Part shown: piece after piece, positions 1 to 56,202 of the stretch
Position numbering within the stretch: the first letter of the stretch is position 1
Layout of the letters: each line of letters opens with the position of its first letter
NCBI GenBank assembly: GCA_903842025.1
Contig: CAIMKX010000048.1
Span: 1-56,202, forward strand
Source: an uncultured bacterium
Lineage (GTDB): Bacteria; Patescibacteriota; Minisyncoccia; Phycocordibacterales; PALSA-1337
Length of the DNA stretch: 56,202 bases
Reading direction: 5' to 3'
The notes under the pieces: generated by a model
What the model was told of the DNA's origin: nothing
Seen by the model: the letters and a program-made list of their open reading frames with translations, nothing else
Database searches by the model: none
Program-made: the position numbers and the translations under genes

Positions 1-57
1 CACGCAAAGATTTTGCTTCAGTTTGGCGATCTGCTCGCCTGAAAATATTGTCCTCAT
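1..57 (-). CDS. 5' end of a CDS running off the left edge (product unknown)
   Basis: ATG at 57-55 on the minus strand, open to the window edge. Reads MRTIFSGEQIAKLKQNLCV..., which is too short to classify. Confidence 0.3.
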   Translation of the reverse strand, partial: MRTIFSGEQIAKLKQNLCV

Positions 58-140
58 TTGTTTGTTTTGTTAATGATTAATTCTAACAAAAGAAAACAGC
101 AAACACAGAAGTCTGTGTCTACTAAATGGGGTACACTTCA

Positions 141-215
141 TGGTAGCCCTACGGGGAATCGAACCCCGATTACAGCCTTGAAAAGGCCGTGTCCTGACCG
201 TTAGACGATAGGGCC
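141..215 (-). tRNA. tRNA-Glu (anticodon UUC), CCA encoded
   Basis: The reverse complement folds as a cloverleaf: acceptor GGCCCTA/TAGGGCT, anticodon arm CGGCC-TTTTCAA-GGCTG (anticodon TTC), T arm CGGGG-TTCGATT-CCCCG, then A-CCA. Confidence 0.9.
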
Positions 216-362
216 CTGCTTCGCTCCTCACTTCGTTCGGCGCTTCGCAGGGCAAGCCCTGAAAATCCGGTGAGCGAAATTGGCATTCAAATACTACTAT
301 TTTTTTAACATTTTGGCAAAAGTGTTTTCTGTGTTATCGTAACAATGCTTCAACAATGCACT

Positions 363-449
363 GGAGAGGTGGCTGAGTGGTTGAAGGCACCGCTCTCGAA
401 AAGCGGCAGGCTCGCAAGGGCCTCGCGGGTTCAAATCCCGCCCTCTCCG
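363..449 (+). tRNA. tRNA-Ser (anticodon CGA), long variable arm, no encoded CCA
   Basis: Acceptor GGAGAGG.../CCTCTCC, anticodon arm CCGCT-CTCGAAA-AGCGG (anticodon CGA), long variable arm CAGGCTCGCAAGGGCCTC, T arm GCGGG-TTCAAAT-CCCGC. Confidence 0.9.
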
Positions 450-528
450 CCCTCGGTCGCCGAAGCGCGTGTATTAAACCTGCCACAGAAAAAAGACGTC
501 CGCTAATTTAAGCTTACATCCTTGAAAA

Positions 529-2052
529 CTAAAACCCCGGAAAATAATCCGTCTTTATATGACTTTTCGGCACTTGTAAGCCTGCTAGGACCTCTTCAAC
601 AGCCTGGATCAGAGAATGCGGACCGGAAATAAAGAAGACCCGTTCGTTGTAATCCGGCACCTCTTTAATGATTATTTCAATATTTACATAGCCTTTGTAG
701 CCGGACCAGTCAGTTGGTAGGTGATCCAAATCAGTCAGCGTGCAAACCGTCTTCAGTCCGGCAAGCTCTTTGGCTTTATGTACAACATCGGTGTAGGCGA
801 TCTCGTCAAAAGTCTTGCAGGAATAGACTAGAATCGCATCCCGATAATCCTTGCTGTCGATCATATACTGGATCATGCTTCGGAAAGGGGTGACGCCGAT
901 CCCGCCGGCAATGAAGCAGAGCTTTTTCTTGCGGTTCCTAGGCAAGGTGAAATTCCCGGAAAGACTGCCGGCCATTATGGTTTTGCCCTCGTCCAATTCC
1001 GCCAAAGCCTTCTTGAAACTACTGGACTTTTTGGCGTCAAATTTGATGCCCAATAAGAGGTTCTTCTCGGTTGGTGAAGAGGCGATCGTGAAATATCGGC
1101 GGTTGCCGCGTGAATCTGACGGTGAATGGGCCAGAGTCCATTCCAGGTATTGTCCCGGCTTGAATGAAACGCGGCGGTCGGGGACGAAAGCGAATTCGGC
1201 CGTATCGCGAGCAATTTTGACCTTACTCTTCAGGGTCAGCATGTATTTGGCTTTGGGACTCATGAGCCAGGAAAAAATATTGCCAAAGCAGAGGGCTAAC
1301 TCAGGCGTTGAGTATAACCAACCAAGGTGAATCGTCGGACCGAAGACCAGACCAGTGATCGCTCCGTAAACAATGCGGCGAGATCGATCTGGCGGAGTCG
1401 TCAATGGCTCAGTTAGCATTACAAGTGCAAAAAAGATGATTGGCGAATTTAGAAAGATCTGTCGTAAGACTGTAAGAGGATCTGAATGACCGTAGGCGCC
1501 GATTATTGTCGAAGTCAAGGCGAACAACAGAAAACTGATCACGAGATCGAAGCGCTTGATCTTCCTAGTTATGAAGAGACCGCCAACTATTACAAAAGGG
1601 AGCATGGAAGTTGTGCCGATCCACCAGGTCGCCGATTCATTGATAGCCAGGGCCGTAATGACAATAGCTATAGCCGCTGGATTGAAAATATGCTTCTTGT
1701 TGATGGCCAAAATATATTTGGAGGCCATGGCCAAAATTCCCGCCCAAATAACGAAGGGAAGAATGGAAAGATATTCATTTGCTCCTGGCGGCGAAATCAA
1801 CAAAGCCAGAATGAAGGCCGTAATATAGACGGATTCGACATTGGCTTGAGCCTTGAAGACGCGGGCAAAGAGCTCGTTGGTGATCCAGGAGACGACCAAT
1901 ATTACCGTCGTTGAATACAGCAATGCCTCCGGTCGAAATGGCAGAATCCCAAAAAAACTCAGGACTTCAGCGACCAGAATCCAGCCCATAAGACAGTACA
2001 GGACTAGTCGGTACATCGTAACTTTATTTAAAATGTTGTCTATGAATTTCAT
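529..2052 (-). CDS. Polytopic membrane domain (NqrB/RnfD-like) fused to a ferredoxin-NADP reductase-like FAD/NAD(P)-binding oxidoreductase domain
   Basis: 507 aa. The N-terminal half is multi-TM with HIFNPAA and MLTEPLTTP motifs, as in the RnfD/NqrB family. The C-terminal half has RRYFTIASSP (RxYS FAD motif) and GGIGVTPF (NAD(P) motif). It sits directly downstream of apbE. Confidence 0.75.
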   Translation of the reverse strand: MKFIDNILNKVTMYRLVLYCLMGWILVAEVLSFFGILPFRPEALLYSTTVILVVSWITNELFARVFKAQANVESVYITAFILALLISPPGANEYLSILPFVIWAGILAMASKYILAINKKHIFNPAAIAIVITALAINESATWWIGTTSMLPFVIVGGLFITRKIKRFDLVISFLLFALTSTIIGAYGHSDPLTVLRQIFLNSPIIFFALVMLTEPLTTPPDRSRRIVYGAITGLVFGPTIHLGWLYSTPELALCFGNIFSWLMSPKAKYMLTLKSKVKIARDTAEFAFVPDRRVSFKPGQYLEWTLAHSPSDSRGNRRYFTIASSPTEKNLLLGIKFDAKKSSSFKKALAELDEGKTIMAGSLSGNFTLPRNRKKKLCFIAGGIGVTPFRSMIQYMIDSKDYRDAILVYSCKTFDEIAYTDVVHKAKELAGLKTVCTLTDLDHLPTDWSGYKGYVNIEIIIKEVPDYNERVFFISGPHSLIQAVEEVLAGLQVPKSHIKTDYFPGF

Positions 2053-2072
2053 GAATGTTTACGTGAGCATTT

Positions 2073-2194
2073 GGTCCGGCAGTCCTGGGCATTCTTAATT
2101 TTGAGTCGAGGACATGCGACCAGCTCGCACAACAAGCTTTAAAATAGTGCGAGCGCCCGCAGACCAAAATAAGAATGCCCAGGACTGCCGGACC
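2073..2194. repeat. Perfect 25-bp inverted repeat (2073-2097 / 2170-2194) with a nested 8-bp inner stem (2123-2130 / 2147-2154)
   Basis: ggtccggcagtcctgggcattctta and its exact reverse complement. The right arm and inner stem overlap the last ~19 codons and the stop codon of apbE. Confidence 0.9.
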
Positions 2195-2957
2195 TCACTA
2201 CGTATCGTTCAAATCCGCTGGTCATGGTCGCAATTCCTTTCTTATCTATTATATAACCTTCTAGCCCTTCCTGCCGCTCGATGAACTCGATGCCTTTCTT
2301 GCCCATGGCGAAAGCCGCCGTGGCGAAGCGGTCTGCTTCATAGACATTGGGACCGATTACCGTCAAGCTGACGATGTCTTCGATCGCCTCAGCCATATTT
2401 TTCGGATTGTAAATATGCTGGCCGCGGATGTAGGTGCCGGATGTTGCTACTCCTTCGCCGCCGAGCTGAATGACTTTGATGATCTCACTTTGCTTGAAGG
2501 GATTTTTGATGCCGATGCGCCATTTTTGACCTTTTGAATTTGAACCGGCCGTTTGGATGTCTCCTCCAGCCTCAACGCAGTAATCGGTAAAACCAAGTCC
2601 TTTAAGAAGATTGGCGGCGTTAAGGATTGCCCAGCCTTTGACTATGCCCGACGGGTCATATATGCCTTGGCGATTGACGATGTCAAAATATCCGCCTGTC
2701 TCTTGTTTTGTCTTTTCAGCCAATTTGAAAATTTCCTTAATCTCGGCGCTGGCTTTGACTATCGATGTCCGACCTCGATTGATATCGGTGATCTCACTGC
2801 TTTCTTTGTACACGCTGTACTTGCCGTCAACATAACGGAAATATTCGAAGACTTTATCAATGGCCGATTGAATCTTGGCGCGACCATTGGACGCATGGCT
2901 CGATTCCACGATCTCAACCGTTATCGGCATGCCCATTATGAGTTTTGTTTCCTTCAT
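2139..2957 (-). CDS. apbE: FAD:protein FMN transferase (ApbE family)
   Basis: 272 aa. ApbE-like motifs GGYFDI, DPSGIVKGWA and VATSGTYIRG. The start abuts the stop of the upstream FMN-binding protein gene. Confidence 0.85.
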   Translation of the reverse strand: MKETKLIMGMPITVEIVESSHASNGRAKIQSAIDKVFEYFRYVDGKYSVYKESSEITDINRGRTSIVKASAEIKEIFKLAEKTKQETGGYFDIVNRQGIYDPSGIVKGWAILNAANLLKGLGFTDYCVEAGGDIQTAGSNSKGQKWRIGIKNPFKQSEIIKVIQLGGEGVATSGTYIRGQHIYNPKNMAEAIEDIVSLTVIGPNVYEADRFATAAFAMGKKGIEFIERQEGLEGYIIDKKGIATMTSGFERYVVRSGSPGHSYFGLRALALF

Positions 2958-3413
2958 TTAGTTTGTCGCCTGGGCCAAGGCGTTTGAGAGGGATTGCACA
3001 AAGCCTTTGCTGGTCTCGGTCGCACCGGAGACGGCGTCAACCTGGGCGTTTTGGGATGCGATGGCCTCTGATTTTAGGATCGGCATGGCGTTTTGGCTTT
3101 TCCTTAACGAGGTCTGTCGATCGCTTGGATATTGCATGAATTGGACATCGGCCAATTTGCCGCCGGAAATTATGGCCTGGACCTGAAGGTTGCCATAGTA
3201 AACATCAACTATGGATCCGGTGTAGGAACCATTTCTGTATTTGGACATCATAGTCGATCCGGATCCGTTCATCATCGGCCTAGAATTATTGATATTCAAG
3301 GCAACGGGCGTCTGGGTGGGATTTGAAGCAAGGTTTTGCTGTTTGGCTGAGACAAAAAAAGCGTAGAAGGCGAAGGAGATTATGACAAACAGGGAAAGAG
3401 TCAATTTTTTCAT
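2958..3413 (-). CDS. Secreted or membrane-anchored FMN-binding domain protein (ApbE substrate type)
   Basis: Signal/anchor MKKLTLSLFVIISFAFYAFFVSA. The C-terminal DAVSGATETSKG matches the [S/T]GAT flavinylation motif of FMN_bind domains. The start is placed at the ATG at 3413; the ORF track extends to 3449. Confidence 0.75.
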   Translation of the reverse strand: MKKLTLSLFVIISFAFYAFFVSAKQQNLASNPTQTPVALNINNSRPMMNGSGSTMMSKYRNGSYTGSIVDVYYGNLQVQAIISGGKLADVQFMQYPSDRQTSLRKSQNAMPILKSEAIASQNAQVDAVSGATETSKGFVQSLSNALAQATN

Positions 3414-3466
3414 TATAGTTTTACGATAGCTTCGGAACAAGGGGTGCACATGTTGTGTATGGATAT

Positions 3467-3550
3467 TTTATCAATTCTTGAACAAGATTTTATCATTTCT
3501 TGAACAAAATTTTATCATTTCTTGAACAAGATTTTATCAGGATTTTATCT
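3467..3550. repeat. 22-bp tandem direct repeat (three full units plus two partial) in a divergent intergenic region
   Basis: tttatcaattcttgaacaagat / tttatcatttcttgaacaaaat / tttatcatttcttgaacaagat / tttatcaggat / tttatctcacc, lying between the FMN-binding gene (minus) and the pilin gene (plus). Confidence 0.9.
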
Positions 3551-3615
3551 CACCTTGATATGATTTGATGATTATAAGAAAGTAGGCATATATTGCCTAC
3601 GTAATTATCATCATT

Positions 3616-4092
3616 ATGATCACAAAACGCAAACAACAGTTCGGGTTCACATTAATCGAGATTCTTGTCGTTATAGGCATTATCGCGGTATTGGCCGCCG
3701 TGGTCTTGGTGGCCGTCAATCCGGCCCGCCAGTTCAAACTCGCCCGTGATTCCCAGAGGGTTAGCAACGTCAACGCTTTACTAAACGCCATTCATCAGAA
3801 TATGGCAGAACACAGAGGAATCTTTACCTGCAACGGAACGGTCAAGGATATTCCGACCGTTCCCAGAATCGTGAAGTACAGCCTGACCGCGCCGGAAAGC
3901 GAAGGCGATATCGCCGCTTGTATAGTGCCGGATTACATCTCTTCGTTGCCGTACGATCCATCCATATCGACTGCCCATTACGCGAGCCCAACTGATTACG
4001 ATACCGGCTACGAAATCTTCAAGGACACCAACGGCCGGATCACCGCCAGTTCGACAGGGGAGTTGACGGCAAGTATTTCCGTCACTCGGTAA
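3616..4092 (+). CDS. Type IV pilin / pseudopilin-like protein with a prepilin N-terminal cleavage-methylation motif
   Basis: 158 aa. The N-terminus KRKQQFG|FTLIEILVVIGIIAVLAAVVLVA is the classic G/FTLIE prepilin signal. Confidence 0.85.
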   Translation: MITKRKQQFGFTLIEILVVIGIIAVLAAVVLVAVNPARQFKLARDSQRVSNVNALLNAIHQNMAEHRGIFTCNGTVKDIPTVPRIVKYSLTAPESEGDIAACIVPDYISSLPYDPSISTAHYASPTDYDTGYEIFKDTNGRITASSTGELTASISVTR

Positions 4093-4099
4093 GGTGGAT

Positions 4100-4275
4100 C
4101 AGCCCAGCCGCAAAGACTTTTCTTTTTTCAGTTGCTGCGGCTCTGCTTCCAATGTACCGGCCTTTTCACAAAGGCTTCGCTCCAAGGATTCACTTAGCCT
4201 TTGGAAAAGACAGCGGTACATTGGTCGCAGAATGTCCTCGCAACTGAAAAAAGAAAAGTCTTTGCGGCTGGGCTG
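4100..4275. repeat. ~176-nt extended hairpin: perfect 36-bp outer arms (4100-4135 / 4240-4275) plus further inner pairing
   Basis: cagcccagccgcaaagacttttcttttttcagttgc and its exact reverse complement. Inner segments ccaatgtaccg/cggtacattgg and cttttc.caaaggct/agcctttgg.aaaag also pair. Confidence 0.9.
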
Positions 4276-4312
4276 TTTACATAAATCGTATTGCAGACTA
4301 CTATTATTAATA

Positions 4313-5245
4313 ATGTACATTAGCCGTAAAATAATAGCGGTCTGGGTAGTGTGTCTGGCTTTGATTTTGACCGCCGTATTCGTGCGTTTTTCCAGGGTGA
4401 CATACAAGATTGGGCCGTTTCCGATTATTGTAAGCACGGCCAAGGAGAAGAGCCTTCCAACCAGTCAATCGTTTTATGATGCGGGAAATCAGGAAACCGT
4501 CGGAAACTCAACTGAGAAGCCTATTGTGCCGGTCATAAGCGCCAGGGCTTATATAGCCGGCAATGTTACGAACGGCCAGATTTATGCCACAAAGAACCCA
4601 AACCTGATCCTTCCTGTCGCTTCCATGTCCAAGTTGATAACGGCTGTGGCCGCCACGGACAGATTGTCGCTATCCGGAAAGGTTACCGTTACCAATCAGG
4701 AATTGGACGTGGCCAGTGACACCAGCCGTTTTGTTGCCGGCGAGACCTTTTCTGTCCTTGAATTACTTTATCCAATGCTGTTGAATTCATCGAACGTGGC
4801 CGCCGAAGCTCTGGCTTCCTCGACAAATAGGGCCGCATTCCTGGAATCAATGACGGCCTATGCCAAGGAGATCGGCATGCCCAAAACGTTCTTTGCCGAT
4901 CCGAGCGGTCTCAGCTCCCAAAACACGTCGACGGCGCGCGATTTTTTTACACTGTCAAAATATTTGTACAAATCCCGTCCGGATATTCTGGCCATCAGCC
5001 GGAAATCCGTCGTCTTTATTGCCACGACCACCGCCCACAATTCACACTTCTTCTACAGTATCCATCCTTTCGTGACGGATGATGAGTTCCTCGGCGGCAA
5101 AACCGGCCACACTGATGCGGCCGGTGATACTATGCTTACGATGTTAAGAATTAATAATCAGCCGATCGCGATCGTTGTTTTGAAGTCTGACAATCGATAC
5201 AAGGACACCAAACTAATTGTTGAGCAGATACGGAAACTGATCTGA
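4313..5245 (+). CDS. D-alanyl-D-alanine carboxypeptidase (serine peptidase S11 / low-MW PBP)
   Basis: Motifs SMSK (SxxK), SSN (SxN) and KTGHT (KTG), with an N-terminal TM anchor. The start is placed at the ATG at 4313, because the ORF-track extension 4094-4312 is translation of the hairpin. Confidence 0.8.
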   Translation: MYISRKIIAVWVVCLALILTAVFVRFSRVTYKIGPFPIIVSTAKEKSLPTSQSFYDAGNQETVGNSTEKPIVPVISARAYIAGNVTNGQIYATKNPNLILPVASMSKLITAVAATDRLSLSGKVTVTNQELDVASDTSRFVAGETFSVLELLYPMLLNSSNVAAEALASSTNRAAFLESMTAYAKEIGMPKTFFADPSGLSSQNTSTARDFFTLSKYLYKSRPDILAISRKSVVFIATTTAHNSHFFYSIHPFVTDDEFLGGKTGHTDAAGDTMLTMLRINNQPIAIVVLKSDNRYKDTKLIVEQIRKLI

Positions 5246-5307
5246 TACCTCGTAGCACCTCATGCCCTTTAAGCCCCGACGATAATTTGCGACCAATGTA
5301 CCACGTA

Positions 5308-6057
5308 CTACAACCACTTTTTTATCAGTTCCTTCGTCTCCTCCGGCCCTTTTACCGGGAAACAATCGACGCCGCTCGCCCTGGCCGGATAATCATTGCC
5401 GCCGTAGAATAGGGCGTCGCCGACAAAAGCAATCTCATCCGGATGCAGGCCCAGATATTGCTCCAGCTTCCTGATACCGTAACCCTTGTTGACTCCGCGC
5501 CTCGTGATGTCGACCGAGGTGGCTCCTCCGACCCTTTCGTCAAATTCAGGTATCTTCTTTCTCAAAAAATCCGCTATCTTCTCGCGCTTCTCCCTCGTCG
5601 GATCCCAGGCGTACTTTACTTCCACGGGGGCTTTTTGGCCCAAGGCAGAAAACGTGATCTGAGATCCGCGGTCCTCTACGATATCACCGTAGACTACCGC
5701 CGGTTTGACATAAGCAGTGGAAATTAGCGCCGAATTCAGGGCCGACATGATCCTCTCCTTTTCGGCCGCAGTAAGATTTTCAGCGTATTGCTCGACCCAG
5801 CTTCCTTTCCAGACGAATAAGCGCGTTCCTGACGTCGGTAACAACAGAAGATTGTCAAATCGGTCGCCGGCGCCTGGCAGTCTGCTGATGAATTGAGTCT
5901 CAAATTGCGGGTACCCGCCGCCAGAAATAATAGCAACTTTTTTTACCGAAAGCAGTCTGATGACAAGATCGGCCATCTCAGGGTCAATCGGGGATTTGCT
6001 TTTGGTTAGGGTACCGTCCAGATCGAATATTATGAGTTTTTTTGAGTTATCAGGCAT
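5308..6057 (-). CDS. HAD-IIB family phosphatase / phosphomannomutase-like protein
   Basis: 249 aa. HAD motif I is FDLDGTLT, with a later GDALFYGGNDYP (motif IV-like). It is adjacent to the GH130 genes. Confidence 0.7.
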   Translation of the reverse strand: MPDNSKKLIIFDLDGTLTKSKSPIDPEMADLVIRLLSVKKVAIISGGGYPQFETQFISRLPGAGDRFDNLLLLPTSGTRLFVWKGSWVEQYAENLTAAEKERIMSALNSALISTAYVKPAVVYGDIVEDRGSQITFSALGQKAPVEVKYAWDPTREKREKIADFLRKKIPEFDERVGGATSVDITRRGVNKGYGIRKLEQYLGLHPDEIAFVGDALFYGGNDYPARASGVDCFPVKGPEETKELIKKWL

Positions 6058-6068
6058 TCATTTTGACG

Positions 6069-7973
6069 TCAAATCTCTAGCATCTTGAGCAAGGCTGACA
6101 TTTTGACCGTGGCGACTCCAATGACACTGTCGGCCGCGCCGTAATACATGTAGGCGATTGGGCCTTTAACCACCAGGCCGCAAGGGAAAACGACATTGGC
6201 CACGATGCCTTTGTGCTCATATTCAGTCTCGGGCTCGAAAAGCGGAACCGCCGTACGGGCTTTGACGATCGTTGGGTCGAGAAGATCGAGAAGGACGGCA
6301 CCGACCCTATATGTAGTGCTCCAGGAAACACCGTGATAGAGGAGAAGCCAGCCGGCCTTGGTCTTGACGGGAGGCGCGGATATGCCGACTTTCCCGCCAT
6401 CCCACATGCCGCGTCTCGGCGCGATGATTTCGATGCTCTGGGTAATCTTTTCCTTGGAAAAATCCAACGATGACAAGAAGTCCGCGCAGACGCTTTCGTT
6501 CACGCGATGGAAGATCATATAGCCATCCTTGATCTTCTCGGGAAGGATGCAGGAATCCTTGTTGGGTATGCCGGCTGGCGTAATGGCTTCCGGGGAGCTC
6601 CAGGAGCTCCAGCGTTTCTTGACGAATTCTGAAGTGGTGATGGAACTGACGGCCACGCGCGGGGTCGTGCCGTCGTAGCCCGTGTAGGTCATGTAAAGCT
6701 TCTTATCGATCTCCACCAGGCGCGGGTCCTCACAGCCGCAATTGGAATTGGAACCATTGGCGTTCAATTCAAACGAGGCTCTCGGAAAATAAACCGGTTT
6801 GTCCAGTCTGACGTCTATCGAAAAGCCGTCCGATGTCGAGGCGTATCCCAAGGTGGAGACGTTGTCAGAGGAAACAGCGCGGTAAAGCAGGTGCGTCGTG
6901 CCGTTAATTCCGATGGCCGCCGGATTGATCGTCCCGCGAGCTTCCCAACCCATTCCCGGCCGGGGAGTGATGATCGGATTGCCGGGGAATCTCGTGACGT
7001 AGGATTTGTTTTTTTCAACCAGACTGCCAAGCAGGTTGTCGAGTGGGATCGTCGCCATGGCACAATGAGTATCCGCGCCGCCGTAGTAAACTTCCAGGTG
7101 TTCATTCCTGATCAGGGCGCCGGAAGGGAATATGACGTGGCCGACATTGCCGACATTCTCGTAATAGGCATCAGGAGCCATGAACGGCCCCTTGGTCCGC
7201 CCGATGATATGCCGAGGATTATCTCGATCAAGCAGAAGGACTTCTATGCCGAAAACTTGGCCGGACTGGCCGTAGCGCTGGATGTGGGAATAAACCACCA
7301 AATAGCCCTTGTCTGTCTTGACCGGCGCGGCTCCAAGCTCGATGTGATCATCCGGTAATCTGCGTATATGAAGTTTGTGGGCGTCGACGTTCTCTGTCCA
7401 GGCGTTCCAATATTCCGGCGACCAGATGTCTTCAGGACGGTCAAATTCGGCATAGCAGATATCCGAAGGTTTGCGGTCGGTGTTGATGGTGAGAAGGGCG
7501 GCCATTTTGCCATTGATCTTTTCCGGAAACATACCCATAGCCTTGGCGTTGAAAGGCGTGACCAAATGCTTTTCGGTTATCGTCTCCAGATCCTTGCTCA
7601 AAGCCACTGCCACCTTGATGGTATCGACGGAAAAAGGATAGCCGCCCAAAGCGGTGTAGAAAATGTAATACGTGTCACCAACCTTGGTGACACGCGGGTC
7701 TTCACATCCGAAATAGTCGAACTCTCGGTCCGGTCTTATCAGAACCTTCCTGTTCTCGAAGTGAAAGCCATCGGTCGAATCAGCCCGGGCAATGACGGAA
7801 GTGCTGATATGGGGATCGCGCAGCATGTCAGGCTCGGACATCGCCCGATAGACCATGACGGTTTTTTTGCCTTGAACGATCGGACAACCGTTGAAGGCCG
7901 CCGCGGCCTCCCAGGGATGCTCCTTGACCGGCGAGAGAAGGGGATTGTGCTCTGATCTGGTGAGTGTGAACAT
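6069..7973 (-). CDS. Tandem double GH130-like (beta-mannoside phosphorylase family) protein
   Basis: 634 aa with two repeated modules. Each carries GCEDPR (GCEDPRVTKVGDTYYIFYTA and GCEDPRLVEIDKKLYMTYTGYDG) and YYGAAD/YYGGAD-type C-terminal motifs. Confidence 0.7.
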   Translation of the reverse strand: MFTLTRSEHNPLLSPVKEHPWEAAAAFNGCPIVQGKKTVMVYRAMSEPDMLRDPHISTSVIARADSTDGFHFENRKVLIRPDREFDYFGCEDPRVTKVGDTYYIFYTALGGYPFSVDTIKVAVALSKDLETITEKHLVTPFNAKAMGMFPEKINGKMAALLTINTDRKPSDICYAEFDRPEDIWSPEYWNAWTENVDAHKLHIRRLPDDHIELGAAPVKTDKGYLVVYSHIQRYGQSGQVFGIEVLLLDRDNPRHIIGRTKGPFMAPDAYYENVGNVGHVIFPSGALIRNEHLEVYYGGADTHCAMATIPLDNLLGSLVEKNKSYVTRFPGNPIITPRPGMGWEARGTINPAAIGINGTTHLLYRAVSSDNVSTLGYASTSDGFSIDVRLDKPVYFPRASFELNANGSNSNCGCEDPRLVEIDKKLYMTYTGYDGTTPRVAVSSITTSEFVKKRWSSWSSPEAITPAGIPNKDSCILPEKIKDGYMIFHRVNESVCADFLSSLDFSKEKITQSIEIIAPRRGMWDGGKVGISAPPVKTKAGWLLLYHGVSWSTTYRVGAVLLDLLDPTIVKARTAVPLFEPETEYEHKGIVANVVFPCGLVVKGPIAYMYYGAADSVIGVATVKMSALLKMLEI

Positions 7974-7975
7974 TG

Positions 7976-9115
7976 TTATTTTACTTTTCCGTATTTGACG
8001 AGCCAGTTTAATAATCCTTCCAATGGAGTTTCGGCGATACAGACATGACGGTCGCCGCCTCCGTAATAGACCATCAGATTCTTGCCGATGATCACCGCGC
8101 CCGAGGCGTAGACGACCCCCGGCTTGCCGTCATTCTCATAATGCTGATCTGGCTCGAGAATAGGCTGAGGCGAACGGTAGAGGATCTTGGTCGGATCATT
8201 TTGGTCAAGAATCATTGCGCCAAGCTTGTATTTGTTAGGATCAGCCTTGTCCATGGCATGGTAGAGCAAAAGCCAACCAAGGTCAGTTTTCATCGGCGGC
8301 GGTCCGGCACCGCGTACCCAGTTGTCCCAGAAATTCTTGCGTCCACCCTTCGGTGAGCGGCTCTTGATGATTGAATCATCCAACATATCCAAACTCTCGA
8401 CGTAATCCACCAAAACATTTGGCGTTATTCCGTGCAATATCGCGAATTTACCATTGATCTTTTCGGGAAAGATCAGCCAGTTTTTGTTGACTTGACCTTT
8501 TGGTGAGATCAGCTTCGGCTTCCTCCAGTTCCATCTGCCTTGTTTTAAGTCCTCCAAATTTATAGAGGTAAGTCCGATCCTGACGGAATTCCAACCCTCA
8601 AAGGCGACGTAAGTCATGTATACTCTGCCGTCAATAAGAACGGTTCTCGGATCTTCAGAGCCGCCCCAACCACCGCCGGAAGTATAAACGGCCGGATTAT
8701 ATGTTTTCGGTCCCGTGACTGTCGCCGAATCAGGCATGCCGAGTCCGTGAACCGGCTCAAAGACCGGATAGGATGAGCGCTCTCGAAAATCGAAACCATC
8801 CGGGCTTGAGGCGTGACCGACGCGAGAAATGCCGTCGCCTCCGATGGCCCTGTACAAGAGGTGGACCTTTCCTTCATCATCCCGAATAGCCGCCGGATTG
8901 AAGGTACCGCCATGTTCCCATTCGCGGATGGCCTTTGGCGAAATGATAGGGTTCAGACCGTGGCGCTTGAGATCGTAACCTGGCCTGTTCCACTGGCGAT
9001 TCTTCGAGAAGAAACGCGCCCGTACATAATAAATGAGGCTCGCGATAGCGACCAAGACCAGGGCGGAAATTGCGAAAAAGATCGGGGTGTTCGTTGTCAT
9101 TTTAATAAACTGCAT
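7976..9115 (-). CDS. GH130-like glycoside phosphorylase with an N-terminal TM anchor
   Basis: 379 aa. TM segment PIFFAISALVLVAIASLIYYV, then SEDPRTVLIDGRVYMTYVAF and YYGGGD motifs paralogous to the neighbouring gene. Confidence 0.7.
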   Translation of the reverse strand: MQFIKMTTNTPIFFAISALVLVAIASLIYYVRARFFSKNRQWNRPGYDLKRHGLNPIISPKAIREWEHGGTFNPAAIRDDEGKVHLLYRAIGGDGISRVGHASSPDGFDFRERSSYPVFEPVHGLGMPDSATVTGPKTYNPAVYTSGGGWGGSEDPRTVLIDGRVYMTYVAFEGWNSVRIGLTSINLEDLKQGRWNWRKPKLISPKGQVNKNWLIFPEKINGKFAILHGITPNVLVDYVESLDMLDDSIIKSRSPKGGRKNFWDNWVRGAGPPPMKTDLGWLLLYHAMDKADPNKYKLGAMILDQNDPTKILYRSPQPILEPDQHYENDGKPGVVYASGAVIIGKNLMVYYGGGDRHVCIAETPLEGLLNWLVKYGKVK

Positions 9116-9117
9116 TA

Positions 9118-9474
9118 TCAGGCCCTGCCATAGCGATCCTCCAGCCGGACTATGTCTTTCTCGTCAAACTGACCGAAGGCTAATTCCAATAAGACGAGCC
9201 TCGCCGTTCCGCCGGTCAGCCGATGTTTCGTCAGGCGGGGAATGAAACAATCCTGGCCGCCTTTTAACGGAATCAAGTCGGAACCTATCGTGGCCGTGCC
9301 ATCGCCGGAAAGGATGTGCCAATACTCGTCACGATCATTGTGGTACTGCAGACTCAAAGCCTCGCCGGGATTGACCGAAATGATCTTCACCATTGACGGG
9401 GAATTTTTGGTTATCCACAGTTCCTCGCCCCAAGGTCTTTTTTCGGTGAATGTTTTAGGGCACTCATTTGGCAT
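9118..9474 (-). CDS. Cupin-domain protein, type II phosphomannose isomerase-like
   Basis: 118 aa. RPWGEE...KIISVNPGEALSLQYHNDRDEYWHILSGDG resembles the type II PMI cupin signature. Confidence 0.65.
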   Translation of the reverse strand: MPNECPKTFTEKRPWGEELWITKNSPSMVKIISVNPGEALSLQYHNDRDEYWHILSGDGTATIGSDLIPLKGGQDCFIPRLTKHRLTGGTARLVLLELAFGQFDEKDIVRLEDRYGRA

Positions 9475-9528
9475 TTGGCTTTATTATACAATGTATTTGA
9501 CCGCCGCACTAAAAAACTGTGTATAACT

Positions 9529-10194
9529 TTAGGAGTTGAACCGTTTGAAATCTGCCGGAAATATTTGGACGGCGATGTTGTAGATCGAATAGGTGATAAA
9601 GAACGCCGCCAAGACGTCGATGGTATAGTGCAAATGTCCCAGAAGCACGACGATACCGAAAAATACCGCTGAAATTATGCAGAAAATCCTGATCTTGAAA
9701 TTATCCCAGAATATCAGGCCCAAAAGGAAGGGCAGGCCGGTGTGGCCCGAGAAGAAGAGGTCGCCGCCGGAGCTGAAGATGTACATGTTAAAATTGGAAA
9801 AAAGCGCGAATGAATCCAGATTGACGTGATCAGGAAACGGGCCGATATGGGTCAGCGTCATGAAGAGCGAACGGATGACAATAAAGAGCGCCACGGTCTT
9901 GAGCCAAAAAGGCATTTTTTTAGGATGATACAGACAGTAGAGAGAGATGATCGACCAGAAGATTATCGGTCCATAGACGAAGATGTCGTCGACGTTATAG
10001 ACCGGAATATTGGAAAGGAAAATGTCGGTTACGGAATTGCTGGCGATCTCGGTGGCGTAGCTTCCGGCCAGATAGTTGGCGTAAAAACCTCCGCCAAGAA
10101 GGAACAGGGAAAGGATGAAGGAGAAAACAAAATTGGGTTCCCTGAGGGCCAAGAAGTATCTTTCCTTTAATGTCGCGATAAGCGTCCTTGTCAT
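9529..10194 (-). CDS. PAP2_C / sphingomyelin-synthase-like integral membrane protein
   Basis: 221 aa, multi-TM. SSGGDLFFSGHTG and HYTIDVLAAFFITYSIY match the SMS-family D3 (SGHT) and D4 (HYTxDV) motifs. Confidence 0.65.
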   Translation of the reverse strand: MTRTLIATLKERYFLALREPNFVFSFILSLFLLGGGFYANYLAGSYATEIASNSVTDIFLSNIPVYNVDDIFVYGPIIFWSIISLYCLYHPKKMPFWLKTVALFIVIRSLFMTLTHIGPFPDHVNLDSFALFSNFNMYIFSSGGDLFFSGHTGLPFLLGLIFWDNFKIRIFCIISAVFFGIVVLLGHLHYTIDVLAAFFITYSIYNIAVQIFPADFKRFNS

Positions 10195-10250
10195 AAAGTT
10201 AATCTAGGATTTGATTATTATATCAGATATATGCAATAATACCCTCCACC

Positions 10251-11462
10251 ATGAATGTCGAGGACAAGAAGTTCATATACATCCTGATCGGACTGCCGGT
10301 CATAATTTTTGCTCTCTTCCTGGGGATCTACATCGGGGAAAAACAATCCTCAGGTTCAGCGGAAACCGCCTGGACGCCGTCGGCGGCCATTACCCAAGAA
10401 CAATTCGCGCCGTTCTGGAAAGTCTGGCAGGTTTTGAACGACAAGTTCGTCACGGCCGCCAGCACGACCGATCAGGCCAAGATCTATGGTGCCATTCAGG
10501 GGTTGGCCGCCTCATACGGCGATCCTTACACGATCTTCTTTCCGCCGGTCGAGTCCAAGATGTTTCAGGAGGACATTGCCGGAGATTTTGGCGGAGTCGG
10601 CATGGAGATTGCCGTCAAGGACAAACAGCTCCAGGTCGTCTCGCCGATAAAAGGCAGTCCGGCTGACTTGGTCGGCGTCAAAGCCGGCGATTTCATAGTC
10701 TCGATCAACGGTACCTCTACGGTCGGCATGGGCAGTGACGTGGCCGTCAAGCTTATCCGCGGACCCAAGGGAACGGAAGTCAAAATTTCATTCCTGGCTG
10801 TCGGAGCCACCAAGCCCGTAGTCAAGACTATCGTCCGCGATACCATCCAGATACCGACCATCGACACTACGACCAAACCAGGCGGCATATCGGTCATCTC
10901 CCTTTATAGCTTTACCGCCCAATCGCCCAATCTGTTTCGTGACGCTCTTCGCTCATTCGTCATTTCCGGCAACCACAAACTGATCCTCGATCTGCGTCGC
11001 AATCCCGGCGGATATCTGGACGCCGCCTGGGACATGGCCTCCTGGTTCTTGCCCGCCGGCCAGGTCGTCGTTACCGAGGATTTCGGCAAGAATGGCCCGC
11101 CGAACATTTATCGCAGTAAGGGCTACAACATTTTCAACAAGAATCTCCAAATGATGATCCTGGTCGACAACGGTTCGGCTTCAGCCGCTGAAATCTTGGC
11201 CGGAGCGCTTTCCGAGCACGGCGTGGCCAAGCTGGTCGGCGTCAAAACCTTTGGTAAAGGTTCTGTCCAGGAATTAGTGCCGATCACTTCGGATACATCC
11301 TTGAAAGTCACCATAGCTCGCTGGCTGACGCCAAATGGCCACAACTTGTCTCATGACGGGCTTGAGCCGGATTACAAAGTGGAGATTACGGATAAGGACA
11401 CGGCGGCCAAAGTCGATCCTCAGATGAACAAGGCCGTGGAGTTATTACAAGCGTTGCCGTAA
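10251..11462 (+). CDS. Carboxyl-terminal processing protease (S41) with a PDZ domain
   Basis: 403 aa. N-terminal TM, PDZ-like GSPADLVGVKAGDFIVSING, and S41 motifs RRNPGGYLD, GSASAAEILAGAL and FGKGSVQ. Confidence 0.85.
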   Translation: MNVEDKKFIYILIGLPVIIFALFLGIYIGEKQSSGSAETAWTPSAAITQEQFAPFWKVWQVLNDKFVTAASTTDQAKIYGAIQGLAASYGDPYTIFFPPVESKMFQEDIAGDFGGVGMEIAVKDKQLQVVSPIKGSPADLVGVKAGDFIVSINGTSTVGMGSDVAVKLIRGPKGTEVKISFLAVGATKPVVKTIVRDTIQIPTIDTTTKPGGISVISLYSFTAQSPNLFRDALRSFVISGNHKLILDLRRNPGGYLDAAWDMASWFLPAGQVVVTEDFGKNGPPNIYRSKGYNIFNKNLQMMILVDNGSASAAEILAGALSEHGVAKLVGVKTFGKGSVQELVPITSDTSLKVTIARWLTPNGHNLSHDGLEPDYKVEITDKDTAAKVDPQMNKAVELLQALP

Positions 11463-11466
11463 TTAA

Positions 11467-11552
11467 GGAATTTAGAATATGGAATTTAGAATTTAGACAC
11501 ATAAGCAATTGCGTAGGTTCTAAATTCTATATTCCAAATTCATAATTCTAAC
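11467..11552. repeat. Low-complexity palindromic hairpin (ggaatttaga family), copy 1
   Basis: Arms ggaatttagaatatggaatttagaatttaga / tctaaattctatattccaaattc. The 23-nt right arm is identical to 47676-47698. Confidence 0.85.
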
Positions 11553-11556
11553 AAAC

Positions 11557-12036
11557 ATGAAAATAATCTTACTAAAAGACGTAGCCAAACTCGGAAAAAG
11601 ATTTGATGTCAAAGAGGTCAGCAGTGGACATGCTTTAAATTTGCTCATTCCTCAGGGATTGGCAGTCGCGGCGACAGTTGAATCTATTAAGAAAGCAGAA
11701 TTACAGCGAGCTGACATAGAAGGGGAGAGGAAGATTCATGAGGATCTTCTAGTTAAGAACATCAAGGACTTAGAGGATGTTACACTTACAATTTCCGGTA
11801 AAGCCAATGAAAAGGGTCACCTTTTCGCCGGAATTCACAAAGATGTCATAGTTGCGGAATTAAAAAAGCAGACCGAATTACAGATTGATCCTGAATTTAT
11901 CGTTATGGACCAACCTTTGAAGGAAGTCGGGGAACACATCGTTGAGGTTAAGAGGCCAGCCTCCGCCGAAGCTACGGCTGGCAAGGGAGGGAAGACGGCG
12001 AAGTTTAAGGTTGTGATTGAAAAATCTTTGAATTAG
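11557..12036 (+). CDS. rplI: 50S ribosomal protein L9
   Basis: 159 aa. The MKIILLKDVAKLGKRFDVKEVSSGHALNLLIPQGLAV N-terminus is typical of L9. Confidence 0.9.
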   Translation: MKIILLKDVAKLGKRFDVKEVSSGHALNLLIPQGLAVAATVESIKKAELQRADIEGERKIHEDLLVKNIKDLEDVTLTISGKANEKGHLFAGIHKDVIVAELKKQTELQIDPEFIVMDQPLKEVGEHIVEVKRPASAEATAGKGGKTAKFKVVIEKSLN

Positions 12037-12161
12037 AGGTAATCTTTAAAAATACCAATAGTAAGGATGTGGATTCGCCAACAACTGAGAATGAATTGCC
12101 GCATAAGGGTCAGTTAGAAGCTGATCCAACACATGATCAGAGAAGGACTTTAGATGAGAAG

Positions 12162-12191
12162 AAAAGTGACGAAATTATTCGCCACTTTTTT
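12162..12191 (+). terminator. Rho-independent terminator (aaagtgacgaaa palindrome family), probable rplI terminator
   Basis: aaaagtgacgaaattattcgccactttttt: stem with one mismatch, followed by a T-run. Confidence 0.6.
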
Positions 12192-12197
12192 CATGCG

Positions 12198-12225
12198 AAC
12201 AAAAAGGAACCTATGGAGGTTCCTT
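12198..12225 (-). terminator. Rho-independent terminator (minus strand)
   Basis: aaggaacc/ggttcctt 8-bp stem, followed on the minus strand by tttttg. Confidence 0.6.
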
Positions 12226-12253
12226 ATGCAATAGCGTTCCAAGAGCCTTTTAC

Positions 12254-12466
12254 TCATTTTGCCTTGAAGAATGGACGTACCCAGATTGTCTCCGCTCCCG
12301 GCTCAATTTCGAGACCAGGGCATGGACAGAGTTCCCATAACCCGCCGGTTGAATCATATACATCCGATGGTTCCAACTTTTCTCCTGGAATTAATCTCAC
12401 GCCGACGATTTCACGGTTGCTTTTTGGGTGTCGAATCTTCTCGATCAAACCTACTGGTGAATTCAT
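12254..12466 (-). CDS. Hypothetical small protein (70 aa)
   Basis: The ORF is bracketed by two minus-strand terminators (12523-12544 upstream, 12198-12225 downstream). A purine-rich stretch gagaaagaagaaat precedes the ATG. No recognisable motif. Confidence 0.35.
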   Translation of the reverse strand: MNSPVGLIEKIRHPKSNREIVGVRLIPGEKLEPSDVYDSTGGLWELCPCPGLEIEPGAETIWVRPFFKAK

Positions 12467-12522
12467 ATTTCTTCTTTCTCATTTAATCAAGTGTGCCTCT
12501 AGAGATTTCTAACATAATCAAC

Positions 12523-12544
12523 AAAAAAAGGGAAGCGAACTCCC
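12523..12544 (-). terminator. Rho-independent terminator after rpmA
   Basis: On the minus strand, the gggag-ttcgc-ttccc hairpin is followed by ttttttt. Confidence 0.55.
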
Positions 12545-12569
12545 GATTTTCTGAATAGTATTTAATTAC

Positions 12570-12842
12570 CTAAATGACATGTACTATCTTATTTCTCACA
12601 ATATCATTGTTGAAACTAGTCTTTCTTTTGGTGCCAAACTCAACTTTACCGGCTTTGAGAGCGAAAAGGGTATCGTCCTTGCCCATGCCTACATTCCTGC
12701 CTGGCAAAACTGTCGTACCGCGTTGGCGGACTATGATCTGACCAACCCCAATCGTCTGGCCATGATTAATCTTGACCCCCAGGTGTTGTGGATTTGAATC
12801 TCTTCCGTTTTTCGTTGTTCCTGCTGCCTTTTTATGTGCCAT
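12570..12842 (-). CDS. rpmA: 50S ribosomal protein L27
   Basis: 90 aa. [24 protein letters not shown]... is a canonical L27 N-terminus. Confidence 0.92.
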
Positions 12843-12914
12843 TTTTGTTATTTATCACGGTTAATGAATTAGCACAAGCTTAGCATATTTATAGGGGTTT
12901 GCGCAATAGAGGGG

Positions 12915-12988
12915 AGGGACTAGGGACTAGTCCTGGAACGAACGTTATTGGCATGGATCTAGTCCCTAGTCCCTAAAAACTAGTCCCT
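12915..12988. repeat. tagggactag-family palindromic repeat, copy 1
   Basis: agggactagggactagtcc ... ggatctagtccctagtccctaaaaactagtccct. The block tagtccctagtccctaaaaactagtccct recurs in full at 34499-34527 and, with its sub-blocks rearranged, at 54283-54313. Confidence 0.85.
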
Positions 12989-13110
12989 GCCAGTAAACGG
13001 CTCTAAATAATGGTTTTCGGTGTCAATCGGTGGCTTAGCAGAGCCATATTACGGCACAAAAAGCTTGACTTCTAAACCCAAAGGTGCTATACTGACAGAG
13101 AAATCAGCTA

Positions 13111-13635
13111 GTGAGCGTCATGCTTGCCAAGCTGTTTTTAATTACAAATATGATGGAACTTACAACAGGTGTCGTCTTCTTGATGTCATCGCTCTACGGT
13201 TCAGGTCAAACAAATGTTCACGTTGACAATATCATAAATTCGCAAGATCAGACTGCCGCGGTTTCCGCCGCTGTCATCTCCTTGAGCCCGGCCCAGAAGG
13301 TTGTCGCTCAAAGGATGGCTATCGAAGCTTACTTGCGCCAAGAATTCGCTGATGAGCCTCTTCTCATCGATATCGCCCGCTGTGAGTCCAACTTCCGTCA
13401 GTTTGATGACAAGGGAGACGTCATTCGGGGTATCGTGAATAAGGCTGACGTCGGCATATTCCAGATCAATGAAAGGTATCACGATGAGACCGCCAAGAAG
13501 CTCAATCTCGATCTTCATACCATAGAAGGTAACGTTGCCTACGGCAAACACCTTTATGAAGAGCAGGGGTCCAAGCCATGGTCAGCCTCAGCCAAATGTT
13601 GGTCTGCAGGGAACACGGTATCTAAGAGTAATTAA
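13111..13635 (+). CDS. Lysozyme-like / lytic transglycosylase-like secreted protein
   Basis: 174 aa. N-terminal hydrophobic segment. IARCESNFRQFD...DVGIFQINERYH resembles the catalytic CES...G(I/L)xQI core of lysozyme-like transglycosylases. The start is ambiguous (GTG 13111 or ATG 13120). Confidence 0.6.
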   Translation: MSVMLAKLFLITNMMELTTGVVFLMSSLYGSGQTNVHVDNIINSQDQTAAVSAAVISLSPAQKVVAQRMAIEAYLRQEFADEPLLIDIARCESNFRQFDDKGDVIRGIVNKADVGIFQINERYHDETAKKLNLDLHTIEGNVAYGKHLYEEQGSKPWSASAKCWSAGNTVSKSN

Positions 13636-13651
13636 TAACATTCTCTAAAAC

Positions 13652-13685
13652 AAAAATCCCCCGCACATACGGGGGATTTTTGTTT
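13652..13685 (+). terminator. Rho-independent terminator
   Basis: aaaaatcccccg-cacata-cgggggattttt followed by gttt. Confidence 0.85.
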
Positions 13686-13716
13686 ATCAACTTTAATAAA
13701 TTGACTGGCTTAAACA

Positions 13717-13745
13717 TTGACAAGCGCGGCGCTTGCATGTATAGT
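13717..13745 (+). promoter_or_regulatory. Sigma70-like promoter
   Basis: TTGACA (13717-13722), 17-nt spacer, TATAGT (13740-13745), about 80 nt upstream of the 13827 ORF. Confidence 0.6.
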
Positions 13746-13826
13746 AATGCAGGATCTGAACATTGCCAAAAGAACATTGGCCGAACCGTCAAGACGCTCG
13801 AGATGTTCAGATAAAGGAGATCAACT

Positions 13827-14300
13827 ATGATAATAATTCCCGTAAGGAAGGTCCTTGTAGTCGGCGGTAAACTAAAGCTCGGAAAAACAGTAGAAGTTAC
13901 GATGTCTGTCTGCGACAACGGTCTCATGCAGCCCACAATCCACGTCGGGTGGGATGTTCATGCTAGTGGACGACCGGCAATCGAAATTGAAATGCCTGAA
14001 ATAGGTCCGCGCGCAATCAACTGTAAGCTCGATTTTGAAACGGACATCATGCATATTTGTCCCAAGGATATGCAAGTCACTGACATTGAGCTTGTAAACC
14101 GAATTGAACCAATTTCAGAGATTGCGTTCGTGCGATCACTCGACATAATTCGATTTACAATAGTTAGTCGGTTAAAACGCATACACTTAAAATCCTGCCG
14201 GTGTACCTTTAAACAGTCGCGAGAAGTGATAGAGAAGATGTTTATTATGGGAGACCCTGAATCAGAGCTTGCAATTGGGTATTTTGATGCTCGAGAATAG
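13827..14300 (+). CDS. Hypothetical protein (157 aa), own promoter and terminator
   Basis: The ORF sits between a consensus-like promoter and a clean terminator. No recognisable motif. Confidence 0.55.
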   Translation: MIIIPVRKVLVVGGKLKLGKTVEVTMSVCDNGLMQPTIHVGWDVHASGRPAIEIEMPEIGPRAINCKLDFETDIMHICPKDMQVTDIELVNRIEPISEIAFVRSLDIIRFTIVSRLKRIHLKSCRCTFKQSREVIEKMFIMGDPESELAIGYFDARE

Positions 14301-14323
14301 CAGAGAGAGGAAAGTACAGATTT

Positions 14324-14352
14324 ATCCCGGTCAAATGTTTGACCGGGATTTT
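14324..14352 (+). terminator. Rho-independent terminator
   Basis: atcccggtc-aaatgtt-tgaccgggat followed by ttt. Confidence 0.8.
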
Positions 14353-14527
14353 CAATATTCTAAATTCTCGTGGAGCAGATATATTTTGGATAGACATATA
14401 GACATAAAGAGGGGAGTTCTGTAATCATTAGCGGCAGCGCTAATCTTCTGTATTGAAGCAATGTCGCACAATAGAAACTTATACGACACAAAGGGAAATT
14501 TACGAATCTTTTCTTATGGAAAAGTTA

Positions 14528-14791
14528 TTAGTCAGTGTTCAATGAATAGTCGAGCAACGAGAGCTGAACTTTGTTTTCGTACATCGAGATCTTAAACGAT
14601 CCTGTTCCCGGTGTGTTAACAACGTTCTTTAACGCTTCGTGTTGTTGCTCACTCACCTTAACCGGATAGGCCTGGCCATCAATGGCTACCTGTATCTTCA
14701 AAGATATTCCTTTTTTACCGGTATCCTTGAACTCATACGGTTTAGGAGCTTTAGTAAGCAAAAATACACAAGCGATATTTTCTACTTTCAT
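14528..14791 (-). CDS. Hypothetical protein (87 aa)
   Basis: ORF only; appears beta-rich; no motif recognised. Confidence 0.45.
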   Translation of the reverse strand: MKVENIACVFLLTKAPKPYEFKDTGKKGISLKIQVAIDGQAYPVKVSEQQHEALKNVVNTPGTGSFKISMYENKVQLSLLDYSLNTD

Positions 14792-14939
14792 GAACTTGAT
14801 TATAAAGAGCTGACTTGGTTAATAACTTTTCGACCTATCCTCCAGGAGAACGACTCGCAGGAAAATATACTGTAAGTTTATAACTGGAATAAAAGAACGC
14901 AAGGCAAAACGGTGGATAACTTTTTAATCAATCATCCTG

Positions 14940-15731
14940 TCATTCTGTGGCTTGTTTCCACGCGATTTCGAATATCATTTTCATCATTCCATGAATAACA
15001 GTATCTTCAATGATAATGCCGATAACATTATCTTTTGTGAGTTTTGCTATTGAGACTTTGTTTTGTCCGTAAATCGTCAGTTCAGCTTCATAAGGAAATT
15101 CTTCCTTAGAAATGAATTTCATTTTTGGCCAGAGATTTTTTCTTATGCCAGAAAAAACACTTTTGTCATACACTCTGTCTTCTGGAGTATCCGGTAGAAT
15201 TCCTCTCGTCGTTACACCCAGTCGTTCTTTTCCTTTAATGAATTGTTGAAGATCACGTTTAGGTAGATAGTCCTTAAATAGCTTTGCATTAGAAAACGCA
15301 AGCATTTCATATTTCTTTGGTTCAGATATCATATCAATACAAATGTTTTGCACAGCGTCAGCTCCTTCAAAGAAGCGAATTTTTGGTCTTTGATCTGATG
15401 ATGAAAATAACTCGTTCAGTTTTGGAATAATTTTTTCGGTACTCTTTAACTGATCTTCTGCTAATCGAATTCGATTCTTTGCAAAGTATATAAGTTTTTC
15501 AGGTCGTTCCGGTTGATAGTATGCCTTATTTCTTTTTCTGATCTCGTTAACTAATCCCTTAACCGACAAATCCAAAAGTACCTTATAGACTGTACTTCTT
15601 TTGATTTTGGTGTGTTCAGCGATTCGTGAAGGAAATCCGCCGCCTAGCTCCAAAAGAGCCGAGTATACGGCTGTTTCCTTATCACTTAAACCAGTTTGAT
15701 TGAACCCTATATTGTGCTTATCTGTATTCAT
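14940..15731 (-). CDS. TrmB-family transcriptional regulator
   Basis: N-terminal winged HTH: GLSDKETAVYSALLELGGGFPSRIAEHTKIKRSTVYKVLLDLSVKGLV. The start is placed at the ATG at 15731 (MNTDKHN). Confidence 0.7.
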   Translation of the reverse strand: MNTDKHNIGFNQTGLSDKETAVYSALLELGGGFPSRIAEHTKIKRSTVYKVLLDLSVKGLVNEIRKRNKAYYQPERPEKLIYFAKNRIRLAEDQLKSTEKIIPKLNELFSSSDQRPKIRFFEGADAVQNICIDMISEPKKYEMLAFSNAKLFKDYLPKRDLQQFIKGKERLGVTTRGILPDTPEDRVYDKSVFSGIRKNLWPKMKFISKEEFPYEAELTIYGQNKVSIAKLTKDNVIGIIIEDTVIHGMMKMIFEIAWKQATE

Positions 15732-15907
15732 ACTACAAATAATACTTAAACTGAAAAAACTGTCAATCAGGACGGACAAAGTTAGTCAATGTACTTTTTT
15801 AGCCTTATAATACAGACTTATTCACATATGCGAAGTTTACTTTGAAAGTAAAATATTGTTTAATATACTAACATTGAGGTCATTATCAATTTAGATAATT
15901 ATTAATT

Positions 15908-17011
15908 ATGAATAATAAAAAAACAATTTGGATCACGGTCGGGGTCATCGTGGTCGTAGCTGTGATAGCAATAGTTGCGTTTTCTAGCGGAAGTAATAAA
16001 CAACCCGCAGTAAAACAGACTGTTAAAATAGGTCTCGCATTGCCATTGACTGGCGGTGCAGCATTTCTGGGCGAATCATCTCGGAACGCCGCACAAATGG
16101 CGCTTAGTGATGCTGGACAGACAAAGTATAATTACGATTTAGTCATTGAGGATGATGCGTTCAATCCTGCGAAGACTGCGACGGTTGTGACTAAATTTGT
16201 AAACATAGACAAGGTTTCGGCAATAATCACCTTTGGATCCGGAACAAGCAATGCGGCCGCACCTATTAACGAGAATGCAAAAATTCCGAGATTTGGACTT
16301 GCCTCAGATCCGACTTCAGCAATAGGTGACTACAATTTTATCCACTGGACGCCTCCATTTAAGGAGGGTCAGTTATCAGCGAGTGAAATGGTGAAGAAAG
16401 GATACAAAAATGTAGCAATTGTTGATACCAACCATTCCGGAACTTTGGCTGTTACAAATTCGGTCAAGGAAGCATTGAAGAATACCAGTGTAAAAATCGC
16501 ATCTTATGATCTTACGAATGTTGGCGATAAGGATTTCAGAACGATTATAACCAAGATAAAAGCATTGAAGCCCGATATTGTTTTGGTTGAGATGTTTTCG
16601 CCTGAAATAGAAATATTTGCAAAGCAGATGAAAGAGTTGGGAGTGAAAATACCGATGACAAGTGTTGAGACATTCGAATGGAGCAATGACCCGTCATTGT
16701 TTGAGGGAATGTGGTTCATCTCCGACGCGAAAATCACTCCAAGTTTTGCCGAAAAATATCAGGCAAAATTCAATGATGGACCGAAGCCGGGAGCTACATA
16801 TGTTTATGATCTCGTAACCTTGTTCATCAACAATCAAGAAAAGGCGGATCATGCATTGAGTCCAACAGAAATGAGGGATTCTATCATCAAAACTGGCTAT
16901 GAAAATTCTCCAATCTTTGGGAATATACAAATCGATAAAGATGGGTTCTTTATCACAAACGCTTCAGTAAAGATGATAAAGAATGGAAAAGCAGTATTGA
17001 TTCCAGAATAG
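15908..17011 (+). CDS. ABC transporter substrate-binding protein, Liv (branched-chain amino acid) type
   Basis: 367 aa. Signal/anchor, then VKIGLALPLTGGAAFLGES, typical of the Peripla_BP_6 / LivK family. Confidence 0.8.
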   Translation: MNNKKTIWITVGVIVVVAVIAIVAFSSGSNKQPAVKQTVKIGLALPLTGGAAFLGESSRNAAQMALSDAGQTKYNYDLVIEDDAFNPAKTATVVTKFVNIDKVSAIITFGSGTSNAAAPINENAKIPRFGLASDPTSAIGDYNFIHWTPPFKEGQLSASEMVKKGYKNVAIVDTNHSGTLAVTNSVKEALKNTSVKIASYDLTNVGDKDFRTIITKIKALKPDIVLVEMFSPEIEIFAKQMKELGVKIPMTSVETFEWSNDPSLFEGMWFISDAKITPSFAEKYQAKFNDGPKPGATYVYDLVTLFINNQEKADHALSPTEMRDSIIKTGYENSPIFGNIQIDKDGFFITNASVKMIKNGKAVLIPE

Positions 17012-17074
17012 TAGAATTATCAGCAAAACAAGGATCGCTCGATAACGGGCGATTTTTGTTGTATAGTTATTGTC

Positions 17075-17941
17075 GTGGATATCATTCCTCAACTTATTTT
17101 GAATAGCATCATCGCCGGAGCGATCTACGCCATGATCGCTCTGGGTTTTAATTTAATATATGGCACAGCCAAGTTCTTTGATCTTGGTTATGGCGCTCTA
17201 ACAGCTGTCGGGGGCTATGCAGTCTTCTATTTTTATAAGACACTCGGACTTGATCTTTACGTTTCAATTTTACTCGGTGTTTTAATTGTCGGAGTAATTG
17301 GATTTATTGTTTATAAACTTGTTTACTCACCGCTTCGCAAACGCAAATCTTCAGGCATGGTACTTCTGGTTGCCGCTCTCGGTGTCCTAACAGCATTACA
17401 GGCAATCATTGCAATCCTTTTTACTAGCCAATTTCAGACTCTATCGCAGAATTCAAGCTCTGAACAAGTCTTCAATATTCTTGGAGGAGCTATTACTCAA
17501 ACGCAACTGGTGACTCTCATTATCGGATTTGTAATCATGATAGTGATAGGTTTGGTTTTCAGATATACACTTTTCGGTAAGGCGGTAAAAGCCATAGGAG
17601 ATGATGAAGAAGTCTCCAAAATTGTTGGTGTCAACACAGAAAACATTATTGGCTGGGTATTTTTTATCGGTTCGGCTATCGGTGGTTTAGCGGGAATATT
17701 GATTGGTTTTGATACAGGAATAGAACCGACAATGGGACTGTCGTTACTTTTGAAAGGAGTGATAGCATGTATTATTGGCGGAATCGGTAATGTGTATGGT
17801 GGCGTACTTGGCGCGTTTCTACTCGCATTTATAGAAAATTTTGGTATCTGGCATATATCAGGAGAATGGAAGGATGCCATAGCGTTTGCGGTGTTGATCC
17901 TGTTCTTGCTTTTCAGACCGCATGGAATATTAAGAAAATAA
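17075..17941 (+). CDS. livH: Branched-chain amino acid ABC transporter permease (LivH-like)
   Basis: 288 aa, polytopic. LivH-like LNSIIAGAIYAMIALGFNLIYG N-terminus. Confidence 0.8.
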   Translation: MDIIPQLILNSIIAGAIYAMIALGFNLIYGTAKFFDLGYGALTAVGGYAVFYFYKTLGLDLYVSILLGVLIVGVIGFIVYKLVYSPLRKRKSSGMVLLVAALGVLTALQAIIAILFTSQFQTLSQNSSSEQVFNILGGAITQTQLVTLIIGFVIMIVIGLVFRYTLFGKAVKAIGDDEEVSKIVGVNTENIIGWVFFIGSAIGGLAGILIGFDTGIEPTMGLSLLLKGVIACIIGGIGNVYGGVLGAFLLAFIENFGIWHISGEWKDAIAFAVLILFLLFRPHGILRK

Positions 17942-17942
17942 A

Positions 17943-18809
17943 ATGGAATATATCATCCACATTTCCATACTGATCTCAATCTATGCCATTCTCGGCCTAT
18001 CATTAAACTTGGTTGTCGGCTTCACTGGATTATTGAGTGTCACTCAGGCAGCTTTCTATGGAATTGGTGCATATGTTACGGCGATCCTGCTCACCTCTAC
18101 CGGCATGAATTTTTTCTTAGCTCTGATTATTGGTATGGCTATCACAGGTGTGTGTAGTCTAGCCATTGGCTTCGTCCTCTCAAAGTTCAAGGATGATTAT
18201 TATGCTCTCGGTTCATTCGGTTTCAATGTGATCATCTATAGTATATTTTTGAATTGGCAATCACTAACCAGAGGACCGCTTGGCATTCCCGGCATACCGC
18301 GACCTTCACTTTTCGGTTTTACCTTCTCTGAAAATGTCTGGTTCCTAGCGCTATCAATTGTTTTGCTCATTCTCGTGTATTTCATCTGCCGATTTATCAC
18401 CGGATCATCTTTTGGTCGAGTGCTTAAGTCGATCCGTGAAGATGAAGGGGCGATATCCGCCTTTGGTTACCGGACACTCTGGTACAAGCTTGCCATATTC
18501 GTCATTAGTGCCATGATGGCTTCGATTGCAGGATCCCTTTTTGCCAGTTATATAACTTTTATTGATCCTTCATCATTTGTTCTGTCAGAATCGATCTTTA
18601 TATTGGCTATTATTATCCTCGGCGGTCTGGCAAACAATAAGGGTGCGGTCATAGGCGCCGCTTGCTTGATTCTTCTGCCTGAAATTCTACGCTTTGTGGG
18701 ATTTCCGGATGATATTGCGGCACAGATGCGCCAAGTCGTATATGGTGTTATATTAGTAGCACTTATGCTCTATCGACCGCAGGGGTTGATCGGAGAATAC
18801 AGGTTATAA
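17943..18809 (+). CDS. livM: Branched-chain amino acid ABC transporter permease (LivM-like)
   Basis: 288 aa, polytopic. GLSLNLVVGFTGLLSVTQAAFYGIGAY is typical of LivM. Confidence 0.8.
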   Translation: MEYIIHISILISIYAILGLSLNLVVGFTGLLSVTQAAFYGIGAYVTAILLTSTGMNFFLALIIGMAITGVCSLAIGFVLSKFKDDYYALGSFGFNVIIYSIFLNWQSLTRGPLGIPGIPRPSLFGFTFSENVWFLALSIVLLILVYFICRFITGSSFGRVLKSIREDEGAISAFGYRTLWYKLAIFVISAMMASIAGSLFASYITFIDPSSFVLSESIFILAIIILGGLANNKGAVIGAACLILLPEILRFVGFPDDIAAQMRQVVYGVILVALMLYRPQGLIGEYRL

Positions 18810-18835
18810 TAATTATCAATATATAATCAATATTT

Positions 18836-19960
18836 ATGAATAAAAAAATCTGGTGGATAGTAGGTATCATAGTCGTAGTTGCACTTATACTAGCTGTGTC
18901 ACTTAAGCCCGCACAAAATAGCACTATCAAAATTGGTGCTTTATATCCTCTCACCGGAGGATTGGTAACATACGGTGAACCATCTCAAAAGACTGCTCAA
19001 ATGGTTGTTACCGAAATAAATAATGCCGGAGGGATTAATGGAAAAAAGTTTGAGATTGATTTTCAGGATCATAAATGTGATCCAAAGACCGCTGTTGCCG
19101 CTTTTCAACAGTTGAATTCTGTCAATGGAATAAAGATATTTACTTCAGCCGCTTGTACTGGAACCATGGTTAGCTTAGCCCCAATGTTGAAAGATGGAAA
19201 TGCTTTGTTTGTATCGGATGTTCTATCCGGCGCTAAAATCACGGGTCTATCCCCATATGTATTCCGAAATTGGGGATCTGATATAAATGAGTCACGATTG
19301 TTTGCTGATAAAATCAAACAGGCTGGTTACAAGACAGTTGGTGTTGTATATGAAGAAACTGATTACGCAAAAGGTATAAAAATTAATTTGGAGAACTTCC
19401 TCAAAGACTCTGGTGTCACCGTTGTGAGCGAATCGTTTCCCACTGGTACTACGGATGTGAGAACACAGCTCACAAAATTGAAATCAGAGAAGCCGGATAT
19501 TCTGCTCATAAGTCCCCAGACTGTTACTAGTGCAGAGGTTGTGTTGAAGCAGATGGAAGACTTGAACTTCAGACCGAAATTGCTTGTGAATGATAATGTC
19601 ACCATTTCAAAAGACTTGGTGATGAAGCACAAGGATATCCTAGAAGGTGCTCTTGGTGCGAACTATGTAGCTCCGAGCAACAGTAAAACAGATTCAATTC
19701 TGGCGATGTATAAAAATACATATGGTCAAGATTGTCCTCAAACAACTGTCTGCGTTGAAACATACGATACGATTCATTTGATCGCGGATGCTATGAAAAT
19801 CAATGGCAATGATGTCGCAAAGATTAAAGCGTATCTAAATTCAGTAAATTATGATGGTGCGGGTGGTCAAATAAGCTTCGATACAAATAATGACAGGGCA
19901 AATGCCGATTACACCTTGTTCTTGGTAAAAAATGGTCAAGCGACAGCCGTCACACAATAA
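18836..19960 (+). CDS. Second Liv-type ABC substrate-binding protein
   Basis: 374 aa. IKIGALYPLTGGLVTYGEPS motif; paralogous to 15908-17011. Confidence 0.8.
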   Translation: MNKKIWWIVGIIVVVALILAVSLKPAQNSTIKIGALYPLTGGLVTYGEPSQKTAQMVVTEINNAGGINGKKFEIDFQDHKCDPKTAVAAFQQLNSVNGIKIFTSAACTGTMVSLAPMLKDGNALFVSDVLSGAKITGLSPYVFRNWGSDINESRLFADKIKQAGYKTVGVVYEETDYAKGIKINLENFLKDSGVTVVSESFPTGTTDVRTQLTKLKSEKPDILLISPQTVTSAEVVLKQMEDLNFRPKLLVNDNVTISKDLVMKHKDILEGALGANYVAPSNSKTDSILAMYKNTYGQDCPQTTVCVETYDTIHLIADAMKINGNDVAKIKAYLNSVNYDGAGGQISFDTNNDRANADYTLFLVKNGQATAVTQ

Positions 19961-19963
19961 CCA

Positions 19964-19993
19964 TTGACAAATACTGGTAATGTGTATTATAAT
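19964..19993 (+). promoter_or_regulatory. Sigma70-like promoter inside the liv cluster
   Basis: TTGACA (19964-19969), 18-nt spacer, TATAAT (19988-19993). Confidence 0.6.
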
Positions 19994-20075
19994 ACCATAG
20001 GATTGGAGTGCGTATTCTGCACCTTGAATCCTTACTTTACGGCTTAAAACAATCAAAATCGAAAGGACTGAACGA

Positions 20076-20546
20076 ATGAGATACACGACAATAACGATTG
20101 AAACGACGGGTGATGCGGTCAACACGGCATCACTGTTGGAACTCGCAAATCCGCTGTTCCCGACTGCCGAACTCTTCGAAAGAGAAATGGCTGGAAGGGG
20201 TTTGCTCAAATCAGGTGATTTGATCAGATGGGATGTGAAGGCCATGGAAATGGAAAGCTGGAGTGGTCGTGGTTTCATCCACTGGCTACGAAAGCCTAAA
20301 GATCCAAAGTCAGTCTCGGAACAAACACTCTGGCATGAAGCGAATTACGGTGATGGGAAGGTTCCATTCACCTGTGATCAGTTTTATGAAAGCCTTTGTG
20401 TTACGGAACTGATCTTCAATCGAAGTGGCTTCGTGTCACAAGATGGCGCAAATTGGGTTTTGCCCACATCGTCACCGCTCGTAAGCCAGATTGCCGATCT
20501 CTTTGCGAAGCGGGCAAGTGAAAAGGCTGAGATTGGAAAGCGGTGA
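20076..20546 (+). CDS. Hypothetical protein (156 aa) inserted between the liv SBP and ATPase genes
   Basis: The ORF has its own promoter and terminator and looks GC-richer than the flanking liv genes. No motif recognised. Confidence 0.55.
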   Translation: MRYTTITIETTGDAVNTASLLELANPLFPTAELFEREMAGRGLLKSGDLIRWDVKAMEMESWSGRGFIHWLRKPKDPKSVSEQTLWHEANYGDGKVPFTCDQFYESLCVTELIFNRSGFVSQDGANWVLPTSSPLVSQIADLFAKRASEKAEIGKR

Positions 20547-20562
20547 AATCAGGGGTTCCCGC

Positions 20563-20598
20563 AACGCACAGTTAGCTTCGGCTGGCTGTGCGTTTTTG
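20563..20598 (+). terminator. Rho-independent terminator
   Basis: aacgcacag...ctgtgcgtt stem followed by tttg. Confidence 0.7.
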
Positions 20599-20606
20599 TT
20601 TACTAA

Positions 20607-21389
20607 TTGCTGAAAATGTGGAAAAATAGAGAGCAAATGCCAATACTAGAGACTAAACATATTACCAAACACTTTGATGGCGTCTATGCGGTTAATAAGC
20701 TGTCGATCAATTTTGAGGCAGGCAAGATTACTGGCATTATAGGCCCAAATGGATCTGGAAAATCTACGTTGATAAATACTCTTACAGGAATGATTCCAAT
20801 AGATTCAGGAGAAATGATTGTAGCCGGTGCAGAACGATTGCAACGAGTGAAAGCACATGAAGTGGCATCGTATGGTATGACACGGACATTTCAAGATGTG
20901 AGATTGTTTGAGCAGATGCCAGTTATAGATAATATATTGGTTGTACTGACAGAGCGAAGTATTTGGAAAGCATTATTTGAAAAACATGGAGCGTTACATT
21001 TAGAGAAGGCAGAAGAAGTTTTGAAGAAAGTTGGATTGTGGGATAAGAGAGATGAGCTTGCTAAGAATCTATCGTATGGACAGCGTAAGCTTTTAGAGAT
21101 TGCTAGAGTATTGGCGATGATACATTGTGGTGTGGGCGATATCAATATTATCTTTCTTGATGAGCCATTTGCGGGACTTTTTCCGGAGATGATTAAGATT
21201 GTGACAGGTGTTATGAAAGAGCTTCGAGATCAGGGTAAAGCAGTGATCTTGATTGAACATAACATGGATTTGATACGAGAATTGTCGGATCATATTTATG
21301 TACTTGATTCTGGTGAGTTATTGGCGGAAGGTAAGCCGGGTGATGTATTGGCACGCAAGGATGTTATCGAGGCCTATTTGGGTGAGTAA
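20607..21389 (+). CDS. livG: Branched-chain amino acid ABC transporter ATP-binding protein (LivG-like)
   Basis: Walker A GPNGSGKST, signature LSYGQRKLLE, Walker B IIFLDEP. The start is ambiguous (TTG 20607, ATG 20616 or ATG 20637). Confidence 0.85.
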   Translation: MLKMWKNREQMPILETKHITKHFDGVYAVNKLSINFEAGKITGIIGPNGSGKSTLINTLTGMIPIDSGEMIVAGAERLQRVKAHEVASYGMTRTFQDVRLFEQMPVIDNILVVLTERSIWKALFEKHGALHLEKAEEVLKKVGLWDKRDELAKNLSYGQRKLLEIARVLAMIHCGVGDINIIFLDEPFAGLFPEMIKIVTGVMKELRDQGKAVILIEHNMDLIRELSDHIYVLDSGELLAEGKPGDVLARKDVIEAYLGE

Positions 21390-21393
21390 ACAT

Positions 21394-22119
21394 ATGAAAA
21401 CAGAAACCTTATTACAGTTAAAAGATATTCATGTGCACTATGGCGGCGTTAAAGCGTTGGATGGTGTGTCAGTAAGCATTGACGAAGGAGAAATAGTCGC
21501 ACTTATGGGACCGAATGGAGCAGGAAAGTCGACGATACTAAAAGCTATATTTGGATTAGCGCCTATTGATTCCGGAGTTGTGCTTTGGGAAGGTCAACAG
21601 TTTAAGCCAGTATCGTATGAAGTGGTTGAGCGAGGAGTATCATTTGTGCCACAAGGTCGTAGGGTATTTCATCATTTAACAGTGCTTGAAAATCTTGAAA
21701 TTGGTGGAATTAATGTAGAAAGCAATGCTGATAGAAAGGAGCGTATAGCTAATGTCCTTGAACTATTTCCCGCTCTTAAAACAAAACTGAAATCGAAATC
21801 TGGCACGCTATCTGGTGGTCAACAACAGATGCTAGCTATTGCTCGTGGACTTATGCCAGATCCAAAAATGCTATTACTGGATGAGCCATCACTGGGTCTT
21901 GCGCCGAAAATTGTAAAAGAGGTATTTGAGAAAATCAAAGAGATTAATGAACGTAGAAAAACTGCTATATTTGTAGTCGAGCATAATCTGAAATCGCTAC
22001 TGGAGATTACGAAGCGAGCTTATGTGCTTGATAAGGGGAAGATCTATGCTGAAGGAAATCCGAAGGAGTTGATAGAAAACAAAGTTTTAGAGCGGGTATT
22101 TCTTGGAGATTTACAGTGA
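21394..22119 (+). CDS. livF: Branched-chain amino acid ABC transporter ATP-binding protein (LivF-like)
   Basis: Walker A GPNGAGKST, signature LSGGQQQMLA, Walker B LLLLDEPS. The start is placed at the ATG at 21394, 5 nt after the livG stop. Confidence 0.85.
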   Translation: MKTETLLQLKDIHVHYGGVKALDGVSVSIDEGEIVALMGPNGAGKSTILKAIFGLAPIDSGVVLWEGQQFKPVSYEVVERGVSFVPQGRRVFHHLTVLENLEIGGINVESNADRKERIANVLELFPALKTKLKSKSGTLSGGQQQMLAIARGLMPDPKMLLLDEPSLGLAPKIVKEVFEKIKEINERRKTAIFVVEHNLKSLLEITKRAYVLDKGKIYAEGNPKELIENKVLERVFLGDLQ

Positions 22120-22138
22120 CCATAGTATAATCATTTCT

Positions 22139-22564
22139 ATGAAAATATATGTAATAGGTAGTACAGCGTTTGTTAAAGATATGGTTGCGTATACGGATAA
22201 ACTCGTAGCTGATGGCTATAATGCTTGGATACATCCCGAGTACAGGGACTATGTAACAAATAAAAATCATTCTCATCTAAAGAGAATTGAGGATGGCGAA
22301 CATGCAAAAGTTAAGATCGAAAATGATTACATTAGACAGCATTACAATCATATTTTGGAAAGCGATGCGATATTTGTAGTCAATATGGAGAAAAATAATA
22401 TTAAGGGATATATAGGAGGAAATGTACTTATGGAATTGGGTTTTGCGTATGTAAATAACAAAAAAATATTTTTGTTGAATTCGATACCAGATATGCCTTA
22501 CAAAGAAGAAATTGAGGCGGTTCTGCCGATTGTTCTCAATGGTGAATTTTCAAAGATTAAATGA
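22139..22564 (+). CDS. Nucleoside 2-deoxyribosyltransferase-like small protein
   Basis: 141 aa from the ATG at 22139. MKIYVIGS... and ...GGNVLMELGFAYVNNKKIFLL resemble the NDT-like fold signature. Weak call. Confidence 0.4.
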   Translation: MKIYVIGSTAFVKDMVAYTDKLVADGYNAWIHPEYRDYVTNKNHSHLKRIEDGEHAKVKIENDYIRQHYNHILESDAIFVVNMEKNNIKGYIGGNVLMELGFAYVNNKKIFLLNSIPDMPYKEEIEAVLPIVLNGEFSKIK

Positions 22565-22680
22565 ACACACTAACTCAAATATCGTCATCCTAGGAATATG
22601 CTGTATCGAACTGGAAACAGATAATCAACTTCCGAATAAGATTTGTTAAAAATATAATATTTTTTGGTAAATTATCTATA

Positions 22681-22712
22681 AAGAAATGCCACCCATAAAA
22701 ATAGGTGGCAGA
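22681..22712 (-). terminator. Rho-independent terminator after 22724-23257
   Basis: tgccacc/ggtggca stem, followed by T-rich sequence on the minus strand. Confidence 0.6.
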
Positions 22713-22723
22713 TCATGTTCAAG

Positions 22724-23257
22724 TTACCGGCACTCAAAGAGCATTGGCTGATCTTTTTCAACACCACTCCGTCTTCCACTATAAACCCATTCAACATCGA
22801 GGATTTCTCCACGATGAGGTGTGATTTTAAATACCGCGCTGGGACAACCCATGCCACTGATAAATTTATCTCCTGTCTGGCATTCAATGGAAGACATGTA
22901 GACCCACCATGTCTGACTAAGATATTCTGAAGGAATCTGAGCCCTAACCTCCTCGAAATTCATTGCCAATCTTACTGGTGTAGCGTCAGAACAGATTGTC
23001 AAGCCGTTCTTTTTAGCTATATCATCTGGTGTCCAAGGATATATGGCCACATCGTAGCCAAACTCATCAGCCATGGCGATTCTGAGGGTGACTTGATTCC
23101 CGATGGTGTTACAGAAGTAACTGTTGCGAATCGCCCTCATTACACTATCATTTTTTGCGAACTTATCTTCAGCGTCCTTTAGAAACTTACTAAAAGTCCC
23201 CTTGAATGCTGGGATTTCAATTCTGACCTCCCGACGAGATATTATACATGTTTTCAT
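22724..23257 (-). CDS. Hypothetical protein (177 aa), monocistronic orphan
   Basis: The ORF is bounded by terminators on both sides. No motif recognised. Confidence 0.5.
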   Translation of the reverse strand: MKTCIISRREVRIEIPAFKGTFSKFLKDAEDKFAKNDSVMRAIRNSYFCNTIGNQVTLRIAMADEFGYDVAIYPWTPDDIAKKNGLTICSDATPVRLAMNFEEVRAQIPSEYLSQTWWVYMSSIECQTGDKFISGMGCPSAVFKITPHRGEILDVEWVYSGRRSGVEKDQPMLFECR

Positions 23258-23385
23258 TGTGATAAAGCCTTTCTATTTAAAACATTACATGAATGTTAGT
23301 AATATGTCTAGAACACAATAAATAAAGAATAATAGCTCAATGTTTGCTAGGAAATAGCTAAAGTATGCTATAGTAGGGGTCATTA

Positions 23386-23412
23386 GAAAACGCCGGCCTG
23401 TACGGCGTTTTC
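23386..23412. terminator. Bidirectional rho-independent terminator
   Basis: aaaacgccg-gcctgta-cggcgtttt, with A/T runs on both sides. Confidence 0.75.
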
Positions 23413-23433
23413 CTTTGTCTAAAGTTTATATTG

Positions 23434-24054
23434 CTATTTCACCAAACACACCTGATTATGCATATTCCAGATAAGATCTGATACGACGAATGAGTTTTCA
23501 GCGTTACTTGTTAACAGATTACCGATGATTCTTTTATATTCGATCAAACTATCCATTTGGGCTTCTTGTGCAGTTCTGCCTTTGATCAGCGAGAGTGGTA
23601 CCTGATTTGAAGTTTCAAAAAATGGTTTAGCATATTCATCTTTTAATGGTTCTGTGACGAGAGCTTTATCTGTCCAGAATCTGAATAATTCACTGTAACC
23701 AATGAAAGCTTTGCAACCCTCTTTTATCGCTTGTGGCCCGAGAGCTTTACCGGAATCGCATGAGCGCATATAGACGATCTTGTCCTTGAGGAGGTATGAA
23801 TTTTCACCTGATACTATGAGAGGTTCTTCGTCATGTCCAGTAACACAGACATCATTTCCGTGTCCATTGAAAATGGCAATTTCGGGATTTTGCTTTTCAA
23901 GATAGCTTTCCACAAGCTTACGCGAAGCTTTATCTTTTTCCAAATCAAAAACCTTGCCGATTCTGCGTTTTGCTTCTTTAACGATTTCTTCACTCCAATG
24001 ATAGAAATAGTGAGTGACTGATTCGTATCTGGGACGAGTGATTAGTAGTGACAT
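23434..24054 (-). CDS. Minimal clan-CD-like (caspase/legumain-like) putative cysteine protease fold protein
   Basis: 206 aa. A hydrophobic strand followed by His-Gly (IAIFNGHGND), and a second hydrophobic strand followed by Cys (IVYMRSCDSGK; compare legumain E-A-C-E-S-G). This spacing and order is typical of the clan CD His/Cys dyad. By-eye inference only. Confidence 0.45.
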   Translation of the reverse strand: MSLLITRPRYESVTHYFYHWSEEIVKEAKRRIGKVFDLEKDKASRKLVESYLEKQNPEIAIFNGHGNDVCVTGHDEEPLIVSGENSYLLKDKIVYMRSCDSGKALGPQAIKEGCKAFIGYSELFRFWTDKALVTEPLKDEYAKPFFETSNQVPLSLIKGRTAQEAQMDSLIEYKRIIGNLLTSNAENSFVVSDLIWNMHNQVCLVK

Positions 24055-24056
24055 AA

Positions 24057-24293
24057 TTATGCGACAGGTAAATCTCGAAGCGATCGGAGGAAGAATAACT
24101 GCGACTCAACAAGCTTCTTGCCGACCTCGGTTTGCTTTTTAACTTCTTCGATTAGTGAATCAACTGACATTGGCTCATTGTCTCCACCAACAGAGAGATT
24201 GGCATTCGAAGGTATAGTCTTCAAACGAGCAACAACCAAATTGATAATTTCTTGGTTTAATTCTTTTGAATTGTTAGTTATAGTTTTGCTCAT
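24057..24293 (-). CDS. Hypothetical small protein (78 aa), paralog of 24297-24491
   Basis: Shares a P-x-[ST]-x(11)-TE[VL]GKK[LI][VL]E block with the upstream 64-aa ORF. Only a 2-3 nt gap to each neighbouring gene. Confidence 0.55.
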   Translation of the reverse strand: MSKTITNNSKELNQEIINLVVARLKTIPSNANLSVGGDNEPMSVDSLIEEVKKQTEVGKKLVESQLFFLRSLRDLPVA

Positions 24294-24296
24294 AAT

Positions 24297-24491
24297 TTAT
24301 TCAGTAGGTATGAATTTAAGTTCAACGAGTTTCTCAAGTATCTTTTTACCAAGCTCAGTGTCAGCATTAATCTCTCTGTAAGCGACTTCCCACGTAATAG
24401 GACCACCTTGATTTTCACCCAAGTCTAATACTATCTCCTTGCGAATGTTCATAGGCAGATTAGCGTAGAATTTGAAAAATTTATCTTTCAT
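24297..24491 (-). CDS. Hypothetical small protein (64 aa), first gene of the 3-gene operon
   Basis: The ORF is preceded by an extended -10 promoter. Paralogous to the 78-aa ORF. Confidence 0.55.
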   Translation of the reverse strand: MKDKFFKFYANLPMNIRKEIVLDLGENQGGPITWEVAYREINADTELGKKILEKLVELKFIPTE

Positions 24492-24537
24492 AATTGATTG
24501 CTATTAGTATACTCCACTTTGTCTATAATTCAAAGAG

Positions 24538-24566
24538 ATTATACCATACATATAGACGAGCAATGG
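24538..24566 (-). promoter_or_regulatory. Extended -10 promoter for the 24491->23434 operon
   Basis: The minus strand reads TGGTATAAT (TGn-TATAAT), with the -10 hexamer at 24543-24538, about 47 nt upstream of the ATG. The -35 is weak. Confidence 0.4.
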
Positions 24567-24586
24567 TAGCATAAAGTTTCGTAAAG

Positions 24587-24611
24587 AAAAGGACGTGCGA
24601 AACGTCCTTTT
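24587..24611. terminator. Bidirectional terminator-like hairpin
   Basis: aaaaggacg-tgcgaa-acgtcctttt. Confidence 0.6.
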
Positions 24612-24654
24612 CGGGTCTAGTGATTATAGATTAGCACATATTTATAATTCATAC

Positions 24655-24839
24655 GATGCTCTGTGCAGGAGGCGAGGATTTGACGAGGGTCAGGGGTCGG
24701 ATAGCCCTGTATTTTCCATTTTTTAATTACTCGTATAGTCACCTCGCAAGATCGTCCCGTGGACAAGCACACCACTCGTCCCGGCCCAACTTTAAGTGTG
24801 ATAAGCGGTTACTATTTCGCCACTCCTGCACGGAGCATC
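24655..24839 (+). ncRNA. Unclassified structured RNA (~185 nt) closed by a 17-bp terminal helix
   Basis: gatgctctgtgcaggag (24655-24671) pairs with ctcctgcacggagcatc (24823-24839). The single non-Watson-Crick position is G-U only on the plus strand. Further helices: gcgagg/cctcgc, caggg/ccctg, gtcc/ggac, cacac/gtgtg. It is a GC-rich island in AT-rich surroundings, and translation of the overlapping ORF looks non-protein-like. Confidence 0.55.
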
Positions 24840-24858
24840 TTATGAAATTGTAAAAGAT

Positions 24859-25719
24859 CTATAGATACCTTTGAGCGTTAGCCAGCATTTCGTTCTTGTC
24901 GAAATTCAAATACATCAAGGCCGAATATGGACTAACGTGGCCTAGCATCATCTGAATATCTTTGAGATCGGCCCCGCTTGCCTTCATGCGGTGAGCTTTG
25001 GCATGTCGGAACATGTGCGGATGGATACGAGTTACGATGCCGGCTTCAGCGGCGATCTCTCTGGTCCAGCGTTCTACTGTTCTAGGTGTTATGCGTCCAC
25101 GGCCTTTATGATCGAGCGAAAGAAACAAATTTGGCTTTTGATTGAGGCAGATTCTACTACCGAGCCAACGAAGCAAGGTATCGTGATGAAAATCTTTGCC
25201 CCACATAATCCAGCGAGTATTCTTATTCTTCTTGTTCTCAATCGAGGTAAAGTTTTCGGTAGAAGATATTTGATTAACATTAAGATCACAAAGCTCGCCG
25301 ACACGAACACCTGTATCACGAAGAAGATGCAATATAGTGAGCTTTTGCAGATCATTTGTTTCCCACGGATTTAGGGTGGCGCACATTGCCTTGAAATCTT
25401 CATCACTCACACCTATACGAGGCTTTTTGGCGTATCTCGGTTCTTGAATGAGGAATGGATTGACCGATGATTCTTGAGTCGAATTGAGATAGCGGAAAAA
25501 ATTTTTCATGATCCGGCAGGAAAATGCTACAGTCGGCGGATTACATTTGGCAGAGAGGTGATGATTGAATTCGACGATGTCGCGATCGGTATATTCCTTC
25601 GTATCCTTATCTCTAAAATTACATAGGCGACGCAGGTATGGCTGATATATTTCTGCAGCCCGAGGACTGCGGATTACTTTCCAATCAGTATAATTTCTAA
25701 TTGCTTGCTGAATAGTCAT
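24859..25719 (-). CDS. Tyrosine recombinase / phage integrase family
   Basis: 286 aa. RDTGVRVGEL (box I Arg), HPHMFRHAKAHRM (HxxR), LGHVSPYSALMYL (His...Tyr). Confidence 0.85.
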   Translation of the reverse strand: MTIQQAIRNYTDWKVIRSPRAAEIYQPYLRRLCNFRDKDTKEYTDRDIVEFNHHLSAKCNPPTVAFSCRIMKNFFRYLNSTQESSVNPFLIQEPRYAKKPRIGVSDEDFKAMCATLNPWETNDLQKLTILHLLRDTGVRVGELCDLNVNQISSTENFTSIENKKNKNTRWIMWGKDFHHDTLLRWLGSRICLNQKPNLFLSLDHKGRGRITPRTVERWTREIAAEAGIVTRIHPHMFRHAKAHRMKASGADLKDIQMMLGHVSPYSALMYLNFDKNEMLANAQRYL

Positions 25720-25759
25720 GTGATTATTTTGTTATTTGTTAATTGATAATTCAGATAAA

Positions 25760-26557
25760 TTATTTGATCCTCGTATACCTTTTATAGACAGTCCAACCAG
25801 TCCATTTATTGAAGGGAAGTATGCAAGTTTCTTCGAGCCTATATTCGATGGAATCAGAACAGGTGAAATCGAGATCAGAGGGCGGGTTACGGATGGTTAT
25901 GGGTTTGAGAAGACCACGAGAAGTGAAGTAACATTTTTCGTTAAACAACCTTGCATCAACTACGCCTTTTTGAAGATATTTCGAGACATATGCACCTATC
26001 GATTGAATGTGTTGAATGGCATTTATTTTTATGAATCCGTGTGACCAAATTTCTGCTAACTCGTCATTGTTTATGTATGGCAGATTGAAGAAGACGGCGT
26101 GATAGTGAACAGCTCCTCGTTTCTGGAATTCGACGACAGAGACATATTTGAGCGCGTGTCCAATGTGATAATTCAGTCTCATCATGAATTTTCGCCACAT
26201 TTCGTTTGCTTCCTTGAGCCCGGTTATGTTTTCGGCAAAGGTGAACGTTACGAATTTATCGCTATATTCAGGATACTGACCGGAATTACAGGAGATTAGA
26301 CGGCGTATATGCTTCCTAGCGCGTGAGATTGAGAATGGACGACGAATACCTAGATTTCGCTTACCGACACGCTTCTTGCGACGATTTCGTGACTTCAACT
26401 GACCACCGAAATGGATGTCTTTTTCGAATTCATAGACTTCCTTGACGGGACCGGAGATGACAGCCTTGTATCTCGAGAAATCAACGCCCCAATGTATTTT
26501 TCTCAATTCGTCGAAAGCCCGACTTAGATCGTCTGCCGACGGAATCTGATTAGCCAT
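25760..26557 (-). CDS. Rolling-circle replication initiator (HUH endonuclease superfamily)
   Basis: 265 aa. Motif I-like KFVTFTF, HUH motif GAVHYHAVFF, motif III Tyr region GAYVSKYLQK. Confidence 0.7.
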   Translation of the reverse strand: MANQIPSADDLSRAFDELRKIHWGVDFSRYKAVISGPVKEVYEFEKDIHFGGQLKSRNRRKKRVGKRNLGIRRPFSISRARKHIRRLISCNSGQYPEYSDKFVTFTFAENITGLKEANEMWRKFMMRLNYHIGHALKYVSVVEFQKRGAVHYHAVFFNLPYINNDELAEIWSHGFIKINAIQHIQSIGAYVSKYLQKGVVDARLFNEKCYFTSRGLLKPITIRNPPSDLDFTCSDSIEYRLEETCILPFNKWTGWTVYKRYTRIK

Positions 26558-26618
26558 ACATATTTAATTCTAATAAATCTGATTAAGTGTGAGAGAGGTC
26601 GAGTCTAGAAACAACACT

Positions 26619-27398
26619 CTACCTCTTGAATTTTATAGCCGATATCCGGGCAGCTAAAGCAGCCCAGATCTCGGCGACTCGTAGCACATTTACTTCATAA
26701 GTTTCAGTTTTGATTGTTGTTGTACCTATCATATTTCCAATTTCACCCTTGATACCGACAGTCTCTTTGGTGTTGTACATTTTGAAGTATTTTGCTTCGC
26801 CCCAATATAGTCTCCTCGATAGCCGTTTTTCTTCATTGACTGTCTCGTCACCGGAGAGATCATATTCATCGCGGGCAAAAAGAGTGATAAATGGAATCAT
26901 GAATTTTTCGCAATGATAGAATACATTGGTCATTCCTCGCATGACAGCATGGACGGAAGTTGGGCGTTGAGTGGTGTAGAAGATCGAACGATCGAATTTG
27001 CGTGTTTGCAGAATATTCAAGCGTTGTGACATGGGCATTTTGGACATCTGATACGAATCGAACAGCACATATGCTTCATCTATAGCGACAATGCAATCTC
27101 GAAGTTTTCCGAACTCGTTATGCCAGTTTTCATCCGTTGGCATCTTACGGAGGTTAGTAGCCGGATACTTGATGAACTTTTTCTTTAGGCCAATCGCTCC
27201 CCAGAATATGGCGAAGGGATTTTGCCTTTGATCATAACCATCCCAATGGATAGTGAAATTTGTGTAGACCACATGCCCGTTATTCAAGAGCCGAAGAAGA
27301 TCTCGAACCATAGCGTATGTTTTACCTTGGCCTAGCCTACCGTAGTAGCAGTAAATGCCGTGCTCGATATCCATTCTTTTTGTCTTTATTTTGGACAT
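26619..27398 (-). CDS. Zot / pI-like P-loop NTPase (inovirus morphogenesis ATPase family)
   Basis: 259 aa. Walker A GRLGQGKTY near the N-terminus and Walker B IVAIDEA. Size and position are typical of a Zot-like N-terminal domain. Confidence 0.7.
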   Translation of the reverse strand: MSKIKTKRMDIEHGIYCYYGRLGQGKTYAMVRDLLRLLNNGHVVYTNFTIHWDGYDQRQNPFAIFWGAIGLKKKFIKYPATNLRKMPTDENWHNEFGKLRDCIVAIDEAYVLFDSYQMSKMPMSQRLNILQTRKFDRSIFYTTQRPTSVHAVMRGMTNVFYHCEKFMIPFITLFARDEYDLSGDETVNEEKRLSRRLYWGEAKYFKMYNTKETVGIKGEIGNMIGTTTIKTETYEVNVLRVAEIWAALAARISAIKFKR

Positions 27399-27433
27399 GA
27401 TGTTTAAATTAATTTGATAATATCGACCACCGA

Positions 27434-27700
27434 TTAACCGATTTCACTCTCGCGGATATAGGTAGAAATAAACTTTTCTGTAACATAACCTTTTGCGAAC
27501 ACATCTTCTATTTCGTTCGAAATAAGCTCAACGAGGACAGGGTTACCGATTTTATCCTCAAATCTATCAATAACCTCGAGGAGGTGATCATATAGATCCG
27601 GATCGATTCGGGCAGGCCACCAGTCTTTCCATATCTCTAAATTTCGCTCACATTCTTTTTTCGCTATCTCTTTATTCAGCATGATGATTTTGTTATTCAT
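27434..27700 (-). CDS. Hypothetical phage-module protein (88 aa)
   Basis: ORF whose ATG overlaps the stop of the upstream 67-aa ORF (ATGA). Confidence 0.5.
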   Translation of the reverse strand: MNNKIIMLNKEIAKKECERNLEIWKDWWPARIDPDLYDHLLEVIDRFEDKIGNPVLVELISNEIEDVFAKGYVTEKFISTYIRESEIG

Positions 27701-27900
27701 TTTTTTAATTTATTTAATCTTAATAATGACCACACTCTGCTTTGCATTATCTGAAGTAAGAAAAAATGATATGCAAACTGTTGTTGGAAATTCAGCTCGA
27801 AACCATGGCAATGACCGTCTTTTAGATGAGCGTGTATATCCTTTAAAATCGGGTCAGATTTCAGTAATGTTTCTATAATATTTTGATTGATTGTTTTCAT
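27697..27900 (-). CDS. Hypothetical phage-module protein (67 aa)
   Basis: ORF in the same co-oriented string. Confidence 0.45.
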   Translation of the reverse strand: MKTINQNIIETLLKSDPILKDIHAHLKDGHCHGFELNFQQQFAYHFFLLQIMQSRVWSLLRLNKLKK

Positions 27901-27935
27901 GTGATTATTTGTAATTAGTTGACTGCTAATATTTT

Positions 27936-28196
27936 TTAACCAGACCCTCGCAACTTATTGATAACCCAATTCACGAGCTGATATGTTTTGTATCCAAGCT
28001 CTATCCCGACACCGGCGAGCATAAATGTCATAGCTGTTCCGAGGAAAGGGAAGATGGTGGCCATCGCGCGGTAGTAGCCGAAGATCGTCGTAATCGTAGA
28101 ATCCAAATTGAGAGGAAGGGAAGTGACCTTTGGTAGAAAGCTCAATGCCCACGACATCGACTCCATAATGAATGAGATGAGAAGTGATGTAATCAT
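27936..28196 (-). CDS. Small multi-TM protein (pVI-like position)
   Basis: 86 aa with 2-3 hydrophobic segments. The start overlaps the stop of the 462-aa gene (ATGA). Confidence 0.5.
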   Translation of the reverse strand: MITSLLISFIMESMSWALSFLPKVTSLPLNLDSTITTIFGYYRAMATIFPFLGTAMTFMLAGVGIELGYKTYQLVNWVINKLRGSG

Positions 28197-29581
28197 GGTT
28201 TGATTTTGTTAAAGGCGAATTTCCATAGCCAGAAAAAGAAGCCAGCACCCATGAGTAGACTGATCATGTTGCTGATTGACGTCCACGCATTACCCCAATA
28301 ACCGTGAGACGTCGAGGATGCCATCAAGGACCAATCAATGAATGTGATTGTTTTGCCTTTGAAGATTTGCGTAGAGGATGCGTTGTAGAGAGGGTTTGAG
28401 TTGTTCGGAAAAGTAATCGAAAGGTTTGCGCTCGATAGGGATGTCGTAGAAGCAGTAGAATAACCTGAAATGTCATTTGCAATGAGGAATATATAACCCC
28501 ATGGAGCTTTATATTTCAGATCATTATACTGCTCCTGAAAACGGAGGCGAGTATACATATCCGGGACGAAGAGTAGATAGATTACATTTTTGAACACGGT
28601 GCCGACAGCACAGCCGATACCAGATGCCGTGAGCATCGAATCGCAATCGCTTAAGCCGGTCGTGATCGTTATCGGCGTAGAAGTAGCAGGGAAGTACAGG
28701 CTCAATGACGACAGCGGGGTGATTGTCTTATTGACTATGAATTCGCTTGAAGTGGCAACATAAACGTTCGGAGAGTTATCAAACAAGATAGACATGTGAT
28801 AACGGCCATCGGCCAATGCCCCGGTTGTAGTTGAGTAAGTATAGTTTCCACTTACAGTTGGAACAGTACCGAAATTATATTCGGAGTAATTACCGTTATC
28901 GGTATCGAGTAGCGTGATTAGCAAATTCGGAGTAGATGATCCAATATCGCTATCTATGTAATATGATCCGGACAAAGTGACAGGGGAGCTGATCGGCGTA
29001 ACAGTATATGCAGGTAAATATGAAGTGATCTGCGTTCCAATATAGCTAGGGTATCCGTCGGTAACCGCAAAATATATGTCGGATATGCCAGAACATGCTC
29101 CGCCGCCGGTATAGTGATAGCACGCACCGTCTGCCCATTTATCAGTCGGCGATCCGTGAACTTTTTGAGTTTCTCCGTTACCCGGTGCGTAAAAATATAT
29201 AGTTACTCGCTTGCCGGTAACTGAAACAGCAGGCGACCATGTGGTTATAAGGTGTGTTGGGGTTGAATTAAGCGCCCAAGAGTTGCTGTATTTCACATTG
29301 GACATATCACCTATACAGGTGGCGGCATTTTCTGAACTAGGGCAGATATGAACCCTGTAGCGGGTGTTATTGATCATGTATCCACTCATGATCACATCTA
29401 CTGCGCCCATATTACCGACTAGATTCGTGCCGAGATCTTGGTATGTAGTACCCGAATTGGCATTGACCTGCACATACCCTGAAGAATCAGTTTGTGCGCC
29501 GAGAGTCATGGCGTATGTACCGGCTGGCAAAAACAGCAGGCTCATAAGAAAGATAAAACTGTAGTAGTAATATTTCTTCAT
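28193..29581 (-). CDS. Secreted Ser/Thr/Gly/Tyr-rich protein with a C-terminal TM anchor (pIII-like adsorption/minor coat candidate)
   Basis: 462 aa. Signal peptide MKKYYYYSFIFLMSLLFLPAGTYA and C-terminal LLMGAGFFFWLWKFAFNKIKP anchor. Confidence 0.55.
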   Translation of the reverse strand: MKKYYYYSFIFLMSLLFLPAGTYAMTLGAQTDSSGYVQVNANSGTTYQDLGTNLVGNMGAVDVIMSGYMINNTRYRVHICPSSENAATCIGDMSNVKYSNSWALNSTPTHLITTWSPAVSVTGKRVTIYFYAPGNGETQKVHGSPTDKWADGACYHYTGGGACSGISDIYFAVTDGYPSYIGTQITSYLPAYTVTPISSPVTLSGSYYIDSDIGSSTPNLLITLLDTDNGNYSEYNFGTVPTVSGNYTYSTTTGALADGRYHMSILFDNSPNVYVATSSEFIVNKTITPLSSLSLYFPATSTPITITTGLSDCDSMLTASGIGCAVGTVFKNVIYLLFVPDMYTRLRFQEQYNDLKYKAPWGYIFLIANDISGYSTASTTSLSSANLSITFPNNSNPLYNASSTQIFKGKTITFIDWSLMASSTSHGYWGNAWTSISNMISLLMGAGFFFWLWKFAFNKIKP

Positions 29582-29615
29582 GTGGTTATTAATAAATTGA
29601 TAATCGCACTGGGTT

Positions 29616-29783
29616 GGGTCAGTCTAGTCATAGCTAGAGCGTAATTTTTCCGAAATTTTGTAGTCAAGGTCGCTTCGCGATGTCCTACGCATTTTTTGTT
29701 TTATAAGGTGTAAAGACATCGCGAAGCTCTCTTGACAAAAAATTTCCTGAAAAATTATTGCTCTGCTATGACAAGCCTGACCC
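29616..29783. repeat. ~168-nt imperfect long hairpin (candidate ssDNA origin / packaging signal)
   Basis: Left arm gggtcagtctagtcatagctagagcgtaatttttccgaaattttgtagtcaaggtcgcttcgcgatgtc. It pairs along ~70 nt with the right arm gacatcgcgaagctctcttgac...gctatgacaagcctgaccc, with several mismatches and bulges. Confidence 0.85.
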
Positions 29784-29797
29784 TCCTACTAACCTGA

Positions 29798-29867
29798 TCG
29801 CGGGGACCGGAATCGAACCGGATGTCCGTAGAAAAGTAGCGTTCTATAGAGTTACCAAACCCCGCGG
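29798..29867 (-). other. Degenerate tRNA-like element (acceptor stem plus T arm intact, no canonical D or anticodon arms)
   Basis: The minus strand reads CGCGGGG...TCCGG-TTCGATT-CCGGT-CCCCGCG-A. The middle forms TAGAA/TTCTA with an 8-nt loop instead of a canonical anticodon arm. No CCA. Confidence 0.5.
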
Positions 29868-29980
29868 CTACAAAAGACCGGCTGTGTCGATAGTTCAGAA
29901 GGCCTTTTGGCTCAATTGGAGAGGACTAGCCTGATTCCACTTGAAGAGAGCGGAGAGACAGCGGCCTTACGCCGCGCGGA

Positions 29981-30166
29981 TCATTTGATACCGCCCACGT
30001 ATCTCTTTGCCTTATGCCAGAGCATAAAGACTGCGCCGAGGAGCAACATGGCTGGAACAACATACGGCAGGACGTCCAATACAAGAGTATTGACCTGACC
30101 GATGGTGTTATCCCAGATGAGATGCACACTGGCCAAAGAAATAGTGGTAGATGCAAGTGAGGTCAC
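29981..30166 (-). CDS. Major-coat-protein-like mini TM protein (pVIII-like)
   Basis: 61 aa: N-terminal leader-like segment, hydrophobic core VVPAMLLLGAVFMLW, basic tail HKAKRYVGGIK. A short hairpin follows the stop. Confidence 0.55.
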   Translation of the reverse strand: MTSLASTTISLASVHLIWDNTIGQVNTLVLDVLPYVVPAMLLLGAVFMLWHKAKRYVGGIK

Positions 30167-30237
30167 TATTTTAGCTACTTAAATTATGCTGATAATATCG
30201 ACCACGAATCGACAACTGGGCTTATTGACATTGCCAG

Positions 30238-30345
30238 TTAGCCGAAGTGGAAGAGTATCCGGAAAAGGCCGATCAGCATGTACGCGAACATTCCCAAGAC
30301 AACTGCGGACAGATACACTTGATATGCGTCAGAAAGGATATTCAT
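30238..30345 (-). CDS. 35-aa mini TM protein (below the ORF-track cutoff)
   Basis: Reads MNILSDAYQVYLSAVVLGMFAYMLIGLFRILFHFG*. Its ATG overlaps the stop of the upstream ORF (ATGA at 30345-30342). Confidence 0.45.
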   Translation of the reverse strand: MNILSDAYQVYLSAVVLGMFAYMLIGLFRILFHFG

Positions 30346-30506
30346 GAAAGGAAACGGAGAAGTTTAACGCCTTGTAATATCATCCAGTAGACGAATATCG
30401 GGACACCGATAGCGAGGGGCATGAGGAAGAAAGTCCACCAGAAAAGATCCACATAGGATGCGTTATCGATTGCTGGCTGTAATATCTGCATAAGTACTGG
30501 ATTCAT
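30342..30506 (-). CDS. 54-aa mini TM protein (internal start of the 109-aa ORF-track entry)
   Basis: MNPVLMQILQPAIDNASYVDLFWWTFFLMPLAIGVPIFVYWMILQGVKLLRFLS. The ATG at 30506 overlaps the stop of the 80-aa ORF (ATGA). Confidence 0.45.
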   Translation of the reverse strand: MNPVLMQILQPAIDNASYVDLFWWTFFLMPLAIGVPIFVYWMILQGVKLLRFLS

Positions 30507-30745
30507 AGTTTTGATTTCATTCCTAACGCTCCGAACAAAGTTGCGAAGAAAAATACTGCGAGAAAGAAAATAATTATTCCTAGACCGAAGATCATAGTGC
30601 CATCGTCGCGCACTGTAATAGGGGAGGCGAGAGACATGACTGGTTGTGTTGACGACGAGGTAACCGTACATGTTTGCTCAATCATTAGAGGCGGCTCATC
30701 GGTGTTATACAGGTTGTCACAGTGCCAGGAATTGATCATATTCAT
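30503..30745 (-). CDS. 80-aa protein with a C-terminal TM segment and short basic tail
   Basis: ...MIFGLGIIIFFLAVFFFATLFGALGMKSKL. The ATG overlaps the stop of the 60-aa ORF (ATGA). Confidence 0.5.
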   Translation of the reverse strand: MNMINSWHCDNLYNTDEPPLMIEQTCTVTSSSTQPVMSLASPITVRDDGTMIFGLGIIIFFLAVFFFATLFGALGMKSKL

Positions 30746-30924
30746 TCGTTATTCTTAATCTCATAGATCAGAACGACATGATCCATGTTTATAATGACCT
30801 GAGCGCCGTTATCCCGAACGATGGTGATGAAGTTACCGTCTATATCCTCGACAACACCTTGGAAGCAACTACTATTACCGTAGTATTTATTATCGAGAGC
30901 AAATATGTATCTATTTTTAAGCAT
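30742..30924 (-). CDS. 60-aa soluble beta-rich protein (occupies the position of an inovirus ssDNA-binding protein; speculative)
   Basis: ORF in the coupled string. No TM segment. Confidence 0.4.
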   Translation of the reverse strand: MLKNRYIFALDNKYYGNSSCFQGVVEDIDGNFITIVRDNGAQVIINMDHVVLIYEIKNNE

Positions 30925-30928
30925 GGTT

Positions 30929-31105
30929 TTAGGCTAACGAATAATTAAACATTCCTAACTTGATAGGCGACTCAACTCTCGGATTCTTCTCCATCCACGA
31001 ACTGCACTTTACGCAACAATTACCTTGTTCTCGATAACGCTTCTCGGTCATCTCTAACTTCTCTCGACAAACAGGGGACACATGGTAGACACAGTGATCT
31101 TTCAT
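30929..31105 (-). CDS. 58-aa Cys-rich (zinc-ribbon-like) protein, first gene of the string (below the ORF-track cutoff)
   Basis: Hand translation: MKDHCVYHVSPVCREKLEMTEKRYREQGNCCVKCSSWMEKNPRVESPIKLGMFNYSLA*. Cys at positions 5, 13, 30, 31 and 34. Confidence 0.45.
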   Translation of the reverse strand: MKDHCVYHVSPVCREKLEMTEKRYREQGNCCVKCSSWMEKNPRVESPIKLGMFNYSLA

Positions 31106-31332
31106 AGGTTTTATGAATTAACTGATAAACCCGTAGACAAAAACAACGAAGTGGCTAAGACTTCGTTGCTTCTGGTATACGAGATACTTCTGCTTACCGG
31201 AGTGACCGGCAGGGCAGAAACTATTTCATTGGCACAAACTAGCTAACCTTTCCAAGGATAGATTCGTAGGTGGGGCAGTGGCTTAACTGCTCAATAGTCT
31301 ATGTCGCACAATATATGTTTAGTACATATCCC

Positions 31333-31608
31333 TTATCTCTGACCGTGAGTCAGATTGTTGAAAATCGGAGTCCAAATATACGGAATGAAAATCACGTTCC
31401 AAACATAACTTATTGGTGCCTTCAAGTAACCATTCCAGATCGTCACCGACCCTTCCCTTATGAATGTCCAGTTGTCTTGAAACGTCTTGGAGTCGATTAT
31501 AGAGCGGATGTTTAGTCCCAGATAGGCCATGACGAAAAGAATGACGATAAAAATTACTATCATCTTGATCAATCCCCTATTGGTTTGTATATTTTTGTAA
31601 GTTGCCAT
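31333..31608 (-). CDS. Hypothetical membrane protein (91 aa)
   Basis: N-terminal TM MIVIFIVILFVMAYLGL. Confidence 0.45.
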   Translation of the reverse strand: MATYKNIQTNRGLIKMIVIFIVILFVMAYLGLNIRSIIDSKTFQDNWTFIREGSVTIWNGYLKAPISYVWNVIFIPYIWTPIFNNLTHGQR

Positions 31609-31626
31609 TTACATATTATAACTCAT

Positions 31627-32925
31627 CTATAGGAATGAAAGCGGATTGAGATAAGCGCTGAAGTCGGCGATCGGTATTATTGCGCCTTTGCAGTTGACGC
31701 TGTTGTCGAATTTTTTGATCTCGACGCCTTGGGTGGCATAAACGCCGAAGTGAAGATGTGGGCCAGTAGAGTATCCGGTATTGCCGCTATAAGCGATCTG
31801 CTGGCCAGTGGCGACTTCCTGGCCAATACTCACAGTTTGCAAGGATAAGTGGGCATAGAGAGTCGACAGGCCATTAGAGTGCTTGATCATGATCCATTGG
31901 CCGTATGAATAGCAACCCCTAACCAGATCCGTATTCCCTTCTCCAATAATAACGCCGGATAAGGCAGCTTTGACAGGCGTTCCTATTGAAGCACGGAAGT
32001 CGACTCCAGTATGGCCTTTGCCGTTGTAAATCTGCGGATTGGCGGTGGCAAAAGGTGTGTTGCCGAAATATTGGGTGATGAATATCTTATCAAGCGGCCA
32101 AGACAAGACACCCGATCCAGTATGCGGTATTGAAGTCGGATTGACCAGAATATGGAGCTGGGATTCATAGGAGTTGATTTCGTTTTGAAAAGCCGCTTCT
32201 TGAGCTTTCTTTTGGGCTAGAAGTTGTTTATAGGAAGCCTCGGACTGGTTGGTCTCCTTCAATAAAGCCGTCTGGGCTTTGGTCGTGGACAGGACGATGG
32301 CCCGCTGATCATTGAGTTGATTGTTCAGAGTAACCAGGTCTGTTTTGGCCTTTTGGCTGGATTTTTGATTGGCTTCGAGATCGCTTTTGAACTTTTCCAA
32401 AGAATTGATGTGGCCGTAAATATTGGCTTGAATAGTCCCAAGTCTTTCCAGTGAATCGAGAGTCTCCGAAATTGATTGGCCTGATAATATGATAGCCGGC
32501 ACGGATTGTTCGCTCATTTCATTCACAGTGAGAAATGCCTGCCTGATGATCCTCCGATCATCGGCTATGGAATTTTCCTGATTGGCAATATTAGAGCCAA
32601 GCCTCTCGATCTCAAGATTACGGGCGGCGATCTTATCTTGTGTCAAGGATATATTGGCTTCAAGTTTCTTCTTGGTCAGAGTTAAGGACTTTATCGTCGC
32701 CGTCAGAGTTAATGACTGCGAACCCAATGTATCAAGCTGTTTCTGGTAATCGGCGATTTCCTTCTCAAGATTGGCTATATCTTGATTACGCTGGTCGATT
32801 TTGGATTGAATTTCGGAGGCGGTTTGGGCGTGAGTCACAGGAGAGGTAAGAGGTAGGAGGTAGGAGATAAGAATTATAACGAGCAAAAGAAAGCCGTGTT
32901 TGTAATTGACTTTTTCATTTTTCAT
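31627..32925 (-). CDS. M23 family metallopeptidase with an N-terminal coiled coil (EnvC-like architecture)
   Basis: 432 aa. Signal peptide, long heptad-rich region, and M23 motifs HTGVDF and GNTGYSTGPHLHFGVY. Confidence 0.85.
   Translation of the reverse strand: MKNEKVNYKHGFLLLVIILISYLLPLTSPVTHAQTASEIQSKIDQRNQDIANLEKEIADYQKQLDTLGSQSLTLTATIKSLTLTKKKLEANISLTQDKIAARNLEIERLGSNIANQENSIADDRRIIRQAFLTVNEMSEQSVPAIILSGQSISETLDSLERLGTIQANIYGHINSLEKFKSDLEANQKSSQKAKTDLVTLNNQLNDQRAIVLSTTKAQTALLKETNQSEASYKQLLAQKKAQEAAFQNEINSYESQLHILVNPTSIPHTGSGVLSWPLDKIFITQYFGNTPFATANPQIYNGKGHTGVDFRASIGTPVKAALSGVIIGEGNTDLVRGCYSYGQWIMIKHSNGLSTLYAHLSLQTVSIGQEVATGQQIAYSGNTGYSTGPHLHFGVYATQGVEIKKFDNSVNCKGAIIPIADFSAYLNPLSFL
32844..32871. 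repeat. Heptamer array aggtaag/aggtagg/aggtagg/agataag (inside the M23 signal-peptide codons)
   Basis: Four tandem 7-mers, complementary to the array at 32936-32984. Confidence 0.85.
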
Positions 32926-32935
32926 AGATACTTTT

Positions 32936-32984
32936 CTTACCTCTTACCTCTTACCTCTTACCTCTTACTTCTTACCTCTTACTT
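32936..32984. repeat. Heptamer tandem array (cttacct x5 and cttactt x2, seven units in total)
   Basis: Seven consecutive 7-nt units. The array overlaps the gltX stop codon (32979-32981) and lies 11 nt upstream of the M23 start codon. Confidence 0.9.
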
Positions 32985-34418
32985 CAACTTCCCTATCGCT
33001 TTTTCAATTCTGGCCAAGGATTCAACCTTACCAAGTATGAAAGCCGACATGAAAGGATCTGGAGATTTTTCCTGGCCAGTCAGAGCGACCCGAAGAGGCC
33101 AGAGGACGTCTCCCCTGCCTTTGTCCTCGGCATATTTCCAGAGTGACTCTTTGATCGTTTCGGCGGTGAACTTATCGGTATCAATCGAAGTTAATGTTTC
33201 CTTGGCAAAAGCTAAATGTTTGGCTGCCTCTTCCCTGCTAGGATTTTTCTTCCAAAGAAGCATGTCAGCCAGATAATCAGATAATTCTCTTACAAAACCA
33301 AGTTCACTTCCCCTTTCGAACATTGGCCCAATTTCTCCAAAAGTCGAAACTTTTTCTCTGAGAAGTTGTCTGAGCCGTGCGTATTCATCTTTCATATCTG
33401 CCAACCATTCAGGGACAAAATTTTTGGAATGTTGGTCGAATTCGACGTCTGATAATTTATTGATATATTCCTTGTTGAACCAATTGAGCTTTTCGATGTC
33501 GAAAACAGCGCCACCCTTTTGTATCCTTTCAAGGGTAAACTCACTGATCAGTTCCGGGACATTCATGACCTCCTTATCTCTGGTCGGATGCCAGCCAAGT
33601 AAAGTCAAATAATTGAACAATGCTTCAGGCATATATCCTTCAGCTCTATACTCCAAAACATCTTTGGCTCCATCACGTTTGCCCAATTTCTTGGTCCTAT
33701 CATCGCGCAGGATCGGCGGTAAAGTAGCGAAAAGCGGAGGTTTAATGCCTAATGCGTCATAAAGGCTAAGGAATCTCGGGGTGCTGGAAATGAATTCATC
33801 TGCTCGAAAGACATGTGTTATACCCATTTCATAATCATCGATTATGTGAGCAAAATTGTAGGTCGGGAAACCGTCGCTCTTGATCAAAACAAAGTCATCC
33901 AAGGCGGCTTCTCCTGCTTCGAGATCGCCCCTTACAATATCATGCCATTTGTATTTCTTTATTTCCGAAACTTTGAGACGGAGAGGCTTAGTCCCATCCC
34001 ATTTTTGAAACGTTTCTGGTCGATGTTCCCGGTAAAGAAAGGGTTTTTTTTCAGCTTCTGCAGTTTTACGAAAAGCTTCAACTTCTTCTTTTGTGTATGG
34101 ATCCGGATAAGCCAAACCTTTCTTTTCTAGTTCCAAGGCATATTTCTTATATATCTCAAGTCTTTCTGACTGGATACAGGAGCCAAAAGGACCTGGTTTA
34201 TCTGGACCATAATTCCAATCAATGCCAAACCAAGAGAGTGCTTCTTTGATATGTTCGACAGATCCTGGCACCAATCTTTCCTGATCCGTGTCTTCAATGC
34301 GTAGAATGAACGTACCATCGTTCTTTTTGACCCAAAGATATGCAAATAGGGCCGTGCGAACACCGCCTATATGCATGAAGCCGGTCGGACTAGGCGCAAA
34401 CCTGGTAATGATTTTCAT
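32979..34418 (-). CDS. gltX: Glutamyl-tRNA synthetase
   Basis: 479 aa. RFAPSPTGFMHIGGVRTALF (HIGH) and KLGKRDG (KMSKS-like). Confidence 0.92.
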   Translation of the reverse strand: MKIITRFAPSPTGFMHIGGVRTALFAYLWVKKNDGTFILRIEDTDQERLVPGSVEHIKEALSWFGIDWNYGPDKPGPFGSCIQSERLEIYKKYALELEKKGLAYPDPYTKEEVEAFRKTAEAEKKPFLYREHRPETFQKWDGTKPLRLKVSEIKKYKWHDIVRGDLEAGEAALDDFVLIKSDGFPTYNFAHIIDDYEMGITHVFRADEFISSTPRFLSLYDALGIKPPLFATLPPILRDDRTKKLGKRDGAKDVLEYRAEGYMPEALFNYLTLLGWHPTRDKEVMNVPELISEFTLERIQKGGAVFDIEKLNWFNKEYINKLSDVEFDQHSKNFVPEWLADMKDEYARLRQLLREKVSTFGEIGPMFERGSELGFVRELSDYLADMLLWKKNPSREEAAKHLAFAKETLTSIDTDKFTAETIKESLWKYAEDKGRGDVLWPLRVALTGQEKSPDPFMSAFILGKVESLARIEKAIGKLK

Positions 34419-34446
34419 AAGTTGATTTTAGCACATTTTTTCAGAG

Positions 34447-34527
34447 GTAGGAGTTAAGAGCTAGGAGATAAGAAAATCGCAGATTTCGCTGCGATTTTCT
34501 AGTCCCTAGTCCCTAAAAACTAGTCCC
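34447..34527. repeat. Composite intergenic block: gaggtagg low-complexity segment, terminator hairpin (34472-34497), and tagggactag-family copy 2 (34498-34527)
   Basis: gaggtaggagttaagagctaggagataag; aaaatcgcag-atttcg-ctgcgatttt; ctagtccctagtccctaaaaactagtccct abutting the stop of 34527-35027. Confidence 0.8.
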
Positions 34528-35027
34528 TATCCTTTGAGTCCAGCTCCAACACTCGATGAAGCTTTGAAGACTTTCATGATGACATTGCCGTTGGCATCCT
34601 TGAGAGGCAAATCATTGGTAGCGTTGAAAGTACCTGTACCGTCGTCAGTGAAGACAACGGCGTAATAAGTGGCACCATCAATCATCGGCTGAGACAGAGT
34701 GATCTTGCCCGGGTTGATGCCCGCTTCAAAATGAGCGGAACCGATGATCTTGCCGGGCACGCCGGCATTGTCGGTTTGAATGACGACCCAACTAGGATTG
34801 GCGACCTGAACGGAAGACAGGTAAACGACATTGCCCGGATACTGGTCAGTCATGACTATGCGATTGAGGTCGGTCTGATTCTGGCTAGCAACAGGCGTCT
34901 GCTCTGTCGTGGCCGGATTTTGGCCTCCTTTGCCGCCAAAGACGATGACTCCGATGACGATAATAATGATAATGACAATGACAGTCACTACCCACTGCCA
35001 TGTCTTGATTCCACTTGAAGGTTCCAT
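34527..35027 (-). CDS. Hypothetical membrane-anchored extracytoplasmic protein (166 aa)
   Basis: N-terminal TM WVVTVIVIIIIIVIGVIVFGG, then a beta-rich domain. Confidence 0.55.
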   Translation of the reverse strand: MEPSSGIKTWQWVVTVIVIIIIIVIGVIVFGGKGGQNPATTEQTPVASQNQTDLNRIVMTDQYPGNVVYLSSVQVANPSWVVIQTDNAGVPGKIIGSAHFEAGINPGKITLSQPMIDGATYYAVVFTDDGTGTFNATNDLPLKDANGNVIMKVFKASSSVGAGLKG

Positions 35028-35175
35028 ATGTTTATGATGTAATAATAATCTAGTAAATCGACTTTATTGACGTCTCAAAGCCTATCACAATTACTGCGAA
35101 ATGGCCATATGCAAATAGTGCGATGCCAATATACGAATTCGTGCCAATGATACGAATAATGCGGCATTAAATCCG

Positions 35176-36306
35176 TCACTTTTCATGAGAAAGCGCCAAA
35201 TCCAATAGGGCGTCTGCGACGACGGAAGCGCTGTCGAGACGGGCAAAACTTTTGGCTTTTTCACGCATCTGACCATTGATTTCCGCAGAGTTGGAAATGC
35301 GGGCTATTTCTTCTATAAGAACATGAGCCGAAAGGTTATTTTCCTCAATGACCGAGGCGGCACCAGTCCGTCCATAGGCCAGGGCATTGGCCGCCTGGTC
35401 GTGAGAGATCGAATTTGGCAAAGGTATGATTATTGACGGCACACCCCAAGCCGCTATCTCAAATATCGTCGAACCGGCTCGAGAGACTATCACCGAAGCC
35501 ACGCCGGCGGACATGCGAAGGGCCAATTCTCCAAGATAATCAAAAGGATGATAGCGATACGAATATTGGTGGTCCTTGAGGACAAAAGAGGAAGTCGTCT
35601 TGATCTCGTCAAAATTGTTGCGGCCAGTCTGGTGAATCACCTGAAAAGTATTGAGCAATTCCGGCAAGGCGGCCATAATGATGTCATTGATGATTTGCGA
35701 GCCTTGCGAACCGCCAAGAATGACGACGACCGGTATATTTGACTCGAGATTCAGGAATTCATTGGCGCCGTTGCTCAAAGGCTGTGTGATCTCCGTACGA
35801 ATGGGATTACCGGTTATAGCGATCCGATCCTTGTGCTTGAAATAACTGGCCGCTTCCGGATACGATAAGGCGATCTTTTGGGCATACATTCCGGACAGCC
35901 TGTTCACTATTCCGGGCCGGCTATCGGATTCATGGATAATGACCGGAATATTCAAAATGCCGGCGGCAATGACAGACGGAAAGGCTCCATAGCCGCCCTT
36001 TGAGAAGACGACATCCGGATAGATGAAGTACATCCTGACCAGAGCGACAAGGCAACCCCAGATCGTCTTGAAGAAATCGCTGAAATTCAGGATCGAAAAA
36101 TACCGTCGAAATTTGCCTGACTGTATGGACACGAATTCCACGCCATTCTCAAAGAGACTGTGCTGGTTATAAGGCGTCGGCGCCATGTAGTAGAGCTTGG
36201 GTGAAAAGATCTTCCTCTCTTTTACTTTTTCTCGTACAGCCTCAGCGACTGCCACGATTGGATAGAAATGACCGCCAGTTCCGCCACCAGTAAAAAGAAT
36301 CTTCAT
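35176..36306 (-). CDS. murG: UDP-GlcNAc:undecaprenyl-PP-MurNAc-pentapeptide GlcNAc transferase
   Basis: 376 aa. KILFTGGGTGGHFYPIVAVAEA N-terminus and GGSQGSQ motif. Confidence 0.9.
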   Translation of the reverse strand: MKILFTGGGTGGHFYPIVAVAEAVREKVKERKIFSPKLYYMAPTPYNQHSLFENGVEFVSIQSGKFRRYFSILNFSDFFKTIWGCLVALVRMYFIYPDVVFSKGGYGAFPSVIAAGILNIPVIIHESDSRPGIVNRLSGMYAQKIALSYPEAASYFKHKDRIAITGNPIRTEITQPLSNGANEFLNLESNIPVVVILGGSQGSQIINDIIMAALPELLNTFQVIHQTGRNNFDEIKTTSSFVLKDHQYSYRYHPFDYLGELALRMSAGVASVIVSRAGSTIFEIAAWGVPSIIIPLPNSISHDQAANALAYGRTGAASVIEENNLSAHVLIEEIARISNSAEINGQMREKAKSFARLDSASVVADALLDLALSHEK

Positions 36307-37412
36307 ATACGAAGTATTTTACTATACTTTGAAACATTAGCCACCATGCCGGCAGTCATCAAAGAGATAATGAGAGCAGTGCCGCCATGGCTCACAAAGA
36401 GCAGAGGCACACCGGAAAGAGGTATGAGACCCAACATAGCGGCGATATTCATGAATGATTCGGTGATGATAAGAATGGCGATGCCAATGGCCAATAAGCC
36501 GCCAAAAACATCCGGCGCGCGATTGCCTATCCGGAACATGCTTATGGCCAAGAGCAGGTACAAGCCGAGTAGGACTACGCCGCCGACAAAGCCGAATTCC
36601 TCGGCGGCCACGGCGAAAATCGAATCGTCAGTCGGTTGCGGCAGATAGCCGAATTTCTGGATGCTTTGGCCGAAACCGCGGCCGACCAGTTGACCGGAAC
36701 CGATCGCGATAAGAGACTGATTGATCTGATAACCAGAACCGCTGGTGTCGGAACCTCTATTAAAGAACGTCTGGACACGATCAAGCGCATATGGCCGGAA
36801 ATAAACGACTCCCGCAATGACGATTCCCAAACAACAAAAAGCGATAATAATATGTTTAATAGGAACACCGGCGACGAACATCATCAGCAAACCTGTGCCA
36901 GCAATGATGGCCAAGGTATCGGTGTCGCGTTGGATCAAAAGCAAGACGCCAAGAACGCCAATTATTATCAGGTAAGGAATCAGTCCGGTTTTGACGTCCT
37001 TTATCTCATCTTTGGCGAAATGGGCCCAAGCGGCAAGGTATATTATGAAAGCGATTTTTAACAATTCCGATGGTTGGAATGTTAAGGGTCCGAAAATGAG
37101 CCAACGTGAAGCGCCGTTGAAGTGAAGCGTCAGGCTCGGTATGAACAAAAGAAGATTTACGGCCAAAGCGCCAAGCAGGATGAACAGGGCAAATTTTCTG
37201 AGATTATTGTAATGAATTCTGGAGAATATTATGAAAAATACGATGCCAATGGCAAGGCTTATGGCTTGTTTGATAGCTACAGTGCCAAAACTTGCTCCGG
37301 TTTGAGCAAGTAAACCCAGTGAAGCTGAGAGGAATATTGTGAAGCCGGCCAATGTCAAAACTCCCACGGTGATGAGAAAGAATTTGTCGATTTTGCGAGT
37401 GTGATTGGACAT
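36303..37412 (-). CDS. ftsW: SEDS family protein (FtsW/RodA)
   Basis: 369 aa, polytopic. QPSELLK and PLLFVSHGGTAL-type motifs. 4-nt overlap with murG. Confidence 0.85.
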   Translation of the reverse strand: MSNHTRKIDKFFLITVGVLTLAGFTIFLSASLGLLAQTGASFGTVAIKQAISLAIGIVFFIIFSRIHYNNLRKFALFILLGALAVNLLLFIPSLTLHFNGASRWLIFGPLTFQPSELLKIAFIIYLAAWAHFAKDEIKDVKTGLIPYLIIIGVLGVLLLIQRDTDTLAIIAGTGLLMMFVAGVPIKHIIIAFCCLGIVIAGVVYFRPYALDRVQTFFNRGSDTSGSGYQINQSLIAIGSGQLVGRGFGQSIQKFGYLPQPTDDSIFAVAAEEFGFVGGVVLLGLYLLLAISMFRIGNRAPDVFGGLLAIGIAILIITESFMNIAAMLGLIPLSGVPLLFVSHGGTALIISLMTAGMVANVSKYSKILRI

Positions 37413-37416
37413 GAGA

Positions 37417-37544
37417 AATTCCTAATTGACCTAATTTCTAATTACTAAGAAATACCCAAGCACCAATTTCAAAATAATGTAAATTGATTTAAGCATTCGG
37501 GTTTGGTCATTTCTTAAAAATTAGGTAATTAGGAATTAGGAATT
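37417..37544. repeat. Low-complexity long hairpin (aattcctaatt family) between ftsW and scpB
   Basis: aattcctaattgacctaatttctaattactaag ... cttaaaaattaggtaattaggaattaggaatt. The right arm contains the scpB stop codon. Confidence 0.8.
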
Positions 37545-38120
37545 TGCCACCACCTCTTTCACTTCACCCTCCTCTTCCTTACTCATCTTCTTGAACGCCT
37601 CAATCTCTTTCTTGACCTGCTCATATTCTGGCAAATCCTCGATCTTTGAAGTCCCTAAATGCGAAAGGAGTGTCAGGGTCGGCTTATAAAGAAAACTTCT
37701 TGCATCGCCAGGATTGTCGACCCTTTCAACCAACCCTCGTATCATTAGATTTCTCACAATAAACTGCGAATTGACCCCACGAATATAATCGATGTCTGCT
37801 CTAGAAATTGGTCCTTGATACAAGATTATCGAAAGTGTTTCCAGGCCAGCTTTGCCCAAGTCACGAGAAAGCTCCTCTTTAGCAATCTTTTCGATAAGAG
37901 GTGAAAGTTCCTTGGCGGTGCCAAGCATGACTTCGTCGTTTGTTTGGACCAATGATAACCCGCGACCTTTCAGATTGTTTTCAAGTTGTTTAAGTCCTTC
38001 TTTGACAGAATTCTCGTCAACTTCCAATACTGAAGACAATTTTTTTATCGTTACAGGCTCAGCTTTCCAGAAAAGGATGGCTTCGAGTTTGGTTGAGAGA
38101 TCAGAAGAAATAGTTTCCAT
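37536..38120 (-). CDS. scpB: Segregation and condensation protein B
   Basis: 194 aa. LEAILFWKAEPVTIKKL... and GRGLSLVQ motifs. Confidence 0.85.
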   Translation of the reverse strand: METISSDLSTKLEAILFWKAEPVTIKKLSSVLEVDENSVKEGLKQLENNLKGRGLSLVQTNDEVMLGTAKELSPLIEKIAKEELSRDLGKAGLETLSIILYQGPISRADIDYIRGVNSQFIVRNLMIRGLVERVDNPGDARSFLYKPTLTLLSHLGTSKIEDLPEYEQVKKEIEAFKKMSKEEEGEVKEVVANS

Positions 38121-38166
38121 GGGGTTATTATACTAGGAATCTGAAAACTCTGACAGACCTTTGTTT

Positions 38167-38196
38167 TTGTCATTCCCGCGAAAGCTGGAATGACAA
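38167..38196. repeat. gtcattcccgcgaa-ggaatgac REP-like hairpin, copy 1
   Basis: ttgtcattcccgcgaaagctggaatgacaa. Confidence 0.85.
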
Positions 38197-38238
38197 CGAT
38201 ATGCAATTCACCAATAACTATTAACCATTTACCATTAA

Positions 38239-38958
38239 CTAATACCTAGGGACGCCAACATCCTTTGTTTCCATAACAATATCGCCAAAATTTGATTCCT
38301 GAGAAACCTGAATAACGCCCAATTTGACCATTTCGAGCATGGCGAGGAAGCTAACGATCACATTTACTCGATTGCCGCGATGCTCACCAGAAAAATCCTT
38401 GAAACTCATGCGGAGGGTGCTAGTGATACGAGTTGTGAGAGTGCTCATCATGTCTTCAAGGCTGATGACTTTGCGGACTAAAGCTTTCGGCAACGATTCC
38501 TTCTTTGGCAACCGCCTAATTAAGTCGTTTATACATTCCAAAGCCTTAGAAAGATTAAACTCCGGATCTGGCGTGAAGATGATTGTCTGCGGTCTCGATT
38601 GAGAAGGTGGAAAAATTACCTGATCACCGAATAATTTAGCGACGTGAACAGCGGCATCCTTAATGCGCTTGTAGATCTTTAGGCGAGTTTCTAGGTCTTG
38701 AATGTTCTCTTGTTCTTCATCAGTCAAGGATAATTCGGGAAGAAGGGACTTGGACTTGATCAAAAGCAAAGTCGAAGCGATTAAAATGAAATGTGCCGAC
38801 TCCCCCATAGGCATATTCTGGAACTGCCGAATATGCTCAATGAAGTCATCCGTGACTTTGGCGAGCGAAATGTCGCTGATGAAAAGTTTACGCTTCTCAA
38901 TAAGATCCAAAAGCAGATCAAGAGGACCTTCGAATGATTGAGTTTTGACGGTGAACAT
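38239..38958 (-). CDS. scpA: Segregation and condensation protein A
   Basis: 239 aa. FEGPLDLLLDLIEKRKLFISDISLAKVTDDF. Confidence 0.85.
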   Translation of the reverse strand: MFTVKTQSFEGPLDLLLDLIEKRKLFISDISLAKVTDDFIEHIRQFQNMPMGESAHFILIASTLLLIKSKSLLPELSLTDEEQENIQDLETRLKIYKRIKDAAVHVAKLFGDQVIFPPSQSRPQTIIFTPDPEFNLSKALECINDLIRRLPKKESLPKALVRKVISLEDMMSTLTTRITSTLRMSFKDFSGEHRGNRVNVIVSFLAMLEMVKLGVIQVSQESNFGDIVMETKDVGVPRY

Positions 38959-38980
38959 TTTATTCGAAATTTATTGACCT

Positions 38981-39061
38981 GCGCCCTCTTGGCGGGACAA
39001 GTGTCGCTCCGATTCTCGCTTCGCTCGAATTACGCGACACTTTTCCCGCATGAGAGGGCGC
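38981..39061. repeat. 81-nt conserved three-tier hairpin element, copy 1
   Basis: gcgccctcttggcgggacaagtgtcgc...gcgacacttttcccgcatgagagggcgc. Near-identical to 50109-50191, with a compensatory base-pair change. Confidence 0.9.
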
Positions 39062-39083
39062 GAATATTGCCACGTGAATTCAA

Positions 39084-40031
39084 TTAAATAACACCAATTT
39101 TTTCTTTGACCTCCAGCAACTTCTTCGACGCGATCTCATTGGCCATAATACTCCCCTGTTTAAGAATCTCGGCAACAGTATTTTCATTCTTGGCCAATTC
39201 CGCGCGTCTTTCCATAAGCGGTTTTACATATGCGTCAATGTCGTCGATCAAGGCTTCTTTGAGTTTTTTGTATTTACCGGAATTTTCCTCGTAGAACTTT
39301 TTAAGGCTCGTCTCGGTCCGGAAGAGCTTATGAATGGCGTAGACGTTTTCTGGAATACCAGCGCTGGAATCGGTGACAATACTCATAACGGCCCTGGTGA
39401 TCTCCTCGCGAGTGGCGAAAAGAGGAATGGTGTTGCCATAACTCTTGGACATTTTGCGGCCATCGGTTCCGGGTACAGTGGCGACGTATTCAAGGATAAG
39501 GGCATCGGGTAGTTTGAATGTCTCGCCAAAGGTATTGTTAAATTTCTCGGCAATATTCCTGGCATATTCAACATGCTGTTTCTGATCCTGACCGACCGGA
39601 ACGACGTCGGTGCCGTAAAGCAGGATGTCGGCGGCCATAAGAACGGGATAATTGAAGGTGCCCACATTGATCTCTTTGTTCTTGGCCTCAGCATCCTTGT
39701 AGGCATGAGCGCGCATGAGATACGGCATTGTGACTATGGTGTCAAAGATCCAGCAAAGTTCGGTATGGGCAGAGACGTCAGACTGCTTGAAAAGCACGGA
39801 TTTGGCCGGATTTAGGCCAATGGCGAGGTAATCTAGAGCCAAGTCCAAAGTTAGTCGTTCTAGCTCATTTTTGTCCTGAATGAGATTCAGAGCATGGTAA
39901 TCGGCGATAAACAGATGGCAAGTGTAATCACCGCCATTTTGGAGGTCGACAAACTGCTTCATCGCGCCGAAATAATTGCCGATATGCGGCCGACCGGTCG
40001 GTTTGACGCCGGAGAGTAATGTCTTCTTCAT
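39084..40031 (-). CDS. trpS: Tryptophanyl-tRNA synthetase
   Basis: 315 aa. KPTGRPHIGNYFGA (HIGH-like) and KMSKS. Confidence 0.92.
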   Translation of the reverse strand: MKKTLLSGVKPTGRPHIGNYFGAMKQFVDLQNGGDYTCHLFIADYHALNLIQDKNELERLTLDLALDYLAIGLNPAKSVLFKQSDVSAHTELCWIFDTIVTMPYLMRAHAYKDAEAKNKEINVGTFNYPVLMAADILLYGTDVVPVGQDQKQHVEYARNIAEKFNNTFGETFKLPDALILEYVATVPGTDGRKMSKSYGNTIPLFATREEITRAVMSIVTDSSAGIPENVYAIHKLFRTETSLKKFYEENSGKYKKLKEALIDDIDAYVKPLMERRAELAKNENTVAEILKQGSIMANEIASKKLLEVKEKIGVI

Positions 40032-40060
40032 CAGCAGATTATATCAGATTGTCCTGTTTT

Positions 40061-40090
40061 TTGTCATTCCCGCGAAGGCGGGAATGACAA
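40061..40090. repeat. gtcattcccgcgaa-ggaatgac REP-like hairpin, copy 2
   Basis: ttgtcattcccgcgaaggcgggaatgacaa. Confidence 0.85.
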
Positions 40091-40111
40091 ACGATAAGTG
40101 TCCTTGAAATA

Positions 40112-41263
40112 CTAAATTCCCTCCCTCCTCAGCTCCTCAATCATCCTTTTCGCCTCTTTAGAAAGTTTCTTCGGCATGCTTATATGTATCTTAATAAGCA
40201 AATCGCCGCGATCACTGCGGGTACTAGGCACTCCTTTGCCTTTGATCCGAAGTACATCATTATTGTTTGTTCCTTCAGGGATTTTGACGATCAAATCACC
40301 ATCCAATGATCTTAATGTAATATCGCCGCCGGTAAGCGCTTGGGTAAGCTTGATCGTCAGCTCGGTGACGAGATTGGCGCCCTCCTTTCTGATAAATAGA
40401 TGTGGCTTGACGTGAACTTTGACATAGAGGTCGCCGCTCACACCAAAAGGCACCGCTTCCCCCATTCCACTAAGACGCATGGACTGACCATCTTCAATAC
40501 CTGACGGAACCTTGATGTTGATCTCCTGCGGCCGCTCCTGGACCCCTGTGCCGTGACAGGTTGAACATTTGGCAGAAGGCACTTCGCCGAGACCGTGGCA
40601 ATTATCACAAACCTTACTCGTGTTAATGACTCCGAGGAATGAACGACGAGATTCGCTAACACGTCCGTGACCGTTGCAGACTTTGCATTTTTCTTTCGTT
40701 GCGCCTCTCTCCGCGCCACTTCCTTCACAAGTCAGACACTTGGACGTTTTCGTGACAACGAAGTCCTTGCTTGCGCCAAATATTGATTCTTCAAATGAAA
40801 TCGTCAGATCAATGGAAATATCACTACCCCTTTCATCAACCGCACGTCTTGAGCTTGATCTCGATGAGCCAGTCGAACGGCCGGATCGTCCGCCGAAGAA
40901 GTCGCCAAATATATCTCCAAGATCAAATTCAAAGCCTTGGCCGTTGCCCTGAGTAAAACCTGAGAAATCGAAACCGCCGAAGTCCTGAGGATTGAATCCG
41001 CCAAAGCCGCTTGCTCCTCCGGATCCATTATTGAAACCTGCTCCTCCTGGTCCGCCGGAACCAAACATGTCATATTGCTTGCGCTTATTGTCGTCCGACA
41101 ACACCGAATATGCCTCGCTGGCATCCTTGAATTTCTGGGCCGAAGCGGGATCATTTTTGTTCTTGTCGGGATGATGCTGGTGAGCGACCTTATGAAAGGC
41201 CTTCTTGATCTCATCCCTTGAGGCGCCTTTCTCGACGCCGAGAGTTTTGTAGTAGTCTTTCAT
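40112..41263 (-). CDS. dnaJ: Molecular chaperone DnaJ
   Basis: 383 aa. J domain with HPDKN, G/F-rich region, four CxxCxGxG zinc motifs. Confidence 0.93.
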   Translation of the reverse strand: MKDYYKTLGVEKGASRDEIKKAFHKVAHQHHPDKNKNDPASAQKFKDASEAYSVLSDDNKRKQYDMFGSGGPGGAGFNNGSGGASGFGGFNPQDFGGFDFSGFTQGNGQGFEFDLGDIFGDFFGGRSGRSTGSSRSSSRRAVDERGSDISIDLTISFEESIFGASKDFVVTKTSKCLTCEGSGAERGATKEKCKVCNGHGRVSESRRSFLGVINTSKVCDNCHGLGEVPSAKCSTCHGTGVQERPQEINIKVPSGIEDGQSMRLSGMGEAVPFGVSGDLYVKVHVKPHLFIRKEGANLVTELTIKLTQALTGGDITLRSLDGDLIVKIPEGTNNNDVLRIKGKGVPSTRSDRGDLLIKIHISMPKKLSKEAKRMIEELRREGI

Positions 41264-41271
41264 GATTGTAA

Positions 41272-41667
41272 TTATAATCTATAAAACTTTTTATAGTGGG
41301 CCTTTAATTCCGTTAACTTCGAATCCGATACATTCTGAATGCGTGCAAAAATCCGTTTTGGCGATATGGTTCGAGCCTGATGAATACATACGGAAACATT
41401 TCTTCCATCTGCAAGACAAAACGGAATATACCCGGGTGCCTTTTTGACGCTGGTTGTCATTGGAAATACTAAAGCGAGTTTGTCAGAAAACATATCTGCA
41501 ATCAGACATGGCCGATTGAATGATTCACCCTTGCCATCCATTTCAGATCCGATATTGACGCCAATCGATACCCAGCGTATTTCACCTGCGCGACAAAAGA
41601 TACCCGAATCATCATTATTTAGGTGCTTTTTCACACTGTTCCATTTGTCGAAACATTTAATATACAT
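41272..41667 (-). CDS. PemK/MazF-like toxin-fold protein, with no adjacent antitoxin ORF seen
   Basis: 131 aa. GEIRWVSIGVNIGSEMDG...RPCLI...VFPMTTS...HQARTISPKR resembles the MazF/PemK pattern. Ends 8 nt before the dnaJ start. Confidence 0.55.
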   Translation of the reverse strand: MYIKCFDKWNSVKKHLNNDDSGIFCRAGEIRWVSIGVNIGSEMDGKGESFNRPCLIADMFSDKLALVFPMTTSVKKAPGYIPFCLADGRNVSVCIHQARTISPKRIFARIQNVSDSKLTELKAHYKKFYRL

Positions 41668-41976
41668 ATTTGCCGTTTACGCACCGTTTAAACCCTTTTT
41701 ATTTGCGGTCTGCCGAAGCAAACCGCTGACGCCCGAAGGCGAACTGTGCCTTTAGACTATCAAATTTTATCAATTTGTCAATGCAACTAACTTTACAAGA
41801 CAAGCCATCAAAGATTATCTCTGATTGTTGCTACAATTTTACACTTGGTAAAACGAGAGTAAACTTGACAGTGGTGCTCTAGTCATGTTAGCCTCACATT
41901 GAATTACTGAATTTCAGTTAGCGAGGTATTGGAATATCTCGTCAGCAGAAAATTGAAAAAAAATCAGGAGTTTTCT

Positions 41977-42240
41977 ATGCTTACAGCCGAAGATCTGAAA
42001 AGAAACTTTAAGGCCGTACCTCACCCATCACCGGTGCCTGAAGAAGGTATGTTTTGGTTGAATCCCGATGTTGAACTTGTATCAGTAGTCGATTCGGTAG
42101 GTCATGGACCAAAGAAAGGTAAACATGTCCACGCTTGGATATTTTACGACAGCACTGGTAAATATCCGAATATGGTTCAACTTCGTGAACATACGTTTTG
42201 GTGGGAACTTGGATGGTTTGAACTAGCAACGAAATCGTGA
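41977..42240 (+). CDS. Hypothetical protein (87 aa)
   Basis: The ATG at 41977 is preceded by aggag. The ORF-track start at 41929 lacks an RBS. Confidence 0.45.
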   Translation: MLTAEDLKRNFKAVPHPSPVPEEGMFWLNPDVELVSVVDSVGHGPKKGKHVHAWIFYDSTGKYPNMVQLREHTFWWELGWFELATKS

Positions 42241-42334
42241 ATCGTGAATCACAAAGATCCTTCGCTTGCTCTCCCGAGCTTTGCTTAAACGCAAGTCTCC
42301 GAAGAGCTGCGAGGGTCCTTTTTTATCCAAACCA

Positions 42335-42548
42335 AAAGTGACGAAATTTTTCGTCACTTTTGAGAACTCAGAAAATCCCCCGGCCTACCGGCCACCCCCT
42401 TTTTCAAAGGGGGATTTTCCATCGAACACTTCTCTTTACATAACACCCAGAGACTTGAAAAACTTCAAGCGATATCTATTCAATAACATCCCGTTGGAGG
42501 ATCCCCCCTTTGAAAAAGGGGGTGCCCCGAAGGGGCGGGGGATTTTTA
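42335..42548. repeat. Multi-hairpin repeat block, copy A (downstream of dnaK)
   Basis: aaagtgacgaaatttttcgtcacttt terminator palindrome, then aaaatccccc...gggggatttt hairpins. Shares a 35-nt and a 26-nt exact block with 44958-45220. Confidence 0.85.
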
Positions 42549-42564
42549 ATCTGGTCTGCGCATC

Positions 42565-44499
42565 CTATTTCTTTTCTTTGAATTCAGCGTCTTTGACCTC
42601 TCCTTCACCACTATCTTTCTTTGATTCCCCGCCAGTCTGACTACCACCAGCATTCTTCATCATATCTTCCATAGGATTCTTACCAGCACCTGGCTGTTGA
42701 TTCATATACTGTCCTATCTTCTGAATCTCCCCCGACAACGCCTCCGTTGCGCTTTTTATTCTTGCCAAATCTGGCGACGCGTTATCCTTAGCAGTCTTCA
42801 GATCTGCCACCTTATCTTCAATAGTCTTTCTTAATTCAGCCGGCACTTTATCTCCAGCGTCTTTAAGTGCTTTCTCAGAAGTGTAGATCAGTTGCTCGGC
42901 AATATTCTTGGCCTCGATCGCTTCATGCTTGGCTTTGTCTTCCGCTTCGTGAGCAGTCGCTTCCTGTTTCATTTTCTCGACTTCTTCCTTGGAAAGACCG
43001 GAGCTAGCGGTAATCTTGATCGAATTCGCTTTGCCGGTGGCTTTGTCCTTGGCGGTCACATTGAGGATGCCGTTGGCATCGACATCGAAAGTTACTTCGA
43101 CTTGAGGCATACCGCGCGGTGAAGGTGGGATTCCGTCAAGAATGAACCTCCCTAGCGACTTATTATCGGCTGAAAGAGCCCTTTCACCCTGGGTGATGTG
43201 GATTTCCACCGAGGTTTGGTTATCCGCAGCTGTAGAGAACGTTTGAGACCTCTGGGTGGGTATAGTGGTGTTCTTGTCGATCAGCTTTGTCGCTACACCG
43301 CCCAAAGTTTCGATACCGAGAGAGAGCGGAATGACATCGAGAAGCAAAACATCCCGAACTTCACCGCCCAAAATTCCGCCTTGAATAGCGGCGCCCACCG
43401 CAACCACCTCGTCGGGATTCACACCCATGTGAGGATCTTTTCCGAAGAATTTCTTGACAGCATCTTGGAGAGCCGGCATGCGCGTCTGGCCGCCGACTAG
43501 AACGACTTCATTGATCTCGCCAACCTTGAAGGGCGAGGCCTTCATAGCTCGCTCGGTAATCGCCATCGCTCGACCAATGAATTCCGCGCACATGTTCTCA
43601 AGCTGAGCCCGTGTCATAACGACGAGCAAATGCTTCGGACCATCAGCGCCGGAAGTAATGAATGGAATATTGATCTCGGTCTGCATGGCCGTCGAAAGCT
43701 CAATCTTAGCTTTCTCAGCCGCTTCATCCAGCCTCTGCAGTGCCAAAGGATCGGCTTTGAGATCGATACCATTTTCTTTCTTGAAAGTATCTGCCAGCCA
43801 ATTCACAATCTTGGCATCAATATCGCGACCTCCTAGGTGTGAGTCTCCGTCGGTGGATTTCACTTCGATAACATCATCTCCCACTTCAAGGACGGAAATA
43901 TCGAACGTTCCGCCACCGAAGTCGAAGACGGCGATCTTCTCATCTTTCTTTTTGTTGAAGCCATAAGCCAAAGCCGCGGCCGTCGGTTCATTTATAATTC
44001 TTTTAACATCCAGCCCGGCAATCTTGCCAGCATCTCGTGTAGCCGCTCTCTGGGAATCGTTGAAGTATGCCGGCACGGTAATGACCGCTTCGGTGATCGT
44101 TTCTCCGAGTCGTGCTTCCGCGTCATTCTTCAATTTTTGCAGAATCATAGCCGAGACCTCTTCTGGTCGTAGCCACTTTCCTGACATGTTGACTTCAATG
44201 CCGCCTGTCGAAGATTTGCGAACTTCGAAGGAGACATTTTTAATATCGCTCTGAACTCCCGGATCGTCAAAATTGTGACCCATAAAGCGCTTGATCTGGA
44301 AGATCGTGTTCTTGGGATTAGTTACGGCCTGCCTCTTGGCAAGCAAACCAACCAAGCGTTCGCCCGTCTTGGACTGCGCCACTATCGAAGGTGTCGTCCT
44401 GGCACCCTCGGCATTCTCAAGGACCTTCGGCGTTCCTGCCTCCATAACCGCAACGGCGGAGAAGGTTGTACCGAGGTCTATTCCGATGATTTTACTCAT
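42565..44499 (-). CDS. dnaK: Molecular chaperone DnaK (Hsp70)
   Basis: 644 aa. [24 protein letters not shown] and [10 protein letters not shown] signatures. Confidence 0.95.
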
Positions 44500-44539
44500 A
44501 GATTTTGGGGTAATTTATTTTCTATACACTAATAATTTA

Positions 44540-44935
44540 TTACTGACACGAGTCTCTCATATCCATCACACGTGGTCGATCATCGTCAAGTTCTGGTTTT
44601 GCTTTTACAGATCCGCTTTTACAATTTGGGCAGGAATAAAACGATGGATTTCCATTTGGATGCATGTGAATTGGTTTTGATTCAGAATCCCAACATCTTG
44701 TGCAAAATGGACCTTCACCAGTCTCCTTGTACCAATAGGCATGATTTTTTATGACTAAAACATTTTTAATTCTTAATTTTTCTTTTAGATCAGTAACTTC
44801 TTTTTCAAGCTCGGTGTTTTTCTTCTGTAAGTCCAACATTTTTTCCAGTGCTTCGAGGATTTGTCTATATTCTGGAATCTTACCAGCTTCTTTTAATACA
44901 CCAGCCGCATCTTTTAATCCGTCATATATACTCAT
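44540..44935 (-). CDS. Coiled-coil plus zinc-ribbon small protein (131 aa), immediately upstream of dnaK
   Basis: N-terminal heptad-rich helix (LEKMLDLQKKNTELEKEVTDLKEKL), then CTRC...CPNC. Confidence 0.5.
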   Translation of the reverse strand: MSIYDGLKDAAGVLKEAGKIPEYRQILEALEKMLDLQKKNTELEKEVTDLKEKLRIKNVLVIKNHAYWYKETGEGPFCTRCWDSESKPIHMHPNGNPSFYSCPNCKSGSVKAKPELDDDRPRVMDMRDSCQ

Positions 44936-44957
44936 GGTTGTTATGGTTTAGCATGAT

Positions 44958-45220
44958 AAAGTGGCGACAACTTTCGTCACTTTCAAAATCCCCCACCCTG
45001 TCGGGCACCCCCTTTTTTCCATTCTAAAAATCCCCCACTCCTCGGCTAACGCCTCGGAGCACCCCCTTTTTCAAAGGGGGATTTTCCATCGAACTCGCCA
45101 CTTCTGAGAATGCCTAATAGTTCTAAGAACCCTTAGGGTAATATTTCAATAACATCCCGTTGGAGGATCCTCCTTTGGAAAAGGGGGTGCCCCGACCAAC
45201 GGGATGGGTGGGGGATTTTC
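44958..45220. repeat. Multi-hairpin repeat block, copy B (upstream of the 131-aa ORF and dnaK)
   Basis: Same order of modules as copy A. caccccctttttcaaagggggattttccatcgaac (45060-45094) and ttcaataacatcccgttggaggatcc (45145-45170) are identical to 42393-42427 and 42479-42504. Confidence 0.85.
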
Positions 45221-45287
45221 TGAATCCTTAAGCGAAGCGACTGAATGGCAAGGGGTTTTCTGTTTTTTAATGTACTTTTCTTTTAAC

Positions 45288-45320
45288 ACACTGGATTCCC
45301 CCCTTCGCAAGAATGACACA
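45288..45320. repeat. REP-like hairpin variant, copy 3
   Basis: cactggattccccccttcgcaagaatgacaca. Confidence 0.7.
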
Positions 45321-45512
45321 TTAGAGAGACGGCTTTGCCTCGCCGTAGCTCGCCTTAGCGAGCGAAGGAGGGAGCCCTTGTAGGTTGACTATTTATGAGA
45401 AATTCTAGAGAAAAATATGGAGAAACGAGAGGGGCAAAAGCGGGAGTGTATAAAGTATCGGGGGTTTTTGCGGTGCAGGAAATTGGTAAACAATATAGGC
45501 TATTGCATTCAA

Positions 45513-45544
45513 CACTGGATTCCCGCCTTCGTGGGAATGACACA
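45513..45544. repeat. REP-like hairpin variant, copy 4
   Basis: cactggattcccgccttcgtgggaatgacaca. Confidence 0.75.
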
Positions 45545-45732
45545 AGCGAAAGTGGTTGAGCCGAAATAAGTCTCCCACGTAGTTCTCCATTAACTACTGC
45601 CACCAAGAAAGTCAGACGAAATTGGCGACCGGAAGCATCGGTGAAGATGCGGGAAAGAAATTGGGTTTTCGGGGCTATTTGAATCATATAAGCAGTACGA
45701 TCAATTATAGCAAAAAGTTCAAATTTGATACA

Positions 45733-45979
45733 TTGACAGTAATATTAACAACGTGGTATATTGAAAAAGCTTACAAGCTTCTGTCCACTATCCGTCCTAC
45801 AACAAAAACGGATAGACGACAGAAATATCACGTTAGCTATATATGGGTCGCCGTTACAAGGGATCGAAAGTTTCAAATGACTGGAAGATCAAACTGAAAC
45901 TCAATATTGCGGACGTAGACGTCATCAATACCCGCCAATTCTTCCTGCGCCGAATTCAACACTTTCGGCGCTTTCTTTT
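45733..45979 (+). ncRNA. Candidate ~210-nt transcript (sRNA or tiny-ORF mRNA) with its own promoter and terminator
   Basis: TTGACA (45733-45738), 18-nt spacer, TGG-TATATT extended -10 (45754-45762). Internal hairpin ctatccgt...acggatag. Terminator gcgccgaa-ttcaacac-tttcggcgc plus tttctttt (45947-45979). Confidence 0.4.
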
Positions 45980-45987
45980 GTTCAATT

Positions 45988-46581
45988 TTACTTCTTCTTG
46001 AACTCCCCAACCTTGACCTTCGGCGGCCGCATGGCTTTACCATTCAAATTATATCCTTTCTGCAAGACCGTCAGTATCTTATGATTATCAGCCTCCGATT
46101 CCACAGGCACATATTCAGCCGCCTCGTCTCTATTATGATCAAATATCTGGCCGATAGGATTAACCTCGTCGAGTCCGGCATCACTCAACGCTTTCTTTAA
46201 TTGAGAATAAATATACTCAACCCCAACCCTCCAATTCTTATCGACATTCTCCCAGACTTCCTTGTTACCCATCGCCATGTCGAAGCTTTCTAGAACTGGA
46301 ATAAGGCTATCAATCAAACCTTCATTGGAGAATTTTACGAAGTTCTTGCGCTCCTCCTCTTCCCTTTTGCGGGCGTTAATGGAATCAGCCTTGGCTCTCT
46401 GCCAGCCTGTCAGATATTCCATCTTTTCTGCCTCGCACTTCTTGAGCTTCTCGCGAAGCTTCTTTACGGCTTCAAGGGCATTTTCTTCGGCAACAACAGA
46501 GTCATCGAGGTCGTTGTCTTCGATAATCTTCTCAATAGTTGGCTCTGGCACTATTTCATTATCTTCTGATTCATTCTTCAT
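45988..46581 (-). CDS. grpE: Nucleotide exchange factor GrpE
   Basis: 197 aa. Acidic N-terminus, coiled coil, and a C-terminal GrpE-like beta domain (...VLQKGYNLNGKAMRPPKVKV). Confidence 0.88.
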   Translation of the reverse strand: MKNESEDNEIVPEPTIEKIIEDNDLDDSVVAEENALEAVKKLREKLKKCEAEKMEYLTGWQRAKADSINARKREEEERKNFVKFSNEGLIDSLIPVLESFDMAMGNKEVWENVDKNWRVGVEYIYSQLKKALSDAGLDEVNPIGQIFDHNRDEAAEYVPVESEADNHKILTVLQKGYNLNGKAMRPPKVKVGEFKKK

Positions 46582-46618
46582 TTATTCAAGAATAGCGGAA
46601 AATTGCCCTTAAGGCAAC

Positions 46619-46645
46619 AAAAAAGTCCGCCACCATCGACGGACT
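46619..46645 (-). terminator. Rho-independent terminator after 46667-47134
   Basis: On the minus strand, agtccg-tcgatggtgg-cggact is followed by tttttt. Confidence 0.6.
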
Positions 46646-46666
46646 GATACCTTTCTGCCTAGACTT

Positions 46667-47134
46667 CTAGGTCAATAATTCCCGAAAACGGCATATCCTC
46701 TTGCTTAACTCATTATATCTCTGAGATGATTTGCTGACTGCTTCGCGAACCATCTTTTCATCCTGATAAATATCGGACGATTTCTGATCGTTAGCCATCC
46801 TCATGAGCTCTGTGAGATTGGCACGACGAACTTCAAAGAACTCATTCAAGTTCTTGATGTACAGTTCCATCGACATGAGAGCTATGGAGCCCATGTCGTA
46901 CTCACTTTCATAGCCCAAGGCTAAGATATTGATCTTGTATCTATGAAGTTCATCGCAGACCGTCTTATAAATCAGGTCGGCGTTTTCGCAACCACCGGGT
47001 TGTGTGAAATGCAGTACAGAACATTGTAGTTCACAAATCGTTCGATTGACCCTATCGAACCCGCGATAGTGAAATATCAAGAGCGTTGTGGCTATGATAA
47101 CGATAAAGAGAAGAACAAAGGTTACTTGTTCCAT
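46667..47134 (-). CDS. Hypothetical N-terminally anchored protein (155 aa)
   Basis: TM segment VTFVLLFIVIIATTLLIF. No motif recognised. Confidence 0.5.
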   Translation of the reverse strand: MEQVTFVLLFIVIIATTLLIFHYRGFDRVNRTICELQCSVLHFTQPGGCENADLIYKTVCDELHRYKINILALGYESEYDMGSIALMSMELYIKNLNEFFEVRRANLTELMRMANDQKSSDIYQDEKMVREAVSKSSQRYNELSKRICRFRELLT

Positions 47135-47176
47135 ATTACCTCCATTGTGTTGTTGATCTGCAATGATTGTACAACT

Positions 47177-47204
47177 AAAAAAGAAGTATCGCTACTTCTT
47201 TTTT
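47177..47204. terminator. Bidirectional rho-independent terminator after rpsI
   Basis: aaaaaagaagta-tcgc-tacttctttttt. Confidence 0.8.
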
Positions 47205-47227
47205 GAATACGATTCTGCAATTCAGGA

Positions 47228-47638
47228 CTAGCGTTTGCTCCACTGTGGAGACTTGCGGGCTTTCTTGAAACCGAACTTGCGGCGTTCTTTGGCGCGGGGA
47301 TCTCGCTTCAAATAACCGAGCTTCTTCAAAGCGCCGCGAGTCGTGATGTCATAAACCATGAGTGCGCGGGCGATGCCGTGGCGAAGAGCTTCGGACTGAG
47401 CGTTAATGCCGCCACCAACAATCTTGGCCGTTACGTGGAATTTGTCGGCGGTCTTGGCTCCGGCAAAAGCTTCTCCGGCAGTAGCCTGCATCTCTTTGGT
47501 TGGAAAATAGGCCTCCAAAGTCTTGCCATTGATCTCAAATCCGGTCTTGGCTCCGGCAAAAAGGCGGACGCGAGCAATGGCCGTTTTTCTACGTCCTACT
47601 GCTTCAAAGTATTTCTTTATGGTTGGTGTTGGTGTCAT
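47228..47638 (-). CDS. rpsI: 30S ribosomal protein S9
   Basis: 136 aa. GGGINAQSEALRHGIARAL and the C-terminal ...KKARKSPQWSKR. Confidence 0.92.
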   Translation of the reverse strand: MTPTPTIKKYFEAVGRRKTAIARVRLFAGAKTGFEINGKTLEAYFPTKEMQATAGEAFAGAKTADKFHVTAKIVGGGINAQSEALRHGIARALMVYDITTRGALKKLGYLKRDPRAKERRKFGFKKARKSPQWSKR

Positions 47639-47643
47639 GGTTT

Positions 47644-47709
47644 GGAATTTTGAATTTAGAATTTGGAATTTAGAATCTAAATTCTATATTCCAAATTCTA
47701 AATTCTAAC
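47644..47709. repeat. Low-complexity palindromic hairpin (ggaatttaga family), copy 2
   Basis: ggaattttgaatttagaatttggaatttagaa | tctaaattctatattccaaattctaaattctaac, lying between rplM and rpsI. Confidence 0.85.
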
Positions 47710-47710
47710 T

Positions 47711-48055
47711 TCATTCTTTAATAATCAAATTCTTCATCCTCAGATCCCGCAGTTTATTGTCGGGAAGCATGCGGTAAACAGCGCGACGCATAACCTCGGT
47801 GATGCCGCGGCGGTTGATGAGATCGCCCAGACTTTCGGAATTGAGGCCGCCACGATGGCCGGTGTAGGTGACGTAAACGTCTTTCAGCTTCTTGTTGGCG
47901 GTGATATCCGTCCTTGAAGCATTCAAAATCTCCACTTGGCCTTCAGCCACGACATTCTTGGCGAAACTCGTGGAATTCTTGCCCATAAGCTGGGCGGCGG
48001 CCTGGCTGGCCACCCTTCCCAATTTCTTATCTTTTGCGTCAATTGAATATTTCAT
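47711..48055 (-). CDS. rplM: 50S ribosomal protein L13
   Basis: MKYSIDAKDKKLGRVASQAA... and YTGHRGGL motifs. The start is placed at the ATG at 48055 to avoid overlap with rplQ. Confidence 0.88.
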   Translation of the reverse strand: MKYSIDAKDKKLGRVASQAAAQLMGKNSTSFAKNVVAEGQVEILNASRTDITANKKLKDVYVTYTGHRGGLNSESLGDLINRRGITEVMRRAVYRMLPDNKLRDLRMKNLIIKE

Positions 48056-48065
48056 GTTTTTCTGT

Positions 48066-48413
48066 TTACACAAACTCTATCATGGACATCGGACTTCCAT
48101 CCAGATCGCGATCAGCCAAACGAACTATTCTGGTGTATCCACCAGCGCGACTCTTGTATTTCGCGGCCGTCTCGATGAGCTTGTTTGTTTCATTGACGCT
48201 TTGAAGTCGAGAAACAATAAGCCTTTTCGAAGCCATGGTACCAACTTTGGCCCTGGTGACAAGCTTCTCAACGAAAGGACGAAGCTCCTTGGCCTTGGCC
48301 GTCGTGGTGCGAATGCGCGAATCGCGGATCAAGTTCCTGGCCAAAGAACGCAAAAGAGCGTGCCTCTGGGTCTTTTCGCGTCCAAATTTTCGGTTGTTTG
48401 AGTGATGTCTCAT
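48066..48413 (-). CDS. rplQ: 50S ribosomal protein L17
   Basis: 115 aa. MRHHSNNRKFGREKTQRHALLRSLARNLI. Confidence 0.92.
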   Translation of the reverse strand: MRHHSNNRKFGREKTQRHALLRSLARNLIRDSRIRTTTAKAKELRPFVEKLVTRAKVGTMASKRLIVSRLQSVNETNKLIETAAKYKSRAGGYTRIVRLADRDLDGSPMSMIEFV

Positions 48414-48431
48414 GATAATTTACATTTTGCA

Positions 48432-49424
48432 TTATTGCTTCAGGGTAATATTGTACTGGGCCAAGAGCTTTTTAATTTCTTGCATACCTTTAGCTCCTAA
48501 ACCGTCGACATCCATGATGTCCGACTCCTTCTTCCTGGCCAAACCACCCAAAGTCCTCACGTTGGCGTTGGAAAGAGCCTTGACCGTTCTTGAGGAAAGG
48601 CCCAAAACGTCGATGCGAGTCTTGGAAAGCTCGGTATCCAGCTCCAACTTGGATTCTCCCTTGGACTTGGTTCCGGAAGCTTCGCCAGAATCAGCGGCAG
48701 CCTTACCATCTGAAATAGAATCCGCAGACTCTTCCTCCTTGAATCCGACAATGGCTTTGAGTTGTTTGATCATTAGGGAAATCGACTTCTCTAGGGCTTC
48801 GCGTGGTGAAATGGTGCCGTCGGTCTCGATCGTCAAGCGAACGCGGTTGAAATCGGTCCTGTCGCCGACGCGCATATTCTCAACCTCGTAATTGGCCTTA
48901 CGGATCGGGGTAAAAGCGGCATCAAGGGTGATGGCGCCGATATCGACGCGCTCTTTCTGAATGACTTCCTTGGAGACATATCCGAGGCCTTTCTCGACGG
49001 TGATCTCTATATCGATATCAGCGCCCTTCTCGGTAAGAGAGGCGATGTGCAAATCAGGATTTAAAATTTCGGCCTGACCGGGAGCTTCGATGTCTTTTGC
49101 AGTTAATTCTTTGACTCCTTTGGCTTTGAGCGACATGACTTGAGGCTCATCGGTATCGAGGCGGATCCTGACTTTCTTGAGATTTAGGAGAATGGTCACA
49201 ACGTCTTCCTTGACGCCGTCAAGAGTCGAAAATTCATGCTCGACACCGGCTATCTTGACTTTGGTGATGGCCGCGCCCGGCAAGGAGGAGAGGATGATGC
49301 GGCGGAGAGAGTTGCCAAGAGTATGTCCGTAGCCCGGATAAAGGCCGTCGATCTCATAAACTCCACTGACCTTGTCCTCGCGGATAATCTTTGGCTGTGA
49401 TGGTAGTACTACTTCGTATGTCAT
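48432..49424 (-). CDS. rpoA: DNA-directed RNA polymerase subunit alpha
   Basis: 330 aa. GYGHTLGNSLRRILLSS-like N-terminal domain and a C-terminal domain with LGLSSRTVKALSNANVRTLGGL. Confidence 0.93.
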   Translation of the reverse strand: MTYEVVLPSQPKIIREDKVSGVYEIDGLYPGYGHTLGNSLRRIILSSLPGAAITKVKIAGVEHEFSTLDGVKEDVVTILLNLKKVRIRLDTDEPQVMSLKAKGVKELTAKDIEAPGQAEILNPDLHIASLTEKGADIDIEITVEKGLGYVSKEVIQKERVDIGAITLDAAFTPIRKANYEVENMRVGDRTDFNRVRLTIETDGTISPREALEKSISLMIKQLKAIVGFKEEESADSISDGKAAADSGEASGTKSKGESKLELDTELSKTRIDVLGLSSRTVKALSNANVRTLGGLARKKESDIMDVDGLGAKGMQEIKKLLAQYNITLKQ

Positions 49425-49477
49425 ATATTTATTATTATAAAATTAGAACACAATTATACATTAAAATAAGATAATGT

Positions 49478-50083
49478 CTAGCGTGTGTAAAACTCCAAGA
49501 CCTGCTTGACGTCGAAAAGGAGCTCCGTCATATCCGTGACGGGCGTGGCAATGATGCTGACCTTTTTGGTGGCTGGGTCAACCGACATCCAGGACGGCCA
49601 TTTGAAAGTCTTGAGCTCCTCGTCCAATCTGGCGAAAATCACCTTGTTCTTACTGCCTTCCCTGATCGTCAGGACATCGCCGACTCTGACCTCATATGAA
49701 GGTACGGTGATATTCTTGCCATTCACGACTATATGACCGTGAGAAACCATTTGTCTGGCGGCCGAGCGGGTCGGAGCGTAGCCGGCCCGGACCATGGTGT
49801 TGTCCAAACGACTTTCGAGAATTGAAAGAAGGTTTTTGGCATTATCGCCGGTAGTTTTCAAGGCTTTCTTGACATATTTGGTGAATTGTTTGCCGGAGAC
49901 GCCGTAGCTGAAGCGGGCCTTCTGTTTCTCCATCATCTGCTTGCCGTATTCGCTTTTGGTGCCGCGGCGACCGGTGGTCTTGGCCTTACGCTGGGCGCGC
50001 ATGGCAAATTTCTGAGTCTGAGTCTTCCTGAAGACTGGGGCTCCCAAGTATCTGGCTTTTTTGTATCGTGGTCCGATCTTCAT
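49478..50083 (-). CDS. rpsD: 30S ribosomal protein S4
   Basis: MKIGPRYKKARYLG... The start is placed at the ATG at 50083, because the ORF-track extension runs into the 83-nt repeat element. Confidence 0.9.
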   Translation of the reverse strand: MKIGPRYKKARYLGAPVFRKTQTQKFAMRAQRKAKTTGRRGTKSEYGKQMMEKQKARFSYGVSGKQFTKYVKKALKTTGDNAKNLLSILESRLDNTMVRAGYAPTRSAARQMVSHGHIVVNGKNITVPSYEVRVGDVLTIREGSKNKVIFARLDEELKTFKWPSWMSVDPATKKVSIIATPVTDMTELLFDVKQVLEFYTR

Positions 50084-50108
50084 AAATTTAAAAATTAAAA
50101 ACAACTCC

Positions 50109-50191
50109 GCACCCTCTCGGCGGGACAAGTGTCGCTCCGATTCTTCGCTTCGCTCGAATTACGCGACACTTCTCCCGCCTGAAGAGGGTGC
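50109..50191. repeat. 83-nt conserved three-tier hairpin element, copy 2 (between rpsK and rpsD)
   Basis: gcaccctctcggcgggacaagtgtcgc...gcgacacttctcccgcctgaagagggtgc. Confidence 0.9.
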
Positions 50192-50259
50192 GGCTGGCGC
50201 AATTCATTATTAAGTTTTACATTGTTATTTTTCATTTTGATATTTACATTTTACATTAA

Positions 50260-50691
50260 CTATACGCGTCTCGGTTTCTTGGGTTTCGGCCCGTTGAACG
50301 GCACCGGCGTCGCATCCTTAATGGACGAAATAGTGATGCCTTTGCTTATAAAACCCCTGATCGCAGACTCGCGGCCGGAACCGACGCCCTTGACGACCAC
50401 ATCCACTTCCCGAATGCCGAGGTTTTGAGCCTTGAGTGCCAAGGTTTCGCCGACTTTGGCGGCGGCAAACGGCGTACCCTTCTTGGCACCACGAAAACCG
50501 GCTCCACCACTTGATCCCCACATGAGAGCGTTGCCGGACTTATCGGAAAGCATGACCTTTGTATTGTTATAAGTAGACTGGACGTGCAGAATACCGCTGT
50601 CATAGCGCTTTTTTGAAGACACGAGATTGGCTGAAGACTTCTTGTCCCCCGTCTCTGCTTCACCAGTTGTTACAATTCTTTTTTTACCCAT
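50260..50691 (-). CDS. rpsK: 30S ribosomal protein S11
   Basis: 143 aa. GILHVQSTYNNTKVMLSD... and GFRGAKKGTPFAA. Confidence 0.92.
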   Translation of the reverse strand: MGKKRIVTTGEAETGDKKSSANLVSSKKRYDSGILHVQSTYNNTKVMLSDKSGNALMWGSSGGAGFRGAKKGTPFAAAKVGETLALKAQNLGIREVDVVVKGVGSGRESAIRGFISKGITISSIKDATPVPFNGPKPKKPRRV

Positions 50692-50762
50692 GTTATTGTT
50701 TTCTCTCTATGCCTTTGTATTGACTCCTTTTCTAATCTCCAATCTCTAATATCTTTATGTTT

Positions 50763-51143
50763 TTACTTCTTCTCTTCCTTCCTCTTGCCCGATCCCATGG
50801 TCTTCCTGACGTTGCCTCTGACCGTCCTGGAATTGGTCTTGGTTCTCTGACCGCGCGAAGGCAAATGTCTGGCGTGCCGCAGGCCGCGGTAGGCTTTGAT
50901 ATCTTTGAGACGTTTGATATTGCCGGCAACCTCACGCTTGAGATCGCCTTCAATCTTGAAGCCCTCGACGAGCTTGCGGATCGTGTTCTCCTGATCAACA
51001 GTCAAATCCTTCGGCTTGATCGCTCCGTCAACTTTGGCCTTGAGCAGAATGTGCTTGGCCCTAGACTGGCCCACGCCATAAATTGCCGTTAGGGCGAATT
51101 CCATTCTTTTATTTTCCGGAAGTGTAATACCAAGGATACGCAT
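50763..51143 (-). CDS. rpsM: 30S ribosomal protein S13
   Basis: 126 aa. MRILGITLPENKRMEFALTAIYGVG. Confidence 0.92.
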   Translation of the reverse strand: MRILGITLPENKRMEFALTAIYGVGQSRAKHILLKAKVDGAIKPKDLTVDQENTIRKLVEGFKIEGDLKREVAGNIKRLKDIKAYRGLRHARHLPSRGQRTKTNSRTVRGNVRKTMGSGKRKEEKK

Positions 51144-51198
51144 ATTGTATATTTATTTGAATTTTGTGTTTCTTGTTCTTATCTCTAACCTCTTACCT

Positions 51199-51315
51199 CT
51201 ACCCTTGCCTCTGCTTGTGCCTCGGGTTACCCTTGCAGGTCACATACAAATATCCACCACGGCGGATTATTTGGCATTTCGGGCATATTTTCTTGACTGC
51301 GGCTTTAACCTTCAT
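51199..51315 (-). CDS. rpmJ: 50S ribosomal protein L36
   Basis: 38 aa: [38 protein letters not shown] (internal start of the ORF-track entry). Confidence 0.9.
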
Positions 51316-51316
51316 A

Positions 51317-51544
51317 TTAAAAACGTCTTGTGATACGTGCCCGGCCTCCGTACTTGTCGATGTCAAGCTCGACCTTATCACCTATGAGAACGCGAATGTG
51401 ATTCATTCGCATCTTTCCGGCAAGATAGGCCAAAATGACTTCTTTGGTTTCGTCAAGCTCCACCCTAAACAGCGTATCCGGCAAAGCCTCTACGACGACG
51501 CCTAGTGCTGTATTTTTGGGTGTTTTGGAAGCTGAATCCATCAC
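51317..51544 (-). CDS. infA: Translation initiation factor IF-1
   Basis: 75 aa. S1-like ...[17 protein letters not shown]...[22 protein letters not shown]. Confidence 0.9.
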
Positions 51545-51623
51545 TTAAAAGGACGCTGTATGATAGTAGCAAACAAGGGCCATATAAGTCAATGGGCCAG
51601 TAGAGACGCGGCTAATCGCCTCT

Positions 51624-53087
51624 CTACGGTTCCTTGACTGTCACGGTAATCCGCCTCAAATCGGTCGGAATTTTGGCCCAAGGAGGAGCAAGCTCTCCGG
51701 AGCCTGACTCAATGACCGGACTGAATGATTTGAAGACCTCCTGAGTGCCGGCCAGGGAAATTCCCGCCAACTTTTGTCTGATATCCTCAACCGGCACCGT
51801 ACCAACGAGTTTCATCGTCCCCTTGACGTGCAAAACCAGAGTAACTTTCTTGCTCGGGGAAAAATCCTTGAGATTGGTGATGCTGACTTGCAGGGACTCC
51901 AAACCAGGATAGGTGAAGCCAAATTTGCCGAAAAGGGCCGTCGACTGGCTGCCGGCCAAGGCGTCGATAAGCTTATTTTGACGGAAGATGATGCCGTACA
52001 TGGTCGCCCGCTCCGCAACCGTGGCCGTGGAGGCACTGCCTCCGCCGATATCCGGTCCGAAAAATTGAACGGAATAATTGCTGTCGTACATTATGTAACC
52101 ATTCGGAATCTGCGTTTTGACCTGGGCCAAAAGAGCGGCCGTAAGGTTGGCTTTTAGAGAAGCGGTCGTCGAAGCGATCGTCGTCTGGCTGACGATTTTC
52201 TTGACGCCGCTAAATCCGCCGCTCACATTGGTGATCAAACGTCCATAAACGGATGACTCCTTGGCCGAATCCTTATAAGCAAGAATTCTGAAATCACCGG
52301 CATTGTCGGTCGTCAAAACATTGAAATTTTGTCCGGCCTGGTCGGCAATGATACCGGCCGCGACCTTGCCAGGAATGACCGTGCCTGATGGCTTGGTATA
52401 GCCGGGTATCACGACCGAGCTGGTTAGTTTATAGACGAGTCCGGAACTGGTGATCAATTTGGTTCCGGCGATAAGGCGTATCGGGGCGACGCTCCAGACA
52501 TTGTAAAGCGTCAGTTTGCCTGTCGCTTTGGTGTTTGTAATAGGACCATTGGTGGCAACCACGGTCGACGTGGCCGAGCTTTGGACGGTCACAATCTCGT
52601 ATGAGAGGGACGAGTCGCCAGTGTTGGCGCTGGCTACATAAGTGCCGTTGACTGAAACAGGGATGACTTTGGGAACGATCGTAAAAGTGGCCCGGGAATA
52701 ATAGACCGAAGCGACATATCCCGATCCGACGATGAAAACGATCAGCGCGACCAGAATAACGCTCCATTTTCCGATCTTTCGTTTTGGTGGACGGATGGTC
52801 GGAGGCGTCACCGGCATGTACTGGATGGCCGGAGCAATCTTGTCCGCGTAAATACCGTCATCAACCTCCTCGGCGGCTTCAGTCTCTATCCGAATCTTTG
52901 GTCCGGAGACGAGAGGCTTCTTTTTGACCTCAAAGTCCAAGGACTTTTTCTTGGTGATCTTGACGGGTGTCACATCAGAAACGATCGGCTTGCGGATCGA
53001 TCGATGATTGGCCGGAATAATGTCTTGAACTCGCCTTGGCATAGTTTGGAATATTCTATCACGAAATAAAATTAAGCGCGATCGCAT
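51624..53087 (-). CDS. Hypothetical single-pass membrane protein with a large beta-rich extracytoplasmic domain (487 aa)
   Basis: TM segment WSVILVALIVFIVGSGYVASVYY. 29-nt overlap with the upstream gene. Confidence 0.55.
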   Translation of the reverse strand: MRSRLILFRDRIFQTMPRRVQDIIPANHRSIRKPIVSDVTPVKITKKKSLDFEVKKKPLVSGPKIRIETEAAEEVDDGIYADKIAPAIQYMPVTPPTIRPPKRKIGKWSVILVALIVFIVGSGYVASVYYSRATFTIVPKVIPVSVNGTYVASANTGDSSLSYEIVTVQSSATSTVVATNGPITNTKATGKLTLYNVWSVAPIRLIAGTKLITSSGLVYKLTSSVVIPGYTKPSGTVIPGKVAAGIIADQAGQNFNVLTTDNAGDFRILAYKDSAKESSVYGRLITNVSGGFSGVKKIVSQTTIASTTASLKANLTAALLAQVKTQIPNGYIMYDSNYSVQFFGPDIGGGSASTATVAERATMYGIIFRQNKLIDALAGSQSTALFGKFGFTYPGLESLQVSITNLKDFSPSKKVTLVLHVKGTMKLVGTVPVEDIRQKLAGISLAGTQEVFKSFSPVIESGSGELAPPWAKIPTDLRRITVTVKEP

Positions 53088-54213
53088 AGAGGGCCGTCAG
53101 CCGGCGCCGGTCGACTTCCCGGTCAAATGTGACGATCGGCAATAGATCGTCGAGCGACAGCACCGTCGTCTTGACCTTGGGGTATCGCTTTTCCAGGGCT
53201 TTGGTGAAGCAATTGTCATAGGCTTTGGCCGAAAGGATGATGCTAAGCGGCGGCGCCATGTCGACACCGGCTTCGGAGAGCGACTTGCCGAGCTCGGCGA
53301 TCCATTCGCCTGATATGGTGTCGATCGTCGCGATGGCGCCCTTGCCGTGCGTTTCATCGAGGCCTTTGCCGGTGTAAAGCTCCAATAACGAATCGGCGGC
53401 CTTGAGGTCGTTGCCAGTCGCGGCGGCGATCTTCCTCACGAAGGTGCTGATGCCGAATGTCAAAGTGCCGAAGAATATGCAGTCTTCATTTTTGGTTATC
53501 GAGACGTCGGTTATCTCGCCGTGGACATGGACAAGGGCGTAGCATTCACCGCCCTGGCCGGCCCTGTCCACTGCGATATGTTGCAGAAGCAGTGAAGAGT
53601 GAAAAAAAATATTGTGATTATGGACAAAATGCGCGCATTTTTCCGTAAAGAATTCGATCATTCCCTTGCCAGCCAAGGAAACAGTGAAGGAGATGTCGAG
53701 CTTGCGTGTTTCTTTGCCTTCCCACTCGGATACCGAATAGCCGTTGAGGCGGACGTCGAAAATCTTCTCCTCGATTATTTTGACCGGCTCGGACGGCGTC
53801 TTGATGAGTTTGGAGCGTTCCTTTTCTATAAGAGAACGGATGTATTCAGCGGTGATCTTGGTGCTCTTTTCGAAAGACAAAGAGAGCTTTTTGGCTTGGG
53901 AAACTATCCATGGCGAGGAAAGCACATAGTGAACAGCGGTGATCTTTCCGGGGATCTTGGAGACTTTGGAATTGGCCCGGATATTCATGTATTGCTTGAC
54001 AGCTTCGATATTGTCATCGATGGCCTTCAAGGTCATGGAAATGAGAGATTTGGAATCGGTTTCAGCCTTGAAGAGCAGATCGGCATTGTAGGTGAAGAGG
54101 ATATGCGGCTTCTGGCCGGTTAGGCAAAGGTTGAGCGATGAGCGCACGGCCGAGCTTTGGATATCGAGAACAAGAAGGAGCTTTTGTTCGGCTTTTTTGG
54201 AGGAAAAGGACAT
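53059..54213 (-). CDS. Divergent actin-like ATPase fold protein (FtsA/PilM-like), tentative
   Basis: 384 aa. LLLVLDIQSSAVRS (phosphate-1-like) and ALVHVHGEITDVSI (degenerate phosphate-2-like). Confidence 0.4.
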   Translation of the reverse strand: MSFSSKKAEQKLLLVLDIQSSAVRSSLNLCLTGQKPHILFTYNADLLFKAETDSKSLISMTLKAIDDNIEAVKQYMNIRANSKVSKIPGKITAVHYVLSSPWIVSQAKKLSLSFEKSTKITAEYIRSLIEKERSKLIKTPSEPVKIIEEKIFDVRLNGYSVSEWEGKETRKLDISFTVSLAGKGMIEFFTEKCAHFVHNHNIFFHSSLLLQHIAVDRAGQGGECYALVHVHGEITDVSITKNEDCIFFGTLTFGISTFVRKIAAATGNDLKAADSLLELYTGKGLDETHGKGAIATIDTISGEWIAELGKSLSEAGVDMAPPLSIILSAKAYDNCFTKALEKRYPKVKTTVLSLDDLLPIVTFDREVDRRRLTALYAIALNFIS

Positions 54214-54227
54214 TGGGGTAATTATAC

Positions 54228-54313
54228 ACTAGGGACTAGTAATTAGGGACTAGGGACTAGTGAATCGCAACTTATGCGTTTCACTAGTCCCTAAAAACTA
54301 GTCCCTAGTCCCT
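54228..54313. repeat. tagggactag-family palindromic repeat, copy 3
   Basis: cactagggactagtaattagggactagggactagtgaa...tttcactagtccctaaaaactagtccctagtccct. The right arm contains the alaS stop and its last two codons. Confidence 0.85.
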
Positions 54314-56197
54314 TGCACTTAGAACAGCCTTAATCCTTCTAATTCCTTGTGCCACCGCTTCCTCTTTCACGATCTTAAACAGCCACTTCCCTTCCGGTCC
54401 GGCCAAGTCTTTGGTATTCGTCACGTGGGGTCCGCCGCAGAATTCCTTGGAATAGGCGGAATTCAAATTGTTTCCGACGAAATAGATGGAAATCTGATCG
54501 CCATATTTTTCCCCGAAGAAGTGCCTTGCCCCGGTCTTTTCCGCCTCCTCCCTATTCATGACAACTTTGTCTACGGGCAAAGCCGCAGCAATCTTTTCAT
54601 TGACGATCTCCTCAACTTTCTTCTTTTGTTCGTCAGTCATTTTCGTCGGATATGAGAAGTCGAAACGCAACCTCTCCGAGGTTATGTTCGAACCCTTCTG
54701 CCCCACGCCGTCGCCCAGTACATCGTGAAGCGCCTGATGCAGCAAGTGTGTCGCCGTATGATACCTCACAACCATCTCGTCATTGGCATCAGCCAAGCCA
54801 CCCTTGAATTTTTGCTCAGCACCGGAACGGGAGAGATCTTGATGTTTTTTGAATTCAGCCTCGAAACCTCTTTCGTCCACTTCAATTTTCCTTTCCTTGG
54901 CTAGCTCTCTGGTTATTTCCAAAGGAAACCCATAAGTGGAGAACAGAATAAACGCGTCTTTACCGCTTATCTTCTTCGATTCGGAACTTGCTGAAGCGAT
55001 CTTCTCGAACTCCCTGAGTCCCTGTTTGAGAGTTTTTCCAAATTGAAGCGCTTCATTATTGATGATCTCAGTTGCATTTTCACTCGATTGCTCAAGATTG
55101 TCGTAGGAGTCTTTATATGTATCCGAGATAATCTTCACAAAGGCCGCAATCTCCTCTTTCTTGATTGTCTTGTCTCTGATTGAAAAAATCGCTCGTCTGA
55201 TCAATTTTCGCAAGACATATCCTCTAAAAGAGTTTGAAGGAATTACGCCGTCAGCAATCAGAAATACGGCGGAACGCATGTGATCAGAAATTATCCGCTG
55301 TTTGCTTTTTTCTGAAGAGTTCATTGGGCCAGCTAAAGCCATGATCGAATTCAGCAAATCAGTCTCGTAAATATTATCCTTGCCCTGCATGACCATCGCC
55401 AACCTTTCCAAACCGGCGCCAGTATCGATGCACTTGTCTTTCAATTCTCCGACAATTTTTCCATCCCTTTTTTCGTACTGCATGAAGACGTCGTTCCAAA
55501 CTTCCACAACGTCACGAGCCTCATCAGCCGCCAAATATTCTTCTTTGGTAATAGGTCGGCCGCCGAATATATTCAATACATCATAAAACATTTCCGAATC
55601 AGGACCGCAAGGCCCATTGTCACCGGCTTCCCACCAGTTATTCTTGGCCGGCATATAGAATATCCTCCCTGCCTGACCTTTGGATGTATCGGTATCAGCA
55701 CCGATGACATTGTTTTTTTTGTCTTCTTTAAAGACTTTTCGCCAAATACCAACCGCTTCTTGATCACGAGGTGCTATTGAATCGCCCTCGAATACGGTTA
55801 CGTATAATCGATTCGGATCCAGGCCTAATCCTTTGTCTCCTTCGACCTCGGATTTTGAAGTCAGGAATTCATAACTCCACCTAATGGCCTCGTCTTTGAA
55901 ATAATCTCCCAGGGACCAATTGCCAAGCATTTCAAAAAAAGTGGCGTGGGTTTTATCACCGATGTCATCTATATCGACGGTGCGCAGACATTTCTGGACA
56001 TCAACCAATCTCGTGCCAAGCGGATGCGGTTTTCCAAGAAGAAAAGGGATCAACGGCTGCATTCCAGCGGAATTAAAGAGTGTCGGATTGGTTATGCCCC
56101 TTTCATCACTGGTCACAAGTGAAGCTGACGGAATGACGGCATGTCCCCTTTTTTGGAAAAATGCCAGGAATCGGGCGCGGATTTCGGAAAAGTTCAT
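54305..56197 (-). CDS. alaS: Alanyl-tRNA synthetase, short form (630 aa)
   Basis: FFQKRGHAVIPSASLV..., FFEMLGNWSLGDYFK, editing-domain HTATHLLHQAL and CGGPHV. Complete ORF, but about 250 aa shorter than the E. coli enzyme. Confidence 0.92.
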   Translation of the reverse strand: MNFSEIRARFLAFFQKRGHAVIPSASLVTSDERGITNPTLFNSAGMQPLIPFLLGKPHPLGTRLVDVQKCLRTVDIDDIGDKTHATFFEMLGNWSLGDYFKDEAIRWSYEFLTSKSEVEGDKGLGLDPNRLYVTVFEGDSIAPRDQEAVGIWRKVFKEDKKNNVIGADTDTSKGQAGRIFYMPAKNNWWEAGDNGPCGPDSEMFYDVLNIFGGRPITKEEYLAADEARDVVEVWNDVFMQYEKRDGKIVGELKDKCIDTGAGLERLAMVMQGKDNIYETDLLNSIMALAGPMNSSEKSKQRIISDHMRSAVFLIADGVIPSNSFRGYVLRKLIRRAIFSIRDKTIKKEEIAAFVKIISDTYKDSYDNLEQSSENATEIINNEALQFGKTLKQGLREFEKIASASSESKKISGKDAFILFSTYGFPLEITRELAKERKIEVDERGFEAEFKKHQDLSRSGAEQKFKGGLADANDEMVVRYHTATHLLHQALHDVLGDGVGQKGSNITSERLRFDFSYPTKMTDEQKKKVEEIVNEKIAAALPVDKVVMNREEAEKTGARHFFGEKYGDQISIYFVGNNLNSAYSKEFCGGPHVTNTKDLAGPEGKWLFKIVKEEAVAQGIRRIKAVLSARD

Positions 56198-56202
56198 GGG
56201 TC

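Follow-up and report, generated by a model that had tools for sequence, protein, structure and literature searches.

What three small genes, packed almost end to end beside a prophage-like element, encode and do together is the question raised by this locus. The window, by which we mean the whole 56,202-nt stretch of DNA analyzed (contig CAIMKX010000048.1, assembly GCA_903842025.1), comes from an uncultured Patescibacteriota bacterium. On its minus strand the initial annotation had marked three open reading frames lying 2-3 nt apart, and we found them exactly at the coordinates claimed: gene A (24491..24297, a 64-aa ORF), gene B (24293..24057, 78 aa), and gene C (24054..23434, 206 aa), with spacers of 3 nt between A and B and 2 nt between B and C. 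A and B share a reading frame in the window, with only TAA-ATT between them, and this frame relation varies among related loci, i.e., it is not conserved.

As promoter, an extended -10 box, TGGTATAAT (24546-24538, minus strand), had been proposed from a direct reading of the sequence. This box is present, but a better-conserved one lies 20–30 nt further downstream. A consensus scan together with conservation in related loci pointed to a promoter-like element on the minus strand at 24506..24533, comprising a -35 hexamer TTGAAT (24533-24528), a 16-nt spacer, and a -10 hexamer TATACT (24511-24506) that is embedded in a perfect palindrome, AGTATACT, and ends 14 nt ahead of the ATG of A. When the upstream regions of related loci were aligned, TATACT was unchanged in 12 of 12, most of which also had a TTGAAT-like -35, and we take this element as the predicted promoter of the module. 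Among the loci compared, the TGGTATAAT box was common only to the window and to one relative, locus L021; it went unreported by the two-hexamer promoter scan because it has no -35 box, and could possibly serve as a second or alternative promoter. At the other end, the terminator that had been placed at 23386-23412 was recovered as a G+C-rich hairpin, read on the minus strand, that lies 22 nt past the stop codon of C, has a 10-bp stem including 6 G-C pairs, and lies inside the stretch of DNA homology with L021; it is probably the operon's terminator, and a bidirectional one. An Rfam search of the window found only two tRNAs, both far from the three genes.

That these genes form a real module is close to certain. 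The annotation had asked whether the triad would co-occur in other genomes, and the order A-B-C was found in all of the ~100 related loci with enough upstream DNA. A was present in 95 loci, B in 99, and C in 104, the exceptions being loci truncated by contig ends, and when loci in three further lineages were reached by way of A, they contained B and C too. The junction spacers were mostly -4 to +8 nt (83 distinct loci). Purifying selection is strong on each gene, with dN/dS values of 0.013–0.035 for A, 0.045–0.10 for B, and 0.033–0.067 for C, and the three co-diverge: the distance correlations were 0.82 for A with C and 0.83 for B with C, and 0 of 500 permutations reached either value. We searched 77 non-redundant locus groups for a conserved fourth gene and found none; the candidates considered, a 177-aa ORF downstream in the window (22724-23257) and a 163-aa ORF of loci L001-L003, were not shared across loci. 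In L021 an internal deletion of ~180 nt has destroyed C and left A and B intact, and across 76 cases examined C was disrupted four times, A once, and B never, which does not depart from what gene length alone predicts. Asymmetric gene decay as a signature of a toxin was considered and dropped, as these events (C 4, A 1, B 0 of 76) were too few.

The position of the triad had been used in the initial annotation to suggest a role in defence, exclusion, or toxicity, and this argument failed. Next to the triad is an inovirus-like prophage that encodes an integrase, a rolling-circle Rep, and Zot. Its integrase gene is 367 nt away and in the same orientation, which would suit prophage cargo (a moron) or membership of a mobile accessory island. 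However, these integrase, Rep, and Zot genes were seen at none of the ~100 homologous loci; in L013, L021, and L024 the triad adjoins chromosomal genes homologous to those at 10.4–13.6 kb of the window, and in L021 the native upstream intergenic DNA runs on to window position 24740. Neither att repeats flanking the triad nor a GC shift was found, and homologs of C were absent from the phage, plasmid, and IMG/VR collections searched. The adjacent prophage is thus incidental, and the idea that the triad is its cargo is effectively refuted. DNA homology with relatives runs from the ATG of A to the stop codon of C. Every source that named an organism was a CPR/Patescibacteria or an archaeal metagenome-assembled genome, the latter mostly DPANN, and the module is distributed horizontally and patchily across the two domains. 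Its neighbours are heterogeneous and many are housekeeping genes (112 immediate neighbours in 77 locus groups); in L104, for example, the tig-clpP genes follow the triad immediately, and close relatives keep the synteny around it. The suggested check for enrichment in defence islands gave no signal: no defence family had more than 2-3 matches among the 112 neighbours, a count that is a census made without a formal background control, and some loci lie beside MNT-like nucleotidyltransferase, AbiEii, SocA/Panacea, or restriction genes. The triad may still act in defence or as a toxin, though its location gives no argument for this.

Both motifs noted earlier in C, IAIFNGHGND and IVYMRSCDSGK, are in the protein, and they had been read as the catalytic His and Cys of a clan-CD peptidase. 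Structure prediction gave a model of C with a pLDDT of 97.3 and a pTM of 0.93, and in a Foldseek search of this model against the PDB the best specific matches all belonged to clan CD, with E-values down to 2.5e-6. These matches included SAVED-CHAT, gingipain R, caspase-11/-4, Craspase, C11 peptidases, PIGK, legumain, and separase, with probabilities of 0.98–1.0 and TM-scores of 0.5–0.59 normalised to the query. In the model a strand at residues 59-63 is followed by G64-H65-G66 and another at 93-97 by S98-C99, so that His65 and Cys99 stand at the ends of the third and fourth main strands, in the order expected for clan CD. Both residues were conserved in 100% of 293 distinct C sequences, within the motifs NGHG (His65) and R-[SA]-C (Cys99). 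From this model, C very probably has the clan-CD (caspase/CHAT/gingipain/legumain) fold, as had been proposed, and it is likely, with less assurance, to be an active peptidase; within the clan it is nearest to CHAT. Residues 143-200 form a C-terminal helical bundle in the model, and the invariant D139 and near-invariant R7 might contribute to a specificity pocket. The first strand of C begins at residue 2, and because there is no N-terminal signal sequence we take C to be cytoplasmic.

Sequence searches gave a different return from structural ones. C belongs to a large family, with 2,707 relatives (E-value of 1e-3 or less) counted as representatives of clusters at 50% identity, and among the matches listed almost all were stand-alone proteins of 205–220 aa. 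In Pfam there was no match of C to CHAT (PF12770), Peptidase_C14, C13, C11, or C25 even at an E-value of 1 or less, and its sole matches, DUF7073 (15 bits) and TATR (12 bits), were noise; profile searches of NCBIfam and of PDB sequences returned nothing. Since no sequence profile library searched recognised it, C represents a new clan-CD family. The earlier statement that the three-gene set matches no described system also held, as A, B, and C had no match in Pfam, NCBIfam, PHROGs, PADLOC, or PDB sequences, and in the literature we did not find the A-B-C module described.

A and B are harder to place. A is a small, acidic alpha/beta protein (pI 5.4) with homologs in 425 clusters, and it is the most conserved gene of the triad (mean pairwise identity of 0.48 vs 0.41 for C), with F5, P13, R17, P31, W34, E40, T45, I51, and L55 invariant. 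Its AlphaFold model (pLDDT 91.8) is predicted to be a compact alpha/beta domain (H2-10, H14-17, E20-23, E31-33, H34-42, H46-57) with a short hydrophobic segment at its end, and searches of the PDB and BFVD returned no structural match to this model (the best PDB E-value, 0.58, was to unrelated folds). B, with homologs in 314 clusters, is acidic to neutral and has variable N- and C-terminal tails around a conserved core, in which Gly58 is invariant and R23, G36, and L69 are nearly so. Across loci the median pI was 5.7 for A, 5.3 for B, and 8.6 for C. We searched the C-terminus of A and the tail of B for a conserved cleavage motif and found none.

The shared block P-x-[ST]-x11-TE[LV]GKK[IL][LV]E, from which the initial annotation had proposed that A and B arose by duplication, is present in both proteins as described (A residues 31-53, B residues 41-63). 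Comparison of the A and B profiles with hhalign gave a P-value of 6e-5 (probability 65%, 30 columns) and in another comparison 1.3e-3 (probability 19%, 36 columns), and MAFFT superimposed the two families from end to end at every setting tried. One natural A-B fusion was found (P0244), a single case on a 972-bp contig that may reflect a sequencing error. A and B are thus probably distant paralogs, although the profile similarity and the alignment are suggestive rather than proof. The pattern LP..R..I.L...T...A...T..G had raised the idea that A and B are helix-turn-helix proteins; we rejected this, as neither the PDB nor BFVD contained an HTH, wHTH, or RHH structure matching the model of A, both proteins are acidic, and there was no Pfam HTH match. 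The B profile did have sub-threshold matches (E-values of 0.6–0.9) to an OmpR-type winged helix and to ECF sigma region 4.

Of the readings we considered, the most likely, although we hold it tentatively, is that C is a cytoplasmic protease restrained or directed by a co-translated A/B partner. The proposal that A and B physically partner C is somewhat firmer and seems probable on balance, and the more specific one of inhibitor- or antitoxin-like logic is plausible but, if anything, a little less secure than the general reading. As we picture it, the triad would be a self-contained operon with its own promoter and terminator, and the stop and start codons, which overlap or nearly abut, would couple the production of A and B to that of C. 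The two small proteins, probably joined in a heteromer, would bind the basic C and keep it inactive or limit its cleavage targets, and when A/B is lost, titrated, or cleaved, C may cut proteins of the cell or of an invader. B would be the better candidate for a labile neutraliser or pseudo-substrate because it evolves faster, has variable tails, and lies next to C, while the extreme constraint on A would better suit a structural or regulatory subunit. Tripartite toxin-antitoxin operons with a small-small-large order exist (omega-epsilon-zeta). In polymorphic toxin systems, caspase-like domains have been proposed as toxins to which small partner proteins confer immunity (PMC3482391), and CHAT-type proteases are kept inactive until triggered, as seen in PDB entries among the Foldseek matches.

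Several observations bear on the reading of a restrained or directed protease. For it are the invariant gene order, the reciprocity of the searches, the tight junctions, the co-divergence, the purifying selection, the lack of a fourth gene, the limits of DNA homology at the triad, and the fold, dyad, and predicted cytoplasmic location of C, along with the charge complementarity of acidic A/B and basic C seen in the median pI values; L021 adds what looks like a natural knockout, in which C was destroyed and A and B remain. Against it, A is more conserved than the enzyme, which is unusual for an antitoxin, it does not have a DNA-binding antitoxin fold (HTH/RHH), and both A and B are acidic. The housekeeping neighbours and kept synteny would fit a stable cellular function equally well, searches of phage, plasmid, and viral-contig collections found no relative of C, and the counts of disrupted genes are explained by gene length alone.

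The stable-function view has a concrete form in which C would process A and/or B (e.g., the tail of B, or an A-B precursor) and the matured products would serve housekeeping. The extreme constraint on A (dN/dS 0.013–0.035, and conservation above that of C) would suit a functional end product, and the variable tails flanking the core of B, the frequent housekeeping flanks, with tig-clpP directly after the triad in L104, and the synteny retained by close relatives are all in keeping with it. The A-B fusion and the shared frame of A and B in the window also point this way, but the fusion is the one possibly erroneous case on a short contig, the frame relation is not kept across loci, and neither the C-terminus of A nor the tail of B has a conserved cleavage motif. 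L021 retains intact A and B with no functional C, and the patchy, inter-domain distribution speaks against a core function, so we regard maturation as unlikely, though it is the strongest of the alternatives. Anti-phage abortive infection, in which A/B would sense an infection cue and C would kill or arrest the cell, is argued by analogy and seems to us slightly less probable again. CHAT and caspase-like effectors occur in CBASS, type III CRISPR, and gasdermin systems. By structure, C is closest to two proteases of defence systems, SAVED-CHAT and Craspase, and the module is compact, self-contained, and horizontally spread, including across domains, with the defence-type genes named above beside some loci. 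On the other side, A, B, and C had no PADLOC match (PADLOC-DB v2, E-value of 1 or less), no defence family was enriched among the 112 neighbours in 77 groups, the prophage adjacency in the window is incidental, and no domain for sensing or for nucleotide binding could be recognised in the module.

The remaining proposals fit the data less well. Clan CD includes transamidases, such as GPI8/PIGK, legumain-type ligases, and PorU. By analogy with these, C could cut A or B and then join it to a target, as a one-enzyme protein tagging system; PIGK and legumain were among the structural matches of C, and a highly conserved small protein encoded beside an enzyme is typical of protein modifiers. The model of A, however, is not a beta-grasp and lacks both a flexible, conserved tail at its C-terminus and a motif of the Gly-Gly type, and an acceptor was not evident, which leaves this improbable. 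More doubtful still is a transcription switch in which A/B would be DNA-binding repressors that C cleaves, de-repressing a target as in ImmR/ImmA or CapH/CapP. The palindrome AGTATACT around the -10 box and the sub-threshold matches of B to winged-helix and sigma-region profiles would suit such a switch, yet A had no HTH, wHTH, or RHH match in the PDB (best E-value 0.58), A and B are acidic, no Pfam HTH match appeared even at an E-value of 1 or less, and there is no conserved downstream operon to regulate.

A protease held in check or directed by A/B would be of interest beyond this contig. Programmed cell death and immunity in eukaryotes depend centrally on caspase-fold proteases, and the same has recently been shown for bacteria (CHAT/Craspase and gasdermin activation). 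None of A, B, or C has been described before. With a bare ~206 aa, an intact dyad, and no sequence link to curated families, C could offer a minimal model for regulation in trans, and its partners have no recognisable fold, one of them being under exceptionally strong constraint. The CPR and DPANN hosts have tiny genomes, in which almost any conserved module is likely to matter, and the presence of the same three-gene unit in bacteria and archaea of similar lifestyle is a clean case of inter-domain module transfer. At its widest, our proposal would be that of an unrecognised protease-based module of episymbiotic CPR/DPANN, swapped between domains, in which a minimal caspase-like enzyme is paired with a heterodimer of orphan-fold mini-proteins and which belongs either to a caspase-like-toxin class of toxin-antitoxin or abortive-infection systems or to the processing or tagging of a 64-aa protein; we regard this as speculative and rather unlikely. 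If true, a protease-toxin, processing, or tagging system of this kind would add a new class of mechanism, and to our knowledge no self-sufficient peptidase architecture of the caspase fold would be smaller; a new fold among small proteins would come with it.

Among known systems, the layout of the triad can be compared with that of small modules built around an antagonist. Staphopain and staphostatin are a co-transcribed protease-inhibitor pair, and toxin-antitoxin-chaperone modules are likewise tripartite. The triad shares with this group of tripartite toxin-antitoxin and protease-inhibitor operons the small-small-large order, overlapping or abutting genes, a self-contained operon, variable context, and patchy horizontal spread, and in it too acidic small proteins accompany a basic enzyme. 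Unlike toxin-antitoxin systems, it has no homology to known components, the fold of A is not a DNA-binding one, and A is more conserved than the putative toxin. Tox-Caspase (Zhang et al. 2012, PMC3482391) is a proposed caspase-like toxin neutralised by a linked small protein, but such domains sit at the C-termini of toxins that are large and secreted, and the immunity gene follows the toxin gene (PMC3482391), whereas the triad has a stand-alone cytoplasmic protease, two small genes upstream, and no secretion or trafficking domains. The likeness of C to gingipain (C25), caspases and metacaspases (C14), clostripain-like peptidases (C11), legumain and GPI8/PIGK (C13), and separase (C50) is at the level of the fold. 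It shares with these the topology that positions the catalytic His-Gly and Cys, although by sequence profile it falls outside all five families, and it is much smaller, with no prodomain, p20/p10 linker, or signal peptide. The best structural matches were the CHAT proteases, i.e., SAVED-CHAT (PDB 8tl0) and TPR-CHAT/Csx29 of Craspase (PDB 7y84 and 8d9f), at an E-value of 2.5e-6, a TM-score of ~0.56 normalised to the query, and 17–18% identity. Both C and CHAT are prokaryotic and cytoplasmic and have an alpha/beta caspase-like fold with His and then Cys each behind a hydrophobic strand. However, CHAT proteins have 450–700 aa with SAVED or TPR sensor domains, and SAVED-CHAT and Craspase have CRISPR or CBASS settings of which we saw no genes near the triad loci, whereas C is a bare 206-aa catalytic domain whose partners are two small orphan-fold proteins.

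The three minus-strand open reading frames of the initial annotation were present exactly as described: A (24491..24297, 64 residues), B (24293..24057, 78 residues) and C (24054..23434, 206 residues), with spacers of 3 nt between A and B and 2 nt between B and C. A and B share one reading frame in the window, across the junction …TAA ATT ATG… (24294-24299). We also found the hairpin claimed downstream (23386-23412), which has a 10-bp stem with 6 G-C pairs and lies 22 nt past the C stop codon. The promoter had been assigned to a TGGTATAAT box, which is present (24546-24538), but the promoter-like element conserved among relatives was instead TTGAAT-N16-TATACT (24533-24506), whose -10 box, TATACT, was the same in all 12 upstream regions that were aligned. 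The 8-bp sequence AGTATACT, a perfect palindrome, encloses this box. Another motif, (T)CGTCT(A/T), is also conserved: it stands some 13-25 nt before the -35 box (window 24506-24560, upstream alignment A7), both in the window and in the majority of the close relatives used for comparison (loci L001, L013, L014, L016, L018, L021, and L024). This motif and the palindrome may be regulatory sites.

C is the enzymatic component of the trio, with a clan-CD cysteine peptidase fold, an invariant dyad and no export signal. In its AlphaFold2 model (36-sequence alignment; pLDDT 97.3, pTM 0.93) the predicted order of secondary structure is caspase-type: first come strand 2-7, helices 12-31, strand 34-39 and helix 45-54; next are strand 59-63 leading into G64-H65-G66, a small hairpin and strand 93-97 leading into S98-C99; then follow helix 105-111 and strand 116-120 and, at the C-terminus, a helical bundle (143-200) with a last strand (201-205). 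The motifs IAIFNGHGND and IVYMRSCDSGK, on which a caspase-like reading had been proposed, are both present, and Foldseek bore that reading out, the best PDB match being SAVED-CHAT 8tl0 (E-value 2.5e-6, 17-18% identity, query-normalised TM 0.56-0.58), with gingipain R, caspase-11, and caspase-4 also leading, followed by Craspase TPR-CHAT, C11 peptidases, PIGK (GPI transamidase), legumain, and separase; generic Rossmann-like folds appeared only lower in the list. As modelled, C is structurally nearest to CHAT, cut down to the catalytic domain. His65 and Cys99 were invariant in 36 diverse sequences and in 293 of 293 distinct full-length sequences, and N63, G64, G66, G73, L105, G106, G119, Y120, P136, and D139 were invariant or nearly so. 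C had no match in Pfam (E ≤ 1), NCBIfam, PHROGs, or PADLOC, and a PDB-sequence profile search was negative; given these fold matches without recognition by any profile library, we regard C as a new sequence family in a known protease clan.

The three genes travel together. A word-indexed search found 91 homolog clusters for C, and an exhaustive profile search of representatives of 50%-identity clusters found 2,707 at E ≤ 1e-3, of which 395 reached E ≤ 1e-30; among the 2,707, the 150 top-ranking ones listed were almost all stand-alone proteins of 205-220 residues. Profile searches found 425 clusters for A and 314 for B. When we gathered 103 loci around C homologs and scanned all of their open reading frames with the A, B, and C profiles, the order A, B, C on one strand was seen in every locus having sufficient upstream DNA; in all nine loci without A, five of them without B as well, the contig ends no more than about 350 nt from C. 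In the reverse direction, loci fetched via A homologs from three further lineages (a bacterium of the CPR, the ultra-small Patescibacteria; a Gracilibacteria MAG; and an 'ainarchaeum' archaeon) all had both B and C, and C kept its NGHG and Cys motifs. Junction spacers were mostly -4 to +8 nt (83 distinct loci), dN/dS against close relatives was 0.013-0.035 for A, 0.045-0.10 for B and 0.033-0.067 for C, and pairwise divergences correlated (A-C r = 0.82, B-C r = 0.83; equalled in 0 of 500 permutations). Mean pairwise identity was highest for A (0.48), the best conserved of the three, with C at 0.41 and B at 0.37. A, B, and C are thus real genes forming a co-inherited, translationally coupled and self-sufficient trio. 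As the initial annotation had surmised, no description of it was found in profile libraries or the searchable literature; the three-gene architecture is undescribed, and the fold of the partners A and B is unrecognised.

Both partners are acidic to neutral in the window (pI 5.4 for A, 6.2 for B), and family median pI values are 5.7 for A, 5.3 for B and 8.6 (basic) for C. The model of A (114-sequence alignment; pLDDT 91.8, pTM 0.78) shows helix 2-10, short helix 14-17, a beta-hairpin (20-23, 31-33) and helices 34-42 and 46-57, and structure searches with it found nothing significant in PDB (best E-value 0.58, unrelated folds) or BFVD (best E-value 1.2). A sequence pattern and sub-threshold B-profile matches had raised the suspicion of a sigma-region-4- or OmpR-like helix-turn-helix in A and B; since the structure search lent it no backing, we rejected this idea. 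The sequence block reported as common to A and B is present as described, and the duplication proposed from it gained partial support: hhalign matched the families (P = 6e-5 over 30 columns; E-value 1.3e-3 over 36 columns in another run) and MAFFT placed A over B at full length at every setting tried. That A and B are paralogs is plausible, not proven. One natural protein of 153 residues (P0244, on a 972-bp ENA contig) joins A and B in a single frame, and its B portion has the same sequence as P0242, a separate protein. P0244 may reflect a sequencing error or a true fusion, or it may hint at readthrough of the stop codon.

All source names on homologs of the trio denote either CPR/Patescibacteria lineages (Paceibacteria/Paceibacterota, Nomurabacteria, Sungiibacteriota, Staskawiczbacteria, Curtissbacteria, Levybacteria, Gracilibacteria, and MAGs labelled 'Saccharibacteria') or archaeal MAGs (Diapherotrites, 'ainarchaeum', and one labelled Euryarchaeota). 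Closest to the window is a MAG of Paceibacterota, whose C is 87% identical. Locus L014 (Patescibacteria UBA5187, DHWH01000026.1) apparently has two C copies on one contig (1-255 and 4552-5621), about 95% identical as proteins and about 4.7 kb apart, reflecting either a recent module duplication or a MAG assembly artefact. In L021 (MAG GL140_4, JANXZK010000020.1; 5001-5469) C is a pseudogene that has lost about 180 nt from its interior, a deletion that takes out residues about 123-184 and puts the rest out of frame; nothing is damaged in A, B, the two promoter boxes or the terminator. On a CPR contig (L104:3001-6010) trigger factor directly follows the triad, its start overlapping the C stop, and then come ClpP and RNase Y; the triad there may be co-transcribed with protein-quality-control genes.

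Upstream of the triad, on the minus strand, are a tyrosine integrase (24859-25719), a rolling-circle Rep of the ORF2/G2P family (PF23343; 25760-26557), a Zot-like assembly ATPase (PF05707; 26619-27398), and unannotated open reading frames of 462 and 109 residues within the same element (24859-~31000). The integrase, Rep and ATPase identify this as an inovirus-like prophage, for which we located no ends and no clear att repeats; as a filamentous phage integrated in what is probably a Paceibacteria (CPR) genome, it may merit interest of its own. The initial annotation had argued from this location for a defence, exclusion or toxin-type function, an argument that the comparison with relatives did not support. 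Aligned with related loci, the window shows DNA similarity from the A start codon (24492) to the C stop (about 23431), and in L021 also further upstream, to 24740. In L013, L021, and L024 the triad lies near chromosomal, not phage, genes: homologs of those at 10.4-13.6 kb of the window are found on its downstream side at a distance of 1-4 kb, versus about 10 kb in the window, which points to an insertion or rearrangement on the downstream side; between them in the window are a branched-chain amino-acid-type ABC transporter operon (15.9-22.1 kb; two periplasmic binding proteins, permeases, and ATPases) and two unannotated open reading frames. Just past the terminator is a 177-residue minus-strand frame (22724-23257) that is not conserved beside the triad in other loci and lacks a match in Pfam, NCBIfam, PADLOC, and PHROGs, and a 153-residue plus-strand frame (22103-22564) had only a weak nucleoside 2-deoxyribosyltransferase-like match (E-value 0.018). 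The triad has neither att-like repeats nor a GC shift at its flanks, and no relative of C was found among 50,697 phage records, 72,556 plasmid records, or IMG/VR, the last scanned with the peptide patterns that detected 104 relatives in metagenomes. The prophage is an incidental neighbour, and we give the idea that the triad is its cargo almost no weight.

A dedicated abortive-infection system is a reading we consider doubtful. When the loci were reduced to 77 non-redundant groups (C below 85% identity), no neighbour family recurred in more than 4, and no fourth gene is conserved, and the 112 immediate neighbours surveyed with Pfam and PADLOC, rather than forming a defence island, were mixed and largely housekeeping (HIT, FtsZ, DnaG, Lgt, CCA-adding enzyme, ComM-like proteins, DksA/TraR), with only occasional restriction or nucleotidyltransferase genes and no enrichment apparent in the counts, each family being in ≤3 neighbours. 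That A and B are substrates processed by C is unlikely, though it ranks ahead of abortive infection; C as a transpeptidase or protein-tagging enzyme seems improbable, and a protease-controlled repressor switch more improbable still, the A model having no helix-turn-helix match in the PDB.

Our best guess, held tentatively and by analogy, is a protease-inhibitor or toxin-antitoxin-like logic. A free cytoplasmic protease domain with neither sensor nor prodomain would need control in trans, which makes the obligatorily co-produced acidic mini-proteins A and B the obvious candidates, probably as a heteromer acting on basic C. B might be a labile neutraliser or pseudo-substrate, because it is the fastest-evolving, has variable tails and overlaps with C, and A a constrained structural or regulatory subunit. 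Counting against inhibitor or antitoxin logic are the greater conservation of A than of the enzyme, the predicted fold of A, which is not a DNA-binding one, and the mostly housekeeping genes adjoining the triad. Precedents for such control of C include the pairing of Tox-Caspase domains with immunity proteins (PMC3482391) and the CHAT proteases, which are regulated in trans.

Follow-up and report, generated by a model that had tools for sequence, protein, structure and literature searches.

Filamentous phages of the Ff/M13 type carry a packaging-signal hairpin together with complementary-strand origin hairpins, and rolling-circle plasmids carry single-strand origins (sso). Folded single-stranded DNA also provides sites for tyrosine recombinases, as in the forked hairpin of the CTX-phi attP(+) site and in the attC sites of integrons. 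Integration beside structured RNA genes is exemplified by tRNA and tmRNA targets and, reportedly, by the ffs (4.5S RNA) gene, which is said to be a phage attachment site. We analyzed a stretch of 56,202 nucleotides (hereafter the window) from an uncultured bacterium of the Patescibacteriota, in which a structured element occupies positions 24648–24846, a non-coding stretch between the gene of a Xer-like integrase and a variable cargo region. We are highly confident that this element is real, phage-borne, structure-constrained and non-coding, and we class it among the structured intergenic elements of filamentous phages, here from a phage–host group that has barely been described. Our literature searches turned up neither this element nor any RNA-guided tyrosine recombinase.

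The element resembles the Ff signals and the plasmid sso in being a non-coding, multi-hairpin sequence of 150–200 nt in a rolling-circle, Zot-encoding phage; compensatory change keeps its structure, its orientation to the genes is fixed and foreign (cargo) DNA is tolerated alongside it. It differs from them in that it follows the integrase gene, has no sequence similarity to any deposited phage, shares its phage with a second, stronger hairpin region and is lacking in some relatives. By analogy, it may work as the Ff hairpin signals or the plasmid sso do. With the CTX-phi and attC sites it shares a single-stranded DNA phage, a Xer-type recombinase, a long imperfect hairpin of about 150–200 nt and core-like sequences within its fold. 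However, the integrase here is a product of the phage itself, the prophage contains the element in intact form, and the arm that bears the core is dispensable in one relative (L046; related loci are designated by L numbers). In the CTX-phi and attC sites strand exchange takes place in the stem, whereas here the prophage junctions are not in the stem, and those of the remnants lie in the P4 loop and at the P5/P6 junction. Finally, like the tRNA, tmRNA and ffs attachment sites, it is a structured, RNA-like sequence beside an integrase gene; in contrast to them, it has neither a host-borne copy nor a displaced duplicate, its 5′ part is inherited with the phage, and it is recognized by neither ARAGORN nor Rfam.

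The element belongs to an integrated inovirus-like phage of about 8 kb in a CPR/Patescibacteria host. All of the phage genes lie on the minus strand of the window. The integrase (24859–25719; 286 aa; Pfam Phage_integrase, 6.6e-27; PHROG integrase) is a Xer-like tyrosine recombinase without an arm-binding domain, whose family has just 31 members in a database of 5.8 billion proteins. It is followed by a rolling-circle Rep (25760–26557; Pfam REP_ORF2-G2P, 2.3e-22) and a Zot/pI-like assembly ATPase (26619–27398; Pfam Zot, 4.1e-8), which are the hallmark genes of inoviruses; the closest deposited Rep proteins are also those of inoviruses. The remaining phage module (27434–31315, minus strand) is colinear with L001 and L021 and contains small ORFs, upstream ones included, a 462-aa protein (28193–29581) and a structured intergenic region (29585–29990); the homologous blocks in L001 and L021 span from the element to window position 30740. 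At the right end lie GGATAG (31256–31261) and ATGTCGCACAATATA (31301–31315), and we placed the right boundary by these right-end sequences and by analogy with the L047/L036 block described below, which ends at the ATGTCGCACAATATA motif. The left part (23336–24612, minus strand; left boundary approximate) comprises a promoter-like box with a conserved hairpin (23345–23416), the cargo ORFs (23434–24054, 24057–24293 and 24297–24491) and a terminator-like hairpin (24584–24612). The mobile unit thus delimited spans roughly 23336–31315. The Rep, the Zot/pI ATPase, small ORFs of coat-protein size, the confinement of the genes to one strand and a length within 5–10 kb (6.9 kb for the mobile block) are those of an inovirus. 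No free circular phage was found in IMG/VR or among 24 contigs with one integrase allele; for this reason we infer the phage ends and the packaged strand, which, from gene orientation and by analogy with known inoviruses, would be the minus strand.

Candidate attachment cores, which locate the crossover approximately, are (A)ATAG|GG (23330–23335 and 31256–31261) and the ATGTCGCACAATATA motif at 31301–31315. The model of a single phage predicts a circle junction in which ...ATGTCGCACAATATA is joined to GTATTGACTTTT, and under the small-circle alternative ...CCTTTAATGTCGATAG would be followed by CCCTGTATT. The motif (CC)ATGTCGCACAAT recurs at 31301–31315 and 14461–14475 of the window, at 10892–10919 of L036 and in L026, L031, L034 and L038. 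It is often palindromic (ATGTCGCACAATATACATTGTGCGACAT in L036) and marks the right end of the mobile unit; it also occurs at the phage-free sites L039, L041 and L042 and in unrelated places. This motif has the appearance of an operator, and it may be the true attachment core.

The cargo slot, which runs from the hairpin at 23379–23416 to the element, varies between loci. The window holds three ORFs of no known function (23434–24491), most other loci hold an NYN-domain protein, L006 (7152–10260) holds a DNA methylase with partner genes of restriction-modification, and L005 holds no cargo. The NYN alleles in the slot (8314–8964 in L027) disagree with the integrase tree. A tandem arrangement of a cargo island plus a phage was considered and set aside as less economical than a single phage with a variable cargo slot. 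Within 23345–23416, as well as in L002, L003, L008, L027, L030, L036, L047 and others, a near-consensus promoter-like box on the plus strand (TTGACT-17-TATACT in relatives) points into a T-run hairpin, GTCATTAGAAAACGCCGGCCTGTACGGCGTTTTCC, which is 100% identical in many loci and shows a compensatory change from G–C to A–T in three. Judging from the sequence, the box and hairpin could yield a transcript of ~40 nt or form a bidirectional terminator. This hairpin region and the outer edge of the element have TCATTAGA in common. The second intergenic region (29585–29990) reaches z = −8.9 as minus-strand single-stranded DNA and is composed of a ~190-nt hairpin (about 29600–29790) and a tRNA-like piece with GGTTCGATTCCGG; ARAGORN calls a tRNA-Val at the equivalent of this piece in L001, L021 and L046 and not in the window. 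The P4 region of the element (24685–24705, GAGGGTCAGGGGTCGGATAGC) has an inverted 76% match at 29765–29785, at the base of the long hairpin, and many chance pairs are equally good. Between the M23 peptidase and GluRS genes, 32842–32985 contains several copies of the heptamer TCTTACC and, in inverted orientation, an AGAGGTA-type counterpart; repeats and counterpart combine into an imperfect palindrome of 47 nt.

The two ends of the element, 24655–24671 (GATGCTCTGTGCAGGAG) and 24823–24839 (CTCCTGCACGGAGCATC), form a 17-bp terminal helix with one T–G pair. The initial annotation had drawn this helix, and we find that it lengthens outward by 6–7 pairs (TTCATA(A)/(T)TATGAA) in the window, where 24648–24653 pair with 24841–24846, and in homologs, giving a total of ~24 bp over 24648–24846. 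The minimum free energy of the 185 nt from 24655 to 24839 is −69.8 kcal/mol on the plus strand (z = −4.67) and −70.7 kcal/mol on the minus strand (z = −4.44). On neither strand does any of 200 shuffles fold as well, and the fold is not due to chance. The element had also been described as a GC-rich patch in AT-rich DNA: its GC content is raised, but the contrast is modest, 48% compared with about 40% in the region.

The boundaries of the element, which include the outward extension of the closing helix, follow the conservation among 16 copies, and the covariance model matches 24643–24851 of the window at 243.9 bits. The consensus consists of six helices, namely the closing helix P1, a P2–P3–P4 arm that joins the first ~55 nt to the middle of the element by base pairing, and the P5 and P6 hairpins. 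The left arm of P1 (24655–24671) pairs with the right arm (24823–24839), and the integrase ORF, stop codon included, starts 20 nt beyond the latter, at 24859. The left strands of P2 and P3 (24672–24687) are near-invariant in all copies; P2 pairs GCGAGG (24672–24677) with CCTCGC (24742–24747) and is extended by three pairs (24678–24680 with 24737–24739), and P3 pairs ACGAG (24683–24687) with CTCGT (24730–24734). The P4 hairpin (24691–24709) has the form CAGGG-GTCGGATAG-CCCTG; its loop (24696–24704) looks like a recombination core, and its stem covaries between U–A, A–U and C–G. The P5 hairpin (24757–24784; loop CACACCA) shows the strongest covariation of all of the helices. The conserved junction AACTTTAAGTGTGATAAG and the small P6 hairpin (24805–24807 with 24818–24820) occupy 24788–24820.

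Homologs were collected with the integrase and a 22-nt element pattern as queries and come from CPR/Patescibacteria metagenome contigs; the covariance model identifies 16 distinct copies at 104–269 bits. Fourteen of the 16 share one orientation and lie 9–20 nt downstream of the stop codon that ends a Xer-like integrase gene or a stub of it; the copies L006b and L026 have no integrase alongside. The element adjoins the integrase in every locus where this protein is at least 73% identical, and its conservation is confined to this integrase/Rep/Zot module. Where identity is 70% or less, the element is absent (L007, L043 and L045) or present as an unstructured relic (L044, 68% identical). The 22-mer GCANGAGGCGAGGATTTNNCGA finds nine true loci and four chance matches in 241 million metagenome records and can serve as a marker for locating these prophages. 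L006 contains two full copies of the element 5 kb apart (12258–12474 and 6866–7089). The distal copy lacks an integrase, its closing helix is broken, and ~140 nt further on lies a repeat of CCAAACTTT, the breakpoint sequence of L026; this suggests that the second copy is a decayed tandem element. L026 (63–974) has a truncated copy of the element next to which lies a 303-aa ORF, by eye similar to an insertion-sequence transposase.

The 16 homologs show that the element has been selected to retain a multi-helix single-strand fold composed of P1 (~24 bp), P2–P3–P4, P5 and P6. Standard pairs make up 90.2% of the pair cells, a share attained by 0 of 500 column shuffles (85.0%), and drop to 38–45% when the partners are slid. 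The covariation score is 0.158, compared with 0.086 for shuffled columns (again 0 of 500) and at most 0.069 for slid partners. The internal helices, of which at least four had been proposed from the window sequence, are thereby backed comparatively, with compensatory changes in P1, P4 and P5. P5 keeps the same hairpin with at least five distinct stems (GGAC/GTCC, GGGC/GCCC, GATGAG/CTCATC, TTCAG/CTGAA, CGCCCGTGT/ATGTGGGCG and others), and L047 adds a further G–C to A–U change. P1 occurs as two matched haplotypes, I (GATGCTCTGTGC / GCACGGAGCATC) and II (GACGCTCTAAGC / GCTTAGAACGTC), in which three positions differ on both sides. Helices 2 and 3 are paired in 99% and 93%, respectively, across copies; P2 and P3 hardly vary, and covariation therefore neither backs nor contradicts them. 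P6 is likewise invariant and can give no covariation signal. The unpaired stretches are also highly conserved in sequence. In intact prophages z is about −4 to −6, and the folds are weaker in the decayed remnants L004, L009 and L006b. L046 is a natural short form that lacks the whole P3–P4 arm; it still folds (z = −6.6) in a prophage that otherwise looks intact, with intact int, Rep and Zot.

The element does not correspond to a known RNA. Rfam 15, which covers 6S, SRP, RNase P, tmRNA and Y RNA as well as riboswitches and ribozymes, gave no match to the element in the entire window at gathering thresholds, at E ≤ 10 over 24400–25100, or at E ≤ 5 in three other loci with alpha and beta copies. 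In the window ARAGORN found just tRNA-Glu and tRNA-Ser at 141–452 and nothing at the element, and it found nothing at the element in nine related loci. These searches agree with the initial annotation, in which the sequence had been left unclassified after comparison by eye with tRNA, tmRNA, SRP, RNase P and riboswitches. A likeness by eye to the 5′ end of tmRNA (GGAUUUGAC) or to SRP domain IV was dropped, as the 3′ partners that either would require are missing and no model gives a score. A small protein gene, either the 65-aa ORF on the plus strand or a 52-aa ORF on the minus strand, has open frames in the window in its favor, yet we regard it as practically negligible. The ATG of the 65-aa ORF is missing in seven of the 16 copies, five of which have a stop at codon 3; the frame is broken by 14-nt and other indels of lengths not divisible by three, and beta copies contain internal stops. 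There are no PHROG matches, and the substitutions compensate within helices and show no synonymous pattern. The 65-aa frame is thus not conserved as a protein, and coding potential of the element is ruled out. The element is also not a MITE: inverted ends are present, but there is one copy per locus (two in L006) without flanking duplication, each copy adjoins int except L006b and L026, and the window has no further copy.

The position of an RNA-like sequence next to a convergent integrase gene had been taken as the classic layout of integration into the 3′ end of an RNA gene, and we weighed the corresponding explanation, in which a host ncRNA gene (6S-like, Y-like or similar) is the integration target and the phage replaces part of the gene. 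Besides the resemblance of the layout to tRNA and tmRNA targets, several breakpoints fall within the element, and L027/L031 retain just its 5′ 50 nt where the phage genes are missing. These two loci are syntenic with the window (GluRS–M23–small ORF); they keep the equivalent of window 24640–24704, and the element breaks off right after GGATAG in the P4 loop and passes into right-end-like sequence. L027/L031 were accordingly considered as an empty attachment site, with the element as a host/phage hybrid, or as a host RNA gene split at the P4 loop, the host contributing the 5′ 50 nt and the phage the 3′ 135 nt. The hybrid was overturned by the phage-free loci, the integrase tree, the identity values and the L047/L036 block, and the last three of these also rule out the split gene.

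The phage-free orthologous loci L039, L041 and L042 (GluRS–M23–small ORF) contain no covariance-model match and no 5′ part. In the integrase tree, loci cluster according to the haplotype of both P1 arms and not according to the alpha or beta type of the middle of the element, and a rare variant of the 5′ arm, GCAAGAGG, is common to L047, L005 and L006a. The integrase of L047 is 94–96% identical to those of L005 and L006, whereas the host M23 protein is 51–55% and the 80-aa neighbor 46–48% identical; GluRS, compared with L005 only, is 56% identical. L047 and L036 share one colinear 6.9-kb block (87.6% identity) in the order promoter-like box, conserved hairpin, NYN, element, int, Rep, structural genes and ATGTCGCACAATATA motif, with the whole element internal and unrelated flanks on both sides. 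The phage-free loci, the integrase tree, the contrast in divergence and this block therefore place the element inside the mobile unit. In the 56-kb window no part of 24600–24860 has a second match beyond 10–13-mers at chance level, and the other end of the prophage repeats no part of the element; the duplication of the 3′ ~20 nt that might have been looked for at the other boundary does not exist there. A host-ncRNA target, and with it integration into the 3′ end of an RNA gene, is very unlikely in our judgment: the far end has no duplication, the element is lacking at phage-free orthologous loci, the 5′ arm travels with int across divergent hosts, and a native 3′ part in host context was seen in no copy of any collection scanned. 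Moreover, the L027 remnant (the 5′ 50 nt of the element) fails to fold (z = +0.58), and the element decays in dead prophages. L027/L031, L038/L040, L009, L005, L004 and L006b are decayed derivatives.

The strand on which the fold operates bears on the role of the element. The single G–U pair of P1 had been used to assign the plus strand, and this assignment did not survive the comparison: in a hand tally of 12 copies, P1 has 15 non-standard pairs on the plus strand compared with eight on the minus strand, which slightly favors the latter because most exceptions are A–C on plus and thus G–U on minus. The mean z with RNA parameters is −4.26 for plus and −4.88 for minus, and with DNA parameters the values are −4.4 against −3.9, by which we judged the strands equal. 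On the minus strand a separate promoter is unnecessary, because int transcripts run into the element. Overall, we lean mildly to the minus strand. The main and a serious rival of the reading that we prefer (below) is a new phage ncRNA, on either strand. In its plus-strand form, a stand-alone RNA of a new class would be transcribed convergently with int and act in trans, perhaps controlling lysogeny or serving as antisense against the 3′ end of int; we consider this possible but rather doubtful. It would start at a local promoter (TATAAT at 24643–24648, 6 nt before the helix) or by read-through from the TTGACT-17-TATACT promoter and its hairpin. The window TATAAT is suitably positioned, and L005 has the promoter-like box, the hairpin and the element directly adjoining one another. 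Covariation together with conserved loops and junctions is typical of functional RNA; G–U pairs on the plus strand occur in P5 and P4 of the beta subfamily and in P2 of L006b, and the T–G pair is widespread in P1 haplotype I. However, no conserved promoter lies directly upstream of the plus-strand 5′ end, where the flank 1–2 bases outside the helix differs in at least eight contexts, a terminator hairpin adjoins this end in L005, and the promoter scan called no promoter there despite the TATAAT. The 3′ arm is not followed by a terminator, the P1 exceptions speak for the other strand, and there is no Rfam relative.

We give most weight, at somewhat less than even confidence, to a phage cis-element that is single-stranded on the coding (packaged) strand and serves as a replication or packaging signal or as a 3′-UTR structure of int. 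Such an element would act on the strand that carries all of the phage genes (window minus), both as packaged single-stranded DNA and in the integrase mRNA. Its role would be that of one of the intergenic signals on which all filamentous phages depend, e.g. a complementary-strand origin or a packaging/assembly signal, and it may double as the structured 3′ end of the integrase transcript. Two short core-like sequences within it have acted as deletion junctions in decayed copies. Against a cis-signal, the intergenic region 29585–29990 (z = −8.9) could already provide packaging or origin functions, the relatives L043 and L045 lack the element and L044 has a relic, so that it is not indispensable to the whole family, and the highly conserved unpaired stretches would fit a protein-binding ncRNA as well. 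A recombination module for the Xer-like integrase, i.e. an attP-like or cer/psi-like site with the P4 loop GTCGGATAG and the junction AACTTTAAGTGTGATAAG as cores and the other ~150 bp as accessory DNA, possibly folded as a single strand in the manner of CTX-phi or integron attC, is quite improbable in our estimate. It would account for the location directly beside int, for P4 as an inverted repeat about a 9-nt spacer, as in a core site, and for several junctions: in L027/L031 the element ends precisely at GGATAG, where the right-end module takes over, CCAAACTTT is the site of junctions in L026 and L006, and the beta junction AACATCCTTTAATGTGATAAG resembles the phage right end AACGACCTTTAATGTCGATAG, with the 10-mer CCTTTAATGT and flanking bases in common. 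On the other hand, every lysogen carries the element whole and at an internal position, so integration did not take place within it; L046 lacks the P3–P4 core, yet int, Rep and Zot are intact; and an arm-binding domain is missing from the 286-aa integrase. The free stem covariation of P5 is not accounted for by proteins that bind duplex DNA, and no recombinase is required for deletions between 7–9-nt repeats. The main job of the element is probably not recombination, because the core-bearing P3–P4 arm is dispensable in one apparently intact phage (L046). We think it unlikely, if slightly less so, that the element represents a new class of phage-encoded structured RNA or folded single-stranded DNA that is functionally coupled to the Xer-like integrase. 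It could present the P4 loop GTCGGATAG and the junction ..TTTAAGTGTGATAAG and guide, gate or itself be the recombination substrate, and the variable cargo, which begins right at its outer edge, could be among the DNA exchanged.

For the annotation of integrated elements, these results are a caution that a structured element beside an integrase gene is not necessarily a host RNA gene target; here, comparing the divergence of phage and host genes told the two readings apart. Should the element turn out to be an RNA or a folded DNA that cooperates with the integrase, recombination accessories would gain a new kind. The filamentous phages of CPR/Patescibacteria are almost unstudied, and one such family is now defined by its integrase, Rep, Zot, a swappable cargo slot and conserved non-coding signals, with concrete sequences available for tests of origin, packaging or regulatory function.

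Follow-up and report, generated by a model that had tools for sequence, protein, structure and literature searches.

Filamentous phages of the IMEX type, such as CTX-phi, VGJ-phi and the Xanthomonas phages Cf and Lf, have no recombinase of their own and integrate at dif via the host recombinases XerC and XerD; phages of the RSM type integrate by a serine recombinase.

Inoviruses of CPR bacteria have been known since 2019. CPR is named among the inovirus host phyla in the available part of Roux et al. (2019; PMC6813254), and IMG/VR holds CPR inoviruses (UViGs 3300027815_000044, 3300025316_000245 and 2711768262_000001) of the same kind and from the same host group as the element described here, whose novelty an earlier note on this DNA over-rated. 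What is new lies in the details, namely a covarying tRNA-Leu-like structured element beside the integrase and a decayed tRNA-Val remnant. The available part of the 2019 paper contains no description of a tRNA-like structure, and that of its main text no discussion of Xer recombination or a dif-type site.

The element lies in a 56,202-nt stretch of DNA that was analysed as a whole (the window). With a probability of about 85%, we regard positions 24,648-31,316 as a complete 6.67-kb integrated inovirus-type (Tubulavirales-like) filamentous prophage of a CPR (Paceibacterota-like) bacterium, a judgement that includes the mechanism proposed below. The host is a CPR bacterium, and the titles of contigs that carry relatives name Candidatus Paceibacterota, Taylorbacteria and Parcubacteria; NCBI places Paceibacterota in the phylum Minisyncoccota.

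Two relatives from IMG/VR, L009 and L010, share the gene order of the element and are 91% identical to it in pI, 86-87% in Rep, 79-81% in Int and 85-86% in the coat protein; the window element differs from them in its attachment protein (47-72%), its extra ORFs of 67 and 88 aa and its decayed tRNA. Judged by pI, the closest isolated phage is Thermus phage Zuza27 (PQ109074.1), whose circular 6,680-bp genome encodes Rep, SSB, minor coats, major coat, attachment protein, minor coat and assembly protein, in the same order as the window element. Its assembly protein is the best isolated-phage match of Zot (26.5% identity over 57% of the length, 6e-4), yet Zuza27 carries a transposase instead of an Xer-like integrase and has a host of another phylum. 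Ralstonia RSM-type inoviruses and Spiroplasma plectroviruses share the Rep family PF23343 at ~27% identity, and tblastn detected no similarity between their pI and that of the window. With the IMEX phages the element has in common its position beside a 28-bp 11-6-11 dif-type site and the sharing of one site by several unrelated elements; unlike them, it encodes its own Xer-like recombinase, and a second clean site of this kind was not found at its other end.

Gene content and extent of the element

Every feature that the earlier note had listed in a single co-oriented string of minus-strand genes was present where the note had put it (Table 1). The circular gene order, Rep-(Int)-small soluble-small TM-coat-attachment protein-pVI-like-pI, is canonical for an inovirus and, together with profile matches for Int, Rep and Zot, supports the original reading of an integrated inovirus-like element in a CPR-like genome. 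Homology is lost sharply at 24,648-24,651, the base of the tRNA-Leu-like element (L001, L004, L005 and L010), and at ~31,316-31,320, as seen in four to six independent loci. The limits first given (24859-31313) have been revised to ~24,648 and ~31,316.

Table 1. Features of the element and its borders, by position in the window
Feature	Position	Strand	Support or character
Probable prophage, 6.67 kb	~24,648-31,316	genes all minus	ends from homology to five related loci
13-bp imperfect direct repeat, host-side copy GATTAGCACATAT	24629-24641	.	just outside integrase-side end
tRNA-Leu-like structured element	24648-24846	minus	covariation; 3' end is prophage end
Xer-like tyrosine recombinase (Int), 286 aa	24859-25719	minus	PF00589 6.6e-27; phrog_1 1.7e-27
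HUH rolling-circle Rep, 265 aa	25760-26557	minus	PF23343 REP_ORF2-G2P 2.3e-22; phrog_3419 1.4e-25
Zot/pI-like morphogenesis ATPase, 259 aa	26619-27398	minus	PF05707 4.1e-8; phrog_197 2.6e-10
Two soluble accessory ORFs, 88 and 67 aa	27434-27900	minus	variable region
pVI-like small membrane protein, 86 aa	27936-28196	minus	TM-like segment
pIII-position attachment-protein candidate, 462 aa	28193-29581	minus	signal-peptide-like N-terminus, C-terminal anchor
Long imperfect hairpin	29630-29770	.	140 nt, z = -9.4
Degenerate element-borne tRNA-Val remnant	29799-29866	minus	homologous position in L005/L009
Conserved motif GAATCAGGCTAGTCCTC	29921-29937	minus	in small hairpin directly downstream of coat gene
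Major-coat-protein candidate, 61 aa	29981-30166	minus	one TM, basic C-terminal tail
Three small single-TM proteins, 35, 54 and 80 aa	30238-30745	minus	minor-coat positions (pVII/pIX-like)
Two small soluble proteins, 60 and 58 aa	30742-31105	minus	without TM
Conserved non-coding leader	31106-31300	minus	conservation with L001
dif-like site at left junction	31301-31329	minus	exact 16-mer in occupied loci

The three hallmark enzymes that had been named in the note, i.e. a tyrosine integrase at one end, an HUH rolling-circle Rep and a Zot/pI-like P-loop ATPase, all gave significant matches in the profile searches suggested there. Int is the sole tyrosine recombinase in the window and has full-length matches to the NCBIfam models XerA (5.8e-39), XerD (5e-33) and XerC (3e-31), each at a score under the equivalog cut-off. 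Both the HYH and the YVSKY motif are found in Rep. The phages in GenBank nearest to it are 'bajarodino virus' (47%) and inoviruses of the Ralstonia RSM type (27%). PF05707 matches Zot at 33.3 bits (cut-off 20.3) and is already annotated on most of the 65 homologues; gene callers favour a start that gives a 251-aa version. Zot shows no clear TM segment at a KD of at least 1.6.

Coat, pIII, pVI and minor-coat roles are candidate assignments made by size, TM pattern and position; profile and PDB searches gave no matches for any of these structural proteins. The large protein proposed for the pIII position has a hydrophobic N-terminus and ends in the tail FFFWLWKFAF-KIKP. Among relatives its N-terminal part is variable (29-47%) and its last 100 aa are conserved (72%), as would be expected for a receptor-binding pIII-like protein, and it occupies the position of the Zuza27 attachment protein. 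The proposed pVI-like protein was likewise recovered; it is kept at 32-85% in all relatives, circular genomes included, its gene always sitting between those for the large protein and pI. The pVIII-like protein with a basic tail corresponds to the 61-aa coat candidate, in which a TM at residues 28-46 (KD 2.15) is followed by HKAKRYVGGIK. It is the best-conserved small protein, with 67-86% identity in every relative, the two circular genomes among them. With it, the 35-, 54- and 80-aa proteins, which have one TM-like segment apiece and are kept in relatives, account for the several single-TM proteins of 35-80 aa described before, although a 109-aa ORF is better read as the 54-aa gene (30342-30506), located after the 80-aa gene.

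The 60- and 58-aa proteins, the latter Cys-rich, are 91-98% identical in L001 and had no match in family and PDB searches; judged solely by their position after Rep/Int, they are candidates for ssDNA-binding or regulatory roles. The 88- and 67-aa ORFs, also without match in family searches, are missing from L005 and L009 and just 45% identical in L001. No element ORF matched any secretin family, in line with the reported absence of pIV.

The lack of profile support for the structural proteins, a Zot without TM segment and a Rep family that is common to plasmids and microviruses would also fit an integrated rolling-circle plasmid or a non-viral Xer-type integrative element that carries a Zot-like ATPase. 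We consider this very unlikely given the complete canonical inovirus order, the 61-aa coat-like protein (67-86%) and the pIII-like variable N-terminus. Moreover, a pI-like ATPase combined with coat-like mini-ORFs serves as an inovirus criterion in the available part of PMC6813254.

Mobility and relatives

The element is mobile, as indicated by circular relatives, by discordance between element and host identity and by empty syntenic sites. Two relatives, L003 (5,873 bp) and L016 (6,639 bp), are closed circles with a 30-nt terminal overlap that share the gene order of the prophage but have neither Int nor the dif motif. In L001, Rep is 97%, Int 93% and the element DNA 88% identical to the window, compared with 65% for the host gene M23, 42% for GltX and ~68% for host DNA. 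Zot, Rep and Int occur at none of the 11 syntenic sites with at least 3 kb of flank, all of which were without the element in the empty-site check proposed earlier, and in L125 the right-flank genes are shared (98%, 87% and 89%) beside a dif-like site without inovirus. Several genomes share the gene string at one and the same location, yet syntenic sites are often empty, as anticipated for a mobile rather than a host-fixed locus.

It is possible, if doubtful, that the locus is instead a prophage remnant, defective or domesticated, that is fixed next to the gene h91, passes on vertically and no longer forms particles. All 14 contigs with an identical Int, from several samples, carry it integrated, no circular or excised form of the exact window element was found, and the element-borne tRNA has decayed. 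Int and the tRNA-like element have been lost from the same-site relatives L002 and L006, which directly abut host genes. Moreover, the element (79-91%) and LivF (86%), the only host gene that can be compared, have diverged to a similar degree from their L005 counterparts. However, the core ORFs are all intact with their catalytic motifs kept, most syntenic sites are empty, circular relatives are known, and near-identical Rep and Int (93-97%) are present in a host whose core genes are just 42-69% identical, which argues for a mobile prophage.

Probable integration site and proposed mechanism

Xer-type recombinases act on dif-type sites. No att sites could be identified in the earlier note, but an att-type, dif-like site was found at the left junction of the prophage. 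Its invariant half, ATATAT+TGTGCGACAT (31301-31316), lies on the element side and a lineage-specific arm1, ATATGTACTAAAC (31317-31329), on the side of the 91-aa gene h91; the 16-mer is exact at this junction in every occupied locus. The 28-bp consensus from 116 metagenome sites, ATGTCGYAAAA-GATATA-TTGTGCGACAT, is an 11-6-11 palindrome. In dozens of CPR contigs that have diverged from one another, the site adjoins the conserved block h376-GltX-M23; an M23 homologue lies within 3 kb at 36/120 dif-like sites, and distant other Zot-bearing elements in IMG/VR occupy the same site (L151, L158, L166, L174 and L176). The site may be the chromosome's true dif, although GC skew in the window did not place the terminus there. 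At the right junction the dif-like sequence is degenerate, its core being TGTGC and its spacing odd, and no second clean site was found there, which does not fix the crossover point and leaves the two-site IMEX picture incomplete.

The tRNA-Leu-like element at this end is closed by a stem of 21-25 bp and contains a hairpin resembling a D-arm, a variable hairpin and a T-arm; an insertion of 60-80 nt interrupts the T-arm loop, TTCAAAT. It is kept in 5/5 Int-bearing relatives. RNAalifold gave 60 pairs, 18 of them compensatory, and across six sequences 94.6% of cells were paired (~40% in slid controls), with double changes at 20 pairs (2-7 in the controls). Conserved G-U pairs assign the structure to the sense strand, and it matches none of the Rfam families.

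These ends also bear on another way of integrating, in which the dif-like site is not used as such and either a classical integrase acts on the 13-bp repeat (ATATGTRCTAAWC) or attP is provided by the folded ssDNA stem beside int, much as in CTX-phi. The host-side repeat matches the copy at 31317-31329 (GTTTAGTACATAT) at 11/13 positions, the two flank the element exactly, and the repeat is a candidate recombination core. In addition, a 25-bp stem has its base at the prophage end, and its two arms repeat the arm-like end sequence in inverted form, an arrangement that resembles the attP hairpin of CTX-phi. Nevertheless, we deem this route unlikely: the repeat is seen in the window locus alone (estimated chance probability roughly 0.02-0.05) and its left copy is nothing other than the dif-like site's arm1, free covariation within the stem shows that structure rather than sequence is conserved, and another copy of the structure exists in the 40-kb contig L073, where tblastn with Int gave no match and the first 9.5 kb of the locus hold no integrase-sized ORF.

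In the mechanism that we favour, the circular replicative form would recombine with the host's 28-bp dif-like site via the Xer-like recombinase. The left junction would then retain the invariant half-site and the right junction an arm-like end that comes from the element itself (GCATCGTATGAA); the tRNA-Leu-like structure would be part of this integration module. Upon excision, or replication out of the prophage, Rep would nick and copy the plus strand, and at the membrane pI would drive the assembly of coat and small TM proteins onto the ssDNA. A secretin may be unnecessary because CPR cells are thought to have no outer membrane.

Further non-coding features

The long imperfect hairpin noticed at the outset has 43-nt arms that are 81% complementary. 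Its DNA fold of -37.4 kcal/mol (-12.4 ± 2.7 in shuffles) was equalled by 0/200 shuffles. Present in single copy and restricted to this element lineage, it hardly varies between L005, L009 and the window, shows compensatory changes at its tip, and is the likeliest candidate for a packaging signal or a complementary-strand origin.

The tRNA-Val remnant was not called by tRNA calling on the window; it keeps covarying acceptor and T stems, yet scores 14 bits. Its equivalents in L005 and L009 are called tRNA-Val (GAC/TAC) by ARAGORN and reach 49-51 bits, above the Rfam tRNA gathering score.

At the left end, conservation extends through the leader, with 31320-30564 being 88% identical to L001 (host DNA ~68%). 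Finally, variants of the motif downstream of the coat gene (ATCAGGCTWGYCCTC) are found at the equivalent place in all relatives, circular L003 included, and could represent a nick site or a terminator.

Gene content and inovirus membership

The minus strand of the window between 24.8 and 31.1 kb is an uninterrupted run of co-oriented ORFs, which the earlier note had read as an integrated inovirus-like element with a Zot/pI-like P-loop ATPase, an HUH rolling-circle Rep and a tyrosine integrase (Int) at one end. The profile searches it proposed gave three clear matches, one for each of these enzymes (see table). The ATPase carries both a Walker A (GQGKT) and a Walker B (IVAIDEA) motif; the start used by gene callers is later and yields 251 aa. 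Int matches the NCBIfam models XerA, XerD and XerC end to end (5.8e-39 to 3e-31), all below their equivalog cut-offs, which argues for a Xer-like recombinase rather than an arm-binding lambda-type integrase.

Main features of the prophage and its surroundings in the window
Feature	Coordinates	Strand	Length	Evidence or remark
Inovirus-like prophage	24,648-31,316	minus	6.67 kb	
Tyrosine recombinase Int	24859-25719	minus	286 aa	PF00589 6.6e-27; phrog_1
HUH Rep	25760-26557	minus	265 aa	PF23343 REP_ORF2-G2P 2.3e-22; phrog_3419 'rolling circle DNA replication initiation' 1.4e-25
Zot/pI ATPase	26619-27398	minus	259 aa	PF05707 33.3 bits (cut-off 20.3); phrog_197 2.6e-10
Hairpin	29,630-29,770		140 nt	DNA fold -37.4 kcal/mol vs shuffles -12.4 +/- 2.7, z = -9.4
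tRNA-like 3′ end	29,798-29,819			
dif-like site, left junction	31,301-31,329			
Second dif-like site	14461-14488	minus		GTGTCGTATAA-GTTTCTA-TTGTGCGACAT; same orientation as 31,301-31,329; ~10 kb beyond right junction
Four genes between prophage and Liv operon	22724-24491	minus	64, 78, 206, 177 aa	No Pfam matches
Repeats between GltX and M23	32842-32985			Tandem 7-nt repeats TCTTACC with inverted copies (AGAGGTAAGAGG…), 47-nt inverted repeat

Membrane segments and signal sequences were called by a simple hydropathy scan. The 61-, 35-, 54- and 80-aa proteins each show a single TM-like segment, which in the coat-like 61-aa protein spans residues 28-46, ahead of a basic tail, HKAKRYVGGIK. The single-TM mini-proteins described earlier stand, save for a 109-aa ORF that had been mis-read and is better taken as a 54-aa gene coupled to an 80-aa gene; a 31-aa ORF within the hairpin was dismissed as spurious. 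The 86-aa protein has a membrane segment, as expected of the proposed pVI-like protein, and the 462-aa protein combines a hydrophobic N-terminus with an aromatic/basic C-terminus, in line with its description as a large pIII-position protein with a signal-like N-terminus and a C-terminal anchor. Between relatives, the N-terminal three quarters of the latter are 29-47% identical and the C-terminal 100 residues 72%, a behaviour like that of a receptor-binding protein, for which it is a candidate. In Zot, no 19-aa window reached KD >= 1.6, a crude threshold compared with a dedicated predictor, and the C-terminal VLRVAEIWAALAARISAI is only amphipathic. A PDB sequence search with the Zot, 462-aa and 60-aa proteins returned no matches.

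Membership among the inoviruses (Tubulavirales) was judged by the criteria of Roux et al. (2019). The element has the pI/Zot morphogenesis ATPase and a 30-90-aa single-TM coat-like protein amid short co-oriented genes, all on one strand; a membrane anchor on pI did not appear at the crude threshold of the KD scan. Read as a circle, the order is Rep, (Int), the 58- and 60-aa small proteins o58/o60, three mini TM proteins, the coat-like 61-aa protein, the 462-aa protein, the 86-aa protein and pI, an arrangement that is the canonical inovirus order (replication, structural, assembly). This module order agrees with the annotation of the Thermus phage Zuza27 (6,680 bp), whose genes—endonuclease, SSB, two minor coats, major coat, attachment protein, minor coat and assembly protein—match the element gene for gene, and which is the only isolated phage with a detectably similar pI (26.5%). 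The Rep family is common to metagenomic 'bajarodino' inoviruses (47%), Ralstonia RSM-type inoviruses and plectroviruses. Inovirus genomes are small circles of ~5-15 kb; the element is 6.67 kb long, and circular forms were seen in two relatives (L003 and L016 of the related loci retrieved from public assemblies, metagenomes and IMG/VR). With enzyme profile matches, TM mini-proteins, hairpin and gene order all present, the inovirus-like integrated element is borne out; judged from sequence, it would be a real inovirus-type prophage of a CPR genome, complete and with precise bounds.

To our knowledge, few viruses of CPR organisms have been described, and the inovirus-type ones have never been cultured. 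As a class, inoviruses of CPR are already known according to Roux et al. (2019, PMC6813254), and UViGs in IMG/VR encode a pI 91% identical to that of the element; the kind of element is therefore known, with the copy in the window as a new member. Its value therefore lies in its anatomy, not in its existence.

Ends of the prophage and a dif-like site

DNA homology to L001, L004, L005 and L010 stops at 24,648-24,651 on the integrase side and begins at 31,316-31,320 at the opposite end, which gives an element of ~6.67 kb. The ends first proposed (24859-31313) were approximate, as had been said, and ~200 nt beyond the integrase belong to the element too. The earlier note had also identified no att sites: this holds for the right junction, which is without a clean site, and was overturned for the left, where a dif-like site was found.

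Every occupied locus has the 16-mer ATATATTGTGCGACAT precisely at its left junction, even where the elements no longer align. Scanning metagenome contigs for it returned at least 120 stretches, about half of which look like chance matches; in the others, ATGTCG(C/T)AAAAG stands directly 5′ of the 16-mer. The consensus of 116 sites, ATGTCGYAAAA-GATATA-TTGTGCGACAT, is 28 bp long, with a 6-bp centre between inverted arms of 11 bp each. Xer sites, dif among them, are built on this 11-6-11 plan. The left junction of the window has the invariant centre and second arm; in the lineage bearing h91, a 91-aa gene, the arm on the host side varies (…GTGTACnnAAG/C), in a range that takes in ATATGTACTAAAC of the window. 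The site recurs in IMG/VR, where it adjoins further, distant Zot-bearing elements (L151, L158, L166, L174), occurs with a degenerate first arm at the apparent attP or right junction of Zot-bearing elements (L179, L145, L171) and lies on both sides of a 5.1-kb Rep element (L176).

CTX-phi, VGJ-phi and the Xanthomonas Cf/Lf phages are filamentous phages that integrate at dif, and the element would work likewise. From the site comparisons and the Xer-like Int, we infer that it integrates at the dif-like site by its own recombinase, with a predicted attP junction of …GAGCATCGTATGAA joined to ATATATTGTGCGACAT…. In one defining feature it departs from the IMEX (integrative mobile elements exploiting Xer recombination at dif), which rely on host XerC/XerD without a recombinase of their own. 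Of the two dif-like sites that flank an IMEX, the left one is present here and the right junction is degenerate, consisting of just GCATCGTATGAA...TGTGCTAATC with aberrant spacing. The right end of the element reads GCATCGTATGAA, then TTATAA, then ATATGTGCTAATC. The first of these resembles the first arm, GTGTCGTATAA, of the second dif-like site, and ATATGTGCTAATC is an 11/13 direct repeat of the left-junction host arm; no canonical second arm follows it. Neither a clean dif-like site nor a shared core was found at the right junction across loci, and several alignments of it made by eye were discarded as over-interpretation of AT-rich sequence.

The 28-bp site may be the host chromosome's own dif. 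Among the matches listed, metagenome contigs, some of them 100-600 kb long, have one stretch with one match each; the window carries the second, variant site besides the one at the left junction. GC skew in the window switches sign near 40 kb, not at the 28-bp site, and was set aside as a terminus marker that is uninformative at this scale. Two viral contigs of 34-38 kb in IMG/VR, 3300035454_001042 (L149, L168) and 3300030406_002410 (L144, L177), contain the 16-mer twice each, and one of the contigs opens directly on a copy. The same 16-mer may thus bound larger, non-filamentous prophages, with the qualification that its upstream arm there is non-canonical and chance matches are possible.

Mobility, relatives and host

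An M23 peptidase homologue is found within 3 kb upstream of 36 of the 120 sites, usually as part of the block h376-GltX-M23(-h91) that flanks the left junction, at 35-80% identity. The proposed search for empty sites in related genomes succeeded: all 11 M23-linked sites whose opposite flank extends for 3 kb or more are syntenic and element-free, with no Zot, Rep or Int. In L125, genes of the window's right flank (98%, 87% and 89% identical) lie by a dif-like site that has no inovirus. Within the same strain no empty site was found: all contigs with identical h91 or Int proteins are occupied.

The same gene string follows GltX-M23 and h91 in L001, L002, L005 and L006. Such recurrence in place is what a host-fixed locus would give, but circles, empty sites and the discordant identities in L001 count against one. 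Rep (97%), Int (93%), the 58- and 60-aa proteins (91-98%) and the DNA (88%) of the L001 element are close to those of the window, whereas its pI is just 71% and its attachment protein 29% identical, and its host genes 42-69% (DNA ~68%), a pattern that reads as modular exchange between elements of diverged hosts. The circular relatives, the common element-free sites and the discordance between element and host identities in L001 uphold the earlier claim of a mobile element.

Homologues of pI in public assemblies number 65, many of them on 4-7-kb contigs. Two such relatives, L003 (5,903 bp) and L016 (6,669 bp), have 30-nt terminal overlaps, the signature of closed circles in a k=31 assembly; they encode Rep, small ORFs, a coat protein 67-74% identical, the large protein, the pVI-like protein and pI, and no integrase. 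The lineage of the element thus includes free circular replicons. For the exact element, no circular form is on record among contigs with identical Int: all 14 of 14, from several samples, are integrated, which counts against current activity. L002 and L006, which lack Int, occupy the dif-like site as well; host genes adjoin them directly, and both look decayed. They might rely on a host recombinase. As separate observations, the circular 6.6-kb L016 carries a Band_7/SPFH-domain cargo gene between the small ORFs and the coat gene (L016:2132-3010), and a Logan contig of a related Int-bearing element begins 5 nt ahead of the dif half-site (L015:1-21), which suggests an assembly-graph branch, hence heterogeneity, right at the junction.

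Relatives in species-representative genomes were found on contigs titled Candidatus Paceibacterota (pI 96%; NCBI phylum Minisyncoccota), an uncultured bin (91%), 'Saccharibacteria' (71%), Candidatus Taylorbacteria and Parcubacteria; these titles fit the CPR-like host suggested before.

Always adjacent to the element, h91 was considered as one of its genes and rejected: it diverges like host genes and, in L014 as in many contigs, accompanies the dif-like site where no inovirus gene is present. In L014 (7380-7717) it is inverted relative to M23 and the dif-like site as compared with the window, and in L005 it follows LivF, not M23; h91 is always found with the site, in variable orientation and with variable neighbours. 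L014 reads L9, L27, a few genes, a single dif-like site, h91 and M23. In the window, by comparison, the 16.8 kb between the two sites hold the inovirus, genes at 22.7-24.5 kb and a Liv ABC-transporter operon, and GC is lower (0.34-0.44) over 14-25 kb. Three of the four genes next to the prophage recur in L125 by a dif-like site (87-98% identical), h91 there being only 45% identical, and the four may belong to another dif-associated mobile element. On the host side of the left junction, GltX and M23 are separated by a repeat-rich stretch (see table).

Structured elements of the prophage

The long imperfect hairpin of the earlier note is indeed present, with a fold far more stable than that of shuffled sequences. 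It hardly varies between the window, L005 and L009, where the tip shows compensatory changes, and is absent from L001, L002, L003 and L015, which keep only a small conserved hairpin after the coat gene with the loop motif ATCAGGCTWGYCCTC. A multi-copy MITE was rejected, the hairpin being single-copy and confined to this lineage. In L005 and L009, it adjoins a tRNA-Val (GAC/TAC) called by ARAGORN and above the Rfam gathering score (49-51 bits). The window copy retains covarying acceptor and T stems and is otherwise decayed; it scores 14 bits, against tRNA-Sec only, does not reach the RF00005 gathering score and is not called by ARAGORN. Integration into a tRNA via the tRNA-like 3′ end was likewise rejected, since this is single-copy and not an att fragment; it is instead part of the decayed, element-borne tRNA-Val.

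The ~200 nt after the integrase (24,648-24,846) contain a conserved structure with a 21-25-bp closing stem, an acceptor-like stem of 7 bp and a variable hairpin. Its D arm, TGGCGGAATAGTAAACGC, is presumably close to that of bacterial tRNA-Leu, and its T-stem loop reads T + [GACTATACGAG…hairpin…CTCG] + TCAAAT, i.e. the canonical TTCAAAT split by an insertion. Over six sequences, 94.6% of cells pair, compared with ~40% in slid controls, and double changes occur at 20 pairs versus 2-7; going by the conserved G-U pairs, the structure belongs to the gene-sense strand. It is found in five of five Int-bearing relatives and none of four Int-less ones. For this structure and the hairpin, the Rfam matches, to miRNA, snoRNA and lncRNA families, were all spurious and fell well short of the threshold; no family matched the tRNA-Leu-like element, for which a tRNA-like RNA and a plus-strand ssDNA structure are the candidates. 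A sixth copy (56 bits, E ~2e-11) lies at L073:2928-3101, minus strand, on contig Ga0172380_10001484 (40 kb, in IMG/VR too), among small ORFs of a large phage-like contig and beside sequence resembling a tRNA D arm; at this locus tblastn gave no Int match, and the first 9.5 kb hold no integrase-sized ORF.

A joint reading, to which we give a probability of roughly 0.4, takes the 28-bp palindrome as the dif of a large CPR clade and the tRNA-Leu-like element as a new class of structured element. The site may then be a shared landing pad for unrelated inovirus lineages and larger prophages, with a 16.8-kb array in the window between the sites at 14,461 and 31,316. The ~200-nt element, with its T-loop insertion of 60-80 nt and its long leader-trailer stem, may be a phage-borne structured RNA or plus-strand ssDNA structure of a new class, perhaps tied to integration or replication priming. 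A literature search for 'dif site' and 'Patescibacteria' found no paper combining both, so that the description of the site and the tRNA-like element may be new; both are side findings drawn from sequence comparison.

For practical use, a bounded prophage with a defined target site provides primers for junction PCR, and the 462-aa protein offers a candidate for receptor binding. A small self-integrating replicon is a possible genetic tool for CPR organisms, for which we know of almost no such tools so far. The 28-bp site is a practical marker for locating CPR prophages and islands and, if a true dif, marks the replication terminus as well.

Finally, a DUF3800-V RNA (RF02964, 76-77 bits), absent from the window, lies with a terminator just past the integrase-side prophage end at L001:13109-13204 and L005:12773-12868, and in L001 it is followed by a gene for a DUF3800 protein.

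Follow-up and report, generated by a model that had tools for sequence, protein, structure and literature searches.

The window, that is, the whole 56,202-nt stretch of DNA analyzed here, contains two nearly identical hairpins, copy A between trpS and scpA and copy B between rpsK and rpsD (Table 1). They raise the question of whether the element is a structured or regulatory RNA, tied at one site to the S4 protein encoded by rpsD, as a preliminary description suggested, or a repeat that is kept as DNA. The favored answer, with a probability of roughly 0.8, is that the hairpins are copies of a small, noncoding, mobile palindromic "selfish" DNA repeat of the RPE, long REP, or MITE kind, with a hairpin that is maintained because it serves propagation at the DNA level.

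Fold and conserved architecture of the element

Both hairpins were found where the preliminary description had placed them, and the gene identities that it gave (S11, S4, TrpS, and ScpA) agree with the Pfam matches. Each copy lies between co-directional minus-strand genes. The two are 92% identical across the element (BLAST) with unrelated flanks, and a core of 25 nt is found at exactly two places in the window versus 0 expected (100 shuffles). Copy A scored 96.6 bits with model R1 and 71.5 bits with model R2, a covariance model built from the copies of other species only; the corresponding scores of copy B were 114.4 and 91.2 bits. Elsewhere in the genome, NTS-bounded units of 179 to 195 bp are filled with AT-rich palindromes, and the AT-rich stretch adjoining copy B looks, by eye, like one arm of these; a similar AT-rich stretch is present at the rpsK-rpsD junction of one relative (L068).

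Table 1. Coordinates of the two element copies and of their neighbors in the window
Feature	Coordinates	Strand	Basis and remarks
Copy A, palindromic element	38975..39069	+	Covariance-model extent; hairpin 38980-39062; tail diverged; between trpS stop codon (39084) and scpA start codon (38958)
Copy B, palindromic element	50103..50199	+	Covariance-model extent; hairpin 50107-50193, then tail CTGGCGC; between rpsK stop codon (50260) and rpsD start codon (50083)
AT-rich stretch joined to copy B	50200..50257		Sequence comparison, judged by eye
rpsD (ribosomal protein S4)	49478..50083	-	Pfam Ribosomal_S4 and S4 domains; start codon placed by profile match and relatives, 19 nt beyond 5' end of copy B; context only
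rpsK (ribosomal protein S11)	50260..50691	-	Pfam Ribosomal_S11, E = 4e-32; context only
trpS (tryptophanyl-tRNA synthetase)	39084..40031	-	Pfam tRNA-synt_1b, E = 2.5e-58; context only
scpA (segregation and condensation protein A)	38239..38958	-	Pfam SMC_ScpA, E = 4e-20; context only

The stacked helices described previously are present in both window copies, together with a fourth, apical helix (GATTC/GAATT). The folding energies of copies A and B were -53.3 and -56.0 kcal/mol, respectively (z = -8.8 and -10.4), with none of 200 shuffles as stable, and the opposite strands folded equally well or better (-51.9 and -62.0 kcal/mol). The element is a near-perfect palindrome of ~95 bp with four stacked helices and three short unpaired features that are conserved across species, namely, an internal loop (...CTCTCGGCG / CGCCTGCGG...), an apical motif (GCTTCGC), and a one-sided 3' tail, which most species have as GGCTGACG and most host-genome copies as GGCTGGCG. 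Read as its reverse complement, the tail is CGCCAGCC in most host-genome copies; among 40 copies of relatives, CGTCAGCC followed by the palindrome was found in 10, CGTTAGCC in 7, and CGATAGCC in 5.

The exchange of G:C for A:T in the outer helix, from which a compensatory change had been proposed, is real, since this pair is A-U in six and G-C in five of the 11 young copies of the host genome and is never unpaired. Preservation of pairing by compensatory changes proved far stronger than two copies could show. In the host copies, 97.3% of cells are paired and both partners have changed in 7 of 35 pairs (slid controls, 0 to 1); in other species, 90.5% of cells are paired and both partners have changed in 32 of 35 pairs. 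In neither case did any of 500 shuffles reach the observed value. The cross-species covariation score was 0.392 versus 0.128, and a separately written script agreed. The pair counts rest on alignments that were all fitted to the model structure, a procedure that favors pairing; the slid and shuffled controls speak against an artifact. Disrupted helices in further copies, which the preliminary description had named as evidence against its proposal, were not observed, pairing being kept across species.

Copies between and within genes

The preliminary description had the element present twice; both of those copies are real, and a search of the host and its relatives brought the total in the host, a 950-kb Paceibacteria (CPR) genome, to 13. 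Eleven of them, detected by BLAST, nhmmer, and model R1, are young and intergenic and sit at unrelated loci across 8 contigs, and two are diverged and lie in frame within genes, in open spans of 576 and 404 codons. Model R2 recovered all 11 young copies at 69 to 98 bits, plus the two diverged copies. In total, 28 of 150 sampled related genomes contain the element, the richest having 25, 23, and 21 copies, and copies of relatives are near-identical inside one genome and different between genomes. The element has thus multiplied within genomes, with near-identical copies at unrelated sites, and it is spread family-wide in lineage-specific bursts. Two metagenome contigs of the host population end within the element, consistent with the breaking of assemblies at repeats.

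The rpsK-rpsD spacer is 176 nt long in the host versus 4 to 63 nt in 74 of the 76 relatives with this junction; the remaining two have longer, unrelated spacers. None of the 76 junctions carries the element, four junctions of the same genus that were read directly lack it, and nhmmer found no copy in 80 rpoA loci. The trpS-scpA spacer is 125 nt long in the host versus 6, 38, and 46 nt in three relatives. These short, element-free spacers indicate that the copies at both junctions are insertions in the host. No target-site duplication was seen at the boundaries of the young copies, which were read by eye without an exact, nucleotide-level empty site for comparison. The host genome yielded no half-elements on the two sides of a gene, and the analysis revealed no transposition event, presence/absence polymorphism, or autonomous parent element.

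About half of the copies of relatives lie inside genes, as clean ~30-codon in-frame insertions deep in housekeeping genes. At least 100 open codons were found on either side of 20 out of 44 copies, 10 in each orientation. When 11 intragenic copies were aligned to the host orthologs, the element coincided with a clean gap in about eight; at the three remaining sites, G000 has an insertion of its own or a variable segment. The gaps of ~30 residues fall in a primase-like protein (in two species), a ligase-like protein, a beta-lactamase-fold protein, an ABC ATPase, PyrD, and others. The preliminary description had named the behavior of a plain DNA-level repeat with random orientation as evidence against its proposal, and the element does behave in this way, with equal orientations in relatives (10:10).

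Alternative explanations and candidate enzymes

The host genome contains ~90 NTS/dRS3-type hairpins matching the published NTS consensus (PMC11893778), 35 units in which inverted ATTCCC-N8-GGGAAT hairpins enclose varied interiors, and an SsnA-like gene encoding a 92-residue GIY-YIG protein (Pfam GIY-YIG, 66.5 bits), which is itself bracketed by inverted NTS-type hairpins. This setting favors an alternative that we nevertheless consider unlikely, namely, that the element is an atypically long Ssn target, or "Ssn-related motif" (SRM), a single-stranded DNA hairpin with a one-sided CGTCAG tag bound by a small SsnA-family GIY-YIG nuclease, which would either disseminate the motif or employ it in the control of single-stranded DNA that is incoming or replicating. 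Three of the 11 young copies are associated with NTS hairpins, two nested between inverted ones (C9:23753-23963 and C45:20274-20519; flank-to-flank duplex z of ~-12) and one beside a single such hairpin, versus 5.6% expected (P = 0.02); nine of the 11 copies have no NTS brackets. In addition, CGTCAGCC plus palindrome in copies of relatives echoes the "CGTCA + hairpin" form of NTS, and RPE-4, RPE-6, and dRS3 have been grouped in one CGTC-tagged superfamily (PMC3733652). However, the published degenerate pattern HGTCWY...RNCYNB matches none of the 13 host copies and none of the 40 copies of relatives on either strand, whereas the NTS-type repeat, taken as positive control, does match it, and most host tails are CGCCAG, not CGTCAG. 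Small GIY-YIG genes, found in four of five element-rich genomes searched, do not have the element in their flanks. There is no co-occurrence either: 6 of 28 genomes with an SsnA-like match (21%) and 22 of 122 without one (18%) contain the element, and the richest genomes have no close SsnA homolog.

Links of the element to Ssn (GIY-YIG), RAYT, IS110, and TnpB were tested, and none was found. The host genome has no Y1_Tnp (RAYT) gene. The Y1 genes of relatives were rejected as mobilizers, since their flanks contain their own 18- to 20-nt palindromes, at which model R2 gives at most 16 bits with filters off.

It is very unlikely that the element is a functional RNA copied round the genome, serving in operons as an mRNA stabilizer, RNase III processing site, or attenuator and at rpsD as an S4-responsive leader. 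The hairpin is highly stable on either strand, its pairing is maintained by covariation, and its unpaired motifs are conserved across species, as those of a functional RNA would also be. For Correia, ERIC, and REP elements, effects on the transcripts containing them are known (PMC10969869, PMC3733652). The window copies and six others also share their orientation relative to flanking genes, a bias (8 of 11 young copies antisense, 3 not) that could weakly hint at RNA-level or replication-strand selection but is nonsignificant (binomial p of ~0.23), tracks local GC skew, and is inseparable from replication-strand bias. A cis-regulatory RNA of rpsD/S4, the role hinted at in the preliminary description, is rejected, as the element is neither kept at the rpsK-rpsD junction in relatives (0 of 76) nor specific to that context, occupying 11 unrelated sites in the host and coding sequences of relatives in both orientations. 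With the S4 operator of the alpha operon it shares only its position, a structured region near rpsD in a ribosomal protein operon; the Escherichia coli operator is a pseudoknot at the start of rpsM, not a hairpin before rpsD, and unlike it, the element is repeated at unrelated loci.

No intrinsic terminator, defined as a GC-rich stem followed by a T run within 0 to 2 nt, was present on either strand around copy A or B, where T runs lie at least 6 nt from the stem, and no promoter was found around them. An Rfam 15 scan of the window matched two tRNAs only, leaving the element unmatched at gathering or E-value thresholds, and a relaxed scan of copy B gave one chance match to a plant miRNA precursor (22 bits versus a gathering score of 160). 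In the cross-species alignment, A·C cells (~21) occur no less often than G·T cells (~10), and G·U shows no excess over A·C. The element therefore has no RNA signature.

Since no mobilizing enzyme was found, spread by recombination or gene conversion has to be considered. The least probable reading is a recombination-driven repeat without transposition, in which gene conversion or template switching between palindromes would disperse the copies and make them alike and pairing would be restored mechanically by hairpin-templated repair, not selection; the missing enzyme, target-site duplication, and parent element, the different palindromes at the same sites in different lineages, and the far greater likeness of same-genome copies than of copies at the same gene site across species (e.g., the primase-like site L174/L171), a pattern that concerted evolution would give, are in its favor, but a route into nonhomologous DNA is required for new insertions at numerous unrelated sites whose flanks are unrelated too, bursts of 20 or more near-identical copies are typical of active mobilization, and the conservation of the unpaired motifs points to a protein that recognizes them.

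Relationship to known repeats and possible mode of propagation

RPEs are palindromic repeats that form in-frame insertions in many Rickettsia genes (PMC10969869). Like RPE-1 to RPE-10, the element belongs to the ~100- to 150-bp class of palindromic repeats, resides in a reduced genome, and has several subfamilies; both are intergenic as well as in frame and translated within unrelated housekeeping genes, and neither has a known dedicated transposase (PMC10969869). The element is a dispersed multicopy palindrome, present 13 times in the host and as many as 25 times in a relative, and has in-frame copies in unrelated genes, as expected of an RPE-like repeat. RPEs carry CGTC at one end (PMC3733652), and the element carries CGTCAGCC on the reverse strand in a quarter (10 of 40) of the copies of relatives. 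However, the host phylum of the element is Patescibacteria, and the likeness is one of behavior and architecture only. In addition, the element is shorter (~95 nt), consists nearly entirely of one four-tier hairpin with strongly covarying stems, and has young copies that are all intergenic in the host genome.

CGTC-tagged REPs and dRS3/NTS (Di Nocera 2013, PMC3733652; Chenal 2025, PMC11893778) share with the element a hairpin whose orientation is set by an unpaired tag on one side, frequent inverted pairs, and sites between and inside genes; for REPs, intragenic sites have been described as well (PMC3733652). However, CGTC-tagged REPs have stems of 8 to 9 bp and lengths of 20 to 50 nt, whereas the element has a stem of ~35 bp in four tiers and is ~95 nt long. 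The companion repeat beside the SsnA-like gene of the host is a bona fide NTS-type motif; unlike SRMs, the element fails the published pattern and neither flanks nor co-occurs with ssn genes. In its two bracketed copies, the element takes the position of the "RS"-like inner unit of NIMEs (dRS3-RS-dRS3), which were reported to be Neisseria specific in 2007 (PMC1797815), but unlike NIMEs, it is mostly unbracketed (9 of 11 copies), and no long arrays were seen.

The element also resembles the REP/REPIN-RAYT system in being a lineage-persistent palindromic repeat amplified in genomes, with a hairpin conserved by compensatory change, but it has no GTAG tag and its host has no Y1 transposase. Classical MITEs (Correia/CREE, ERIC, and RUP) are likewise small, noncoding, inverted-repeat, and intergenic and are cotranscribed with their neighbors, and they create RNase III or RNase E sites, promoters, and terminators as side effects (PMC10969869). 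Unlike MITEs, the element is one whole hairpin rather than two terminal repeats around a core, with no recognized target-site duplication and no parent insertion sequence found.

If the element is a mobile DNA repeat, as we favor, its hairpin, as single-stranded or cruciform DNA, and its conserved unpaired motifs would be what the propagation machinery recognizes, by analogy with the recognition of REPs by RAYT and of NTS hairpins by Ssn. The surviving copies would be only those that leave the reading frame open or fall between genes. The window copies are probably transcribed within operon mRNAs and might there incidentally be cleaved by RNase III, cause pausing, or stabilize the transcript. 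Any such role in the mRNA would be a side effect, not the reason for the presence of the element.

Copies, fold and covariation of the hairpin element

The hairpin element belongs to a family of mobile palindromic DNA in Paceibacteria that had not been described before and is similar to the Rickettsia palindromic elements (RPEs). The two window copies are present as the preliminary description had them, one between the genes for TrpS and ScpA and the other between those for S11 and S4, and they share 92% identity across the element (BLAST) with unrelated flanks. The window contains exactly two instances of a 25-nt core, versus none in 100 shuffles. The three stacked helices named earlier stand, and a fourth, apical helix adds to the same long hairpin. 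The folding energies are -53.3 and -56.0 kcal/mol (z = -8.8 and -10.4), and the complementary strands, at -51.9 and -62.0, are as stable or more. The G:C/A:T exchange in the outer helix was confirmed.

The window is contig C48 of an assembly of 950 kb (45% G+C, 99% complete). Searching this assembly with BLAST, nhmmer and the covariance model R1 turned up 11 copies, spread over 8 contigs and both strands and set in unrelated flanks. All 11 copies have a common fold (-44 to -58 kcal/mol) and a one-sided 3' tail, GGCTGGCGCGATTCGTTTT, which the palindrome does not explain, and they split into two subfamilies. A second covariance model (R2), built from copies of other species alone, recovers 11/11 of them at 69 to 98 bits and adds two diverged copies, which sit within 576- and 404-codon spans.

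Standard pairs fill 97.3% of the pair cells in the 11 copies, and 7 of the 35 pairs have changed on both sides; these pairing values were reached by 0/500 shuffles, and slid controls gave 0 to 1 pairs. In a clean alignment made with the model, covering 31 copies and about 15 species, 90.5% of the cells are paired (71.5% shuffled and 39 to 49% slid), 32/35 pairs show changes on both sides (18 shuffled and 8 to 12 slid), and the covariation score is 0.392 versus 0.128, with 0/500 shuffles reaching these values. A separate script run on 40 copies gave the same pairing picture. The proposal that pairing is kept by compensatory change thus holds both within this genome and across species. The pairing is most probably maintained because a DNA hairpin and a few unpaired motifs are needed by a putative propagation machinery.

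Coordinates of the element and its companion features (C numbers are contigs of this genome; NTS/dRS3, short hairpin with the core ATTCCC-N8-GGGAAT)
Feature	Position	Strand	Remark
Element copy	window 38975-39069		trpS-scpA
Element copy	window 50103-50199		rpsK-rpsD
Diverged element copy	C6:24713-24810		found with R2
Diverged element copy	C27:4204-4301		found with R2
Element inside NTS pair	C9:23753-23963
Element inside NTS pair	C45:20274-20519
Hosts of in-frame element			include primase-like, ligase-like, beta-lactamase-fold, ABC ATPase and PyrD (alignment)
Gene with NTS-bounded unit	C1:348-1796		unit in frame
NTS pair of that unit	C1:1005-1089		85 bp
Solo NTS/dRS3-type hairpin	window 40063-40089	+	core present
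Solo NTS/dRS3-type hairpin	window 45291-45317	-	core present
Solo NTS/dRS3-type hairpin	window 45515-45541	-	core present
NTS-GIY-YIG-NTS unit	C20:10054-10435		382 bp; about 1423-1804 of locus L124
Second small GIY-YIG gene	C6:27086-27307
33-nt hairpin site	C45:20382-20406
33-nt hairpin site	C38:19997-20021
33-nt hairpin site	C42:52377-52401

Distribution in relatives and insertion between and within genes

BLAST found no copies of the element in 40 relatives, and the diverged copies in relatives were detected with the covariance models only. These copies have the length and architecture of those in the present genome and a quite different helix spelling. Common to them are the unpaired motifs 5' ACCCCGC, the internal loop CTCTCGGCG / CGCCTGCGG and the apical GCTTCGC, together with a 3' tail of GGCTGACG or GGCTAACG; the reverse strand of the tail reads CGTCAGCC in a quarter of the copies. 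R2 was positive in 28 of 150 genomes sampled in the family, including 24/79 of the same genus and 4/45 of a second genus, with the highest copy numbers per genome being 25, 23, 21 and 15. Copies are nearly the same inside one genome and unlike between genomes, the hallmark of lineage-specific bursts. The exact core was absent from species-representative genomes and from viral contigs. Its seven matches in metagenome contigs were all 99.99 to 100% identical to the present genome, and two of these contigs terminate inside the element.

The preliminary description had hinted at a regulatory link to S4, given the copy before rpsD. None of 76 related rpoA loci carries the element at the rpsK-rpsD junction. 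In 74 of these loci the spacer is 4 to 63 nt long, with a median of about 22, compared with 176 nt here; the two exceptions measure 96 and 202 nt. In four genomes of the same genus the spacer is 10 to 35 nt and lacks the hairpin. Similarly, three relatives have 6, 38 and 46 nt between trpS and scpA, versus 125 nt in the present genome. An S4 leader or conserved operon structure was therefore rejected, and the element came to lie before rpsD by a chance insertion. The 202-nt spacer, in 'Ca. Parcubacteria bacterium MFD03044.bin.2.101' (locus L068), contains an AT-rich palindrome whose center holds a pair of NTS-like hairpins, and the AT-rich arm resembles window positions 50200-50257. Either the insertion at this site is old and shared by the two genomes, or the site is a hot spot.

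The element also lies inside genes. At least 100 stop-free codons flank each side of 20 of the 44 copies in relatives, in open spans of 380 to 800 codons, with the orientation relative to the host gene being 10 versus 10; one gene of a relative contains two copies. The present genome has strong orthologs for all 12 host proteins tested (52 to 76% identity). In pairwise alignments of 11 host proteins, the element adds about 30 residues relative to the ortholog, with a clean gap in about 8 of the 11 and, at the other three sites, an insertion of the present genome's own or a variable segment. In two species the primase-like host has the element at one and the same site, in differing variants. 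At two aligned sites, an NTS-type repeat occupies the spot of the element and is translated as ...LDSRFRGND... or ...SFPRKRES.... In the present genome, the in-frame NTS-bounded unit of contig C1 translates as ...SFPRKRES...LDSRLRGND..., and a relative (locus L167) has the long hairpin element there. The in-frame intragenic behavior matches that of Rickettsia palindromic elements (PMC10969869), and the occurrence inside genes matches that of intragenic REPs (PMC3733652).

Such in-frame behavior cannot be reconciled with a dedicated regulatory RNA, and the reading of the element as an S4/rpsD regulatory RNA fails on these genic copies in both orientations as well as on the 0/76 related junctions. 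A known RNA family was also rejected, with an Rfam scan at gathering and E-value thresholds giving no real match. Neither window copy has a canonical stem-plus-U-tract terminator or promoter, and the promoter-like TTGA...TAAAAT upstream of some copies belongs to the interior of NTS-bounded units or to AT-rich flanks, outside the element. The intergenic copies of the present genome are antisense to their neighbors in 8 cases and sense in 3, a nonsignificant split (binomial p about 0.23) that tracks local GC skew, and transcription bias cannot be separated from replication-strand bias. Wobble pairs were rejected as a guide to the strand of action because their asymmetry is not useful: the apical helix has an invariant G·T favoring the '+' form, and the cross-species cells (A·C about 21, G·T about 10), in which A·C is not rarer, slightly favor the opposite strand.

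Companion repeats and candidate mobilizers

A 27-nt hairpin, GTCATTCCCGCGAA(G/A)GCGGGAATCCAG, occurs 90 times in the genome with up to 4 mismatches, forming 35 inverted pairs of 84 to 382 bp and leaving 20 unpaired. It fits the NTS consensus published for Neisseria, and the dRS3 core is part of it (PMC11893778). The longest pair encloses a 92-residue GIY-YIG gene (Pfam GIY-YIG, 66.5 bits; nearest solved relative, a UPF0213 protein) resembling that of the small nuclease SsnA, the same arrangement as the NTS-ssnA-NTS of Chenal et al. 2025, here in Patescibacteria. Of 150 related genomes, only 6 have close homologs of this gene (60 to 78% identity), with three copies in one and two in another. 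The present genome thereby extends the recently described, Neisseria-type NTS/dRS3 and SsnA system to Patescibacteria. Its second small GIY-YIG gene is of a different subtype (...HYTKIRRPV...) without repeat flanks, and weaker SsnA-like matches of this subtype occur in relatives (e.g., genomes G014 and G133).

Inside the other NTS pairs lie short spacers, AT-rich palindromes or, in two cases, the element, and these units with varied interiors look like the NIME 'dRS3-RS-dRS3' units (PMC1797815). Three of the 11 element copies have an NTS hairpin no more than 60 nt away, versus 5.6% expected (P = 0.02). Mutually pairing flanks were found in just 2/11 copies, those bracketed by NTS, and a rule of constant insertion into the tip of a larger palindrome was rejected. 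One element copy and two NTS hairpins carry a 33-nt hairpin (GTCATTCGACTCTGAGAGTCTCAGACTCGATGA) exactly in the apical loop, which suggests a small element targeting hairpin tips.

As to how the mobile element moves, a not-yet-known hairpin-recognizing mechanism distinct from Ssn, RAYT, IS110 and TnpB, reading the internal loop, the apical GCTTCGC and the 3' GGCTGACG tail as its code, is a speculative and rather unlikely proposal; if true, the element would represent a novel class of tiny mobile DNA that remodels essential proteins in ultra-small bacteria. The CGTCAGCC tail recalls the CGTC tag found on dRS3, RPE-4 and RPE-6 (Di Nocera et al., PMC3733652), a resemblance with no demonstrated link. 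A link to Ssn was not supported: the published Ssn-related motif pattern, which the NTS-type repeat passes, matched 0/53 copies; the flanks of small GIY-YIG genes in hairpin-rich genomes lack the element; and the two do not co-occur, the element being present in 6/28 genomes with an SsnA-like gene and 22/122 without. The REP-associated transposase (RAYT/Y1) was rejected as mobilizer, being absent from the present genome and tied to other short REPs in relatives, where it occurs in 4/5 rich genomes flanked by its own 18- to 20-nt palindromes (R2, ≤16 bits there). IS110 was absent from the five richest genomes, and TnpB was not found.

Loci L211-L216 (genomes G133, G126, G157 and G014) contain Y1 (IS200/RAYT-like) genes of about 190 to 200 residues, each flanked by genome-specific perfect palindromes of 18 to 20 nt (e.g., CAGGATGTGACACATCCTG), and are REP-RAYT-type units in Paceibacteria.

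Meaning of the family

Covariation by itself cannot tell whether a hairpin is a structured RNA or a mobile DNA palindrome, and the element is a clear example: strong covariation beside rpsD is here not the mark of a riboregulator, and a tempting false lead is removed. No description of the family was found in the searchable literature, and the family is now well defined: its architecture is conserved, its distribution is known, and two covariance models describe it. The RPE-like family enters essential CPR genes in frame, 'junk' that is unexpected in such minimal genomes. It provides a good test case both for the movement of palindromic elements without a recognizable transposase and for the tolerance of proteins to 30-residue insertions.
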